Position numbers and translations under genes: made by a program
Notes under the pieces: generated by a model
What the model was told of the DNA's origin: nothing
The model's input: only the letters and a program-made list of their open reading frames with translations
The model's database searches: none
From: Chiloscyllium plagiosum
Lineage: Eukaryota
Direction of reading: 5' to 3'
Assembly: GCF_004010195.1 (NCBI RefSeq)
Contig: NC_057718.1
Coordinates: forward strand, 59,330,485-59,394,484
DNA length: 64,000 bases
Part shown: positions 1 to 64,000 of the stretch, in pieces
How positions within the stretch are numbered: the stretch's first letter is position 1
How the letters are laid out: each line of letters begins with the position of its first letter

Positions 1-240
1 AATTGGTGTCCACTTATTCGCAAACCTTCTGTCAATGGAAACATTTTCTCCACACTTACTCTGTCCACACCCCTCATCATTTTGTACATTTCTATCCCAT
101 CTCTCTCCACCATCTCCTCTAAAGAAATCAGTCCCAATTTTACCAAAATGCACTCATGATCCATGTCCAATGGTTTTGCAATACCTCACAGCATCCCTGC
201 TAAAGCCGAGTGTCAAGAATTAAGTATTGTAATCGAGTTA
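1..240 (-). mobile_element. Old CR1-type LINE 3' fragment
   Basis: Degenerate 'ccctcatcattttgtacatttctatc...ctctaaagaaatcagtcccaatttt' resembles the minus-strand CR1 3' ORF2 region seen in better-preserved copies in this window. Confidence 0.4.
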
Positions 241-269
241 AGGTGAACCATTGTTTTGTAAAGATTCAC

Positions 270-860
270 ATGGGTTGGGGGTGACCAATGCCAATTAAGG
301 CACGTAAGTAGGAAATTAATGTCCACTTAATGGCCTCATCCCATCACTGCTGATATTGAACCAGGAGCAGGAGGGAATTTGCCATACAGGAAGCCAAGAA
401 AACAAACCTTACCAGCTCATGGGGGCGTTGCTCCATTTATTTGGGCTTGGTACGTGATTGGGAAGGGGGAGTCTATTAAGTGCTACCTGCCCTGATCTGC
501 CCACCAACCCCTGCCCATCACACCCTCCTCTTTCCACTCACCCCTCCACCTCCAAGGCCCTGGAACTCACATTCTAATTTCATTTAATTACGATTTGTGT
601 CCCTTGCTGTTCTTGAGACTCGGGTAAATGCATTGCCGGCAATTATCACTGCTTCTGCTGATATAGGTTTTAATGGCCTCCGATTAGCTCTGGGGTTGTG
701 AATTTATGGATTATTGTCCTGGGATCCTTGGTTCAGGAGAAGGCCCACTGCTTGTCATAATATGTCAGCCCGTCCCGAAAGGAAGAAACATGGGGCTTTT
801 GCTAATTCTCTAGCTGATAGGGAAGACACTCATCACCAAGATTAAATGTTGCCCTACATA
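270..860. mobile_element. Degenerate GC-richer non-autonomous DNA-transposon-like remnant
   Basis: 'gccaattaaggcac...ccacttaatggcctc' motif; related motifs recur at ~14470, ~35400, ~53850 and ~60660. Family not established. Confidence 0.3.
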
Positions 861-1339
861 TCTATAATGTTCAGAATCTCAGAAGCTTAATGAGTTGTGT
901 TATAGCTCACAGTCAGTACGTCAATATACTTTTAAGAGACAAGCTCATGATGTCATTATGATATCAAAGCATGTTATTTGGAGGTATAAAGATCTCATGC
1001 TCCACCCTGTCCTGGGATTATTTGAAACATGACATGTTATAGGAGTCATGCTGCTCAATTGTAGTTTAACGTGTATGTTTAATAGTTACTTCTAATAAAC
1101 ATCTGTTGGATTCATCAATACCCATGATATCTATGCTCAGTTTCTTTAGGTTATGACAGATAACATAAGCACTGCCACATCACATAAAATCCCCTTTTGG
1201 AGGCAAACTCACCTCATGATTAGCAGCAATGGATGTCTGTTAAAAAATGCCAATATCTTGAAGTTGGATATTCTAAAAAACTAATCACTAACTAATTGCT
1301 AACCAACTACACAACAACTTTGGGCATTAATATGTTCAG

Positions 1340-1690
1340 ATAGTCAGCAGCATCATTTTCCCAGAAAACATTCCATCCAGCAGCACATGGATAAGATTAC
1401 TGAGAATGTACCTGATTGCAATATTGTCAGCTATGATGCAGTCATGGGTAAGACAAAGAGATATCAAGACAATTAAATTTCATAGGCAAACAGGTCTTAA
1501 TACTAAAAGCATCATGGCAAGCTATCATGTCCATACCAGGTTAGGAACTCATCTGTACTGGATGCACATGACAGGGAGTATTTGAATCTGTCAGGGATGA
1601 ATCAGAAGCTTGAACAGCTTGTGAATGAAGGTGAAGCATGTCAAATGTAACAGCATGGGAGCGTCCCCGTACCCACAATATGCAAGTATT
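1340..1690 (+). mobile_element. Gypsy/Ty3 integrase zinc-binding region relic
   Basis: From 1564 reads AHDREYLNLSGMNQKLEQLVNEGEACQM*Q, resembling the Gypsy integrase motif RARxxVYWPGMNxxIExxVxxCxxCQ. Confidence 0.45.
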
Positions 1691-2950
1691 AGAATAATGT
1701 CTCATAGGAAATATGTTAGTGTAGCTCCACTCAGTTACGTGAATTTCTTCAATTGCAATATGTTTAGTCTTATTTTCAACAGCAAGTATTTAATTTGTCC
1801 CACTTCCACTCTATCGTGGAAAAACTATTTCACCTGTCGTACAGTCTGCCTAAAATGTTCATATGTGGCAAATAATGGACATAAATCTCCAGCCACCAAC
1901 AATGATTAACAAGGTATTCACATGCAATTTACTTAATATTACATATTTATATTCAACCGATCAGTATTCTAGGCTGAATACTGATGATTCACTTGGGTGG
2001 GTTTTTTTTATGAATGTAAGTTGGTCAGCTGTGGGACAGTTAGTCTACTTTGAAACATGGGGTACATTGTAAATGAGCAGTAAATACCTATGTTTGTCCA
2101 GTGTCTTACATCGCTTGGGGCCAATCTGGCTAAGGAGTATGCTAAAAATAATTGTTACCATGCTGAATCACAAATATACAGGTTTGAACTTCTTTGTGGT
2201 AGATTGTGGATTGTGTTTATTTTTTTCCCTGTTGTCTGTGGGGCTGTAGAATAGCTGTAGTATCAGAGAATTATGGAAGATTTTGAGGTCAAATAAACCA
2301 TTATTTATCAATAGTTTTACAAAGATTTCCTGCTAAATTGCAAACTCCTTGTTGTTGTGCTCTAATTAGGATCAGCGTCATCCTGATAAATTGCAATATT
2401 TGAATTTATTAATCTATGGTCATCCATTACTAATTAGAGATCATATTAAAGAGTCTTTCCTGCTCCAAATCTACCCAAGCAGCTATATATGTTATTTTCA
2501 GTATTGTTGTGACGAGTTGATGCTGTGCATTAATTGCAGGTATGTGCATATAATTATGGGATAATGTTCATTATGTACACTATAAATGTCTGTGGCTGTC
2601 AGGTGGCAACTCTTTGGCTACATTCATTCTCTGTATGAAGTAAATTGAAAGGGTGAGTTTTAACCCTTTGCATTTCCTTTTAGTGCAGATGAAATTGTTT
2701 CTTTATTAAAATGTTTATTCATGCCTGATTTGGAGATGTACACATGAAGAAAGTGGCACACAACTCAAAGTTTTTTTGCACGAACAATGGCTTTTTTTTA
2801 CAGCTAAATTACAAGTTATATATTTTCTCAACTCAAATGTCCATGCAATTGTATTTGGATTGTTCACATTCCAATTTAGTACACACAACTATATCATCCA
2901 ATCATGTTAAAATTAATGCACATGATTTTATTATCCATTCTTATCATCAC

Positions 2951-3200
2951 ATACAGTCACAGAGTCATAGAGATGTACAGCACAGAAACAGACCCTTCGG
3001 TCCAACTCGTCCATGCCGACCAGATAGCCCAACCCAATCTAGTCCCACCTGCCAGCACGGGGCCCATATCCCTCCAAACCCTTCCTATTCATATACCCAT
3101 CCAGATGCCTCTTAAATGTTGCAATTGTACCAGCCTCCACCACTTCCTCTGGCAGCTCATTCCATACCACCCTCTGAGTGAAAAAGTTGCCTCATATGTC
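2951..3200 (-). mobile_element. CR1/HER1-type LINE 3' end, 5'-truncated
   Basis: 'agagtcatagagatgtacagcacagaaacagacccttcggtccaactcgtccatgccgacc' is the reverse complement of the CR1 3' tail; near-identical copies at 14905, 38827, 53395. Confidence 0.9.
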
Positions 3201-3339
3201 TCTGCTCGCATCTCAAACTGTTAATAATTTGTATGTAACTAACAGTAAACCTATACTGATTTTTCACTTTCAGTTCCTGCTATTGCCAATATTGTCAATG
3301 TTCTCTTTCATAAACTCAAATACTTTCAAGACAATGGCA

Positions 3340-3790
3340 TCATACTGTCATACAGCATAGAAACAGATTGTATGGTCCAACTCGACCATGCCAACCAAGT
3401 TTCCTCAACTAAACTAGTCTCATTTGTCTGCATTTGGCTTATATCCCTGTAAACATTTCCTATTCATGTACCTGTCCAAATGTCTTTTAAATGTTGCAAC
3501 TTTACCTGCATTTCCACTTCCTCTGGCAGTTCATCCCATACACGAACCACCCTGTATGTGAAAAAGGTTGCCCCTCAGGTTCCTTTTAAATCTTTCTCCT
3601 CTCACCTTAAACATGCCCTCCAGTTTTGAGCTCCTCCATTCTAGGCAAAAGACCTTTATTATTCTTCTTATCCATGCTCTTTTGATTTTATAAACCTCTA
3701 TAAAGTCATCTCTCACATTCTTATGTTACAGTCAAAAAAGTGCCAGCCTATCCAACCTCTCCTTATAACTTAAACCCTCCAGTCCCAGTA
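3340..3790 (-). mobile_element. CR1/HER1-type LINE 3' fragment
   Basis: ORF 3531-3716(-) RDDFIEVYKI...FKVRGERFKRNLRGNLF is the CR1 ORF2 C-terminus. Confidence 0.85.
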
Positions 3791-4039
3791 GCTTGCTTTG
3801 TGATATTTTATCTTGAACTGATTGCTTTGTTTATCTTCCCAGAGATTTTATAGGCCTACAATAAGTTTAAAATCTGTAACAAGATCATTGTCCAGGTTCT
3901 TCTTAAATTTTTTTAAACTAATACCTTTAGTGGTAAATATTCCTGAATGTGGAGACATCACTGACAGACTGGCTTTGACCAGAGATAATTGACCTCAAAC
4001 TGACAAGTAAACCATCTGCCATGTTCAATTTCTGGGATA

Positions 4040-4720
4040 GAGACAAAAAAACTGCAGATGTTGGCAGGCAGGAGGCTGGAAGAACACAGCAAGCCAGGCA
4101 GCATCAGGAGGTGTAGAAGGCAATGTTTCAGGTGTAACCCTTCTTCAGAATTGAGGGAGAGTGTGAGGGAAACTGCAGATAAAGGGGGTGGCGGGGGCGG
4201 GGTGGTAAAGTGGAGATAGGTGAAGACAGGTAGAGGGTACGACCTGGTTGGTCAATGGGAGGAATGAATCCGGTTGGTGGCAGGGAAGAGTGTCAGTGAG
4301 GGGATGGGGCTGGGAAGGGAGTCAGGAGATTGGGAGGGAGGTTATTTGAAATTGGAGAACTCAGTGTTGAGTCCTCCAGGCTGTAGGATGCCCAGGCGGA
4401 CAGTAAGTTGTTTTTCCTCCAACAGGTGCTGTGGTTTGTTTAGCAATGGAGGAGGCCAAAGATGCTCATGCCGGAGAGTAAGTGGTTGGGGGAATTGAAA
4501 TGGGCACTGACTGGGAGGCCTGGTCAGCCCTGCAGACCCGGCTGCGATGCTCAGTCTCCCCGATGTAGAGAAGACCACATCGGGAGCACCTGATGCAATA
4601 AACTAGTATGGAAGAGAGGCAGGTGAACCTCTGTCTCACCTGGAAGGACTGTTTGGAGCCCTGGATGGAGGTGAGGGGGATGGTGAACTAGCAAGTTTTG
4701 CATTTTTTCTGGTTGCAGGG
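4040..4720 (-). mobile_element. Penelope-like element, inverted copy of the 3' part (GIY-YIG end plus tail)
   Basis: Reverse complement of ~5145-5850; ORF 4342-4578(-) HLLEEKQLTVRLGILQPGGLNTEFSNFK is the PLE GIY-YIG C-terminus. Confidence 0.85.
4121..4148 (-). ncRNA. Minimal hammerhead ribozyme motif (decayed) in PLE tail
   Basis: Minus strand CTGAAGA-AGG-GTTACA-CCT-GAAA-CATTG; core boxes and stem II present, cleavage region shows CpG decay. Confidence 0.55.
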
Positions 4721-4724
4721 TCGC

Positions 4725-5853
4725 ACCCAATATCCTGCAAAAACTCTATCTCACTCTCCTAATTCCTCCACCTCTGCTGCATCGGACAAGGAGACATTCC
4801 ACCCATGAGCGTCCCAGATGTCCACCTATTTTGAGAAACGCGCTTTTCCTCTCTCCATCATCCAGACAGCCCTGTGCCACACCACCTCTATTCCCCATTG
4901 CACCGCTCTAAACCAACACTCCCCCTCTCAACGCAATCAGGGCAATCAGAGTCCCCCTTATCCTCCACCTACCAACCCACTAGTCTCTGCATCCAATGCA
5001 TCATTCTCAAATATTTCCGTCAACTCCAAATACCCCACCACCAAGAACATCTTCCCCTCCCCACCCTTCTCAGCCTTCTGCAAGGACTGTTCCCTCAAAC
5101 AGTCCTTGGTTCACGCACCTCCCACCACCAAACACCCAGGTACCTTTCCCTGCAATCAGAAGAAATGCAAAACCTGCCAGTATACCACCACACCCCCCAC
5201 TCCCCCACCCCCCTCACCTCCATCCAGGGCCTCAAGCAGTCCTTCCAGGTTAGACAGAGGTTCACCTGCCTCTCTTCCAATCCAGTTTACTGCATCAGGT
5301 GCTCCTGATGTGGTCTTCTCTACATTGGGGAGACTGAAAATAACCTTGTGGAACAGCTCACCAAGCATCGCAGGCAGGTCCGCGGGACCGACCGGACCTC
5401 CCTGTCACCCGCCCATTTCAATTCCCCTTCCCACTCCCTTTCTGACATGACCATCCTTGACCTCCTCTATTGCCCAAACAAACCACAGCGCTTTTGGAGG
5501 AACATCTTGTCTTTCGCCTGGGCATCCTACAGCCTGGAGGACCCAATATTGAGTTCTCCAATTTCAAATAACCTCCCTCCCAATCCCCTAACTCCCTTCC
5601 CAGCCCCACCTGCTTACTGCCACTCCTCCCTGCCACCAACCAGGTCTATTCCTCCCATTGACCAACCAGGTCATACCCTCTACCCGTCTTCACCTTTCCA
5701 CACTTCACCACCCTGCCCCCACCTCCCCCTTTAACTGCAGCTCCCCCCACACCCACCTGCAGTCTTGAAGAAGGATTACAGCCAAAATGTCAACTTCTCC
5801 ACCTCCTTATGCTGCCTGGCCCACTGTGTTCCTCTAGCCTCTTGCCTGTCTAC
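4725..5853 (+). mobile_element. Penelope-like element 3' portion (linker, GIY-YIG endonuclease, tail), frameshifted
   Basis: PGTFPCNQKKCKTC and KQSFQVRQRFTCLSSNPVYCIRCS followed by LYIGET; decayed HHR 'ttgaagaaggattacagccaaaatgtc' at ~5765. Confidence 0.9.
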
Positions 5854-6144
5854 TATGTTCAAATTGCGGTCAGTATTGCTGCAATAACTAAAATGCTTCC
5901 GTTAATAATGAATTAGTATTTTAAGATATTCTAACAAGGCCACTCAGAAATAATCAGTTTTTAGTGTTCCCAGCTGCATCAAAATTTGAAGGACACTATT
6001 TTTATAAAGTTAGCAATGCTCTTTCCTCTGACAATTTGTCGGAATCCAGCAGATGAGTCAGAAAAGAAGTTAGTATTCTATGTTATTTCTGTACAACTAA
6101 ACAATCTATCGCCAGATAGCAAGATAGCTACTGATTCCAACATT

Positions 6145-6272
6145 ATAGAGTCATACAGCACTGGGAGAGGTCCTTTGGCCCAAACTGGTCCATGCTGACC
6201 AAAATGTCCATCCACGCTAACCCCATTTCCCTGCACTTCACCCATATCCTTCCAAATCTTTCCTATCCATAT
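6145..6272 (-). mobile_element. Short CR1 3' end
   Basis: 'atagagtcatacagcactgggagaggtcctttggccc' CR1 tail. Confidence 0.7.
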
Positions 6273-6344
6273 AGATCGGGTTACATTCACTGTCTCATTT
6301 ACTCATTATTTTGCTGTAGTCAGAAAGACTTTAGATCCGAGAGT

Positions 6345-7060
6345 TATAGAGTCATGGAGTCATACAGCCCGGAAACAGACCCTTTAGTCCAACCGGTCCA
6401 AGCCAAACAAGTTTCCCAAACTAAGCTACTTCCATTTGCCTTCTAAACCTTTCCAATTCATGTAGCTGTCCAAATGCCTTTTCAATGTTTTAACTGAGCC
6501 TGTATCTGCCACTTCCTCTGGCAGTTCATTTCACACATACATCACCCTCTGTGTGACCCTTCAGGCCCCTTTTATATTTTCCTTTCTCACCTAAAACCTA
6601 TGTCCTCTAGTTTTGAAATCCCTTACCCTAGAGAAAAAGAGCTTTGCTATTTACCTCATCTTTGCTCCTCACAATTTTATAAACCTCTATAAGGTCACCC
6701 CTCGACCTTCTGTACTCCAGGGAAAAAAGTCCCAATTTATCCAACTTCTCCTTATAACACAAACCTCCTGTCCCAGTAACATCCTTGCAAATATGTTTTG
6801 TACACTTTCCAATTGAATAATATCTTTCCTCTGGCAGGGCGACTAGAATTGTACATAATACTCCAAAAATGGTCTCACCAATGTCCTGCATAGCCATAAC
6901 ATGATGCCCCAACTCATATACTCAGTACTTTGACCAATGAATGCAAGCATGCCTAATGCCTTCTTCATCACACTGTCTATCCTTGACACCACTTTCAAGG
7001 AGCTATGCGCCTACACCCCTAGGTCTTTCAGTTTGACTACACTGCCCAGGACCCTACCAT
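6345..7060 (-). mobile_element. CR1 LINE 3' fragment (continues at 8240-8480)
   Basis: ORF 6628-6912(-) YKEKLDKLGLFSLEYRRSRGDLIEVYKIV; CR1 tail at 6345. Confidence 0.9.
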
Positions 7061-8238
7061 ACTAGAAGGCATTCGATAATGTGCCGCATAAAAGACTCAT
7101 CCATAAGATGAGAATGCATGGAGTTGTGGGGAATGTGCCAGCATGGATAGAGGACTGGTTAACCAATAGAAAGCAGAGAGTTAGGATAAATGGGTGTTTT
7201 CAGGTTGGACATCAGTGGTGAATGGGGTGTCGCAGGGATTGGTGTTGTGCCCACAATTGTTCATGATCTATATAAATGATTTGGAAGAGGAGATTGAGTG
7301 TAACGTATCCACATTTGCTGATGACATTAAATTGAGTGGAAAGGCAAACTATGCAGAGGATGTGGAGGGTCTGCAGAGAGATTTAGATAGATTAAATGAG
7401 TGGGCAAAGATCTGTCAGATGGAGTACAATCTTGGTAAATGTGAGGTTATCCATTTTGGAAGTAAAAGGCAGTAGCTCAGAGTGTTATTGAAATGGTGAA
7501 AGATTGCAGCAGCTGTTATGTAGAGGGACTTAGGCATGCTTACACATGAATTGCTTAAAGTTGATTTGCAGGTGCAACAGGTAATCAGGAAGGCAAACAG
7601 AATATTGGCTTTCATTGCTAGAGGGATTGAATTTAAGAGTAGGGAGGTTCTGCTGCAACTGTACAAGGTGTTGGTGAGGCTGCACCTGGAGTATTGTGTG
7701 CAGTTCTGGTCTCCTTACTTGAGGAAGGATATACTGGCTGTGGAGGTGTTAGAGAGGAGGTTCTCCAGGTTGATTCCAGAGATGAGTGGGTTACACTATG
7801 AGGAGAAGTTGAGCCGCCAGGGACTGTACTCGCTAGAATTTAGAAAAATGAGAGGGGATCTTGTAGAAACAAATAAAATTATGAAGGATAAGATAGAGGC
7901 AGGCAAGTTGTTTCCACTGGTGAGTAAGACTCGGATTAGGGGGCATGGCCTCAAGATTATGGGGAATAGATATAGGACATAGATGAGGAGGAGCTGCTTT
8001 TCCCAAAACATAATGAACCTATGGAATTCTCTGCCCAAAGAAGCAATAGAGGCAGCTTCATTAAATATATTCAAGACACAGTTGGATGAGTTTTTGCAAT
8101 GGTTGGGGAATTAAGGGTTATGGGGATAATGCAGGGAGGAGGAGCTGAGACAATGGATAGATCAGCCATCATTTTAATGAATGACGGAGCAGTCTTGATG
8201 GGCCAAATGGCCTACTCATGCTTCTATTACTATGAAAC
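7061..8238 (+). mobile_element. CR1 LINE (second subfamily), RT C-terminal part plus 3' UTR, nested in an opposite-strand CR1
   Basis: GVSQGLVLCPQLFMIYINDL...FADDIKL (RT motifs) and LYKVLVRLHLEYCVQFWSPYLRKDI. Confidence 0.95.
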
Positions 8239-8239
8239 T

Positions 8240-8480
8240 GTTAACTGTGTAATTCCTCCCCTCATTTATCTTACCAAAATGCAACACCTTACATTTATGT
8301 AAATTACACTCTATCTGCTACTCCTCAGCCCAATAGTCCACCTGATCAAGATTCAGTTGTACTTTTAGATAACCTTTTTCACTTTGGGAGAGGTTTCTAA
8401 CCCAGGTGTTTCAATGTCCACTGTACCACCAATTTCAGTGTCATCCACAAACCTCCTAATTGTGCTTCCTATATTGTCAC
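8240..8480 (-). mobile_element. Continuation of the minus-strand CR1 from 6345-7060
   Basis: 'ccaaaatgcaacaccttacatttat...gtccactgtaccaccaatttcagtgtcatccacaaac' is collinear with uninterrupted CR1 sequence at 15640-15809. Confidence 0.8.
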
Positions 8481-8719
8481 ACTAGAATTATCTCATTCCC
8501 TTATCTCTCAGTCCATGCTTCCTCCATGCAGAATCCTCACTATAAACATGGGATTGATGAGGTTCCTTTCTGATTTATAAAGAAAACTCCACATCAAAGA
8601 GGAGTTTTAATTTGAAGGTGTGTTTGAGGGTTCGAGGGAGTATTCTGTGTGAAGGCAACCTAGAGTTCAGATGCACGTGCTGTAGCTGGGTTAAAAAGCT
8701 ACTATTAGTTCTGCTGCAC

Positions 8720-10090
8720 CCATTTCAAAGCAATGAGGTTGAATGATGACAGTGCATATGAGTCAACTTTAACTCTAATACTGAAAGGAACTTTTGTTTT
8801 TGAATGCAAGAAATGTCAAGAACAACACCAGGAACTCTTCACTGTACTCATAAACCTGGCCAAAATATTTGTTTCAGAAACTTGTGAGACTTAGTGCAAT
8901 GTTCTCCTGTGATTTGGGTGTCCAAGAAACCACATCCTGCTGCTGCTTCATGGTGATTTGACTGCAGCTGTGTTGTATAGGAGATCTGAAATCAACACCT
9001 TCACATTCCGGACCAGTACACAAACATGACTGTTAACCCTCTTACAATTTCTAATCTTTTTGACAGTAATTATTCACCCTGTCAAAAATCAACTGCCCTC
9101 TGGTGTGAGTATTCAATGCTCAATCGATGAAAAGTTCTTTGATCTCAATCACCTCCAGTCCAAAACAGAACTAAACACCTTAGATATCTATGACCTACAT
9201 TAAGCAGATGCCTGTGGAAATGTCCTCTCTGCACCAGGTTTAAAACCTATTCATGATCTGTTCAACTGTGCATTTAAGAGACTCTGCCTGTCCTTGAATG
9301 TTGTCAAAACAAGAATACGTATCAAACCAGTTCTGGTCACTCAAATATTCCAACTCCAATATACGTTGAATATGTTGAGACTATGTTGAGTATTTTCCAT
9401 AATGTGGAAAGTACCTTTTCCAAAAGGCCACTATTGACAAAGAGATCCACAGTTCAGCTGTGCTTTGCTTAGTCTTCCACACACTATGGGGTACACGTCA
9501 ACAAAGACGTGTCACCATCCAATCCCACTGTACAGAGCAATTGTCATCACTACATTCTCAAACTGCAATTAGACTTGGACTGTGTATCAGTGACATATAG
9601 AGCACTGGGGAGATTCCGTCAGAAATAGGTGATTTTCTGGAATGAACTGGGATTATTGTCCAACAAACATTAGTGTCCTTGAAGCAAGCTGTACAGGTTC
9701 TCCGGCAATTCTGATCTGCACACAGTGTCTGATGGCTGCAAAGCATCTCTCCCGCTAGATCCTGTTTTCTCGACTCTCAAACGGCCATAATTCCATGAAA
9801 GAGCAAAAGAAACACTTCAGCAATACTCTGAAAGAAGCTGGTTATTAGTCATGAAAAATGGGACAGTTTGTATGTCAAACGGCATCGCGCTTTGAGTCCA
9901 AAAGCCTTAACGAAGAAGGCAAAGCAACAGTAGAGAAGGAAAGTAAAGGCACTAAATACTGCATTTCAGATTCAACATGCTCTCTCAAAGATGTGTAGGT
10001 CATGAATCAACCTGTTCAGTCCCATGAGGACCCATAGCAGAAGACCACCGCGGTGAATAGATACCATCTTTGAATTGAGGGACAGCCAAT
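8720..10090 (+). mobile_element. Decayed RTE-clade LINE (RT to 3' end)
   Basis: Fragmentary translation KCQEQHQELFTVLINLAK, FGCPR..ILLLLHGDL, KATIDKEIH, YRAIVITT, QKKHFSNTLK resembles RTE ORF2. Confidence 0.7.
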
Positions 10091-10184
10091 GAAAATTTAA
10101 AAGAACACTGCAATGATGCTTTCTAAATTCTGGAGGTGGTAAAAACTGATGAAGGACCTATCAGGATACAGTGCCAATATTTCA

Positions 10185-10390
10185 AGTCTACACTGCATTT
10201 TACTGATACCTGGATGTGATGCTGAGGGCTATGAAAAGGTTTTTTGCTGATGGGAGGGAGAAACCTGCCAGTGAAACCAAGAAGGCATGGCTGGAAGTGA
10301 ACAAAGATGGCAGCAAGAGGAATGTAGGGAAATGCTCCTCCATCCAGCGTTGAAAGTGTTTAACAAACTAAAACCAGACTGAGAAAAGTA
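10185..10390 (+). mobile_element. PIF/Harbinger Myb/SANT-like ORF, exon 1 relic
   Basis: FTDT/LDVML...FFADGREKPASETKKAWLEV...IQR*K.FN resembles the Harbinger Myb/SANT (MSANTD-type) domain. Confidence 0.6.
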
Positions 10391-10654
10391 AATGGAGTAA
10401 AACATTCAATTATAACCTGATAAGCTCATCAACGTAATCTCCTTACTCTGACATGGGTGATTTTATAGTGGTTTAAACAAAAAAATGTCCAGAGGTATGT
10501 TATCGCTGTTCAGAAGAACAAAGAAGAAAATCCTCACATTCAGGCTTGTGAAGGCAATTCTAGCACATTCTCCTCACACCAAATTACCTTGCATGTACAA
10601 CCTGTCTGTCCATGCACTTCCTCACATTCCTAGTTGCCCTTTTCTGGAACCTCA

Positions 10655-11057
10655 ACAGTATGGAAACAGGCCATTTGGTCCAATAAGTCCATACCAGCCC
10701 TCCAAAGAGTAACCCAACCAGACCGATTCCCTTACTTCTCTACATTTAATCTTGACTAATGTACCTAAACCACATATCCCTGAACACTATGGGTAATTTA
10801 GCATGGCCAATTCATCTAACCTGCATATCGTTGAATTGTAGGAGGAAACTGGAGCACCCAGAGGAAACCCACGCAGACACGGGGACAATGTGCAAACTCC
10901 ACACAGACAGTCACCCGAGGCTGAAATCAAACCTAGGGCCCTGGTGCTGTGAGGCAGCAGTGCTAACCACTGAGCCACTCACCCGAGGCTGGAATTGAAT
11001 CTGGGTCCCTGGTGCTGTGAGGCAGCAGTGCTAACCACTGAATCACCATGCTGCCCA
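10655..11057 (-). mobile_element. HE1-type SINE with tandemly duplicated tRNA-derived head
   Basis: HE1 body 'ggaggaaactggagcacccagaggaaacccacgcagacacgggg'; 68-bp head unit repeated at 10911-10978 and 10979-11046. Confidence 0.9.
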
Positions 11058-11182
11058 GGATATTCATAATTGGAGGCAATACCATGCATCTCCCTCATTG
11101 TCACCATCAAGAAATGTTGTCTTTCATCAATTAAATGCACACCATTATTCCCATTCATAGATCTTGTCTTCCCTCCTTGCAG

Positions 11183-11330
11183 GAGCTGAGAGCACAAAAC
11201 AAAAGAGGGAAGAATGGCTTTGCTCCTCTATCAATCCCAAAAGAGGAGGAAGCCCTGGAGATGAGCAGAATCTCAGTATGGCTGACCATCAGAGATGGGG
11301 AGATGGGAGCCTCTAATTTAGACAGGACAT
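11183..11330 (+). mobile_element. PIF/Harbinger Myb/SANT ORF, exon 2 relic
   Basis: Acceptor 'cttccctccttgcag' then ELRAQNKRGKNG...EEEALEM, like the post-Myb segment (KxAHNxRE..TGGG...EExAL). Confidence 0.5.
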
Positions 11331-12379
11331 AGTCACATCACATCCAACACTCATCTCACATTGGCTCATTTTCAGCAATTATCAAATATGAACCCGCATA
11401 TGTGTCTATGTTTACATGTGTCTGTGTATATATGTATGTATGTGGTCTTGATTTGTTATGCTGGGCCTTACAATACACTCAATAAAATAAAAATCTGTCC
11501 TTTAGTCCTTATTGCTCACATCGTCCAATGTCTCACACACAACCAATGCTCTATCCAAACCACTTCATCTCCCTCAATCCATTGCACTGGCTCCTCATAC
11601 GGTCTGTGTCAAGCAATGCCCCTCACCCACCCTTGGTCCCTCTTACCTTCCCACCCACTCTCTTGTACTTCATAGGTATTCTCCCAGTATACAAAGTGTA
11701 CAGAATCAATTAATTGTATTGGAACCAAGGCATGTATGGAAAAGGCTTGAAAGACATATCTAGTAAAGGGTTACTGTACTAGAGCCCAACAAAAGTGTTA
11801 GTAATCCAGCCAAGTTAAAGTATCAATCAAAGAAACAGGAAACACTTTACAATGTATAAGTAAGCACTGACAGAATGGATCACACAGTAAATGCATCATT
11901 TATAGCTCCCTTTCCCTGAGTGCAGCTGTTTCGATCCAAATGCATGTGTCTATTGTTAGCCATCAATACAGAATGAGGTATTCCTAATCTTACACCATTT
12001 TCTTTTGGCATTTTTGCAGTTAGGATTGTATCTTGTGTTCAAAATATAGAGCTGCCACCAACTGAGTGTGAGCAACCCATTTTAATAGCGATTTCCTCCC
12101 ACATACCATTTTGTCTGGTGGTGAGGGTTTTCAGAAGAAATATACCCTTTCAGGACTCCTCTCACACTGCTTCATGCCTCTCACAAGTTGCACTGGAGAC
12201 CTGGTACTGGCATGAGAATGCAAACCATGGCAATTAAGATCACGCATGGGTCAGGTGTTCAGTTTGTAACAACCATCAGGTGGCTGAGTGGACATGATCT
12301 TTGTAACAAGACAAACTCAACAGAAGTGCAGAGAACAGCAACAGCTTCTATGCATGATCCTCTTCAAAGTCACAAAGAT

Positions 12380-12850
12380 CTTTGTCACTGAGAGGGACAA
12401 TGGGGTGTCCTCCTCAAATTTGGCTGCTTGCAGAAATTCAACACCATCGTCCACCTGATTACATCCAAGCTTTGAACCTCACCAATGTTAGATCGCTAAA
12501 TTTCTGTTTGAATTTCAAGCAACATACAATGTCTCCCTCAGTGAGAGATTTATTTTTCATTATGACTTTCATTGTGTTGCTGCTAAATCCTCATGTGTTT
12601 GGTTCCACATAGGGTTCAGCAACCAAAGCTTAAATGGGTATCCCTCCTTCTCTCTAACTTTCTTCTCCCGAATGTGAAGAAATCGTGGAGGTGAACTGCC
12701 ACAGGTTGAAAGCATCATAGGACGACCTGGAAATCTTGTGCACAATTGCATTGAGGTCTTTTCTGCGGCGCCCGTTATCTGTTGATTGATGGAGAGGAAG
12801 CTAATCTTTTCTGTGTAAATCTTGTGGTATAGGTGTGGCCTTCTGTTCAT
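12380..12850 (-). mobile_element. PIF/Harbinger (HARBI1-like) DDE transposase relic
   Basis: ORF 12569-12850(-) SFLSINQQITG...MQLCTRFPG...KEGYPFKLWLLNP matches GFHSxNVQxVC / VCARYPGS / DKGYPLxxWLMTP; a frameshifted YDAF follows FPG. Confidence 0.7.
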
Positions 12851-12859
12851 TTTTTTTTC

Positions 12860-13390
12860 AGAATCACAGAATCATTATAGTGCTGAATAAGACAATTCAG
12901 CCCATTGTGTCTACTCTCATCCAGTTAATGTCTCACTTAGTCCCATGGTCCTACTTTCCCCCATCAACCCCACAAAATGCTTCGTTTCCAATAACCATCC
13001 AACATCCTTTTGAGTACTTTGATTGAATCTGCCTCCTCGATGTTCTCAGGCAATGCATTTCAGACCCCAACTATTCATTGAGTTAAAGAAATTTTCCTCA
13101 TTTTTTTTCATGATCCTTCTTTGAATGGGGACATTTTCTCCCTATTTATTCCATCCATTTTGAATACTTCAATCAGCACTTCTCTCAACTTCTGTTCTCC
13201 AAGGAAAACAATCCCAATTTTTCCAATCTATTTTAATTCCTCAAATTCCTCAACCTTGGACCAACCTCTTCTTCACTTCCTCCAATGCCTTTACATCCTT
13301 CCTAAAGTGTGGCCCCAGAACTGGACCAATGAATTACTGTCTTATACGAGTTCAACATAATCTCTTTGCTCTTGTACCCTATGAGTCTAA
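12860..13390 (-). mobile_element. Old CR1-type LINE 3' fragment
   Basis: 'agaatcacagaatc...attcagcccattgtgtct' tail and 'ccttcctaaagtgtggccccagaactggac' (QFWxPH on the minus strand). Confidence 0.75.
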
Positions 13391-14657
13391 TATGTTCCTC
13401 TCTTGCAGAAGAGATTGCTGCGGTTTCTACTGGGGCTGTGGGTGGTGCTCCTGCTGTGTACTTCCTACCGTTAGTGCTGTTGAACGTTTACTCCTCTTCT
13501 GAGCTCCAAGCTTAAAAGGTATAAATGTCATGCACGCTGATCATAGTTGCATACCACAGATCCAATTTAGAAACATCCAAAAACAAATAGAACAAATGCT
13601 GTGAGCAACAACCATTTCCATAGGCAAGGCAGCAGTGATTACTTATGGAAACTTAGAATTGTCATTTCTTCAGCCCTCTCGGTTACCACTGTGTTCTCAT
13701 TTTGTTTTCACTGGGTGTTCTCGGAAGCCTGGGAACAAGTGCGCACACAGTTAAATCCTGAAGCTAATGTTAAAATGAACCTTAATGTGCTATTTATAAA
13801 CTGAAATTAACAACTCACCCCCCCTAAGGACATGGCTTGTACATAGCCTAATGCAAGGAAAATTCAGTCAGAAGGGTTGTGCCACGTTGTTAATTTCAGT
13901 GCTGTGAAACACACCCCTTTCTCACCCATGTGTAAGACCACTCACTGCTACAGATAAAAAAATCCTGTTCCCATCCGCCTATTTGAAAACAACTAGTTTG
14001 TTGATCAGTTCCAAAGCTTTTGTCAAAACAATGTAAAACATTTTTGCTTGCTACTGCAGAAAAACATTGACAGATTTCCAAAACTGACTGATAATAATAG
14101 TTATTATACTTATTTTGTCCCTAAATGAACAATTGCCTTGAAATAACCTTTAAAATACTTACATTCATTGACAGTAAGTTTGTTGCTACACTATATTTAT
14201 TGTAATTTGGTGAAAACACATCAGTTCAAAAAGTGATTGGAAGCAACTCAGCATACCATGCTTTGCCCAATTTGTATAGCATAGATAGCGAGCACACTTT
14301 AAAGAGTCCTGATATTTACAAGACTGAAGAGAGTGCAATTTTCTTGGTGATAGAGCAGGGGAATCTTGGTGAGGCCAGGGACTTAGAAGTTCTGCCGAAT
14401 TTAATGACAGAATCTCATTATAAATGTTTATATCACTTTCAATGAATATTTTTTCCACTGAGAAATAAAATGTCCACATAAAAAGTGGCCAATCCATGGT
14501 TAATTAAAGAGGTTAAGGACAGTACTCAATCAAAAGAATCTTGCTAAAAAGAGAGAAGTGTTGTCATGAGGACAGCACAAGAGAATGCCAACTTTCAAAT
14601 GATTACAACAATTTTTACTACAGGAGAAAAAGGCTAATCCACCGAGACTACACATTT

Positions 14658-14840
14658 TTAGACACTACAGGGCAATTTTGCATAGCCAATCCACCTAACC
14701 TGCCCATCTTCGAGCCGTGGGAGGAAATCCAAGCAGACACATGGAGACTTGCAAACTCTACACAGTCACCCAAAGCTAGAATCAAACCCAGGTCCCTAGT
14801 ACTGTTAGGCAGGAGTGCTAACCATGGAGTCACCATGCCA
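14658..14840 (-). mobile_element. HE1-type SINE fragment
   Basis: 'ggcaattttgcatagccaatccacctaacctgc...gtgctaacca'. Confidence 0.85.
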
Positions 14841-14904
14841 ATTCAACTCTGATTGGCCAAGTTGCTCCCCTAGCAAGAGAAATGGAACTAAATGGTTCCC
14901 AGAT

Positions 14905-15809
14905 ATAGAGTCATAGAGATGTACAGCACAAAATCAGACCCTTTGGTCCAACTCATCCATGCCGACCAGATATCCCAACCTAATTTTGTCCCACTTGCCA
15001 GCACCCGGCCCATATCACTCCCAACCCTTCCTATTCATATACCCATCCAGGTGCCTTTTAAATGATGCAATTGTACTAGCCTCCATTACTTCATCTGGCA
15101 GCTCATTCCATACATGTATCACCCTCTGTGTGAAAAGATTGCCCCTTAGGTCTCTTTATATCTTTCCCCTCTCACCTTACACCTATGCCCTCTAGTTCTG
15201 GACTCCCTCACCTCAGGGAAAATACCTTGTCTATTTATCCTTTCCATGTCCCTCATGATTTTATGACCTCTATCAGTTCATCCCTCAGTCTTTGACGCTC
15301 CAGGGAAAACAGCCCCAGCCTATTCAACCTCTCCCTATAGCTCAAATCCTCCAACACTGGCAACATCTTTGTAAATCTTTTCTGAACCCTTTCTAGTTTC
15401 ACAACATCCTTCCGATAGGAAGGAGACCAGAATTGTACGCAATATTCCAAAAGTGGCCTAACCAATGTTCTGTACAGTTGCAACATGATCTCCCAACTCC
15501 TGCACTCAATACTCTGATCAGTAAAGGAAAGCATACCACGCCTTCTTCACTATCCTATCTACCTGCGACTCCACTTTCAAAGAGCTATGAACTTGCACTC
15601 CAAGGTCTCTTTGTTCAGTAACACTCCCTAGGACCTTACCATTAAGCGTATAAGTCCTGCTAAGATTTGCTTTCCCAAAATTCAGCACCTTGCATTTATC
15701 TAAATTAAAGTCCATCTGCCACTCTTCAGCCCTTTGGCCCATCTGATCTAGATCTTGTTGTAATCTAAGGTAACCTTCTTCGCTGTCCACTACACCTCCA
15801 ATTTTTGTG
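14905..15809 (-). mobile_element. CR1/HER1-type LINE 3' ~0.9 kb
   Basis: LYRTLVRPLLEYCVQFWSPSYRKDVVKLERVQKRFT and TKIGGVVDSEEGYLRLQQDLDQMG. Confidence 0.95.
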
Positions 15810-15824
15810 ACATTTTTAAAGTAG

Positions 15825-16030
15825 CAAGGCTTAAATATATTGTTCAACAAGTGTTGCTCAATTGCAGCATCATGTTTAACTTTAGATGTTTTAATTTGCA
15901 AACACAGGTTGGTTGACTATAGTTTGTACTCTGCCTATCACTGATGGAACATGTGAATCAATTCACTCAGCGTATCATTAAGTCTATGTATTGGGCACCA
16001 CATTGCATACATTAACAATCAATTTAAGAT
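15825..16030 (-). mobile_element. Old Penelope-like GIY-YIG endonuclease relic
   Basis: Minus strand reads QCGAQYID...HVPSVI and VKHDAAIEQHLLNN, like PLE CxCxAxYVGxT...HVP and DSAIGQHLLNN. Confidence 0.55.
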
Positions 16031-16429
16031 AATCAGTCGAGTTCGTAACATGCTTCATTTACACATACTGGAAGTGACACACATCTATCCTTAAGGATCT
16101 GTTCTCTGCGAACAAATGGAATATGTTCAAGGCTTGTGCCTTTTCTAAACCACCCAAAAGCATGCAGAGCCGATGGTTGCCCTCTGTTTTCCTCTTGACA
16201 GTATCCTGGCCCATGATTAGTCTTGACTTGCCAAGCAATCAGCACCTTTTTCTCCTATCATCTAAATTGGTATGATTGTTTGTTTGAAATTTGGCATTCT
16301 TGCGTTTGTCCAGATGAGTGTAACATAAAACGCTTTAGCAACATATTGCTTCTCATGAATATTCAAGCTTTGTGCTGTCAAATGACTGAATTAAAAAGAG
16401 GCTTACAATGTTGTATAGAGTAATAGTAA

Positions 16430-17370
16430 GATTAGGTTTAGAAGAGTTTTAGCATCCAAAAATTACCAAAAGAATTGATTAAAAGGGAGGACTTAGAATT
16501 TTTATTAAAATATTTTTTGTTGGAGTTCCTGCATATAATTAAATTTGAAGAAAAGTTTGAAAGTAAACATGGGTCGCTTGGAGGCTGAGACAGGAGAAAT
16601 GATGAAGAATAAAGAAATGGCAGAAACATTAATCAAATCTTTGATGTCTGTCTTCACCATAAAAGACATAAAAATCACGAAAACAAAATTGAAGAAATTA
16701 ACAGGGCTATAACTGACAAATCCTTTTAGACATTAAGTCTGCATCTTTGGAGTTAAACAGAAGTGGTTGCAGAGATACTAAATACAATTATTGTGATCTT
16801 CCAAACTGCCCTAGTTCTTGAACAGTCCCAGTGGAAGCTAGATACATGACACTGTTTTAAAGAAAGGAGGTAGAGAGAAAACAGGGAATTGTGGGCCTGT
16901 TAGTTTACATTAGTGATCAAAAATGCTCTGTTATTAAGGAAGTAGTAAGTAGGAACTTAGGAAATCATATGATTAGACAGAGCAAAGATGGTTCATGAAA
17001 GAAAATCATGTGCGCTCAATCTATCAGTTTGCTGAGGATATAAAAAGTAGGATAACTCAAGCAGAAGTAATGCATATAGCATATTTAGATTTTCAAAAGG
17101 CACTTAAGTTGACACTCAAAAGAATTGTTACACAAGGTAGAGGATCGTAAGGTTAGGATTAACCTATGATCATGAATAGCAAGTTGGTAAAAGGCAGAAA
17201 ATAGTGACAAATTAGTCATTTTCAGCTTGACAGGCTTGTGAGGTTGTGTGCCAATGGAGCAGTGCTGGGGCCTCAGTTAATTCCAATCTATATTAATCGC
17301 TTAAGTGAAAAGACTGAGTATAACCAATACAGGTTTTATGATGATACAAAGCTAGGTAGAAAGTTTAGCT
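16430..17370 (+). mobile_element. Old CR1 LINE ORF2 (RT) relic
   Basis: 'gggaattgtgggcctgttagtttac' (NYRPVSL-like), 'tatttagattttcaaaaggca' (YLDFQKA), GAVLGPQL...YDDTKLG. Confidence 0.8.
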
Positions 17371-17587
17371 ATAAGCCATGCACAAAAGACTGTCATCTTG
17401 CTTTAATTCCAGATGGTAAAGCCATCTCTGCCATCAACCTGCCAAGAAGTGGGGCTTTTGGGGCCACGGCCTCAATTGGCCTGGAGATGGTTCTGTTGGC
17501 TGTTAATAGAGATCTGAAGTGGAAACAGAACCAGCCTAACTCTGGGGCAGGCAAGTTAAAACAAAGCCCACCTCCATTTTGTGGAAA

Positions 17588-17726
17588 GAATCACAGAGTC
17601 ATAAAGTCCTACAGCACTGAAACAGACCCTTTGGTCTAATCAGTTCACACTGACCATGTCCCCAAACTAAACTAGTCCCACCTGCCTGAGTTTGGCCCAT
17701 ATTCCTCCAAACCTTTTCTATTCATG
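17588..17726 (-). mobile_element. Short CR1 3' end
   Basis: 'cacagagtcataaagtcctacagcactgaaacagaccctttggtc'. Confidence 0.85.
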
Positions 17727-18174
17727 AAATTCTGTCTTATTGTTTAATAATGAACATTGTATTAAACATAATTCCAGGTTGGGCAACTTTAACAAATACA
17801 AACCCTATTCATATGGTTCTTAGAAATGTGCTGTATTTCAAACAATAGTGCTTTACTCAGCAAATGTTTTTCTCAGAAAACGGGGTTTAGATAAATGATT
17901 TAAATACCTTAAATATTATAGCATTTAAGCACAGCTATTGCACAAAAAGGGGTAATTGAATCAAATTTATTTACATTAAATATTCCAGTTATACCTCTAG
18001 GTGCCGCCAATTTGACCCCAACTTAATTTGCTATCTGCCACTACTGAGCGAATGGATAGGGCCAGTTGGAAGGCAATCTAGCAAGATTATTTGGAGGAGG
18101 TTCCCTTTGGGAATCCATTCCAAATCAAGATTCACTAAACTGTCTCTCAGACCTGCCCCCAACCATATCTCCTC

Positions 18175-18480
18175 AGGATTGGCAAGAGTGACTCTGTAAT
18201 CTCAAGATAAGGAAGAGGTCATTCAGGACCAAAATGAGAAGAAATTACTTCACTCAAAGGGTTGTGAGTATTTGGAACTCTTTGTCCTGGGTAGCTCTCA
18301 GTTATTTGAATATAATCAAGGTAGAGACAAACAGATTTTTAGATACCAGAGAATCAAGAGTATTGAGAATTGGGTAGGTAAGTGGAGTTGAATTTGAAGA
18401 TCAGCTTTGAGTGTATTGGGTGACAAAACAGGATTGATGGCCTGTTTACCTTCATCCAAATCTTATTACTTTGGCTCTTA
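18175..18480 (+). mobile_element. Old CR1 3' end
   Basis: 'attcaggaccaaaatgagaagaaattacttcactcaaagggttgtgagtatttggaactct'. Confidence 0.75.
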
Positions 18481-20916
18481 TGCTGTTCCATCTGAGTCTT
18501 GAGTGTGCTATCCCTGGATAGGCTGCAGTTCAGGGGCTCTAGAAGGAAGCTGCTATTTTTGAATGTGTCAGAGGGAGAGAGCAAGAGAGGCTGTCACTCA
18601 TGTGGTAGAGGAGGTAGAAAGTTGCTTTGACCAACTGTAGAGAGCAAGTCTGCTCCTCCTGGCTCCCAAAGATTGCTATAAAATCCCTGACCTATCAGAG
18701 CCGACAGCTCCCATGTCCCTTTCACTGTTAGCTTTTTCAAGCCCTGCAAACTCTGCAACCGTTAAATTTAAAATAGGGATTATACATCATAAAATCAACT
18801 TCATATATATAGTGTTATTATTATCTAAACTTGGTTGAAGATTACTTATTCATATTTATTCCTGGAACCAAATGTTCAACCATGAAGATCATGTGACTTT
18901 TATCAGCATCACCATAATTCTTGTTCATTATAGTCACGTGATGTACATTGATTTTATGAATACAGGTTACAAATCAGGACTGTATTAAAAATCTCACCAG
19001 GCTTCTTTATCATTAAAGTTAGTTATTCACTGTATTGTGTTGCTTTTAATGAAATGAATCTTTAAGTGTCAAAGCCTTCTGAAAAACATCAGCTGCTTTA
19101 AATTACTTTAATCAAAATACAAAATACAATTCTGATTAAAGTTTACCACATGAAGAAGCTTATTCAGTAAATTAGAAAAATATCTCTCAGTTGTGTTATA
19201 TTTTCTGAGATGGCTTTTAAAAAGCCAATACCATATCCTGAAAGGTTAGCAAAGAAAAAGAGCAGTTAATATTGCTACAATAAACCACTGTACTTTACTA
19301 CCCCATAGAAATTGCTTTATATACTGTTAAATTGAATTTTTACAGTGAAGTTTCTCCTGATCTTCACTAAGAGATATTTTTCACAATCTGTTTTTTTCTA
19401 TAAGCAGGATAAAATATATACCTTTCCAGTCAAAATGCAGGAACTTAGTTAACAGAAATTGAACTTTATATTAACCTATAATTCAGCCTGATTTTGCAGG
19501 GATGTTATACAGACATCACTTCCATTTTTATCATGAATACAGTCAAATTGCTCTTGTTTTCCATTCACTCACTTCCCAACAATGGAAAACCTTTTTAAGC
19601 AAAGTAAATCTCAAAACAAAAAAATGCTAATTTTAAAATTATTATTCCATTTAAGTCAGGTTTTATGTAACTTTATAGTTTGCAGTTTGGACGTTTTGCC
19701 TGATAACACTAAGAGCCACATCATTAAACTTCTGTTCAGCAACGATACTCACATTTAATCAATACGTTTATAAACTGAAGTCATGAGAATTCAATGTAAA
19801 AGAAAGACCTTAAAGGCCATTCATGGATTTTTTTTTGTCTGTCAAAATAAAGTCATCAGCCTGAGTTCTTGAGTCTCATTGAAGATCAGCATTGAAGTTG
19901 GCAAGGGGCCAAAAATGCTGGTACTGACCACATGCAAGGTTCCCAATCCCTTTCCAATGCACCGAGCCATTGTCAGAGGCAAGATTGAGGGCGGGGATGG
20001 GGGTCAGGTATCTGGCACATTGACTGGTGCTGGCAGATCTGTTTTGATGGGGCAGGTCAATGATTAAACTGAATAAGAGCTACGGTAAGTCCAGTTAAAG
20101 GAAACTAATTGGAATTTTCAAGCCACTCTTCAGTTTCCTCATTCAGCGGGGAACAGTGGTGTAGTTTAACTGCCTGGCGATGGGGACAGTAGCAGCACTC
20201 TGTGGATCTACAAGCTCTGTTTTGATGCAGGTGCTGGCATGATAGCTTTTTCTGTATTTTATTGAAACATTTTGAAAAGTGGTGGAGGGGGTACCTACAT
20301 GGTGATGTGTCCAGCTCCGAGAACCAACCTGCTATTTCTAAGTAGTAAACCTTAAATTTGCTGGGTCAGCTGAAATGAGAAAAAAACATTTGAAGACTCC
20401 TGTGTTGAAAGGATGGTGACCTAATCTTTAAAAATCTAAATTGTTTCTGTATTTTCTGAAGGGTTATACGTTTTTAATTTAAGTGTTGTAACTCAGCAGG
20501 GTGACACAATGTCTGGGTAATCTCCGTTAAAACCAGATGCAGGGCACTAGATATGAGAGGTGACTATTTGTCTGCAAAACAAAGTGCAGTTGACCACAGG
20601 GTCAGGCTGTGTACATATCCTCCCATTGATTGGACACAGAAGCTGCAAGGAAATAGTTTATGAGAGCAGGATGTCAAGGTTTGTCAAAACCAAGAGATAG
20701 GCCTCCTTCCAGAGAAAACAACCAGATGTCCGAATGAATGAAAGATCAACAGACAGTGGTAGATGTGGCACATTTGTGATATTTGAGTGTTTTTAAACTG
20801 ATCAATCACTGAAGACTGGGCACTGTCACGGACTGATCACACTGGCTGCTTGCATGGAAAGGCATATAAAAGAATGTACCTCAGAGTGACGTCTAGCTCA
20901 GGAACAGGAGTTGACT

Positions 20917-21043
20917 GGATTTGGAGATGCCGGTGTTGGACTGGGGTGTACAAAGTTAAAAATCACACAACACCAGGTTACAGTCCAACAGGTTTAATTT
21001 GAAGCATTAGCTTTCAGAGTGCCGCTCCTTCATCAGGAGGTTG
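20917..21043 (-). mobile_element. Short (~125 bp) PLE-derived unit carrying an HHR motif
   Basis: Minus strand CTGATGA-AGGAG-CGGCA-CTCT-GAAA-GCTA (21008-21036) followed by a PLE-type tail ending 'ccagtccaacaccggcatctccaaatc'. Confidence 0.7.
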
Positions 21044-21876
21044 AGACAGAGCAGACTGATCACTTGTTACAGCCTGATCCTCAATAAGTCCACATAAATG
21101 GACTTGTGATTGTAAGTATTATGCAAGCAATTTTTTGAATTGCTATTGCAATATTTTGTAATATATCATGCATTAAAAATGAACAATTGGGGTATATCCC
21201 ACTGTTGGGACTGTCTGGGGTTATTGATATCCAGAGTAATTCTGATGATCAGGGAAGTTAGGAATAAAAACCAACTCACTCTTAATCGGATTAAGAAATC
21301 ACCTCTGTCCCAATTAATGAAAGTTTGTTTGTTGAAATCCCAAAGACCAATTCTCTTGTAAGTGTGGTACCTGGGAACCATTCCAACTCTGTTTCCAATC
21401 CCAGAACAAAGATTCTGCCCAATATTGTTTAGTATCTCTAAACCAAATTTGTTTGTTGTAAAAATCAATAATACTCAGAGTTAACACATTTGAAGAAAAA
21501 AAACTGATGAATTGTTCTGCTTGGAATTTCTTCCCTTTGGTCACAGTTTGGGAAAAATGATACAGCTGGGGGCAAAGGAAACAATGCCACATGGATTAGA
21601 GTCTTGACAAAGAAGCTCAATGAAAGATCTAAGATAGCATGGTTACAGACCAGATTGGCCTGTCACTTTAAGATAGTTTTAACTCATCACAACGTATGAC
21701 ATGCCAATAAAAAGGTACTCAGCTCATCTGCAGCTTCTCTCTCTCTCTTTCTGTGTAATGGTGTTCAAGTAATATTTTTGTAATACACTGTAACATCAAT
21801 AAGCACAGGCCTCAAAATGTGTAAATTGGTGATATTGTAGCCATGTAAATAGCTAGTTTGTGAATGAACTTCAAGA

Positions 21877-22102
21877 CGACTGTGTGGAGTTTGCACATTC
21901 TCCCCGTGTCTGCGTGGGTTTCCTCCGGTTGCTCCGGTTTCCTTCCACAGTCCAAAGATGTGCAGGTCAGGTGAATTGGCCATGCTAAATTGCCCGTAGG
22001 TGAAGGGGTAAATGTATGGGTGGGTTGCGCTTCAGCAGGTCAGTGTGGATTTGTTGGGCCGAAGGGCCTGTTTCCACACTGTAAGTAATCTAATCTAATC
22101 TA
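21877..22102 (+). mobile_element. HE1-type SINE, 5'-truncated, young, (AATCT)n tail
   Basis: 'tgtgtggagtttgcacattctccccgtgtctgcgtgggtttcctccgg...ccacactgtaagtaatctaatctaatctaa'. Confidence 0.95.
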
Positions 22103-22503
22103 ACATCTGTCTCAACAATAACTACCTCATATGTTATGCAGAGCATCATATAGAAAACCAAATAAATGCATCAAAATATACTGCTTATGAAATGAAATTG
22201 CATTTTTAAAATTATCAACTTAAATGACACCAGTGAATAAACTTTACTGTCTTAATTTAGTCGTAGCCTGACATGTAAGAATATAAATGCACAGAATTCA
22301 AAATTCACTTTGATTGTAGTTGTCCAGTCACTGGATCACCAGGACATGGACCACTTGTGTCTGATAGGACCAAACGCCTGACTGACTGTGGCTGACAGGA
22401 TTTGGAAAAGCCCTTTGACAGACTGTGGCTGTAACCTCTGGCATTCTATAATCCCTTTTCACCTAACTAAGGACTGCTCCCTTCTGGCTTTCAGATGTGG
22501 GAT

Positions 22504-22809
22504 TGTGTTCAAATAACGACCAAAATTGGTGAGGGCCGAAAATACCCTCTTTATTCAGCAACTGCAGTAGCACAAGTTCGAGGTGGCAATAGAATCCTGA
22601 AAAACAGTTCTTAAAATAGCCTCTTTATACACAGTTCTTACATATATTACAATCCCATTACTGTAGTGTTTCATTATTTTATCTATTGTACACAAATGTC
22701 TGAGGGGGTCTCTGTCCTGGGAGATAGGTGATGTGCTAATGGGATGTTACAGCTGGTGGGATGAAGAGAGTCTGTCCTGTCTGTTTGCATAATTAAGAGG
22801 TGTTAATCA
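22504..22809 (-). mobile_element. Candidate LTR (~306 bp)
   Basis: On the minus strand: purine tract 'aaaagacaaaaa', then TG...CA ends with TATAAA followed by AATAAA; no second copy found in the window. Confidence 0.35.
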
Positions 22810-24023
22810 TTTTTGTCTTTTAAGTTAGTATAGTAAAAAATACTAGGTCTATACGTTCTACATAAGTTGGAAATTGTGCCTGTACTTAATAAAAGCATAA
22901 AGTATATTAAACTGATTACTGTAGCCGGGTTGTGAGATCTGCTTACTATTTGCAGGTGTGAGTTTTATTTATTCTTGCAATTTCACTGCAATGATATTTG
23001 ACAGTTAGTACCTTAAAGGGATAGCGGCCCAGTTAAAAGGTATTTAGCAAATATATACTAATTGGGGAAACTGTTATGTGTTCTGTAATCTATTCAGATC
23101 CAAGAGATAGTTGGTAAAGGCTGATTAATATTGTAATCTTTTATGGAGATATTTTGGAAGGGATGATATTGTTCTGAATATGCCACACTCATTCAGAGAT
23201 AAATACGCTTAAACACTGCTTGTAGCAAGGGTTGATAAGAATTGAAGATGTGAAAAAGGGTTGTTTTAATTTGGTATACCTTGTAATAGTAATATATATG
23301 ACAGAACCTCGGTTTTATGAATAAATGAGTGAAGCTATGTTATAGTAAATAATGGGTTAGTAAAAGGTTATGAATAAATGAATGGGAACCCGATATTATT
23401 GAATATAGTGAGCTGGTGAGTAAGTTCATAAAAATAACTTATAACACAATATCTCACACAGACATGACCATTTGCTTAAGGCATGTGCTGTGTGTTTGCT
23501 GAATAAACTATTGCCACATGGTGCAGAGTGATGTTGACATAGCACCGTACTGCACTGGGACAAGTTCACCTCCTTGATTGGTCAATGCTCTACACTGTGA
23601 CAAGATGTCCACTCCTCCCTCTGTGCAAAAGAGCAATGCTAGCCTTAAAGGTTGGAAACTTGTAACTAAGCAATAAACACCATGTACACTAAGAAAGCAA
23701 GTTGAACCACGCAGAGGCCTGTAGCCCATTAGTCAGTGCTAAAATGAGCAAGTAGACATTGGAACTTAATGTGAAGCAAAGATTAGTAGCCTTCAAGCAG
23801 GCACAAAGTGAATGACCACTGTTATGACTGATCCACAGGCAAAAGTCACCAAATTGTTTCGATTCTGAATGGGTCTGCACCTCACAGATAAGGGATGATC
23901 TAACTCAATATTCTTATTCAAGCCATCCTGTGGATGGTCACAACAAGGCTAGGTTAAGAAGGAGACCTGGCCTCATGCATCCCTTACCCTAGCCCAATTA
24001 TATTTGTGTTTTAAAAGAAGTCA

Positions 24024-25629
24024 GGGTATCCAAGATGGCGGCGATCTAAGAAGATCGCTTTGCAGAGCTCCAGGCCGCATCACAAGCGGGACGAAGTCCT
24101 AACCCGCCCTATACGGTGAGTTCCCCTATTCAGCGCTATTGGCGCTTTATATGTTGGTTTGTTTTTTGGTGTTTGTTGTATATAGTCTTTGAAAGCTTTG
24201 TAGATTTGCTAACTGTAGTGGTTTCAGTTGATTTAGTTTTTATTTCGATGGATTTTGCAACACTAAGGCTCGGCGATTTATAATTCGAGTTCTACCTCTC
24301 TGGAACCTAAATGTTACTGCAGAAGATTATGGCTAATGACTTGATTAAATGGTGTACCTGGAACATCAAGGGGAGTCACTTACCAATTAAGAGGAAAAAA
24401 GTACTCTTGAGTCTTAGAAAGGAAAAGGTGGATATTGCTGTATTACTGGAGACACACTTGGATGATAAGGAGCATTTGAAACTACAGTAGAATGGCTTTG
24501 ATTGGGTTTACATTATATTGGTTAGGAGGAATCTCACATTTAAGTTTCTAGAGTGTGTTAAAGAAACACACAGGAGGTTTGTAATCCTCAAAGCCTTAAT
24601 AAACGGGGAAGAATATGGTGTTTTAATTGTGTACTGCTCTCCAGCTCATCCCCTCAAATTTCTGATGCATTCTCTAAATTGATCAGTCTCAAGTCCCAGC
24701 ATATCATTATAGGGGGAGATTTTCATTGTCTTATGGATCCCACGGTAGACAGGTTGATGGGAAAATGTTTGGGAAAATGCAAAAACGGTATCAATTTGCA
24801 ATAGGACCCATGCTTTACAGTTGAGGATTCTCCACAGGGTCCACTTGGCTCCGGATCGTTTATCAAATTTTAAACCAGGGGTATTTTCAGCATGCCTCAA
24901 GTGCAGAGTTAGTACGGGCACTCTTACCCATTGTCTCTGGTCTGTGGCTGGCTTCAAATATACTGAAGCGCTGTGGCAGGTGCAATGGAGGGGATTTTGG
25001 GTGTAAGGGTGGAGAAGGACTCAATTTCTCTTCTTCTTGGTCTGCCCAGTGTATTCCCTGTAGATGCGCGTAAGAAAAAACTTTTCACTATCCTTACTTT
25101 CTGTGTAAGAAGGAATGTCTGGTTAGGTTGGGTGTCCAAAACTCCTATGAGCCTGTTGGGTTAGCGTAAGATTGTTATGGAGCATATTCTCTTAGATTTT
25201 CTTACAAGTGTGGTACACCATAAAACGGAGAATTTCTATAAGACATGGCTTCCCTTTTGGAATACCTGGACAGAGATTTGTCTGCCATGCTAATAAGGAC
25301 TTTTATATAGCAATAACGATTGTGTTTTACGAGTCCAATATCCAGAGTGGAAAACTGCAAACGGATGAATATGTGAAAAGTAATGCTCTCGATATTCAAG
25401 AGTGAGTATTTTGTTTTGCTGAGCTGTATCATTAGTATTATTTACTAGCTTGTTGTTAGTTAGTTATTTATTTAGTGAAGTAGTTAGTTGAGGTTTTTAA
25501 AATATATTTTTATATATATTTATACATTTGTACATGAGGGTGATTTGGGTTTAAAAAATTTTTGGTACACTTTCTTTGTATTGTTTTGTATTTGTTGTAA
25601 TATTTTTCAATGTAAATATATATTTTTTA
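24024..25629 (+). mobile_element. Internally deleted L1 (5' end, APE endonuclease N-part, C-terminal Cys domain, 3' UTR) with 11-bp TSD
   Basis: TSD AAAAGAAGTCA at 24013-24023 and 25630-25640 in a TT/AAAA site; CAAGATGGCGG at the 5' end; ATG 24329 MANDLIKWCTWNIKG...ETHL, IIIGGDFH; then LRILHRVHLAPDRL...CLKC...TLTHCLW. Confidence 0.9.
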
Positions 25630-26562
25630 AAAAGAAGTCAAGCTAACCAGGCTTTCTGGAGTTTAAGAAAGAATGAGGCCAAACACAGAAGTTCAAATGA
25701 ACTTGACACATAGGCATAGAGAGATTAGAAATAAGAGGTGAGTCCAGAAAGTAAAAGTCAAAAAGAAAATAAAAATGAATCAGTCTTTGGCTTGTCCTTG
25801 ATGAATAGGTTGTGAGATGTGGCTATTATATTAGGTGAGTCCAGTAGTGCTGACTTTGGCACTTGAGTAGTTGTTTGGAGATACTTGATTCAGCAGTTAG
25901 CTGAAAGGAGTTTGTCCAGTTTCCTTTGTTAGTGGCCTGGCTGACTTGTTTATAGCTATCAGAGAGAGAGAAGCTCCATTTCTTTTTACCTGTACACTCA
26001 AGAGTATCTAATGGAAGTTCTTAACTGTCTCAATTCACAGCACGTTTTAGCACAGTGGAATCTGAACTCCAAAACAGCACACTAGTATCCCAGCATTCTA
26101 GCACATAGAAATGAAGTGGGGTAACTGGTTTTTAACCCCCATTCTTGAGTATTCCTTTAAGGCTAAAATGCAAGCAAGTCTTTTGCCAAAGGCTTCGATC
26201 TTTCCTTTAACTTATATCATGCTCATAGTCCGGGACACGACCCACAGGACAGAGTTTTCTGCTGAGGGATCCAATCACTCCTATTGTCTCTGAAGCCACA
26301 GAAGCTCAACATTCAGTTTTTAAACAGCATCCTGTCCTTTTGAAATATTTTTCTCTCAAGTCCCATTGATATTCTTCAGATGTGACATTCTGTGGTTTCT
26401 CCCAGGACATATAATCCACTCAGGAGTTTACTCACTGACCCATTTACCCAGGTATCCACTGCATTTACATTCTTAGCCACCTTTTGGATTGTATGTCCTC
26501 CTATTTGAAATCACATGCTGTACTTAAAACCTCAATATCTGTCAGTAATTTGGTATTATTAT

Positions 26563-26690
26563 AAAATCATAGAATCCCTACAGCAGGCCATTCAGCCCAT
26601 ATACAGTCCATACCAACCCTCCAATGAGCATCCCACCCAGACTCAACCCTTTACCCTGTCCCTGTAATCCTGCATTTCCCATGGCTAATC
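26563..26690 (-). mobile_element. HE1-type SINE 3' part (split by a PLE insertion)
   Basis: 'catagaatccctacag...gcatttcccatggctaatc' continues at 28363. Confidence 0.85.
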
Positions 26691-28362
26691 TATATCCTAA
26701 GAAGAATTCATTCTCTCAACAAACAGTATTTCTACACCATCTCAAACATCAAAAACTGTAAGTACAACAAACTTTTATGTACCCACTTCCATAACCAGCA
26801 CTCCTCAAACATTCCAGAAGCTTCCCCAGCCTCTGGAACTGCTCGGCCACCATTAGCCACGAGGCCTGTGCAGCTACCATCCCCATGGCGATCAATGACG
26901 TCACTTCCACCTCATCGCGGCCGCTTCAACAGCCACTTCTGCTGCTCACGAATTCACATGCACCACGCATGACATCACTTCCGCCCCTCCTGACGTCCCC
27001 ACCAGTAGCCTTCCACTGAGACTCTAATTCGTTTGGCTGAACTGGTCCTCACCCTTAACAATTTCTCCTTCGAATCCTCCCACTTCCTCCAGACAAAAGG
27101 GGTAGCCATGGGCATCTGCATGAGCCCCAGCTATGCCTGTCTCTTTGTTAGCTACATAGAACAGTCCATCTACCATAGTTACACTGACACCACTCCCCAT
27201 CTCTTCCTCCGCTACATTGATGACTGCATCGGTGCCACCTCTTGCTCCCGCAAGGAGGTTGAGCGGTTCATCAACTTCACCAACACATTCCACCCCGACC
27301 TTAAATTCACCTAGACCATCTCTGACACCTCCCTTCCCTTCCTGGACTTCCCCATCTCCATCAATGATGACTGACTTAACACTGACATCTTTTACAAATC
27401 CACTGACTCCCACAGCTACCTGGATTACACCTCTTCCCACCCTACCTCCTGCAAAAATGCTCTCCCATATTCCCAATTCCTCTGCCTCCATTGTATCTGC
27501 TCCCAGGAGGACCAGTTCTACCACAGAACACACCAGATGGCCTCCTTCTTTAAAGACCGTAATTTTCCCTTCCCATGTGGTTGAAGATGCCCTCCAACGC
27601 ATCTCATCCACATCTTGCACCTCCGCCCTCAAATCCCACCCCTCCAACCGCAACAAGGACAGAACCCCACCCTGGTCTTCACCTTCCACCTGACAAACCT
27701 CCGCATATACCACATCATCCGCCCACATTTCCACCACCTCCAAATGAACCCCAACACCAGGGATATATTCCCCTCCCCACCCTATCCACTTTCCGCAAAG
27801 ACTGCTCCCTCCACTCCCCTCCTGACATCTTCCCCTGCCACCGCAGGAATTGCAAAACCATGTACCCACACCTCCCCCCCTCACCTCCATCCAAGGGCCC
27901 AAAGGAGCCTTACTCCCTCACCACCCGAAGCCTGGAGGAAGAATGCCTCATCTTCCACCCTGGAACTCTTGAACCCCAAGGCACCAATGTGGACTTCACC
28001 AGTTTCCTCATATCCCCTCCCCCCACCTTACCCTAGTTCTAACCTGCCAACTCAGCACCATCCTCATGATCTGTCCCACCTGCCAATCTTCCTTCCCACC
28101 AATCCGCTCCCCCCTCCTCTCTGACCTATCACCTTCATCCCCACCTCCATACACCTACTGTACTCTTAGCTACCTTCTCCTAGCCCCACCTCCCTCCCAT
28201 TTATCTCTCCACCCCGAAGGCTCCCTGCCTCATTCCTAACGAAGGGCTTTTGCCAAAAACGTCAATTTTCCTGTTCCTTGGATGCTGCCTAACCTGCTGT
28301 GCTTTTCCAGCACCACTCTAATCTAGACTCTGATCTCCAGCATCTGCAGTCCTCACTTCTGC
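26691..28362 (+). mobile_element. Penelope-like element with RT and partly deleted GIY-YIG region
   Basis: ORF 27033-27314 ELVLTLNNFSF...KGVAMG..MSPSYACLF...FLRYIDDCIG is PLE RT; FPCHRRNCKT linker; decayed HHR at ~28236. Confidence 0.95.
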
Positions 28363-28582
28363 CTAATCCAAATAGCCTGCACATCCCTGGACACTATGGG
28401 CAATTTAGCATGGCCGATCCACCTGACCTGCACATCTCTGGAATGTGGAAGGAAACCACAGTACCCGGAGGAAACGTTCGCAGACATGGGGAAAATGTTC
28501 AAACTCCACAGAGACAGTTACCTGAAGATAAAAATGGCACTGTGAGGCAGCAGTGCTAACCACTGAGCCAACATGCCACCCC
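28363..28582 (-). mobile_element. HE1-type SINE 5' part
   Basis: 'ctaatccaaatagcctgcacatccctggacactatgggcaatttagc...gcagtgctaaccactgagcc'. Confidence 0.9.
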
Positions 28583-28625
28583 TTATGATCCATCATTAAG
28601 CCAACCTGGAACATACAGGGACAAG

Positions 28626-28975
28626 GGGCAGCACAGTGGCTCAGTCGTTAGCACTGCTGCCTCATAGCACCAGGAAACTGGGTCCAATTCCAGCCTTGGC
28701 GACTGTCTGTGTGGAGTTTGTACATTCTCCCGTGTCTATGTGGGTTTCCTTCAGGTGTTCTGGTTTCCTCCCACAATCCAAAGACATCCAGGTTAAGTGA
28801 ATTGGCCATGCTAAAGTGCCCCACTGTTCAGGGATGTGTAGGTTAGGTACATTAGTCAGGGGTAAATATATGATAATAGGGTAGGGGAATGGGTCTGGAT
28901 GGGTTACTCTTTGGAAAGTTGGTGTGGACTTGTTGGGCCAAAGGGCCTGTTTCCACACTGTAGGGATTCAATGAT
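28626..28975 (+). mobile_element. HE1-type SINE, full length
   Basis: Head 'ggggcagcacagtggctcagtcgttagcactgctgcctca' (A box); tail 'gggcctgtttccacactgtagggattc'. Confidence 0.95.
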
Positions 28976-30437
28976 TGCTATGAAGAACCATTTGTATGAT
29001 GGCTATGACAAGCAAATGGTGAACTGCATCTGCTCTGATTTAGGCGTCAGGAATTTATACCGTCTAATTTCTTATCGATAAAGAGGATAATTAGAAATGG
29101 AGTGTAAGTAAGGTGAGTTTGTGAGTTTAATGAACAAATTCATGGAAATAAAGTCGCCACATATCAACGACCAAATTCTGAAGTTGCCATTTAAGGTAAG
29201 TGGGAGAAACAATTTGATTTCTTTTCATTCTTACCAGTTTTTCTCACCTTTCTCATCACTAGTCACACCTCACCAGGGAGAGGAAAATATGGTGCACTGT
29301 GTTTATTGGCAACTGAATATTGTTGTGAGGTGTATTTTCTTTACCCATGCAAGCCTAGATTAGCTAATAAGCAAAGTCTGGTAGTTTTCTTTCTTAAAAA
29401 GGTGCTATAAGGTCCAAGGGAAGTGGGGCTTTTCAGATTCAAAACAACTAGCAAATTTGTGTCCTCATTATGAACTACTGTGATGTTTAGGTTCAATCTT
29501 GGCTAACATTGATTCTTTATTGCCTTTATTATGGTTTATTATTATCCTTTTAACAATATATACCGCTATGTGTGTTGAGTAGTTACTTGCAACTGCAATA
29601 CATAGCTTGCTTGTCAGCATTGTTCAATTTTCAAATTAAACCATGATGGAGTTAAAATTCCTCTTTTCATTAGTGTAGAGCATTTGAATTAATGTACAAT
29701 AATTTGGCAGGGTAGTATTAGTGAAGCAAAATTCCACTCAGGATGAAACTGCTTGAACTGATATTAATGCACTGAGGCAGCATTGATGTTCTTTGGGACT
29801 TGTTAATGGTTTGTTGAACACCAATTAAAGATTAAAATGTTGAAGCTTAGTCATACTTCCCTTCCAGCCTGTATTGCAGTAATGGTATGGACAGGAACTA
29901 GATAAGTGTAAAGGAAGCATCAACAAGTGCTCATTTTGCTACATATGGTGGTGAACATGAACAAGTAGCAGAGGATTTAACTTAGAAAGTGCATCACGGA
30001 TGGTCTGCTGCATTGCTTTTGTTGACTATTTTTCCACCCAAGATGCCAACACATTTGGCTACTGGGCCCCAATAAGGCTATGTAGTTTTGTGCAACTGAC
30101 CCAGCAACAGTATGTACCTCAATGAAATTAGGTATCCACAAAAAACACTCCTAGAAATGAAAATAACTTATCCAGATGCAGGTATTTTAATGATAGGAAG
30201 AATATTATCCTGTACATTAACACTACTAGGTCATACCAGTAATAATTACAGATTTCATTCCCCTAATGTGATTTTCTTAGGATTTTCTGGCAATCTGATA
30301 CCTTCATAATCACTTTTATTGACACAAACTTCTTATGCCCTGATTTTTAAACAAAATTTAATTCTCAAAAGATCAGACATTCTGAGGGAACAGAACAGTA
30401 AAAAAACAGAGTAGTACTTGGAAATGAACATTCTCAT

Positions 30438-30770
30438 GGGGTGGCACTATGACTCAGTGATTAGCACTGCTGACTCACAGTGCCAGGGACCCAGGTTCGA
30501 TTGCACCCTTGAGTGACTGTCTATTGGAGTTTACACAATCTCCTTGTGACTCTGTGAGCTTCCTCCGGGTACTCTGCTTTCCTCCCACAGTCCAAACATG
30601 TGCAGGTTAGGCTGCAAGAATCAGCCGTGCTAAATTGCCCATAGTGTCCAGGTATGTGTAGCCGTGGGGAATGCTGGAATACAGGTATAGGATAGGAGTT
30701 GTGTCTGGGTGGGATGCTCTTCGGAGAGTCAGTGTGGACTTGATGGGCTGAATGGCCTGTTTCCACATTG
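30438..30770 (+). mobile_element. HE1-type SINE, older
   Basis: A box 'tgactcagtga', B box 'ggttcgattgc', HE1 body and tail. Confidence 0.9.
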
Positions 30771-31079
30771 CCGATTCCATCTGTTCTGTAGCTTTCTGCA
30801 GTCTCCAGCCAGTGTGTGTTCACTTGGAGTGCATTACCATCCTCCTCAAAGTTCACAATATGTCCAAATTTGTGCCATCTATGACTTGAAATTGTCCCCG
30901 TGCAATTGTTCTCTGGGTTCTGTACTTCTCAGCTTTTTTTTGACATATCAGCCATAGCATTGTTGGTATGTTTATTTCTATGAGGCATGAGGTTCCAGAT
31001 ATAAGTCCCATTGACTTTAGTACATAAACTCCAGCAGGCGTTTTTGCCAAAGGAATCTCTTACATCTGTCTGAACAACT

Positions 31080-31387
31080 GGGTGGCTCAGTGGTTAGCAC
31101 TGCTGCCTCACAGCCCCAGGGTCCCAGGTTCGATTCCAGCCTTGGGCCAAATATCTGTGTGGAGTTTGCACATTCTCCCTGTGTCTGCGTGGGGTTTCTC
31201 CAGGTGTTTCAGTTTCCTCCCACAGTCCAAAGATGTGCAGATCAGGTGAATTGCCCATGCTAAATTGCCCATAGTGTTAGGTGCTTTAGTCAGAGGGAAA
31301 TGGATCTGGGTGGGTTACTCTTCGGAGGGTCAATGTGGACTGGTTGGGCCGAAAGGCCTATTTCCGTACTGTAGGGAATCTAATCTG
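31080..31387 (+). mobile_element. HE1-type SINE
   Basis: 'ggtggctcagtggttagcactgctgcctcacagc...ggttcgattcc'; tail 'gggaatctaatct'. Confidence 0.95.
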
Positions 31388-31394
31388 ATGTGGA

Positions 31395-31630
31395 TAGGAC
31401 CTCAGTTTAATGCCCCATCCTGAAAGACATCTGATAATGCAGGTCTCCCTCCATTCTGCAGAGGGTGACCTGGCCAATAATTATCCCTCAGTCAACATCA
31501 TAAAAACAGATTATCTGAACATTTAAGTCTTTGGTATTTCTGGGAATTTGCTGTGAGCAATATTGGCCGTCATGTTTCCTGCATTACAGTAGTTACTTTA
31601 AAAAGTATTTAATTGGCTACAAAGTGTTCC
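31395..31630. mobile_element. Deu-domain SINE remnants (SacSINE1/AmnSINE1-like); minus piece ~31395-31460, plus piece ~31465-31630
   Basis: 'aaaaacagattatctg...ttgctgtgagcaatattggccgtcatgtttcctgcattacag...aagtatttaattggctacaaagtg' resembles the Deu core as I recall it. Confidence 0.65.
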
Positions 31631-34569
31631 CTTTTGTTCAAACACCTTGTGCGCTATACACTAGATCCAATGAAGAGAGTAAGACTTTTTTTCATGGATT
31701 TTATATATTCTCCATTAGCGTAAAACTCCACCTTCAACTCTCATGAGAAGCAATCCTCAGAAATTTATGGTTTGTGGGTTTTTTTGTTAGCAAACCGTTG
31801 TTCACAGAGAGAAACAGCCATTATTTTTCTTTCATTGAGATGTTTGCTCCATGGTGGTAGTTACCATATCAAATCACAAAAGCAAAATATGTAAATCAAG
31901 AATAGGCAACTGTGTGCACTGTGGTGAGTAAACACTTTGAATGAAGTGATACTAATGCTGAATTATTCATGAGCCCTTTGAAGATGGACTGAGAAATGTG
32001 AAGGCGAGCAAAATGACAAGGAAAGGTGTTGGGGATGGTGCATAGTAATGTATTATTGGCATGTTATTTTGACATGCAGGGAATTTGATGGATTGGCTAC
32101 CTGCTGTTTGGTTACTTGAATGACTAATTAAGCGCCAATTCCTGCATCTGAGGGCACTTTAACCTCATTGGAACTGTCCGCTGACACATGGATGGAACCT
32201 GCTGCCTCCCACGGGTCTGGGGGCCATCCATTCAAGATATTCCTTGGCCCATAAAGGGGCTTTCCAACAGCAGTGGCCACCTTTACAGCAATGGTACCTT
32301 GGACCTCAGCGACAACCCACCCCACTATCTCTAGCACTTGCCTGTATGTTCCAGAAAACACCAAACCCCACTTAATATTCTTCACAGGCACCCAGCAAAT
32401 TGAGACATCCACTCCTTGCAGCTACAATCTCAAAAATGTTCACCACTAGCAGCAGTGCTGCTGAATTGCCAGTCCTGTGATTTGAACAGAAGTCTTGGTC
32501 ACTGTCCTTCATTTGACACAACCCCAGCAATGGTCATTTATTTAGTAGCAGCTGGTAATATGTTCCCTTGAACCCCATCACCTGGGGACACCTTGGCAAA
32601 ATACAGCTCAGACGTTATTAGTGTGTTGTGAAGAAGGATTTGAGAAGTTAGTTCTATCAATCTTGTATAATGTAGTAATATACTATAAAGTAGATGCCAT
32701 TTTGAAAGAAATCAGCTATTTTTAAATTTCATAGACATTTCAGTAAATTATGCACTGCCACATGCTTTTGTAAATGTTTAAGCAGTGTCAAATTCATATG
32801 GAAGTATCCAATTTAATACATAGTGATTAAAGTCTTCAGTCTTGATTGTTGTTATGCAGTTAAGTTTTGAAAGCTGGACAGATGGATATTTAACACTTTA
32901 AATCACACTGAAAAAAATCGGCTTATAAAATAGGCTTCTGGTTTGAAGTAACAGATCTAAAGAACTTCAGCAGCAAAGTCCTATTGCTGGTTTCCCATTA
33001 TTTTCCTTTCATGATTAAATATGTACAGAACAAAGTTTGTCTGCACAATGCAAAGCTTATTTAAAGTGGTTGCACAGTACCAACCTGCCATCTAGTGCAC
33101 AGATGGCTGAACCATTTGGAAATCCCACTCAAAGCCCAGATATAATTAATAATGTACTCACATTTTACCTAATATTGGTGAAAAGTAAGCCATGGTTACC
33201 CACTTTTCAAGGCTTGAATTTCAAGTGACTATATAAGGAAGCACAGAAAATATTTGCAGAAAATTCCTTTGTTTCCTACCCGAAGTTGTAAAATGATTTA
33301 GGAGAAGTAAAAATGTGGCAAAATGTGTATCCTAAATTTGTTGTTTTTAATAAACACTTGCTGTCAAAGAATATTTTTGATTTATTTTGCTAATATTTAG
33401 TGATCTCGTCCTCTGTTCATGCAGGTTAAAGGCAACTAAGTAAAGAATAGATTGATGGATAGTTGTAGATTGATACAGCCAACCTCCATCTCATATTGAC
33501 AGCAGTGTCATTAGTATTGGCTTTCTGGCATGGACAAACCCATAATGAAGTCTTCAGGCTTCGATTTGATTATTACTGAGGCTAATCAAGGTAGTAAACT
33601 TTTGTTTGACTCTCAGAGCTCACTTAGATTCAATAAAAATCAGACATCTCAGAGGGTGAGTAATGATTTTTTTTTGACGATTGTGAGTTAAGCCTTGATT
33701 CTTTCATTTAAGATTCAGCATAAAATGGATGCACAATTTCCATTGAGGAACTCAACAACTACCCATTTTCAGAGCACCATTGAAAGCAATTATAACACAC
33801 AGAAGTGGATTGTGAATTGTGATTCAAAATGTAAATAAAAATTATTTGGGGCAAAATATGCAAAATAAAATGATTGGCTAAATGCCCAGAGCTAAGTATG
33901 ATGACCAACTGTTGTCATTCTTTAATTCACTCTTCCAAAGTTTTGAAAGGGTTATATTGGATATTCTTTGAGCAGGTTACATGAGCTGAAATTTCATCCG
34001 CTGAATGAATTGGGCAATGGCAAGAAACTTGGGTGAATTGTACAATATCAATAGTAAGGAACTTTCTGACGTCAAGAATAAAAATTCCTATTTCCAACCA
34101 TGTTAAATGGTGAGCTGAGATCCTTGTTCTTAAGTGGTGAGAGGCCTATTTACAAACATGGGTGTGCCTTATGACTTCAACTCGCCTCAATGATATGCAG
34201 TTTCCCATTCGCTGACCTATTGGATGGAAACTAGGTGGCAGCAATTCATGGTGTGAAAGTCAGAGCAGTAATCCCTGTTTGCCACTTGGTCCTCTGGACT
34301 TACATCAGTCACCAACATCCCAGTGCATGCTCCATGGTCAGTGACCACACACACCCCTCTGAGCACTGGGAGCTCCAGTGTTATATGTTAGAAGATAACT
34401 ATTTAACAAGTCCAAGTCTACAGTTTTAGTGAGAGCTTTATTTCAGTTAACTATACCCTTTAAAACTCACACCCTATGATATTAGCTTCCTATACTTATA
34501 TGATCAATTCATACCTAATTTATCATTAATATATCTATTGTCTGTTCTCTCTTTCTATTAGGTCCTGGG

Positions 34570-35070
34570 AATTTCATCTGAACATATCAGATGATAACAT
34601 CCACATTCCTGTCAGAAAAGCATGTTGCCAAATTTCCTTTGTCTGACATGTTTCGGGAAATTGACAGGTATCATGCAGGGCAACTATGGACTGGCAATGC
34701 TTGAGTGGTGCACAGTCGGGCTTTAAAGATGGCACCATTGCCAAGAATCCCAGAAGATCTTTGCTTAGCCAACATTTCTGCCTGTGGAGATTGGGAGAAT
34801 ATCCCAAATGGAGCACCATGTGACTGTGGTGCATAAAGAATGAGGCAGGTTTGCAGAGAGAAACACTCCCATTAAATTCACCAAAATTGATATTTTGCCC
34901 ATGTTTGGTAAAAGTCTGCCTCTAAAGCGTGTTCCAGCATCAAACATCCTCTGCATATATTTTGAAAACGAATGGGGAGACAGTGAAACAGATTGAAGTC
35001 CTCTCTCTGTCAACCCCAAGATAAACCTAAGGTTGAGCAGAAAGAGGGTTGAAAATTGATCCAACATACT
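34570..35070 (-). mobile_element. Possible Gypsy integrase C-terminal relic
   Basis: FLLNLRF, TRFRGRLLPNMG, LGNG and PVNF occur in the order expected for FLLxYR / RTRLxLLxP / NFGxGP / GPVSY; very decayed. Confidence 0.35.
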
Positions 35071-36793
35071 TTTGGTCTAACTTGTAGTGACCATTTTAAT
35101 ATGCAGCTAAGAAATGATTCAATAGCTTACAATTAACAACCTCAAAGAGTTCTGAAAAAGGGAACATCTGGTGACTTCCCTCATTTTGATTGTGATGAAA
35201 ATGGTTGAATATGAACCCATGCTTTCTAGTGACATTACATTATCTTGGGCTGGACTTTCTTAATCCTGTGGAGACTAAAGGTATGAGGCCTGGGAAAACG
35301 GGGCAAGTTCTGTTAGGGTGGATTTCAAGTGTATTCTCACCTTGATGTGGTACTTTCTCAGAGATGTCTGTAGGTGGTGGTTGGCCAGAGGCAGGCAGCC
35401 AGTTAGAATACTTAAGGGCCAATGTACGGGCCATTTTGCTCCAATTATATTATATTGCCAATAACAGAGCAGTTCTCTGAGCACAGAGGTGGTCAATTAG
35501 GAGCTTGCCTCATGGAAGAGTGCACTGGATGGTAGGCAGAGGGCATGGGTAGGCCCAGGACTATCATATTAGTTAAAATTTGTCCTTCAACTGCACATCT
35601 ACATACTTAAATCAGTGAAAATAAAATACTGTATCCTAGGTTTTATTGAAAATATAAACAAGATTTTCTGCCACTTAAAACACAATATGAAAAAAAACAC
35701 AGGCAGAAATTTATCTAACATATGGGAGAAGCAATTCTTATGCTTTTAGCCTAGGCATAGTTATCTTGACCAATATAAATGTCACAAAATAAGTCCACTG
35801 TGGCACACCACTTGGAGAGTTTTATGAAAGTTTCTAAAATCAAAGGGTCACTTATTTCCTGCTAATTATAACTACTTGCTCCAGTTTAGTGTGAGAACAC
35901 AATATAGGTAACCTTGCAGTCATAACAAAAGTGCAAGTCATTGATAAAAGAGACTGCTGGTGCCTTACCTTCCAGAATAACTGTGTTGACCCAAAGTTTA
36001 TAACAGGACTATACCAGGAAATCCATGCAGAATATACACCTTACTGGTGAGCGAGGTACTTCGCAAAATGAAACCTTAGAAATAGACTTTGCACAAAATT
36101 CTTTATGTATGGCACATGCTTCAACTTTAACCAATCTACTTCAGGAATACTTTACACTGAAGGGAAATGCTGCTACAGGGGTTTTGAACATAATGCATAT
36201 TGACAAGGGTAAACAAACAATCTCTGACACTGGTGTGTGAAGATCAGATTTCTCTCTCTCTCTTTCTCTCAGGGGTTTAGTAAGAATATAAATCTTTCAT
36301 GACTCTATTACTTATTTATAACTCTGGGCCTTTTGGTAAATTCCAAAATTAATATCTAGCTTGTGTTTTGGTTATGATTTCTGTATAAATCTGATAATTA
36401 GGCTTTGGCTTTGTTATTATATACTTGCAATTTATTTTAGAAAATACTTTGTAGACAGTAAGTGTCGAGTGTGAGGTATATTTATGCTTTGAGCTCATGT
36501 CTATAAGAAACAAAGATTGTTCAAACTTCTTTCAATTAGCCCTTTGCTTCAGAAAAAGAATGAAAATTCTTTCATACTTATCTAATTGGATTTGATTGTT
36601 TCATTTGGGTCTAACACACACTCTACCAAAACCTTTTTTGTACTGAGAGTGATATTATCATCTTACTCATGCGGATGAGAAGTTTTGGGGATTTCTTAAA
36701 ACAGGCTTTGTTTGTATTGCAAGTGTGTACAGTATGATAAATATATTTATGTACTCTTTTGAATACACTGTGCTGAAAGGTTTGAACATTATG

Positions 36794-36910
36794 TTCTGAT
36801 GAAGGGTCACTGGACCCGAAATGTTAACGCCATTTTCTCTCTTCAGATGTTGTCAGACCTGCTGTGTTTTTCCAGAAATTTCTGTTTTTGCTTATGATTT
36901 TCAGCATTCT
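36794..36910 (+). ncRNA. Short PLE-derived unit with the best-preserved minimal HHR core
   Basis: CTGATGA-A-GGGTC-ACTG-GACCC-GAAA-TGTTA at 36796-36826, followed by the family tail 'cagacctgctgtgtttttccagaaatttctgtttttg'. Confidence 0.65.
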
Positions 36911-38100
36911 GTTTCGTTGGTATTTTGAACACTGTGAGCTTCATTTTGGAAGGCTGTAAATCAAACCTGTAATGATAAACTGTTTGCAAATAGCTTTTTT
37001 GGAAGTAACCTATCAGATTGAAAGCCAATAAATATGTTCAATAATATGTCAATCAGCTTGCTGTTTACGTGTATCTTTAAGGATGAGCAAGTCCTATGTA
37101 AAATGAATGCAACTATTTGTTTTACTCATAATATCACACAATGACGCAACACAATAGGCAAATTAAAATTATAAGGATTTGGGATTTTACATAGTATATT
37201 GCCATTACTCAACTTCCCACATATTATTCTTTAATGTGTAATGAACAAGACTAAAAGCAATGGCAAAAACTATTATTTTGCAGCTGAAAAAATAAACTGT
37301 TCTTTGTTATTTCTGTTTCAGTCCCATATTGCAAGCCACCACAAATTTAGTTACAGTGCATTTTCATTCCATTTCCTTTTATTTTGCGACGAATACAGTT
37401 ATCACCATGGCTTTCTCAGGAATAGGACTACAAAGGCATCAGGATAATTTCATATGTATTGAAAAGACATCGAGGTTTAATGCATGGTAGGTTTTACTTT
37501 CACTGCCTTCAGTACATGTTATACAATTTGCACCTCATTGGAATGCAGTTGAGCTGTTTTCCTTATCAGATTCAAACAAGATTGTTTGGTTCAGCGTAAA
37601 AAGATGGCCATCTGCCAAACAAAAAAATGTCCATCTGCTTGATGTAAGTTATCATTTATTTCAATTCCAAAGTAAATTTGTTGCAGTATGAAATATTTGA
37701 TTCATTAATTTTTCTTCTCTAACAATGCTCATTTTCTTCCTGAAAGCTATCTTGCTTTTTCACTGCAGATTTCCACATTACATAGTGGATTCAATCATTT
37801 TACAGACAACTTTGCAAGGGATGGATAGGCATTTTAAATTTTTCTCTGTTATAACATGCACAGACAGGAATCACCCGCATGCAATTTAGATTTATGGTTT
37901 AGTCTAACATAACAGTTAAGTTAATGCATGCATTTAAAATGATAAATAAGCATTTGGCTTTGATTTGCTCCACTTTCTGGCCATCTCTTCACTCCTGAAG
38001 TTGCTCATTCAAGTACTTTCAGTGATCACATAGATCACATTCAATATCACAATCCATCCACCACTGGATAATTAGCCAGAATAGAGATGTTACTGACTTT

Positions 38101-38206
38101 TCTGAAACAAAAACAGAAATTGCTGGAAAAGCTCAGTAGGTCTGGCAGTATCTGTGGAGAGAAATCAGACGTAATGTTTCAGGCTGAGTGATCCTTCCTC
38201 AGAACT
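38101..38206 (-). mobile_element. Short PLE-derived unit with HHR motif
   Basis: Minus strand gagtt-CTGAGGA-AGG-ATCACTCAG-CCT-GAAA-CATTA plus the same tail as the 36794 unit. Confidence 0.7.
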
Positions 38207-38489
38207 CCAGGGGTCCAGGGTGATGACTGTATTCATCACAACATAAAAGAAAGCGCAATGAAAATGCTCTATAACTAAATTGGTAGTGGCTTGCAATATG
38301 AGACTGAAATAGAAATAACTCAGAACAGTTTAATTTGTCAGCTGCAAAATACTAACTCCAGGATTAACTGGACGCAGCAGCAACAGCCAAATTGTATCAG
38401 TGACTTGCATGACTTTAAGCAAACCGACAGAAGATACATTTTGTCTATAGCAGGTGTGAGCAGTCATGCAGCAAGTGATATTGAACTGA

Positions 38490-38746
38490 AGATGGCAACA
38501 AGTGGTAAAACACAGGAGAGTGTGGGCTCCAAACCTTTCAGACACAGCACCCTGGAGGCTTTGGTGGAGAAGGTGGAAAGGAGAAGAGGTGCTTTGCCTT
38601 CACACAGGATGCTAAGAGACCTTTCCAACAGAATGCTTAGAAGACAGTGGCAGCAGTTAGCCCTGGTGATCAATGCCAGAAGTCCAATTCTGTGGTCCTG
38701 AATGCAGTGCTGCAAGATGTTCAATGGCCTTTTACTTGTGGTCAAG
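38490..38746 (+). mobile_element. PIF/Harbinger Myb/SANT-like exon relic
   Basis: KPFRHSTLEALVEKVERRRGAL...LRRQWQQLALVINARS...WS*MQCCKMFNGL..VVK, then donor 'aag|gtcag'. Confidence 0.75.
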
Positions 38747-38826
38747 GTCAGCGAGCGCATCTTGAAATGTAATATCAAACTAACTGCACCACTGGAATAT
38801 GACACTCCCCACCTTTCCTGACCATT

Positions 38827-39230
38827 CATAGAGTCATACAGGCGTACAGCATGGAAACAGACCCTTTGTTCCAACTCGTCTATGCTGACCAGATAGCCTA
38901 AATAAATCTAGTCCCATTTGCCAGCACTTGGCCCATATCCCTCGAAACTCTTTCTGATCATATACCCATCCAGATGCCTTTTAAATGTTGCAATTGTACT
39001 AGCCTCCACCATTTCCTCTGGCAGCTCATTCGATACATGCACCACCCTCCACATGAAAAGGTTGCCCCTTAGATCCCTTTTAAACCTTTCCCCTCTCACC
39101 TTAAACCTATGCTCTCTAGTTCTGGACTCCACTACCCCAGGAAAAAGACATTGTCTATTCAACCTATCCATACCCCTCACGATTGTATAAACTTCTACAG
39201 GTCGACCTGCAGCCTCCGATGCTCCAGGAA
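38827..39230 (-). mobile_element. CR1/HER1-type LINE 3' fragment
   Basis: ORF 38908-39288(-) GMDRLNRQCLFP...FKVRGERFKRDLRGNLF...ELPEEMVEA. Confidence 0.95.
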
Positions 39231-39652
39231 AATCATTTTTTAACCTCCAACAATGAGGCCTCCCACCTATTCTATACATAGTCTTCACCTCACCCTCAGA
39301 TACTTTACTGCAAACCTCAATTCAGATCTCATACATCTTACACACTGCCGTCTATTGAAACCACATTACAAAGATTGCACAACACTCATGACACATGTAT
39401 ATCTGATTCACCTCTTTTCATTCATACCATTCATTTTGTACTGTAAGTGGATTGCTTACAATTGTATCCATGTTTGCAAGCAACTCATTTCAGGAAAAGA
39501 CCTCAAAGTCAGCAAAAAGATCCTCAGAGTAAGGCCCTAGGTCCAACCATTTTTAGTTGTTTTATCAGTGACTATCCCTCCTTCAGAAGGTCAGATGTGC
39601 TTATGTTTGCCAATGATTGCATAATATTCTGTATCACTGGTGACTCTTCATA

Positions 39653-39738
39653 TATTGAAATAGTCTATGGTTCATATACAGCAGAATCTGAAACATGATT
39701 CAGATTCTGCTGTATATGAACCATAGACTATTTCAATA
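39653..39738. repeat. Perfect 40-bp inverted repeat with 6-nt spacer
   Basis: 39653-39692 is the exact reverse complement of 39699-39738; spacer ACATGA. Confidence 0.97.
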
Positions 39739-39741
39739 GAC

Positions 39742-39864
39742 TAGGAAGGGTTTGGAGGGATATGGGCTGGCAGGTGGGACTAGATTGGGTTGGGATATCT
39801 GGTCGGCATGGACGGGTTGGACCGAAGGGTCTGTTTCTATGCTGTACATTTCTATGACTCTATG
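39742..39864 (+). mobile_element. Short CR1/HER1 3' end
   Basis: 'ggaagggtttggagggatatggg...ggttggaccgaagggtctgtttctatgctgtacatttctatgactctatga'. Confidence 0.9.
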
Positions 39865-40787
39865 AGTGTAGCACTAACAGCATTCAAGATGTTCAACATC
39901 ATCAAGCAGCCTGTCTGCCACCTTAATCATTCACTCCTTCCACCCTCAATGCATAGTGGCAGCAGTCTGTACTACATACACACTGCACTGAAACAACTCG
40001 TCAAGCCTTGTTTAACAGCATCTTCAAAACTTGCAATCTCTACCAACTAGAAGAACAAGAACAGCAGTTGCATGGGAACACCACCACCTGCAAGTCGCCC
40101 TCCAAGCACATTCCAAGCTGACTTGGACCTATATTGATGTACCTTCACTGTCGATGTAGTCACTTCCTAACAGCAGTGTGGATACCCTTCAACTCAAGAA
40201 CTGTGACAGTTCAAGAAGGCAGCTCACCAACACTTTTTCCAGGATAATTAGGGATGGGCAATAAATGCTGGCCTTGCCAGTCATGGCCACATCACATGCA
40301 AGAATAAGTAAAGCACCAGCACCTGATTCTCTGTTGAATTTTATAACTTTAAACAGCTTCACATACATATAAAATTCAAGCAACAGCTAGAAAAATCAAT
40401 CAGCATAATAAAATATAAATGGTTGATAATCCTTTTACTGGTGGGGGAATTCTACCTGCTGATGAACAATTTTCATTTGTACGAGATTAACACAGGGTGG
40501 AGTGGTGAGCTGCAAAATAGCACCACTGGCATCAAATCAGTGCTGCATGCTGGTTAACAACTTGATCTGCCTGCTTTGCCTAATTACAGTGCTCATTCGC
40601 TGTGCCTATGCTAATGCCTTCACCAACATGGTGCCTGCTGCAACTTGCCTAACAATTTACTCTGGCATCCTGGACGCTACTTGAAATTCTAAAGGGACTT
40701 GTAGGATCCAAAAACTGAGTACAAATGGTTTCAATTCCTTACCTCTTCTGCTTCAATAAGGAAAGGTAATTATCCCTTCATGCAGAT

Positions 40788-41098
40788 ATTAGATTACATT
40801 ACAGTGTGGAAACAGGCCCTTCGGCCCAACAAATCCACACTGACCCGCCGAAGCGTAACCCACCCATACCCCTACATTTACCCCTTACCTAACACTACAG
40901 GCAATTTAGCATGGCCAATTCACCTGACCTGCACATCTTTGGACTGTGGGAGGAAACCGGAGCACCCGGAGGAAACCCACGCAGACACGGGGAGAATGTG
41001 CAAACTCCACACAGTCAGTCGCCTGAGGCGGGAATTGAACCCAGGTCTCTGGCGCAGTGAGGCAGCAGTGCTAACCAGTGTGCCACCATGCCGCCCAC
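40788..41098 (-). mobile_element. HE1-type SINE, full length, young (CpGs intact)
   Basis: Complete head to tail; 'aaaccggagcacccggaggaaacccacgcagacacgggg'. Confidence 0.97.
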
Positions 41099-41100
41099 AG

Positions 41101-41146
41101 TAGAATGGTAAAGTACCATTCTATTCAATGATAGAATGGTACTTTA
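41101..41146. repeat. Perfect 16-bp inverted repeat with 6-nt spacer plus a third 10-bp copy
   Basis: TAAAGTACCATTCTAT (41109-41124) / ATAGAATGGTACTTTA (41131-41146); TAGAATGGTA also at 41101-41110. Confidence 0.9.
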
Positions 41147-41899
41147 GTCTTAAATAAAAAAGATTCCAAAACTTAGTGGTTGATTTAAGGTTGTTGTAGG
41201 AAATCCAATATCATCAGCTTTTGCTGAATTTGCATAGTAGGTTGAAATTGCAAGAGATGAGTGCAGAAGTTTGAACTTTTATGATAATTACATTGACAGA
41301 CCATTTTTCTGCAACTTTGACACATTTGCTAGTTAGTACCTTCAACATGCTAATAAAAAAAAGGTTTTTACCTATTGTGGAGATTGATACTGGAAAAAAG
41401 CTAATAATCTGTTGAATTAACACATTTTGTAAAACATTTACCTACACTATTTATGTTAATTATAAATCTGTGTTTCCTGTGAGAAGTCTTACTTTGCCAT
41501 TTTAACTGCCTGGCCATAAAAGGGTTTTAGAAATTGGTGCAGTGATTGTGATGCGGTATTACACATTGCTTTCAATGGGGATAGCATGGCAATTCCATTA
41601 TAATTTAAATGATTGTAGCCTGCAACCAATGCAAAGTGTACTGCTGAGTGGCTACACACCCATGTAGAGAATGCAAAATTGTCAAAGTTAGTCTACGCTA
41701 ATTAAAGTTAGTTTGCATATCTTAAATGGGATTTGTACATTCTGGTGAAAGAAGTACCAGAACTCATGATTTTGACATGTGAAACACTCAATATTGGCAT
41801 TACATACCAAAGAGTGCACTGCAAAATTTTAGCCAGAACTATACTGGAGCTCTTCATGTAGGAATTGGATGGAAGAAGAAATGCCAATGATCCTTATAT

Positions 41900-42730
41900 G
41901 CCAGTTCACCCTCCAGATAAAGTTTGTGAAAGCAAAGGTACAAGGTCACCATGGAGGTCAGTGCCAAGGGTCTTGAAGACCTCAATATAATTTGGAAAAT
42001 AACACAATGACCTCCTTCCAATGATCAAGGTCAATGAATATATGCTCAAGTGCCATATCACATCATCAGAACCACTAGTCTCAACCTCATTGCAATGCAC
42101 TATACATCTTCAAGCAGTCATCAGCAATGTCTATTAAGCAGGCCTCATATTGAGCATTGATAGTTTTATTTCAGTTTCACTTAGCACTGCTATAAGACCC
42201 ACAGCCACACCATAGTACACATACTGCCAACTATTCAATCATGACAGCTACATCACTCAAATGCATAGCACTACGCACAGTCACACACTTCCCTCTTTCT
42301 TGTAGGAAAGGATAACACACAACCATAGGCAGAAGAACCAAGCTGGTGGGGAAGAATCAGCTATATGTCTTTATCACATTGGAAGAGGCAGTGCCATCCC
42401 CATTATAGTGGCCAAGACTGAGGGTATTGTGACTGGTGGTGCTGAAACCATCAAGAATGATGTCATCCTCATACCAAATTTCCTTGTCACATCTCACTGC
42501 CTTCTCATTTCGGTGTCTTCTGATTTACAAGCTGGATGGAACCTTTTACTTTCTCTCCCTTTCTCATTACAATCTTACCTTTGTGCCTCTCCCCTTTCAG
42601 ATATCCAAGAACTGCAACCTGACCAAGCAGTAGTGGAAGAGACATGTATGGTTGGGCAGAAAATCAATAATGGAGAAGGAACACTGTCACACAATCTCAC
42701 ACTTGCAGCCATCAGCTCACATACTGATAG
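41900..42730 (+). mobile_element. PIF/Harbinger Myb/SANT gene relic with three exon-like blocks
   Basis: Exon 1 end (MEVSAK...NDL...IK|gt ~42030); acceptor 'tttcttgtag' at 42305 then ERITHNHRQKNQAGG...GGAETIKND; acceptor 'cccctttcag' at 42600 then IQELQP...LTLAAISS. Confidence 0.55.
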
Positions 42731-44129
42731 GACTTCTTTAGAGCAGTGATTCTCAAATGTTTCAAATACATTGGTAATCAAATAAAGTTTCCATCTAAAT
42801 TAAAACTCAGTCCACTATTCAGAAAATGAACGTGTTGCACAGAAATTATGCCTTAATAATGCTTTTAAGAAAAGAGGAAGACTATAGACATTGATCAAAT
42901 ATATATGCCCTATTCTCATTGCAGAATTTCTCTCTTCTTGTATATTCCCCATCTAGTTAGCCATCCAGCACTGTGCATTTGGTGGCTGAACTGAACTCCA
43001 GATTTCTGCCTGTGTTTCACACTATTTCTTGAATTACTACTAAAATTTCCATGGACCCTCAGGGATATGCAGATGCCGCCATTTGAGATTTGCCACCTTA
43101 AAATGATTACTTTGAGATGGATCTGCACATCATGAGACACTTGTCATAGGTGGCCTGCAACTACAGTGGGGGGGGGGGGTGGCAAGGATAGCACAGACAC
43201 CAGCTCACTGGTGGAAGTTTCAGTCTGCTACTGAACACATGTTCATGCTGATTAATTTCATGTTCTACCTCTACAGCATACTTCACATTGACACTCCCTG
43301 AAAATTTATTTGTACCCATCCCAAAATTATATCCTGCATGGTTTGTACCAGAATGTTTGCAATACACTGTGGACACCATTTTGGAGACAAAATGGCACTT
43401 GTAACAATCAAAAACAGTGTTAGAGAGATAAATTTCATGGACCCTATCTCGAACTGGCAGCTTTGCTGATGTAACCTTCCCTCTTTTAGATTTTATTCTT
43501 GAATATCTAAACATCCAGATGACTACTTTTCAAATTTTAGTTACTTGCCAGATATTCAAGTGTTAGAAAACAATGCCCATATGTTACGATATTAGGGAGA
43601 ATCAGTGGTGCTGAGCTCTCAGAATTGTGAGTTGCATGTTCAGAGTGACATCTCTCCTGAAGCAGTAAGGCCCCTCTCAAGACTGAGGTGGCCTGAGTTG
43701 TATTGTAAATGAATAGTAATGGCCAGACAACATTTTCCCACGCCTGCTATCAACTTAAACCGGATGACTAGAATTAAAAATGGCTCAATTAATTCCAAAA
43801 ATATGGCTATATTATATTCAGCAATGTCTTTACTTTGCAAGAAATTTGCTTAAACATTTAGATAAATAGGTTAAATAGTAAAAGTTGTTAACTGCATGTG
43901 GTTTGTTGTTTATCACAACTGGGTTCTTTATGAACAGTAAATACTAAGTTTATTGAAAAATAATGTAAATTTCTATCTTTCAACCATTCAACACTCAATC
44001 CAATAATTAAATTCCTGTTGGACAGAAATTTGAAGAGGAATACAGTCTTGGCGAAATGTATAAAGAAATGAATCAGCGAGTTTTGAGACGATGAGCAGCT
44101 CAGGTTGAGGTTCTGGATTCTCAGGGGGA

Positions 44130-44316
44130 AAGAGAACAGGAAATAACATCACCACAGGAAATAGCGTCGCCAACTCAAGGAAACCCAAACACATCAACTG
44201 AAAGCGGGTCACTAACACCAGTGCTTCACCAAACTCTCAGTGACGATGTTACCTAGTATGGTAATGAAATGTCTGAAAATGAACCTTCCAGCTCAGCGAG
44301 CAAACCTACACCCAGA
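44130..44316 (+). mobile_element. 3' end of another PLE family with decayed HHR
   Basis: GTGACGA-TGTTACC-TAGTAT-GGTAAT-GAAA-TGTC at 44240-44273, followed by 'ccttccagctcagcgagcaaacctac'. Confidence 0.6.
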
Positions 44317-47300
44317 AATTAATAAATTTGGAATTATTTCCTTTTTTAAACTTGAGATAGGTCTAAGACCAGCAATCATCATCATTTTAGTACTCTTCAA
44401 TTCCATTTCAGAACAAAACAAGATACAATTGTAAAGCCTTCAAGAGTGTCTTTATTTTCACAAACCAGTATCCAGAGCACTATAATACAATTGATATCAA
44501 TAACACTTCAAAGCTAGTTAATGCATCAACACTTTGAAATATTAATACACCTTAAACTAAAAATATTTTTCATCTATGAGAAACAAATCTTACATTTGTT
44601 ACAATATCAAGTGTATGAAATTCTAGAAAAGAGAAATGTGGAATCATTAGATTTATATTTGGTAACTCCTGTACATTAATAATAGATTTAATGATCATTG
44701 AAATTGTACAAATGAATTGAATTTTATAGAAAATCTTCTTTGTGCCTCTTTGGGGCATGGTGCTAAATTCCTCAAATGTACTCTAAACCTAAATCTTAGA
44801 AAGACTGCAGTGAGTATATTTCTCACATCTGATATTTTGTATGTTAAACAATAATGTGTTAATACATGGTACTAAGAAGCCACCAAAGAAATGCACAACT
44901 TACACATTCAAATAGTATTTACTATTTGATTTCTGAAGTCCAACTTCTTTATGTCTTACACCCACTCCCAAAAAGAACTGTGATTTTCCATAGAATGTAG
45001 CACAATTTCCCGTTTGAATGCAGGCCCTAATGTAGTGACAATATACTTGATACAACAGCATTTTATGATCGAAACAATTTCTGATTATTCATCATGGACC
45101 TGTACAAAGCATTCAGTGCAAAAGAGGAAGAAGGAATTGCTGGATGTGCACTTCCTATTCACCATGTACCAGGTAATGTTAACAACAACGTGATGGGCTA
45201 CATACTTGAACCAGCTTTCTTGGCTGCAGAAGGAAACTGCTGGGTAGTGAAGATTCAACAGATTGAACATGTTTATGCAGAGTAATGGTTTCAATCCTCT
45301 AAAGTTAATCGCATTTATATAGCACTTTTGTCATGATTAGACATCTAAAGGGGAGGGGAAGTACTTTTAGGAGGGAACTGAAAGCACAGTGGGAGAGACA
45401 GATTTTCAGGAGGTTTCTGTAGGTATGGAGAGATGTAAGAAGAAGGGATTTAGGTAGTGACAAGGTTGAGTTACTTGGCATGTATCAAGATGAGCAAGTT
45501 TAATCTTTTAAAGGACTGGAAGTATAAACTACTGCTCAGCTTTGAGTCAGGCAAAATATTAAGGTGAGATACGATGGAATTGTACTGGATCAGCTAATTG
45601 GGTAGAGCAATGGGACTCAGAATAAAGAATCTTCAGCACTTAGTGCTTTGGTACATTGAATCTCCCAACCATTGTGCAACCTGCACTCTTTGTCACTCCA
45701 TTTAAAACAGTGATAAGAATATTATAGACTTATAGCTTGCTCTGCCAGATTACTGGCTGAGGAATGAACATGGAAATCCAACCAGGAGACTTGTTCCATG
45801 CAGCTAAAGTATTCAACTTTATGGAACTATATTCTCATGACCTAGGCAACAATTCAAAAGTAAGAGTAACTTGAGCTGAACATCTGTTACTTTGAATAGG
45901 AAAAAAAAACAAGAATATGAATAAAGTGATTGCAGGTTGTTCATGCTTACAATTCGATAATTTGCAGAGATATACATTAAATATTGCAATGTATTTACAC
46001 AAGTTCCTGACTCCTTCATGTCTTAGTTTTATAACTCTGCCAAGTGAGAATTCAGGGAAAATTTTGCTACAATACTGCAACATTTATGGAAAATCATTCA
46101 GGATATAAATTTTTACAGCAAAATAATGTTTCTTAGAGTTTTCCTTTCAATCATTCTGTAATATTTCAATGAGATTTAGATTCTTTAAAATAAGTCATAC
46201 ATTAAGGGATACTGTATAAATCACCATCTGCTGTTCAGAAGAAACAGAAATGAGTGTTATTTTGCCTAAAGAGTTACAAACAAGTCCTAAATGAGTGTAG
46301 TGCTACCAAGGCCAATTTATGGAAAAGTTTGGATTTAACACATCATTTTCATCCTAACTAGTAGTTACCATTGGTGGTAATCCAAGAATCCAATTTTCAT
46401 AGTGAAGTATATCTGGCAGCCTCATACCTCTTTCACTGAAGGTGTGGGATTTCTCAGGTTGGCATATAGAGACTCATTTCAGAATGTCTCAGGATTGAAG
46501 GCTGCTTGTTTCAGTAAGCCTGGTGGTGAAAGTCCACAGAAGGAGTGATGTCATGTACGCATTTAGGATGTTCCTTGCTCTTTTCGAGGCACTGACTAGC
46601 TTCATGCCCTCCTTCCATTTTGCATCCAGGTTAATATGACTCCTTAGCAAGATGCACATGACAAGGGGACATTCCCTTTCTCATGACGACTCCTATAAAA
46701 TGTCAAATAAGGTGGAGTAGCACAACACTTCATTGTCTGAGGAATTTCCCTAAAACTATTTCCAGATGCTATGTTGTTTGGGTACTGGTAAAGACTTAAC
46801 AATGTGTCCCAGAAAGTCTCTTGTTCAGTTTTGAGTGTTCTTTTCTCAGCTGCAGCAAAAATGACCAGGAAGTGATAACTCTGCAGGAATGCTTTGAATA
46901 TCTCTTTAAACAGTTCATGAAACCTAACTTCAATGGATGTTTACTCCCAAACACAAAAGGTGTTAGTTTAAACAGCAGTCAACACTATGCTGTGGAACCT
47001 CTTTAAGGACACTGGCAGCCATTTTAAATGGTATTCACAAGCCTCTGGGCAGCTGTTGACGTTAAACTCCTCGAGCAAGATGTATCTTGCGATAAGTGAA
47101 AACTAAACTGGTGATCCAACTTTGAACACTCTTTTCAGTGACTAAAATGTTTGTCAGCAATTGCTCCTTAAAACCACTTTATGAACCTAGCATTGACACA
47201 ACAAAATTCAGTCATGGCTCAATCTTAAAATATTCACAATATGGGGAAAAATTGGCTTTTTTTGTGAAATGTGATCTGCTGCATCCCTAACCTTGTCTCT

Positions 47301-47559
47301 GTTCAGGTTGGCTGCAGGATATTAGAAGACAGTAAAAACAGACAACTAACAAGGGTGCATCTCAGGAAGGGGAAGACTGAAGGTATACTGAACAGTGGGA
47401 AATGGCATCCCTCTCACACAGCCCAGGACATGCGTGGGCAATGCAACTGCAAGGCCAGATTTTTGCAGACATCGCAGGTGAAATCTTACAACTCCTTTCC
47501 CCGTGGTTTTGACTTGTATTCTCCGCAGTAGATAATGAACGCACATTACCTAAAACAAG

Positions 47560-48120
47560 TGTTTGCATCTTAACCGTAACCTGTTTGAAAGGAGGGAGTG
47601 GGGAATTAAGACCTGACAGATCTCCAAGCCATCAGTCCGGCAGTAAAGGCCTGCTATTATAGCCCCGTTGAGCCTCTGGATAAATTGTACTTTCCAAGGG
47701 TTAATTAAGCTGTCTTTAGCGGCTGTGCGAGAGGGAGCAAGCTGGCACTTACAGCGTTTTCTGAAGTCGACTGTCGACATTACAGTCCCTGCTGCTTTTA
47801 GCTGTATCGATCGAATGCCTGACCTGTGAAATCCTCCATGGCTGCTAATACCAGAAGCTCACTGGCGCTCTCCAGGAGTTGAATGGCTTATGCTCTGTAA
47901 CACAATTGCTTGTCCCACCAGGACAGCCAATTAATTCACAAGAACCACCCAGTGTAATCTGGGCTGTAACTTAAATTCAAATGAAATGTTATTTGTTGTT
48001 GAAATGAATCCGTCTTTTTCTGTATTGTATCATCAGTAAGACGGACTTTGACAAACCTCTCGGTCCTTTGATATTAGTGCAATGGGTTTGATTTATTGTT
48101 TGTGTGCTCGTTCAGAATTG
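47560..48120. promoter_or_regulatory. Candidate conserved non-coding element (enhancer-like)
   Basis: Unique non-coding sequence with retained CpGs and homeodomain/TALE-type motifs (TTAATTAA, TGACAG, CAATTAATT); conservation not verified. Confidence 0.4.
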
Positions 48121-48237
48121 GAAAAGAATATTCTCCAGGTCTCCAGTCAAAGATCAACCTAGTGACCCTTGTTGTCCATGCTGGTATGTCGTCAATTGTC
48201 ACTTGGGCAAAATAGCAAAGTATGGGACTCATTTATG

Positions 48238-48330
48238 ACGCAGAGGTAATGTCCCTACTCCTGAACCGAGAGACCTGGGTTCAAGCCCCACTTGCTCCAG
48301 ACTTGTGTAATAAAGTATGTGAAGTTAAAC
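48238..48330 (+). mobile_element. Short tRNA-derived SINE head
   Basis: A-box-like 'cgcagaggta', B box 'ggttcaagccc'. Confidence 0.6.
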
Positions 48331-48779
48331 AAAAAAAAGTGTCATCAGTGCTCGAGGATATTACGCACAATCTGAAATTAGCATCTGCAAGACAAAAAGT
48401 GTAAAAAAATTCCATTTAAACAAAGTAAGCTCTTTAAAGGGGGAGGGAGGGGAATCCTATTATGTGTCAGCTCCACAGCATAGAAGTTTCTTTTTAACCC
48501 CCTGGTGGCAGATGAAACTTCTTCCGTCTGGAGTACCAATGTAAAAGCAGTACGGTGGTGCATAAGCATTGCAGAATTGCATGTGATTCCGTTTGAATAT
48601 TAATTGAGTTTAAGCTGTGGTTTGCAATGAAAGAATCAATTGTGCGTGGCTGGAAGCACGGGACTGCACTTGCAGCATTGTTATTGCTAATACACATAAT
48701 CAAACCGTTCAACTTAGAAAGGTGTCACAATGCGGTAAATTGGAGCATTATGTCTGAAGATTTTTAATCTTGTTTTAGT

Positions 48780-49000
48780 TTGTGCTTAACTGGAGCATCC
48801 CCATCTCTAAGTCAGAAAGTCAAGCGCCATTTGGAGGTAGATGTTTGTCATAGGCTGTGGTACAAAATGGGTGATAGCAAATTAGCCACCTGTTTTACAG
48901 TTTGCTGTCATCATTTCACACTACTGTCCAAGCTAAGCAGATCTAGGCTGATGCTTCATTGCAGTAATGAAGGGATGCAGCACCATCTGAGTTGGATGTG
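48780..49000 (+). mobile_element. Decayed Deu-type SINE 5' region
   Basis: 'ctctaagtcagaaag...atctaggctgatgcttcattgcagtaatgaagggatgcagca'. Confidence 0.4.
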
Positions 49001-49649
49001 AAAGTTTATTATTCAAAGAACTTCAGAATTCTCCCAGCTTTTATTAATATTGTTCTTCAATTAATATTTCTAAAGGTTATCTGGCTATTTTTCATCTTTC
49101 TGGCCCAAATGCACTTCAATTCCAATAAAGTGCTGCAAAAAAAAACCCTTTCTTGACTGTAAAGTTCTTTGAGAAGTCTTGATCTTGAAAAGACCTTGTA
49201 TATGTACGTTTTTTTTTGTGTGTAGTATTAAATCCACATGGGAGATTCCAAAGTGCATTGAACATACAATATATGGAATTACTGTGAATGTTCAGAAACT
49301 TTAGTGCACAGTTATGGAGTGTTAACGTCGTGGTATGGAATATTAGTGCAGAACTATGAAGACATAGAGTAAAATTATGGAATATTAATATCAAGGCGTA
49401 AGGCAAGGATAATTAGTGAAGTTTTAGAATCTTAATGTACATGTTCACTGGAGCACGAGCGCTATTCTGAATCTATGAACACATAAAGTCATATTCAAAA
49501 GGAATGATGCGCAGGAGCATTGGAAAGGTGTAAGAAGTAAACATTTTGGTTGGAAATAGCATTTTTGGATTTAGAACATTTACCAGGAAATTACCATTTC
49601 ACTTTTTTTTGAAAATCTTAACTTGTTCGTGATAGAAAATATGTAAAGA

Positions 49650-50400
49650 TGAAATTCTCGAAGCTGCACGGACAACCCTGAGGTGATATTAATAGTGCGA
49701 TATAAACTTTTACTCAGCTGAAGAGAAACGTCGAAATGGCTTGAAAGACCGTCTGCGCGGGAAGTTAGCAAGCGAGCAGTTTAAGACCGCTGCGAAAGAA
49801 ATGGCAAGTCTGTAGCAGCAAAAGTGACAAAGCAAGACGGTGCCTGAGAAAGTCATTCGCAGCCTGGGTAGAATTTCCTGTGAGTTCAGCCTGCAGCTCC
49901 TCCATTTCAGCGGAGGTGTTTGTTAGAGAGAAAAAAATAACGACATAATTAGAATGCGAAATGAAATTAGGTGTTTAAAAATATTTGTTCAGGTGCTTTT
50001 TTGCATTCATGACAGGAACCAAGCTTCGCAAAAAAAATTAATCTCAAGCATCGCTACTACCAATTTTATCATAAATTATCATGAAAAGGTTTTCTACAGA
50101 GTGGATGCTTAATTACAATCTAATTTGAATAATTTAGCATATTAATTAGTTTTGGAATGAAAATCAGTTTTACATTTTTTAACTTCAATTCAGAAACACA
50201 TTGCGATAATCGCACTCCTTTTTAAAATGCATGTGATCTTATTACTAAAGGAAACGCAGTGAAGCTTTTTTTCCCGCACAGCCGTGTTTTTAATTGATTA
50301 ATGGGTGAGCATCTTTGACATTAATAAAGTATAACTAAATTAAAGACAACTTCATTATTCTGCTACGCGGCCACATGTCTCTTGGCAGCTAGCAAAACAA
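49650..50400. promoter_or_regulatory. Candidate CpG-retaining regulatory element / CNE
   Basis: Locally frequent CpG (49658-49970) followed by TAAT/ATTA-dense unique sequence. Confidence 0.4.
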
Positions 50401-51109
50401 AATGCAAAATAAAAGATTAGATAAAAGAACGACTCAGAGCATTGATGTGGCTCTTTTTTTTAACATGAATGTCTAAATACTATTGGATGTATCTACAATC
50501 ATCTTTAGGAAGAATACAAAAAAAATCTGACCAATTATGGCCAATTCAATTAACGGAATCAGCTTTAAAACATGTATTCTTACTGCATTGAATAACCTGT
50601 ACACCTCAGGGTCAGCAGCATTGTATTATTCTCAGAGAGACTCCCGCACTGTAAAACAAGAGGGGTGCATTTAAGATTCTTAGACCGGGGCGAATCTACT
50701 AAATCGAGAGAAAGGAGCGAAAGAATACTCTTTGCTGTCCACAGTTTTTAAACTCCACCTCAAAACAGGCAGATGAAAAGCCTTTTGACATCCGTTTCAA
50801 TCTAGAATATTGAAATAAAAATCAATGAAACGATCAGATTGGATGCAGGTAGTCAATTTCATCCCCAGTGCTATAAGGAAGGGTGAAATTAGACTTCTTT
50901 TTGGTTAAGGACACTGCTTATAGATGCAGCGATTCCTATGACTGAAGTAACATAAAACACTTAATATTAATACAATGCAATGCTGTTGCAGACAGTCAGG
51001 TGGGATGGGCAAAATGGTTGTACAGAGCCAGATCCATACAAAAGCAGTAAGGACTACTCCGTTATTTACTTGTGTGAACGAGGTTTTCAAGAGTTCGGTT
51101 TGATCATTA

Positions 51110-51310
51110 ATGGAGAGAGAGAGAAAAAGTTAGCGTTTCGAGTCCCATATGACTCTCAGAACTCACTTCCGTTCTGAAGAAGTGATATTGGGTTCGAAAA
51201 CATTAACTCCGCTTCTCTCTCCGCAGACGCTGCTAGACCTGCTGAATTTCTCCGACACTCTCCATTATCATTTCCCATCTCCAGCACCGGTAACATTTTG
51301 CTTTTATTCG
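51110..51310. mobile_element. Head-to-head pair of short HHR-type PLE-derived units
   Basis: Minus: CTGA-GAGTC-ATATGG-GACTC-GAAA-CGCTA (51131-51159); plus: CTGAAGA...GAAAACATTAACTC from 51174 with tail 'ccgcagacgctgctagacctgctga'. Confidence 0.7.
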
Positions 51311-53394
51311 GTTGGATCATTTTTGGATAAACATGAAATTAGCACTGCCTTGGTAACAATGGCACAGCCGCATTTACTGGGTGTCTTTAATGTGATGACA
51401 TGTTCTTTCACCAAACAAGAATAGAAGCGTTAACAAAGATTGCCAGATTCGCTGTGGATAGTATTGACTTCCTGAAGGTCTTGTAAAGGTGCAAGGCTTT
51501 TACTAAAACAAATCCCGAGAATTAAAAGCATGAGATTCAAAGAATCCAAGAATTCTCCTCTGCTAGCTATGCTAGTCTTACTTTGTGAATTTCTGACATA
51601 AGTTATCATTCCTCATCAATTGTAAGGTATTGGGGGTTGTCACATTCTGAAAGGTAAAGTGCTTGCTACTGACATTCAAAGCAAGTTAGCATTTTAAATT
51701 CAGTTGTTATTAGATTTTAATTTTCTCTAACCTCTTGCCATTCAATTTTTTAAAAAAGTGCTAAGGTGACTCCTGTTATTCCCAAAAAGATGCTGAATAT
51801 TGCTTGGAATCAACTTTCCAGAATTGACTGATTTTTAACAATAACACTATAACTGGCAATTATTTTGGACCTGTCCTCCACTAACACATCAGTATGTCCA
51901 TTTTTGCTTCTGCTGTATTTCTGCTAGGTCAGCTCCATTGTACTCTTCTATATAGAAGACATATTAACTTTTGAGTCCACAGTTACCAGTGCAGTCAGTT
52001 AACAAGGTTTTGTTGTACCAATTGGCACAGTCAGTTGTTCCTCTGAACTTTGCTCCTCATACCTGTATGTAGAGGACAATATTGTTATTTTTATCTCTTG
52101 TTGTTTTGTGACCTCTATCTGACAGGGGCAACCTTTCACTCTGCACTTCTTGCCATTTACCATGTGACACACCAGTCTGCTGTTATTGCCTTGGCGGCCT
52201 ATCCTAAGGATAACTTAGCTTTAACAATGACACTGAAGGCAGAGATGAGGTAACACATGTTAACTTAATCTCTATCCTCCCTGTGCATGGTTCTCACAGC
52301 CCTCTACCCATCTTTTCAACCTTATATAAAGGGAAGCTCAGAAACAAAGTTGAATATTATCTCCAAAAGCAACATAAAATTTAAACAATCATGCTTTTTA
52401 AAGTGTGTAAATTGTTAATCTTGCTATATTTGAATATGTGGCAACTACAAGTCACAGTATCCTTGAGGAATTTACAAAATTGAGGTAGTTTGAGTTATCT
52501 GATTTATAGGATTATGTTACTTTCTTTAACTTGCATCAACTGTGAAGCATGCATGTGTGCCCTATATTGAGACAGTTAACTAAATTCGTACCTTAACTGG
52601 TTGTCACTGTCCAGCTTTTATTACATAGTAAAATACAACACCACTGTTATGATGCTTACTGAAAACATGTTTTAAATTGGATTGTGTTATGAAGATGCAT
52701 TTTATGTAAGTGCTCTGTGACACACGGTACCCACAATAAGTTCTATCAGTAGAATATGAACACCTTTAAATAAGGGATTTATTGTGTATTCAATGCTTCA
52801 TTTGTTACTTAAATAAAAGATAGATGCCCTTATTCATGCTTTATGTGTGAGCTGTGTTGCTAATTATTGAGCAGTGCACCACCTATATCATATTTAGGTT
52901 ATTGGAACAAGTCAAAACATAAATATACACAGAACTAATATGGACAATGTGAGGTAGCAATATTCCTCAAATATTCTGGAAACCTTCTGGAACCTGAGGA
53001 GCTAGCCAGTGTTCCACCCTTGCCTACTAACTTCAGTTTGTTAAAAAACTTGTAGATAGCTGAGTGAACACAGAAATATAGGAAGTTTTTTTTAGATTCT
53101 TCAAGATTTAAATCATAGTATAACAATAAAGAAAATGATAATTCTTCCTTGTATGAGCAGGGAAGAAATATTTGAAATTCAAATACTTGCTTGATAACAA
53201 TTAGAATTGCTCTTGAACAGTAATAGCTGTCTTAACATCTATGAAGGAAGGACTGAAATAACATGAGCTGCTCGTTGTGTTGGTAACATAAGCTCCTGTA
53301 TCATTCCTTAACTTGGCAGGACGACTCAGTGATTTGTTCTTTAACTGCTGTTACTGCTACCCTAATTTGTTAACTAAGAGGAGCATTAGTGGAA

Positions 53395-53736
53395 TAGAGT
53401 CATAGAGTCTTAGTGATGTACAGCACAGAAACAGACCCTTCAGTCCAACTTGTCCATGCTGACCAGATATCCAAACCCAATCTAGTCCCACCTGCCAGTA
53501 TCCAGCCCATATCCCTCCAAACCCTTCCTATTCATACACCCATTCAGATGCCTTTTGAATGTTACAATTGTGCAAGCCTCCACCACTTCCTTTGGCAGCT
53601 CATTCCATACACGTACCACCCTCAGCATAAAAAAGCTGTCCCTTAGGCCTCTTTTATGTCTTTCCCCTCTCACCCCAGGGAAAAGACTTTGTCTATTTAT
53701 CCCATCCATGCCCATCATGATTTATAAACCTCTATA
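53395..53736 (-). mobile_element. CR1/HER1-type LINE 3' fragment
   Basis: ORF 53482-53718(-) RVVRVWNELPKEVVEA...FKRHL. Confidence 0.95.
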
Positions 53737-54540
53737 ATGTAAAGAAGGTTTTCTTTTAATTGTGCTTTTTTTTCTGCCAGTGGAACATGCTTGGCCTAAT
53801 CTTTGGCTCTGAGTGGTGGTGAGTTTGGAGGTGGGGAGGGGATTTAATTAGGCTGCTTGTGAGCATATCTGTATCCTGTCATATTCTTGCCTCAACCAAA
53901 ATTAGTCCCCTAATAAGGCCCATAGTCAACTTGCCTATTAGTCCATCAGTTGAGGACGTTGAGTGCCAAATAATGACCGCGTCAGGGCCTCATCCCTTCT
54001 CTGCTGGCATTAACCCCTCTACAGGTGGATCTGTCACTATTTGCCTTGTATGATTGTGAAGTCAGCTTGCTACCTCCAGGATGGGATGCCCTCAGACTGT
54101 GTACAGTTGCCCAGTACTCTATGTCTCATTAAGGAGCTTGACAACAGTAAGCCATGTGGGCATGCTGACAGCTACCCTGTTGCCCTTGTTGCTGATCCCC
54201 CTGTAACTCGACAAAGCAAATACCCTCCCCCTAAGCCTCTCCTACAACCCTGCCTCCTCCCCTCACATTACTTACACCTGATCTCCACGCTGTTCTACAT
54301 TAAAGACAAAGGCTTAAACCCCATGGGAACTGCAGAAAACTGGCCGAATGAATGCTAGATTACATTGGATGAATGAATGGGAATTGGATTAAAGAGTTGT
54401 CCTTGATTGAAAACAGTGACCAGTCATAGATAAGCACTGTGGGAGGGGTTAGGGCTGGTGGTGTTTGTTGATCATCTTTATAAAATGAGACAGAGACTAG
54501 GAGTGAGTTGAACTGTTAGGAATCGGGGTGGGGAGATGAT

Positions 54541-54639
54541 CATATTCCTGATAAAGGGCTTATGCCCAAAATGTTAACTCTCTTGCTCTTTGGAATTTGC
54601 CTGACCTGCTGTGCATTTTCCAGTGCCACACTTTTTGAT
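54541..54639 (+). mobile_element. 99-bp PLE-tail/HHR unit flanked by a 10-bp direct repeat
   Basis: GGGAGATGAT at 54531-54540 and 54640-54649; inside is CTGATAA-A-GGGC-TTAT-GCCC-AAAA-TGTTA, homologous to the PLE tail at 28232-28320. Confidence 0.8.
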
Positions 54640-54890
54640 GGGAGATGATGACATCAGTGTTGGGCAACATGAAGTGACACAAAGGCATTGACAAGTAAAT
54701 GAGGAGACGGCAATAAAAACAGAAGGTATGGCAGTGTTTGTGGAGAAATTAACAGAGTTAACATTTCAATAACAGCAGAGGTCATCATGAAGGTAATGCC
54801 TTTTCAGCCTCCCCCCTCATCTGAGACATGGTGACTCTCAGATTAAACCACCGCCACACATTACGCTCTGTCTAATGAGAGAACAACCTA

Positions 54891-55041
54891 ACACATTTGG
54901 ATAAGTGCATGAATACGAAAGGTTTAGAGGGCTATGACCAATTGCAGGCAGGTGGGACTAGTTTAGTTTGGGAACATAGTCAGTGTGGACTGGTTGGACT
55001 GAAGGGGTCTGTTTCCATGCTGCATGACTCTTTGACTCCAT
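54891..55041 (+). mobile_element. CR1 3' end inserted in an older LINE 3'-end remnant (54805-54890)
   Basis: 'ggtttagagggctatg...gactgaaggggtctgtttccatgctgcatgactctttgactc'. Confidence 0.85.
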
Positions 55042-57354
55042 GACCTGGGTCGTAGTGCGATCCTCAGACTCCAATGCCTGTGCCTCCAGCAATAGCCACT
55101 ACCTCTCTAGTGTCTCTGCTAAGCAAAGAAAAGCTGCCAACCTCTGATTAGTGGGCAAAATGATGAGAAGTTCCCCTCAGGATGTGGATGCCAGGTGAAT
55201 GTCTAATGCTGGCATCTGCACTGGTTGATTGACGAATTGGTGAACTTCCAGAAAGGAGATACACAAGGTGTCTTCCTCAACAAGATTTTGCCACTGTGTG
55301 GGAGGTCCAGGAGTTTTGCATGGCACTATTTTTTCATTCTATGCTGTGTTCATTTTGACACAAAATGAAATGGGTACATTTTCCAGAGAATGTTTGAAGA
55401 CTTGAGATAATATTTTGTACAACAGCATAGACTAGTGGTAGTAAAAGAGCATTGTGCTTTTTCACTTTATTCTTGCCTCTGTCTCCTCATGAAGTGAACT
55501 AACCTACAGATGGAAGGAATATTTGCATCCTTAGAAATGAAACACATTAAGAATGTTATTGAATGGCATGATGGGAGCACTGCTGCTTCCGTACCTTGGG
55601 GAAAAAAAATCAATATCTCTGACATATATAAAGGACAATATCATGTGTCAGATTCCAGAAGTTGTTTCCCCAATTTAAATTAAAGCTTTTATAATGGCAT
55701 GATTGGTTAAATTATCACTGAAGTAATCATGGCTGTGGTTACAAACAATTTAACTTACCTGTAAAAGTTTAATGAGAAATGGGCACCGATACATTTGCTT
55801 TGTGGAACTGAGTACAGCAGGTGCTGCAGTATATACTCGACAAGCTGACAATATTCAGGCAGGTTTCAAAACAGGCTGGTTGGGAGCTGAGATTACATGA
55901 ATACCACTTCAAAACTAAAAAAAAATGTCAGACTGCCCAAATGCACCTTTGGAATGCATAAATGAATGCAGCTTGCTATTTAAGAATGATGTGTTTCCCA
56001 GAGGATCAGGATTACTGTGGAGCTATTTCGGGGCAGTTGTTTTTGTTGATTTATTTCCCCCAAACAAAAGCTAGGAAACAAACTGATATCCTTTCAGACA
56101 TCATAAAGCCGTCTTCTTTCTAAGAAGTAACTCCAAATGGATTCAAAGTTTAATTAACATTCACGTAATTCATAATGTTCTTGGTTATTAACAAGTTCCA
56201 CAAATATTATTACAGTCATCACAGAGATGTTAAAAGTCATTCTGCTTGTTTTATGAACAATATTCAAAAGGTAGTTTTGGATTACTGTAAGTCCATTATT
56301 GGGATAAGCTGGAATCAGTAGGAAAGCTCAGCTGGTTGGGGGTCCATGGTTTAATTACTGCTGAGGATATGCATATTAATTACAAGATAAGTGATATTTA
56401 CTGTACCTATGGAACATATGACAGGGTAAAAGCATGAACAGCATTCACTAATAAACTCAGTATGGTAATGAGTAGGAAAACCCACTGAAGTAGAAGGAAG
56501 CAAAAATTAATCATAAACTGCAGTGATCCCTAAGTAAAGGCACTAAGCTCTGATGAAGGGCAACAAAAAGGATTGGAGCAAAGAAATGTTAATATTGTAT
56601 ACATACACAGATTGTCATTACACTACTCACATGATAACAGGGTGTAGATAGCTTCAAAAAGATCAATATCATGCAAAGAATCAGGAGAAGTTGAGGTTAT
56701 AGGGTATCTTAAGTCTTTGATAATCCAGAATGTTAGTGGATAATGACAGTGAAATAAATGCTTGGTTCCATTCAACACTAGCTGGTAAAGAAACAGATCA
56801 TTCCAACCAAAGAGAACCTACATTCTCAGTATACAACAGTTTGTTAGTTGATCCCATGGACTTTTGTTATCGTTCCCATGCCCGGACATGTTGAACATTC
56901 TTTCTGGGGGGGACAAAAAAATCCTTGTGACTTTGATCCAAAATATGTCTTGTAACAGTTTGAGCATTTACATTTTTTGCTCTCTATTGCTGTGGTTTAG
57001 ATATCCTGCACCACTTACTATTTCAAACCTCAATAAAGAAATCTTCATTAGTCCTTCCTTTCTGACTTCTCTGTCATTTATAATCTTTCCTTCGAAACTA
57101 GTCATCTGACAGCAGAGATCTTCTCTTTATCACCTCCAGGACTTGAATAGATTCTGCTCTCCCTCATGTTCTACCAAAGTAAATATAAATCACCTCTCTC
57201 TGAATCTATGTGAAATACTAACCATGATTATTTTAACCACTTGATTTCTTTTACAAGATTATTCTTGATCAGACCTTCTTTTAAGAGATCAGCAATTTTG
57301 TCAGATGATGAGTCACCACTATGAGGGAAGACGTGCATGTATAAATATTTTTCA

Positions 57355-57710
57355 CAGGAACTGAGAAAGAGAAGAGGTGTACAAGGTAATGAAGAGCAAT
57401 GAAAAGATAAATAGTGATTGGCTGTATCAACTGGTTTACAATACAGAAATGAAAAGGCACAAATTTAAGATGATTGCAAAAAATTTAAGAGGGTGGAATG
57501 GACAAATATCTTTGTGGGAATGGTTAGAATGTAACATTTTCAACTGTAAATAGTGCAGAAACAAATTCATAAATTCTTTTCAAAGCAATCATACAAATAT
57601 TTCAAAAAGGTGATTTATTAAAGGGTATGGAGAACGTCTGGATCAATGAGACTAACCTCAATGGCAGAAATATTAGCATAGGCTGAAGGACATGTGCTGT
57701 AATATTCTTT
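57355..57710 (+). mobile_element. Very old CR1 3' fragment
   Basis: 'gaggtgtacaaggtaatgaagagc...aggcacaaatttaagatgattg'. Confidence 0.55.
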
Positions 57711-59789
57711 CTGTAGATGAAATATAACATTAGAGAAGTTATCTAACAGTTAAGTTTTTATTAAAATGATCTTAGGTGTTCAGAATCAATGTATAATAAA
57801 TAATGTCAGTTTATAACCTGCTGATGTACAATCAGCATGGACACATGATTATTTGTAACTCTGAAATCATGGTTTCTTTGTGAATGTTCTAAACTTATTG
57901 CTATAACAGCATTTTAATTTTCAGTTTTTACTTGTTATGTCAAAAAAAATTCTGTTAATAAAAATGAGAGAATCCTTTATCTTTACAAGCTTTCATTAAT
58001 TTAATTAAGCAGCTCCAAAATGTGTAAGAAATCAAAGAAACAAGATAGAATATTGTTAAACCTAAATGATCGCTGTTCATTTATCAACATTTCTGCCGTC
58101 GTCCTCATTTTACCAGAAACACTCAATGATTTCTTTTTTTTAATTTTGTGAAGACTGTTTTTAAAAAGTACCAAAGAAAAGTTCTGATTTCTTACCAGAG
58201 AAATAAAAATCTCCTTACATTTTGTTACCTATAGAATAGTACTCATTTGATTATGTAAAGTTGATACAATTCAGCAACTGAGCAGCCTTCCATTTTTCAT
58301 CATAGAGCTTGCTTTTTTTGCTTTTACCTAACCTATTCAACCTGTCCAAGGATGGGAGGAGCCACATCAGTCTTCCCACAGTCTGGTGCTTAAGATTGTT
58401 ACACTTAATTTTTAAGAATAATTCAGATCAGCACAATGGACCAATTTTGTGTTCATTTATGTGGCACGAATTGAATTGCCAGTTGTGAGAATAAACAGCT
58501 TGGAGTCAGTGAAATTGAGAATTTATGTTCCATTTTTTCACACGAGTTTTAGAGATCTTTAATGTCAGATTAAGAATTTTTATTTATATTTAAGTTGACT
58601 TTACAACTTTAAAATGAATGCTAAACCTATAATATGATTTCAGTCTATACCATAAATAATATTGCAAAAGTCAAAAATCTCAATAAAGAGACACATTGCT
58701 GTGGATCAAAGGACTTTGCATATAAATGTCATTGACTATAAATATAGATATACAATCTTTATTTTCTCAAAGAGCAAACAGATTGCATTACTTTCCACCA
58801 TTTAATTTGAGATTTTGTGCCTATATAGCTGCTTTGTTAATTCGCAATGCAATCTGTCAACACAGAACTCTTTACCCATTGGACACAGTATATTAAAACT
58901 GTCATGGAGCTTGAGTAATCATATAAGGTGAGCTATGAAAGTATACAGGTGATGATGTGACAATGATACAGTGGTGCCAAAATGTCAGGTTTTTTTAAAC
59001 AAGTGAACACCAAAGCATAATGTTTGACCAACATAATGCTGCAGTTCTTTTGCTTATTGCATTACATTTAATCAGAAAATAATTATTTGCAGTCCTTTTG
59101 AAAAGGTGCCAGTTTTAATTCAGTTTCAAATACATTTGATTTGGAGAGCTTCATTCCTTCAAAGCATATTTTATTAACGTCAGACTTCTAGATAGAAAAA
59201 AGCTATTGTTTCTAAGCTCATATTCGGATCAAATGCTTCTGCGTTCATGTTCAAAGATCCACAGAACAACTTAAACTTCAGTCAGAGGGAAATCCCTGCC
59301 CCCCTCCAGTTCTCCCAGTCAGAATTGTTTGAAACTTCAACACTGTTCACAGCTAAGCCTAAACTATTTTCTTGTGAATTCTGCCATAGAGGCTTTCAAA
59401 TGAGAATTCATATTAATGATCAAGAGTAATAACCATAATTAATTTATTTCTCCTTTCAAATAAAAGAGCACTGAAGAGGATTCCCTACTACCAACCCAAC
59501 TAAAATAGTCTAACTTACTGTAAACCAAGAACTTTCTGTTCTGTATCATTTCAGGTTTACATTGGGCAATTCACTGATTAACTCAGCTAAAAATCAGCCA
59601 GAAATGACAATTATAATAATAATTGTGATGATTGATATTTAACATTTTCAGCATGACATTTTCACTTGAATACTTGAATCAGTAGAATATTTGAAAAGAG
59701 AGACAACTATTAATTGTTTATTTCTGATTTCAGATTGACTGAATAAACTGTATCATCTCCTTTGCAACCAAATTACCATAGAATTGCCA

Positions 59790-60065
59790 CAAAAAACAGA
59801 CACAATTGGAAATGCTCAGCAAATGTGGCAGATCTCTTGAAGGAATTGGAAGTCTCCAAATCAAATAGATTTGAAAATGAGTTTAAATTTATCTTTATTT
59901 TTAAGAATGTTTATTAACAATTAATTTCAAAGTAACCATAATAAACAGAGCAGTTCTGACCAAAGATCCTGTTTGTTTCTGTGTAGACGCTGCCATATCT
60001 GCTGACTGTTTCCTGCATTTTCTGTTTTTATTATAGATTTTCAGCATCTACAGTATCTTGTTATT
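59790..60065. mobile_element. Decayed divergent pair of short PLE-derived units
   Basis: Minus remnant 59791-59840 'aaaacagacacaattggaaatgctcagcaaatgtggcag'; plus remnant 59951-60062 'cagttctga...tagacgctgccatatctgctga...cagcatctacagta'. Confidence 0.5.
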
Positions 60066-62749
60066 GACTTATGCAATCTGAATCGTGCTAAGATCTTTTG
60101 ATTCTTAGCAGTTATTTTCAGGATCATTCCTGTATGGGGTAGCTAAATGCCACTGTCAGTGCATCTCCAGGGCCTGCCTGAAAATCCAGGATTTGCATAA
60201 CATGGAGAGGGCAGGATTGGGCAGGTTCCCTACTGAAGCCTCCCATGCCCTTGGGTTTCTCTATTGTTCTCTGCAATTCAATAATTTTCAATTTTGCAAG
60301 TCAAATATTGTGGGGGGAGGAGGGGAATGCAGACATGTTCTGTGGTGACTGACTCATCGCCATCCTGACAGAGGGAGTTTGTGAAATTGGGCTCTGATAA
60401 GATTGCTAAGAGTAGACTGGTGAGCATTTTGTGAATTATAGGCATTGTAAGGCCCTATCAATAAGATGCCTTCACCTCATGGGTTCCAGAGATCTTCACC
60501 AGAGACCTAAGCTTCAGGGGATCCAATGGCTGAAGGTAAATCATTTTGGGTCTTGTAGGGTGCTGACCTAGGAGATTTGGAGACAAGTGCAAGCTGTGGT
60601 TTTCAGCAGCCACGTCCCCCCTTCTCTTGTCCCAACTGGGCCTAGATGGGGGAAATGGAAGCCCCACTTACCATCTGACTGGCAGGTCAGCCTGGTTTCC
60701 CAGCCAGGAACCTAACCACTTTTCACTAGCCAAGAAGGTAAGTAATCAAGCTGGTGACACATTAAGACATTTAAGCAGCCATTAATTGACCTGTTAATGA
60801 TGTTTCTGCCTAGCAATTGATTGGTTACAGGGTGAGAAGAGGGTGGGTGGAGGTGGTGAATATCTCACCAGGGCCAACTTGCCCAATTCTTTGCTTTTCT
60901 CACCACTTTTCTCTCCAGGAGAGGAAAATTGGGCCGTCGGTTTCCTTCATTGAAAAAGATGCAGCTGTTTCTTAGGAGGTCAGGTCACTTCTCCGTCATG
61001 AAATGGAATGGTGGGACCTATATTTGGCCACTTGAAATTTGTATACCTCACAGCATCCAACATCCTGACCTTCATAATGAGGTTGCTTTTAAATAAACGA
61101 ATGAAAACCTTGTGTAAGGATTCTCTTTTCCTAGCTTCTCAATTTGATTAATTTTGCATTGTGAAGGGGCAGACAGAGGTTCCAACGCCTTGAAGACAAA
61201 TTGAGAGCTTCTGGATAATATGCAGACTCAGGCTTTTGTCAGTTTCCAGGGTATTCTGTTACTCTTTCACTAGATTTAAGCTGTGATTCCCTAGAAATGT
61301 TAGCCCCATTAAATTTAATGCATAGTTGAACCCTCTTGAAGACACTTAAATATAGCATAAGAAATCATAAAATGAAGAAAGGTTATTCAGTCTAATAAGG
61401 TGGTCCTTCTGCAAACTGTGTAGAATTTTGTATATTATCTTGGATTAACCCACTTACTGAATATTGTAATTAAATATTCCACATACGTGTACTCTCCATG
61501 GCTCAAATATAAGAAATACTTGAAAATATTCCTCCATTCCCACAGTTCACATATTTAAACCAATCAGATCATTATCCAGGATCTTCAAAAACATATTACA
61601 AATTAACATTGATTCCAAGTTGCCCATCTTCAGTTGAAGTTAATTCTTCCTCTCAATTCTGACAATAAGAAGGATGAATGTTACACAAAATAAATAAGAA
61701 TAAAATTATAATGCTGAGCGTTTTCAGCATTGAGACTTGAAAGTCATTATTTGCCATTAGAGTTTGTTTTGAGATTTAGACATATGCCAGCCAACACAGT
61801 TCGTGATATGGGCTAGAGTTATATTGAGAGACTTTGCCCAATTTAAATGCCCTGATCAGTTTATAGTACCCTTCACGATATTATAAGAAATTACAATGAT
61901 CTACAAACTTACAATCAAATGCAATATCCTGATAGAGATTTTACTTGAAATATGACTTAGTATGAAAGTTTTAGTTGGATTTTATTTGTTTGTAAGTTAA
62001 GAAATGTGGAATTCAATGTTTTACTCATTTAAATGTTACAGTAGTGTTTATTGATGATATAAAAATGTAATATTCGGGGAATAAAGCTACCAGACGTATA
62101 TTAATCCTGAGTCACTAAAACTTTTAATATAATGAACCACAGGTGCACATACGTCAAATTATGCTTAATCCAGCTGGTTGAAAAGATCATAACAAAGATT
62201 CTAATAAAGACCTGGTATTTGGGACAACTTCTGAATATGCATTAATTTCCTAAGGCTTTTTTTTTCTAATGTAACACATATTATAGCCTAATTTTGGTTT
62301 CAAAAGACATATTACATTCCTCTGCACTATCACTAACATCTTTCCAAGTGCATACAGAATTGGTTTGTAATGATTCAAATTATGATGCAAACTCCCTGAT
62401 GCTTTGGTTAAAAGCTGTTCTTATTGCTGCCTCTCTTCTTACCATTCAGTGATAGTCATAAATGAATTTTGTGTGCTCCTCATTTGCCCATTTCTGAAAA
62501 GCACATCTTTTTATCTGGGGTCTCTGAGCTGCAGAGGAAATGCTGTGCCCTTGTCTTTTCAGCAGAAAACATTATTGAAACGCATCTCTCTTACAAGACC
62601 TTTCTGTAATTATCAAACTTTACTGAATCAAGAGAATTGTTTGGCAAATAGCAGCAAAGGCTCGTGTCCTTGTCAGAACACCTGCGGTAGTCTCCAAGCA
62701 AACACGGGTGTCATGGTGCTTTCCTCTAATGACACCTCATCAATCCATT

Positions 62750-63160
62750 CCTATCAGCATCCGAGTCACTGAGGTGACTCGGAGCATTCAGAAGAGAGGA
62801 AAATGTCAATGTTTTGGGAGAAAAGGTCAGTCACAGCTTCCCCCTTCCCTGCCAAGCCACAGTGGGCCTGCCGTTCATTATCTTAATTAAATCCAGCAGA
62901 TGAACATCTTCTTATCTGTAGGGGAGGAGAGCAGGGGCATGATGCAATAGGATTTGCATATCCAAAGTTAATTAGTGCGGAGGAGCAGGTGTACAGCAAT
63001 AATAATTATCACACATGACAATCACCTGTGACCACTTCCCAGCGCCCTTCCGGGATTCAGCAATCCGATCGCTTTGCCTTTTATTCTGTTTTGCTTGATG
63101 CCATCCCAAGTCGGTTATGTCCTTGTGCCAGTGAGTAGCAATCAGAGCCCATGGTGCTGA
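62750..63160. promoter_or_regulatory. Candidate enhancer / CNE
   Basis: Octamer ATTTGCAT, E-boxes CAGATG/CAGGTG/CACCTG, TTAATTA sites and retained CpGs in unique sequence. Confidence 0.4.
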
Positions 63161-63489
63161 TTTTTTGCCTTATTTTAGGGCATTCATTTCTTTTTCCATT
63201 GGATTTAATGCTGCTGTGTATAACAGTAAAACATCTCTTTCAGAGTTTAGAATGGCACTGAGTCTCACTTCAATGTCCTGTTCTGCTACTGATGTTGCAC
63301 ACAGAATATTTCAAAGAGAAAAGCAAATGGCTGTACATTTAAGCTTCAGTTACATTAATTCTTCCACTCATTTAGACTCATTATGGAGGATAGCCTATTT
63401 AAAGGGAGCATTTAGCTGTAATTGTGATTCTAATGCAACAGCTATTGGAATAGGAGGATTCTGAACTTCTTTTAGAAATTTTCTGATCA

Positions 63490-64000
63490 ATCTGTTCTTA
63501 TGTTATTATGCACCTCTGTAGCAGGTGAAACTTAGATAGGGACACTACTGATGGAGGGATGGTTGTTGATGAAACAGCTGAAGATGATTGGGCCTGGAGG
63601 CCATTACCCTTAGGAACTTAACTGGTTAAGAAAGAATTTAGCAAGCTTGCCTTCCTTGCTTAGACCTTTGAATATAGGAGTTGGGATGTAATGTTGAGGT
63701 TGTACAGGACGTTGATGAGGCCTCTTCTGAAATACTGAGTGCAGTTCTTTTGCCAGGCCATTGCTAGGAATGGAGGATTTGAATTATAAAAATAGACTGA
63801 ATAGGCTGGAACATTTTTTCAAGGAAGTGTAGGAGATTGAAGCGTGACCTTATTGAGGTTTCTAAAATCATGACGGGGCATAGATAAGATGAATGGCAAG
63901 GTTCTTTTCCCTCGGGTAGGGGAGTTCAAAGCTAGGGGGTATATTTTAAAGGTGTGAGTAGTAAGACTTAAAAATGACATGACAAGCAAATGTTTTCTAC
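63490..64000 (+). mobile_element. CR1 LINE ORF2 C-terminal fragment (runs off the window)
   Basis: 'gagtt gggatgtaatgttgaggttgtacaggacgttgatgaggcctcttctg' (LYRTLMRPLL) and DLIEVSKIM. Confidence 0.9.

Follow-up and report, generated by a model that had tools for sequence, protein, structure and literature searches.

A perfect 40-bp palindrome at the 5' junction of a young CR1 insertion in Chiloscyllium plagiosum: a probable snap-back scar of 5'-end joining

The 64,000-nucleotide stretch of Chiloscyllium plagiosum DNA analysed here (contig NC_057718.1; hereafter the window) contains a decayed LINE, a perfect palindrome and a young CR1 copy in direct succession; the features of this locus and of a second, similar one are collected in Table 1. 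A scan of the whole window for inverted repeats with perfect arms of at least 11 and a spacer of at most 40 confirmed that the 40-bp fold-back with a 6-nt spacer described in a previous sequence-only reading is present in the assembled sequence, with 40 of 40 positions matching between the arms. It was the longest of the four perfect inverted repeats that the scan detected (40 bp, 16 bp at 41109–41146, 12 bp and 11 bp), and the longest arm obtained in 20 third-order Markov simulations of the window was at most 13 bp. A MITE or another element with inverted ends of its own was considered and rejected, since the arm consists of host ORF2 sequence and the left-arm sequence has no other copy within the window. 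L1-type twin priming was rejected as well, the inverted piece being flank and not element.

Table 1 Features of the two palindromic junctions (positions are those of the window)
Feature	Position	Strand	Remarks
Decayed CR1-group LINE ORF2 fragment, RT core and following helix; upstream target DNA	39522..39703	+	16 relatives at E<=0.001
Left arm	39653..39692	+	Native host sequence; template
Loop, 6 nt	39693..39698	+	Native
Right arm	39699..39738		Exact reverse complement of left arm
First 5 nt of right arm, putative primer pairing with 39688–39692	39699..39703	+	Ile-Gln codons match family
Net templated synthesis, 35 nt, inverted from 39653–39687	39704..39738	+	
Probable second slip, 8-nt inverted copy of 39661–39668	39736..39743	+	
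Young 5'-truncated CR1 3' end with short tail repeat and 7-nt internal deletion	39742..39865	+	Alignment with six other copies
Downstream flank, probably later part of the same decayed ORF2	39866..40290	+	Weak profile match
Full-length SINE with CR1-type 3' end; natural 5' end ~41096	40783..41096	-	
Second templated piece, 10-nt re-copy of 41132–41141	41101..41110	-	Overlaps arm by 2 nt
Second perfect palindrome, 16-bp arms 41109–41124 and 41131–41146, 6-nt loop	41109..41146		Upstream of minus-strand SINE

The match of the focal CR1 to six other copies starts 3 nt past the right arm, exactly where the young, 5'-truncated element had been said to begin, and its 3' end and tail repeat align with these copies, consistent with target-primed reverse transcription. 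The assignment to CR1 rests on ORF2-like frames upstream in longer copies, and not on a repeat library, together with the 3' end of the focal element, which we take to be that of CR1. The 5' boundary is slightly ambiguous, as the arm's final 4 nt agree with the family sequence immediately before 39742 as well. Comparison with the closest copy revealed differences at 5 of 124 aligned sites, and 2 of 124 were private to the focal element when it was compared with the four closest copies. Seven nucleotides that are present in all six other copies are absent from it at 39765–39767, ~24 nt from the 5' junction; this deletion may have arisen in the repair that formed the junction or may have been inherited from the source element. 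Analysis of the 5' BLAST ends of ten CR1 3' pieces placed three of them (39742, 17725 and 6273) within ~15 nt of one family position, which possibly reflects a preferred site of truncation or a non-autonomous source of short length. Since two other CR1 copies end this close to the same family position, 125 nt appears to be an ordinary insert length. No target-site duplication was seen at the focal CR1. An older minus-strand CR1 lies ~500 nt upstream at 38823–39235, inverted relative to the focal copy and 80% identical over 112 nt.

If the CR1 serves as a clock, arms of 40 bp have a chance of 0.28–0.03 of remaining free of mismatches at a divergence of 1.6–4.3%, so that the perfection of the arms requires neither selection nor function. 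It is highly improbable, in our judgement, that the hairpin is a functional small-RNA precursor, of whatever origin, whose perfection is held by selection, because youth alone explains the perfect arms. The fold itself is very stable (−75.6 kcal/mol as RNA, z = −13; 0 of 200 shuffles equally good), and a 40-bp stem falls within the 30–55 range used for miRNA-like hairpins (10.1101/2023.04.19.537475). However, with a 40-bp stem and a 6-nt loop on the plus strand (the stem is 43 bp on the minus strand), the hairpin lies just outside the optimum reported for miRNA precursors under mammalian rules, for the stem (36 ± 3 bp) as well as for the loop (at least 10 nt), although loops of 3–23 nt are described there as still tolerated (PMC5340965). 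In the primate survey, moreover, such hairpins, more than 6,000 in number, were reported to include ~18 that had become miRNA genes (10.1101/2023.04.19.537475). The suggestion of the sequence-only reading that the transcript could be a Dicer or Drosha substrate thus gained no support from stem and loop sizes or from Rfam, in which all 13 matches in 39400–40400 scored below the gathering score (best match 49 bits vs 230). Public sequencing runs listed with at least half of the words of the region made up 8 rows under three organism labels, with no RNA run among those listed; these shares were given no weight as evidence. A Pfam scan of 109 of the 142 stop-to-stop frames of at least 72 aa revealed no host exon, and only two RT fragments matched.

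Perfect arms within decayed DNA could also be produced by a fold-back chimera formed during library preparation or assembly. In this locus, however, the fold-back extends over a short distance and passes into a CR1 5' end and then into host sequence of the same orientation, a second case with the same layout is present in the window (see below), and clean arms are expected at the age of the CR1; we therefore regard an artefact of this kind as very unlikely.

The DNA that received the insertion is itself an old LINE, and the sequence-only reading had placed the left arm within it. This was borne out by relatives, the best of which share 53–59% amino-acid identity with it over ~45 residues. Frameshift-aware alignment of the left flank with a six-protein profile covered 39522–39706 with a score of 86, compared with a maximum of 23.3 in 30 shuffles, and the best match of the host-LINE profile was a shark protein. 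No intact DNA-level copy of the host LINE was found in the window or in sequence collections: another copy of the family in the window (63545–63619) is too short to span the junction, a first protein search gave no match, and the host-LINE profile returned 266 pattern matches in sequence collections with 0 confirmed relatives. Because no long intact member of the family was retrieved, the length of host sequence missing at the insertion was estimated from distant relatives.

The position at which the host sequence gives way to copied sequence can be narrowed by the reading frame. Codons 39698–39703 encode Ile-Gln, in agreement with the Ile-Gln of the family, and the next codon disagrees. Since the host frame matches the family through 39703 and then breaks, the right arm probably opens with 5 native nt, which would have formed a 5-bp hairpin with 39688–39692 before the event; the indication is a modest one, as the alignment enters the right arm by two matching codons and has to accommodate one frameshift as well as a gap within the loop. 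The extra bases (39704–39741) sit between the host frame and the CR1 start, and the inverted copy that makes up most of them derives from the DNA directly upstream, at the 5' side of the CR1. The 3 nt between the arm and the CR1 would probably be accounted for by a second template slip, represented by an 8-nt piece (39736–39743) that shares 3 nt with the arm and 2 nt with the CR1; this is weak evidence when taken alone, given a chance of ~0.10 that a random 3 nt shows a templated match of at least 8 nt. The copied tract would have ended either in this 2-nt CR1 overlap after the slip or in the last 4 nt of the arm that match the CR1 family sequence, both of which are short.

Beyond the CR1, position 39893 maps to profile position 193, and the left side ends near ~60; from this offset ~0.3–0.4 kb of the host LINE seems to be missing at the insertion, a loss that the right flank suggests weakly. 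The profile match of the right flank was equalled by 4, 5, 10 and 18 of 300 shuffles when profiles of 95, 30, 15 and 8 proteins were used, respectively. Its frameshift-aware alignment did not beat the shuffles (25.1 vs a maximum of 26.0 in 40), nor did the right flank continue the host frame (score of 18.6, equal to the maximum of 20 shuffles). In a tblastn search with 135 relatives, none of the 132 that gave any match spanned both flanks.

The second-longest perfect palindrome of the window, which the sequence-only reading had not mentioned, has the same layout as that at 39653–39738. Its end is separated by 12 nt from a full-length SINE whose 5' end is the natural one; between the 10-nt re-copy that adjoins it and the SINE start lie 4 further nt. 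A 4-nt AT-rich candidate duplication at this SINE was too short to be given weight. We considered 19 CR1 and SINE copies, the 5' ends of the old copies among them being set by BLAST ends and therefore approximate. Hairpins with a score of at least 9 occurred at 2 of the 19 5' ends and at 0 of the 19 3' ends, with a background of 0.6% of positions; the remaining 17 5' ends had no such hairpin, and at a score of 8 the numbers were 2 at 5' ends vs 1 at 3' ends. As the focal hairpin had been chosen by the earlier reader, the independent test comes from the SINE case alone. For one given hairpin, the probability of landing in the 20-nt zone beside any of the 18 other listed 5' ends was 0.006, a value that perhaps doubles if unlisted families are counted, since the list covers CR1 and SINE copies only and the target zone is understated accordingly.

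The position of the two palindromes also bears on whether a replication template switch made the focal palindrome independently, the CR1 having landed beside it before or afterwards, possibly via breakage of the hairpin. A single template switch suffices to make a perfect hairpin, which is reported to have happened thousands of times in the primate lineage, but in the same report the distances from events to transposable elements were no different from random (10.1101/2023.04.19.537475). The two long palindromes of the window are no more than 3 and 12 nt away from 5' ends, with none beside a 3' end, and we consider an independent origin by replication improbable.

We instead think it likely that the palindrome is a scar of 5'-end joining in CR1 retrotransposition, that is, a snap-back junction with templated 5' extra nucleotides. 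When a plus-strand element inserts by target-primed reverse transcription, the 3' end of the top strand is found on the upstream chromosome end. By the established course of this reaction, reverse transcription would have been primed at the right-hand nick and would have stopped after ~125 nt. The upstream chromosome end may have been cut back by ~0.3–0.4 kb of the old LINE, as the flank comparison weakly suggests. Its 3' end would then have folded on the native 5-bp inverted repeat with the 6-nt loop, and a polymerase would have copied back 35 nt of the flank; the product of this step is read directly in the right arm, and the 5-bp repeat is its presumed primer. The new end may have melted off, slipped once more and copied 5 nt, a step to which the 8-nt piece weakly points and which would have created the 2-nt overlap with the cDNA end. 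Annealing of this end to the cDNA, followed by fill-in and ligation, would have completed the junction. A mirror route, in which the cDNA end switches to the flank as its template and is extended toward the break, would yield the same sequence and be indistinguishable from it. Candidate enzymes for the copying would be Pol theta-type synthesis-dependent end joining or the reverse transcriptase of the element itself. The hairpin would probably be a neutral by-product of this process, perfect because it is young.

The snap-back reading fits because the inverted copy comes from upstream DNA, it lies at the 5' side of the CR1, a plausible native 5-nt primer adjoins it and an independent second palindrome repeats the arrangement. 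The sequence-only reading had likewise proposed that upstream target DNA was copied back on itself while the CR1 5' junction was resolved. These four points argue for its snap-back part, whereas its timing at insertion is putative; its account lacked the apparent loss of host LINE, the probable second slip and the second palindrome.

With respect to timing, the copying may instead have taken place after integration: a longer CR1 would have been inserted in the ordinary way, and a later double-strand break would have been fixed by synthesis-dependent end joining, with loss of a host segment and of the 5' part of the CR1 and with a snap-back copy left behind. Fold-back insertions of 5–150 bp are reported to form at plain breaks without a retroelement (PMC11724301), and the 7-nt deletion inside the CR1 lies close to the junction. 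The apparent host loss of 0.3–0.4 kb is better explained by later repair, since wild-type assays seldom yield a target deletion as large as this: 24 of 25 ZfL2-2 inserts in DT40 cells were described with short alterations, and long truncations (at least 343 bp) were frequent only without Ku70 (PMC2666801). This rarity favours later repair over joining at insertion. On the other hand, the second palindrome reaches as far as a full-length SINE and halts at the natural 5' end of that element, a place that a random deletion would not single out, and the 125 nt of the focal CR1 is an ordinary insert length, as the two other copies with nearby ends indicate. We thus regard later repair as unlikely, while giving it real weight.

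Joining at insertion by snap-back, the reading we prefer, has counterparts in several known systems. Non-LTR elements of the CR1 group in zebrafish provide the nearest: 5' extra nucleotides were reported on ~40% of genomic ZfL2-2 copies (PMC2666801), and those of ZfL2-1 and ZfL2-2 are described as largely flank-templated (PMC4245944 and PMC4760211, citing Kajikawa 2012, PMID 22405943). As in these elements, the focal copy is a 5'-truncated member of the CR1 group with flank-copied bases between flank and element and with short microhomologies. Unlike them, it is a natural germ-line locus in a shark-like genome, its copied piece is 35–38 nt long and forms a perfect hairpin, and a long target loss is suggested. 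Insertions made with R2 protein (PRINT) include a named snap-back class in which nearby target DNA can take part (PMC11371274, PMC11331408); there, too, the reverse complement of nearby target DNA is fused at the 5' junction before joining, although in the cases described it is mostly cDNA that is copied and target DNA less often, and the system is engineered, site-specific and operated in human cells.

Similar patterns are known from the repair of plain breaks. Snap-back SD-MMEJ is described as yielding an inverted-repeat pattern of this kind (PMC2943611), and Pol theta is reported to copy in such a manner with repeated template switches, with a median insertion of 7 bp in vitro (PMC4912351). 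The likeness to SD-MMEJ, Pol theta products and local fold-back in yeast extends to a short primer repeat, an inverted copy, microhomology to the other end and repeated switching, but the breaks in those studies were made by nucleases and involved no retroelement (yeast: PMC11724301). In human L1 assays, inverted flank and templated pieces of flank were found in three insertions each (PMC11702581), and 12–15% of truncated human L1 and Alu copies are reported to carry 5' extra nucleotides (PMC2912911). The L1 cases resemble the present one in that flank on the insert's 5' side is inverted or templated and in target deletions with 5'-truncated inserts; they differ in that they concern human L1 in p53-type cell models, and the structures may differ in size (PMC11702581). 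Template-switch miRNA hairpins share with the focal palindrome a perfect hairpin of pre-miRNA size made in one step, but they are linked to replication, return to the original template, do not lie at transposon ends and have been shown to be expressed (10.1101/2023.04.19.537475). Taken together, the locus appears to work like the known flank-templated or snap-back 5' junctions of non-LTR elements, with three of their four defining features found here; the fourth would be an origin of the extra bases in common with the insert and their absence from the site before insertion. Our search of the literature, carried out mainly outside subscription journals, found no account of fold-back junctions of shark CR1 or SINE copies, and a 22-nt CR1 3' motif gave 0 matches in viral contigs and 0 in metagenome contigs.

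As a single locus, the palindrome offers a clean natural example of a type of junction known mostly from cell assays, and it concerns the joining of 5' ends in the germ line, a retrotransposition step for which the responsible enzymes remain debated. The finding of two cases in 64 kb suggests that young CR1 and SINE insertions of sharks could be mined in large numbers for primer lengths, tract lengths and switching patterns. A much broader claim, which we consider doubtful, would be that 5' joining of CR1 and of CR1-mobilised SINEs in the shark lineage routinely uses multi-step fold-back copying of the flank, that several percent of young copies carry its trace and that it constitutes a transposon-coupled route to new small-RNA genes. 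In the window, 2 of 19 CR1 and SINE copies have a fold-back 5' junction, and CR1-group elements are reported to make up 22–34% of elasmobranch genomes (PMC13343379). If the broader claim were true, such joining would supply perfect short hairpins on a large and uncounted scale, some being of pre-miRNA size, and the route to small-RNA genes would be distinct from replication template switching. If some of the hairpins were processed, the repair of retrotransposon junctions would join the origins already known for new microRNA hairpins.

Further repeats with inverted arrangements were observed in the window. A head-to-head pair of SINEs occupies 28377–28976, with 5' ends ~40 nt apart and sequences that are 78–81% alike. 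Two long inverted-repeat pairs lie within 36793–38354, one between 37271–37410 and 38215–38354 (86%) and the other between 36793–36893 and 38105–38205 (76%). They are adjoined by a 140-aa frame at 38279–38701 that had no Pfam match and that we presume to resemble the Myb/SANT-like proteins of Harbinger transposons. At 4065–5848, ~650-bp inverted arms with 80% identity flank frames resembling those at 27009–28124, where the frames gave a weak RVT_1 match; the element at 4065–5848 is presumably Penelope-like. Finally, an inverted pair of ~50 nt at 59113–59162 and 59837–59887, with 85% identity, possibly represents the ends of a small DNA transposon.
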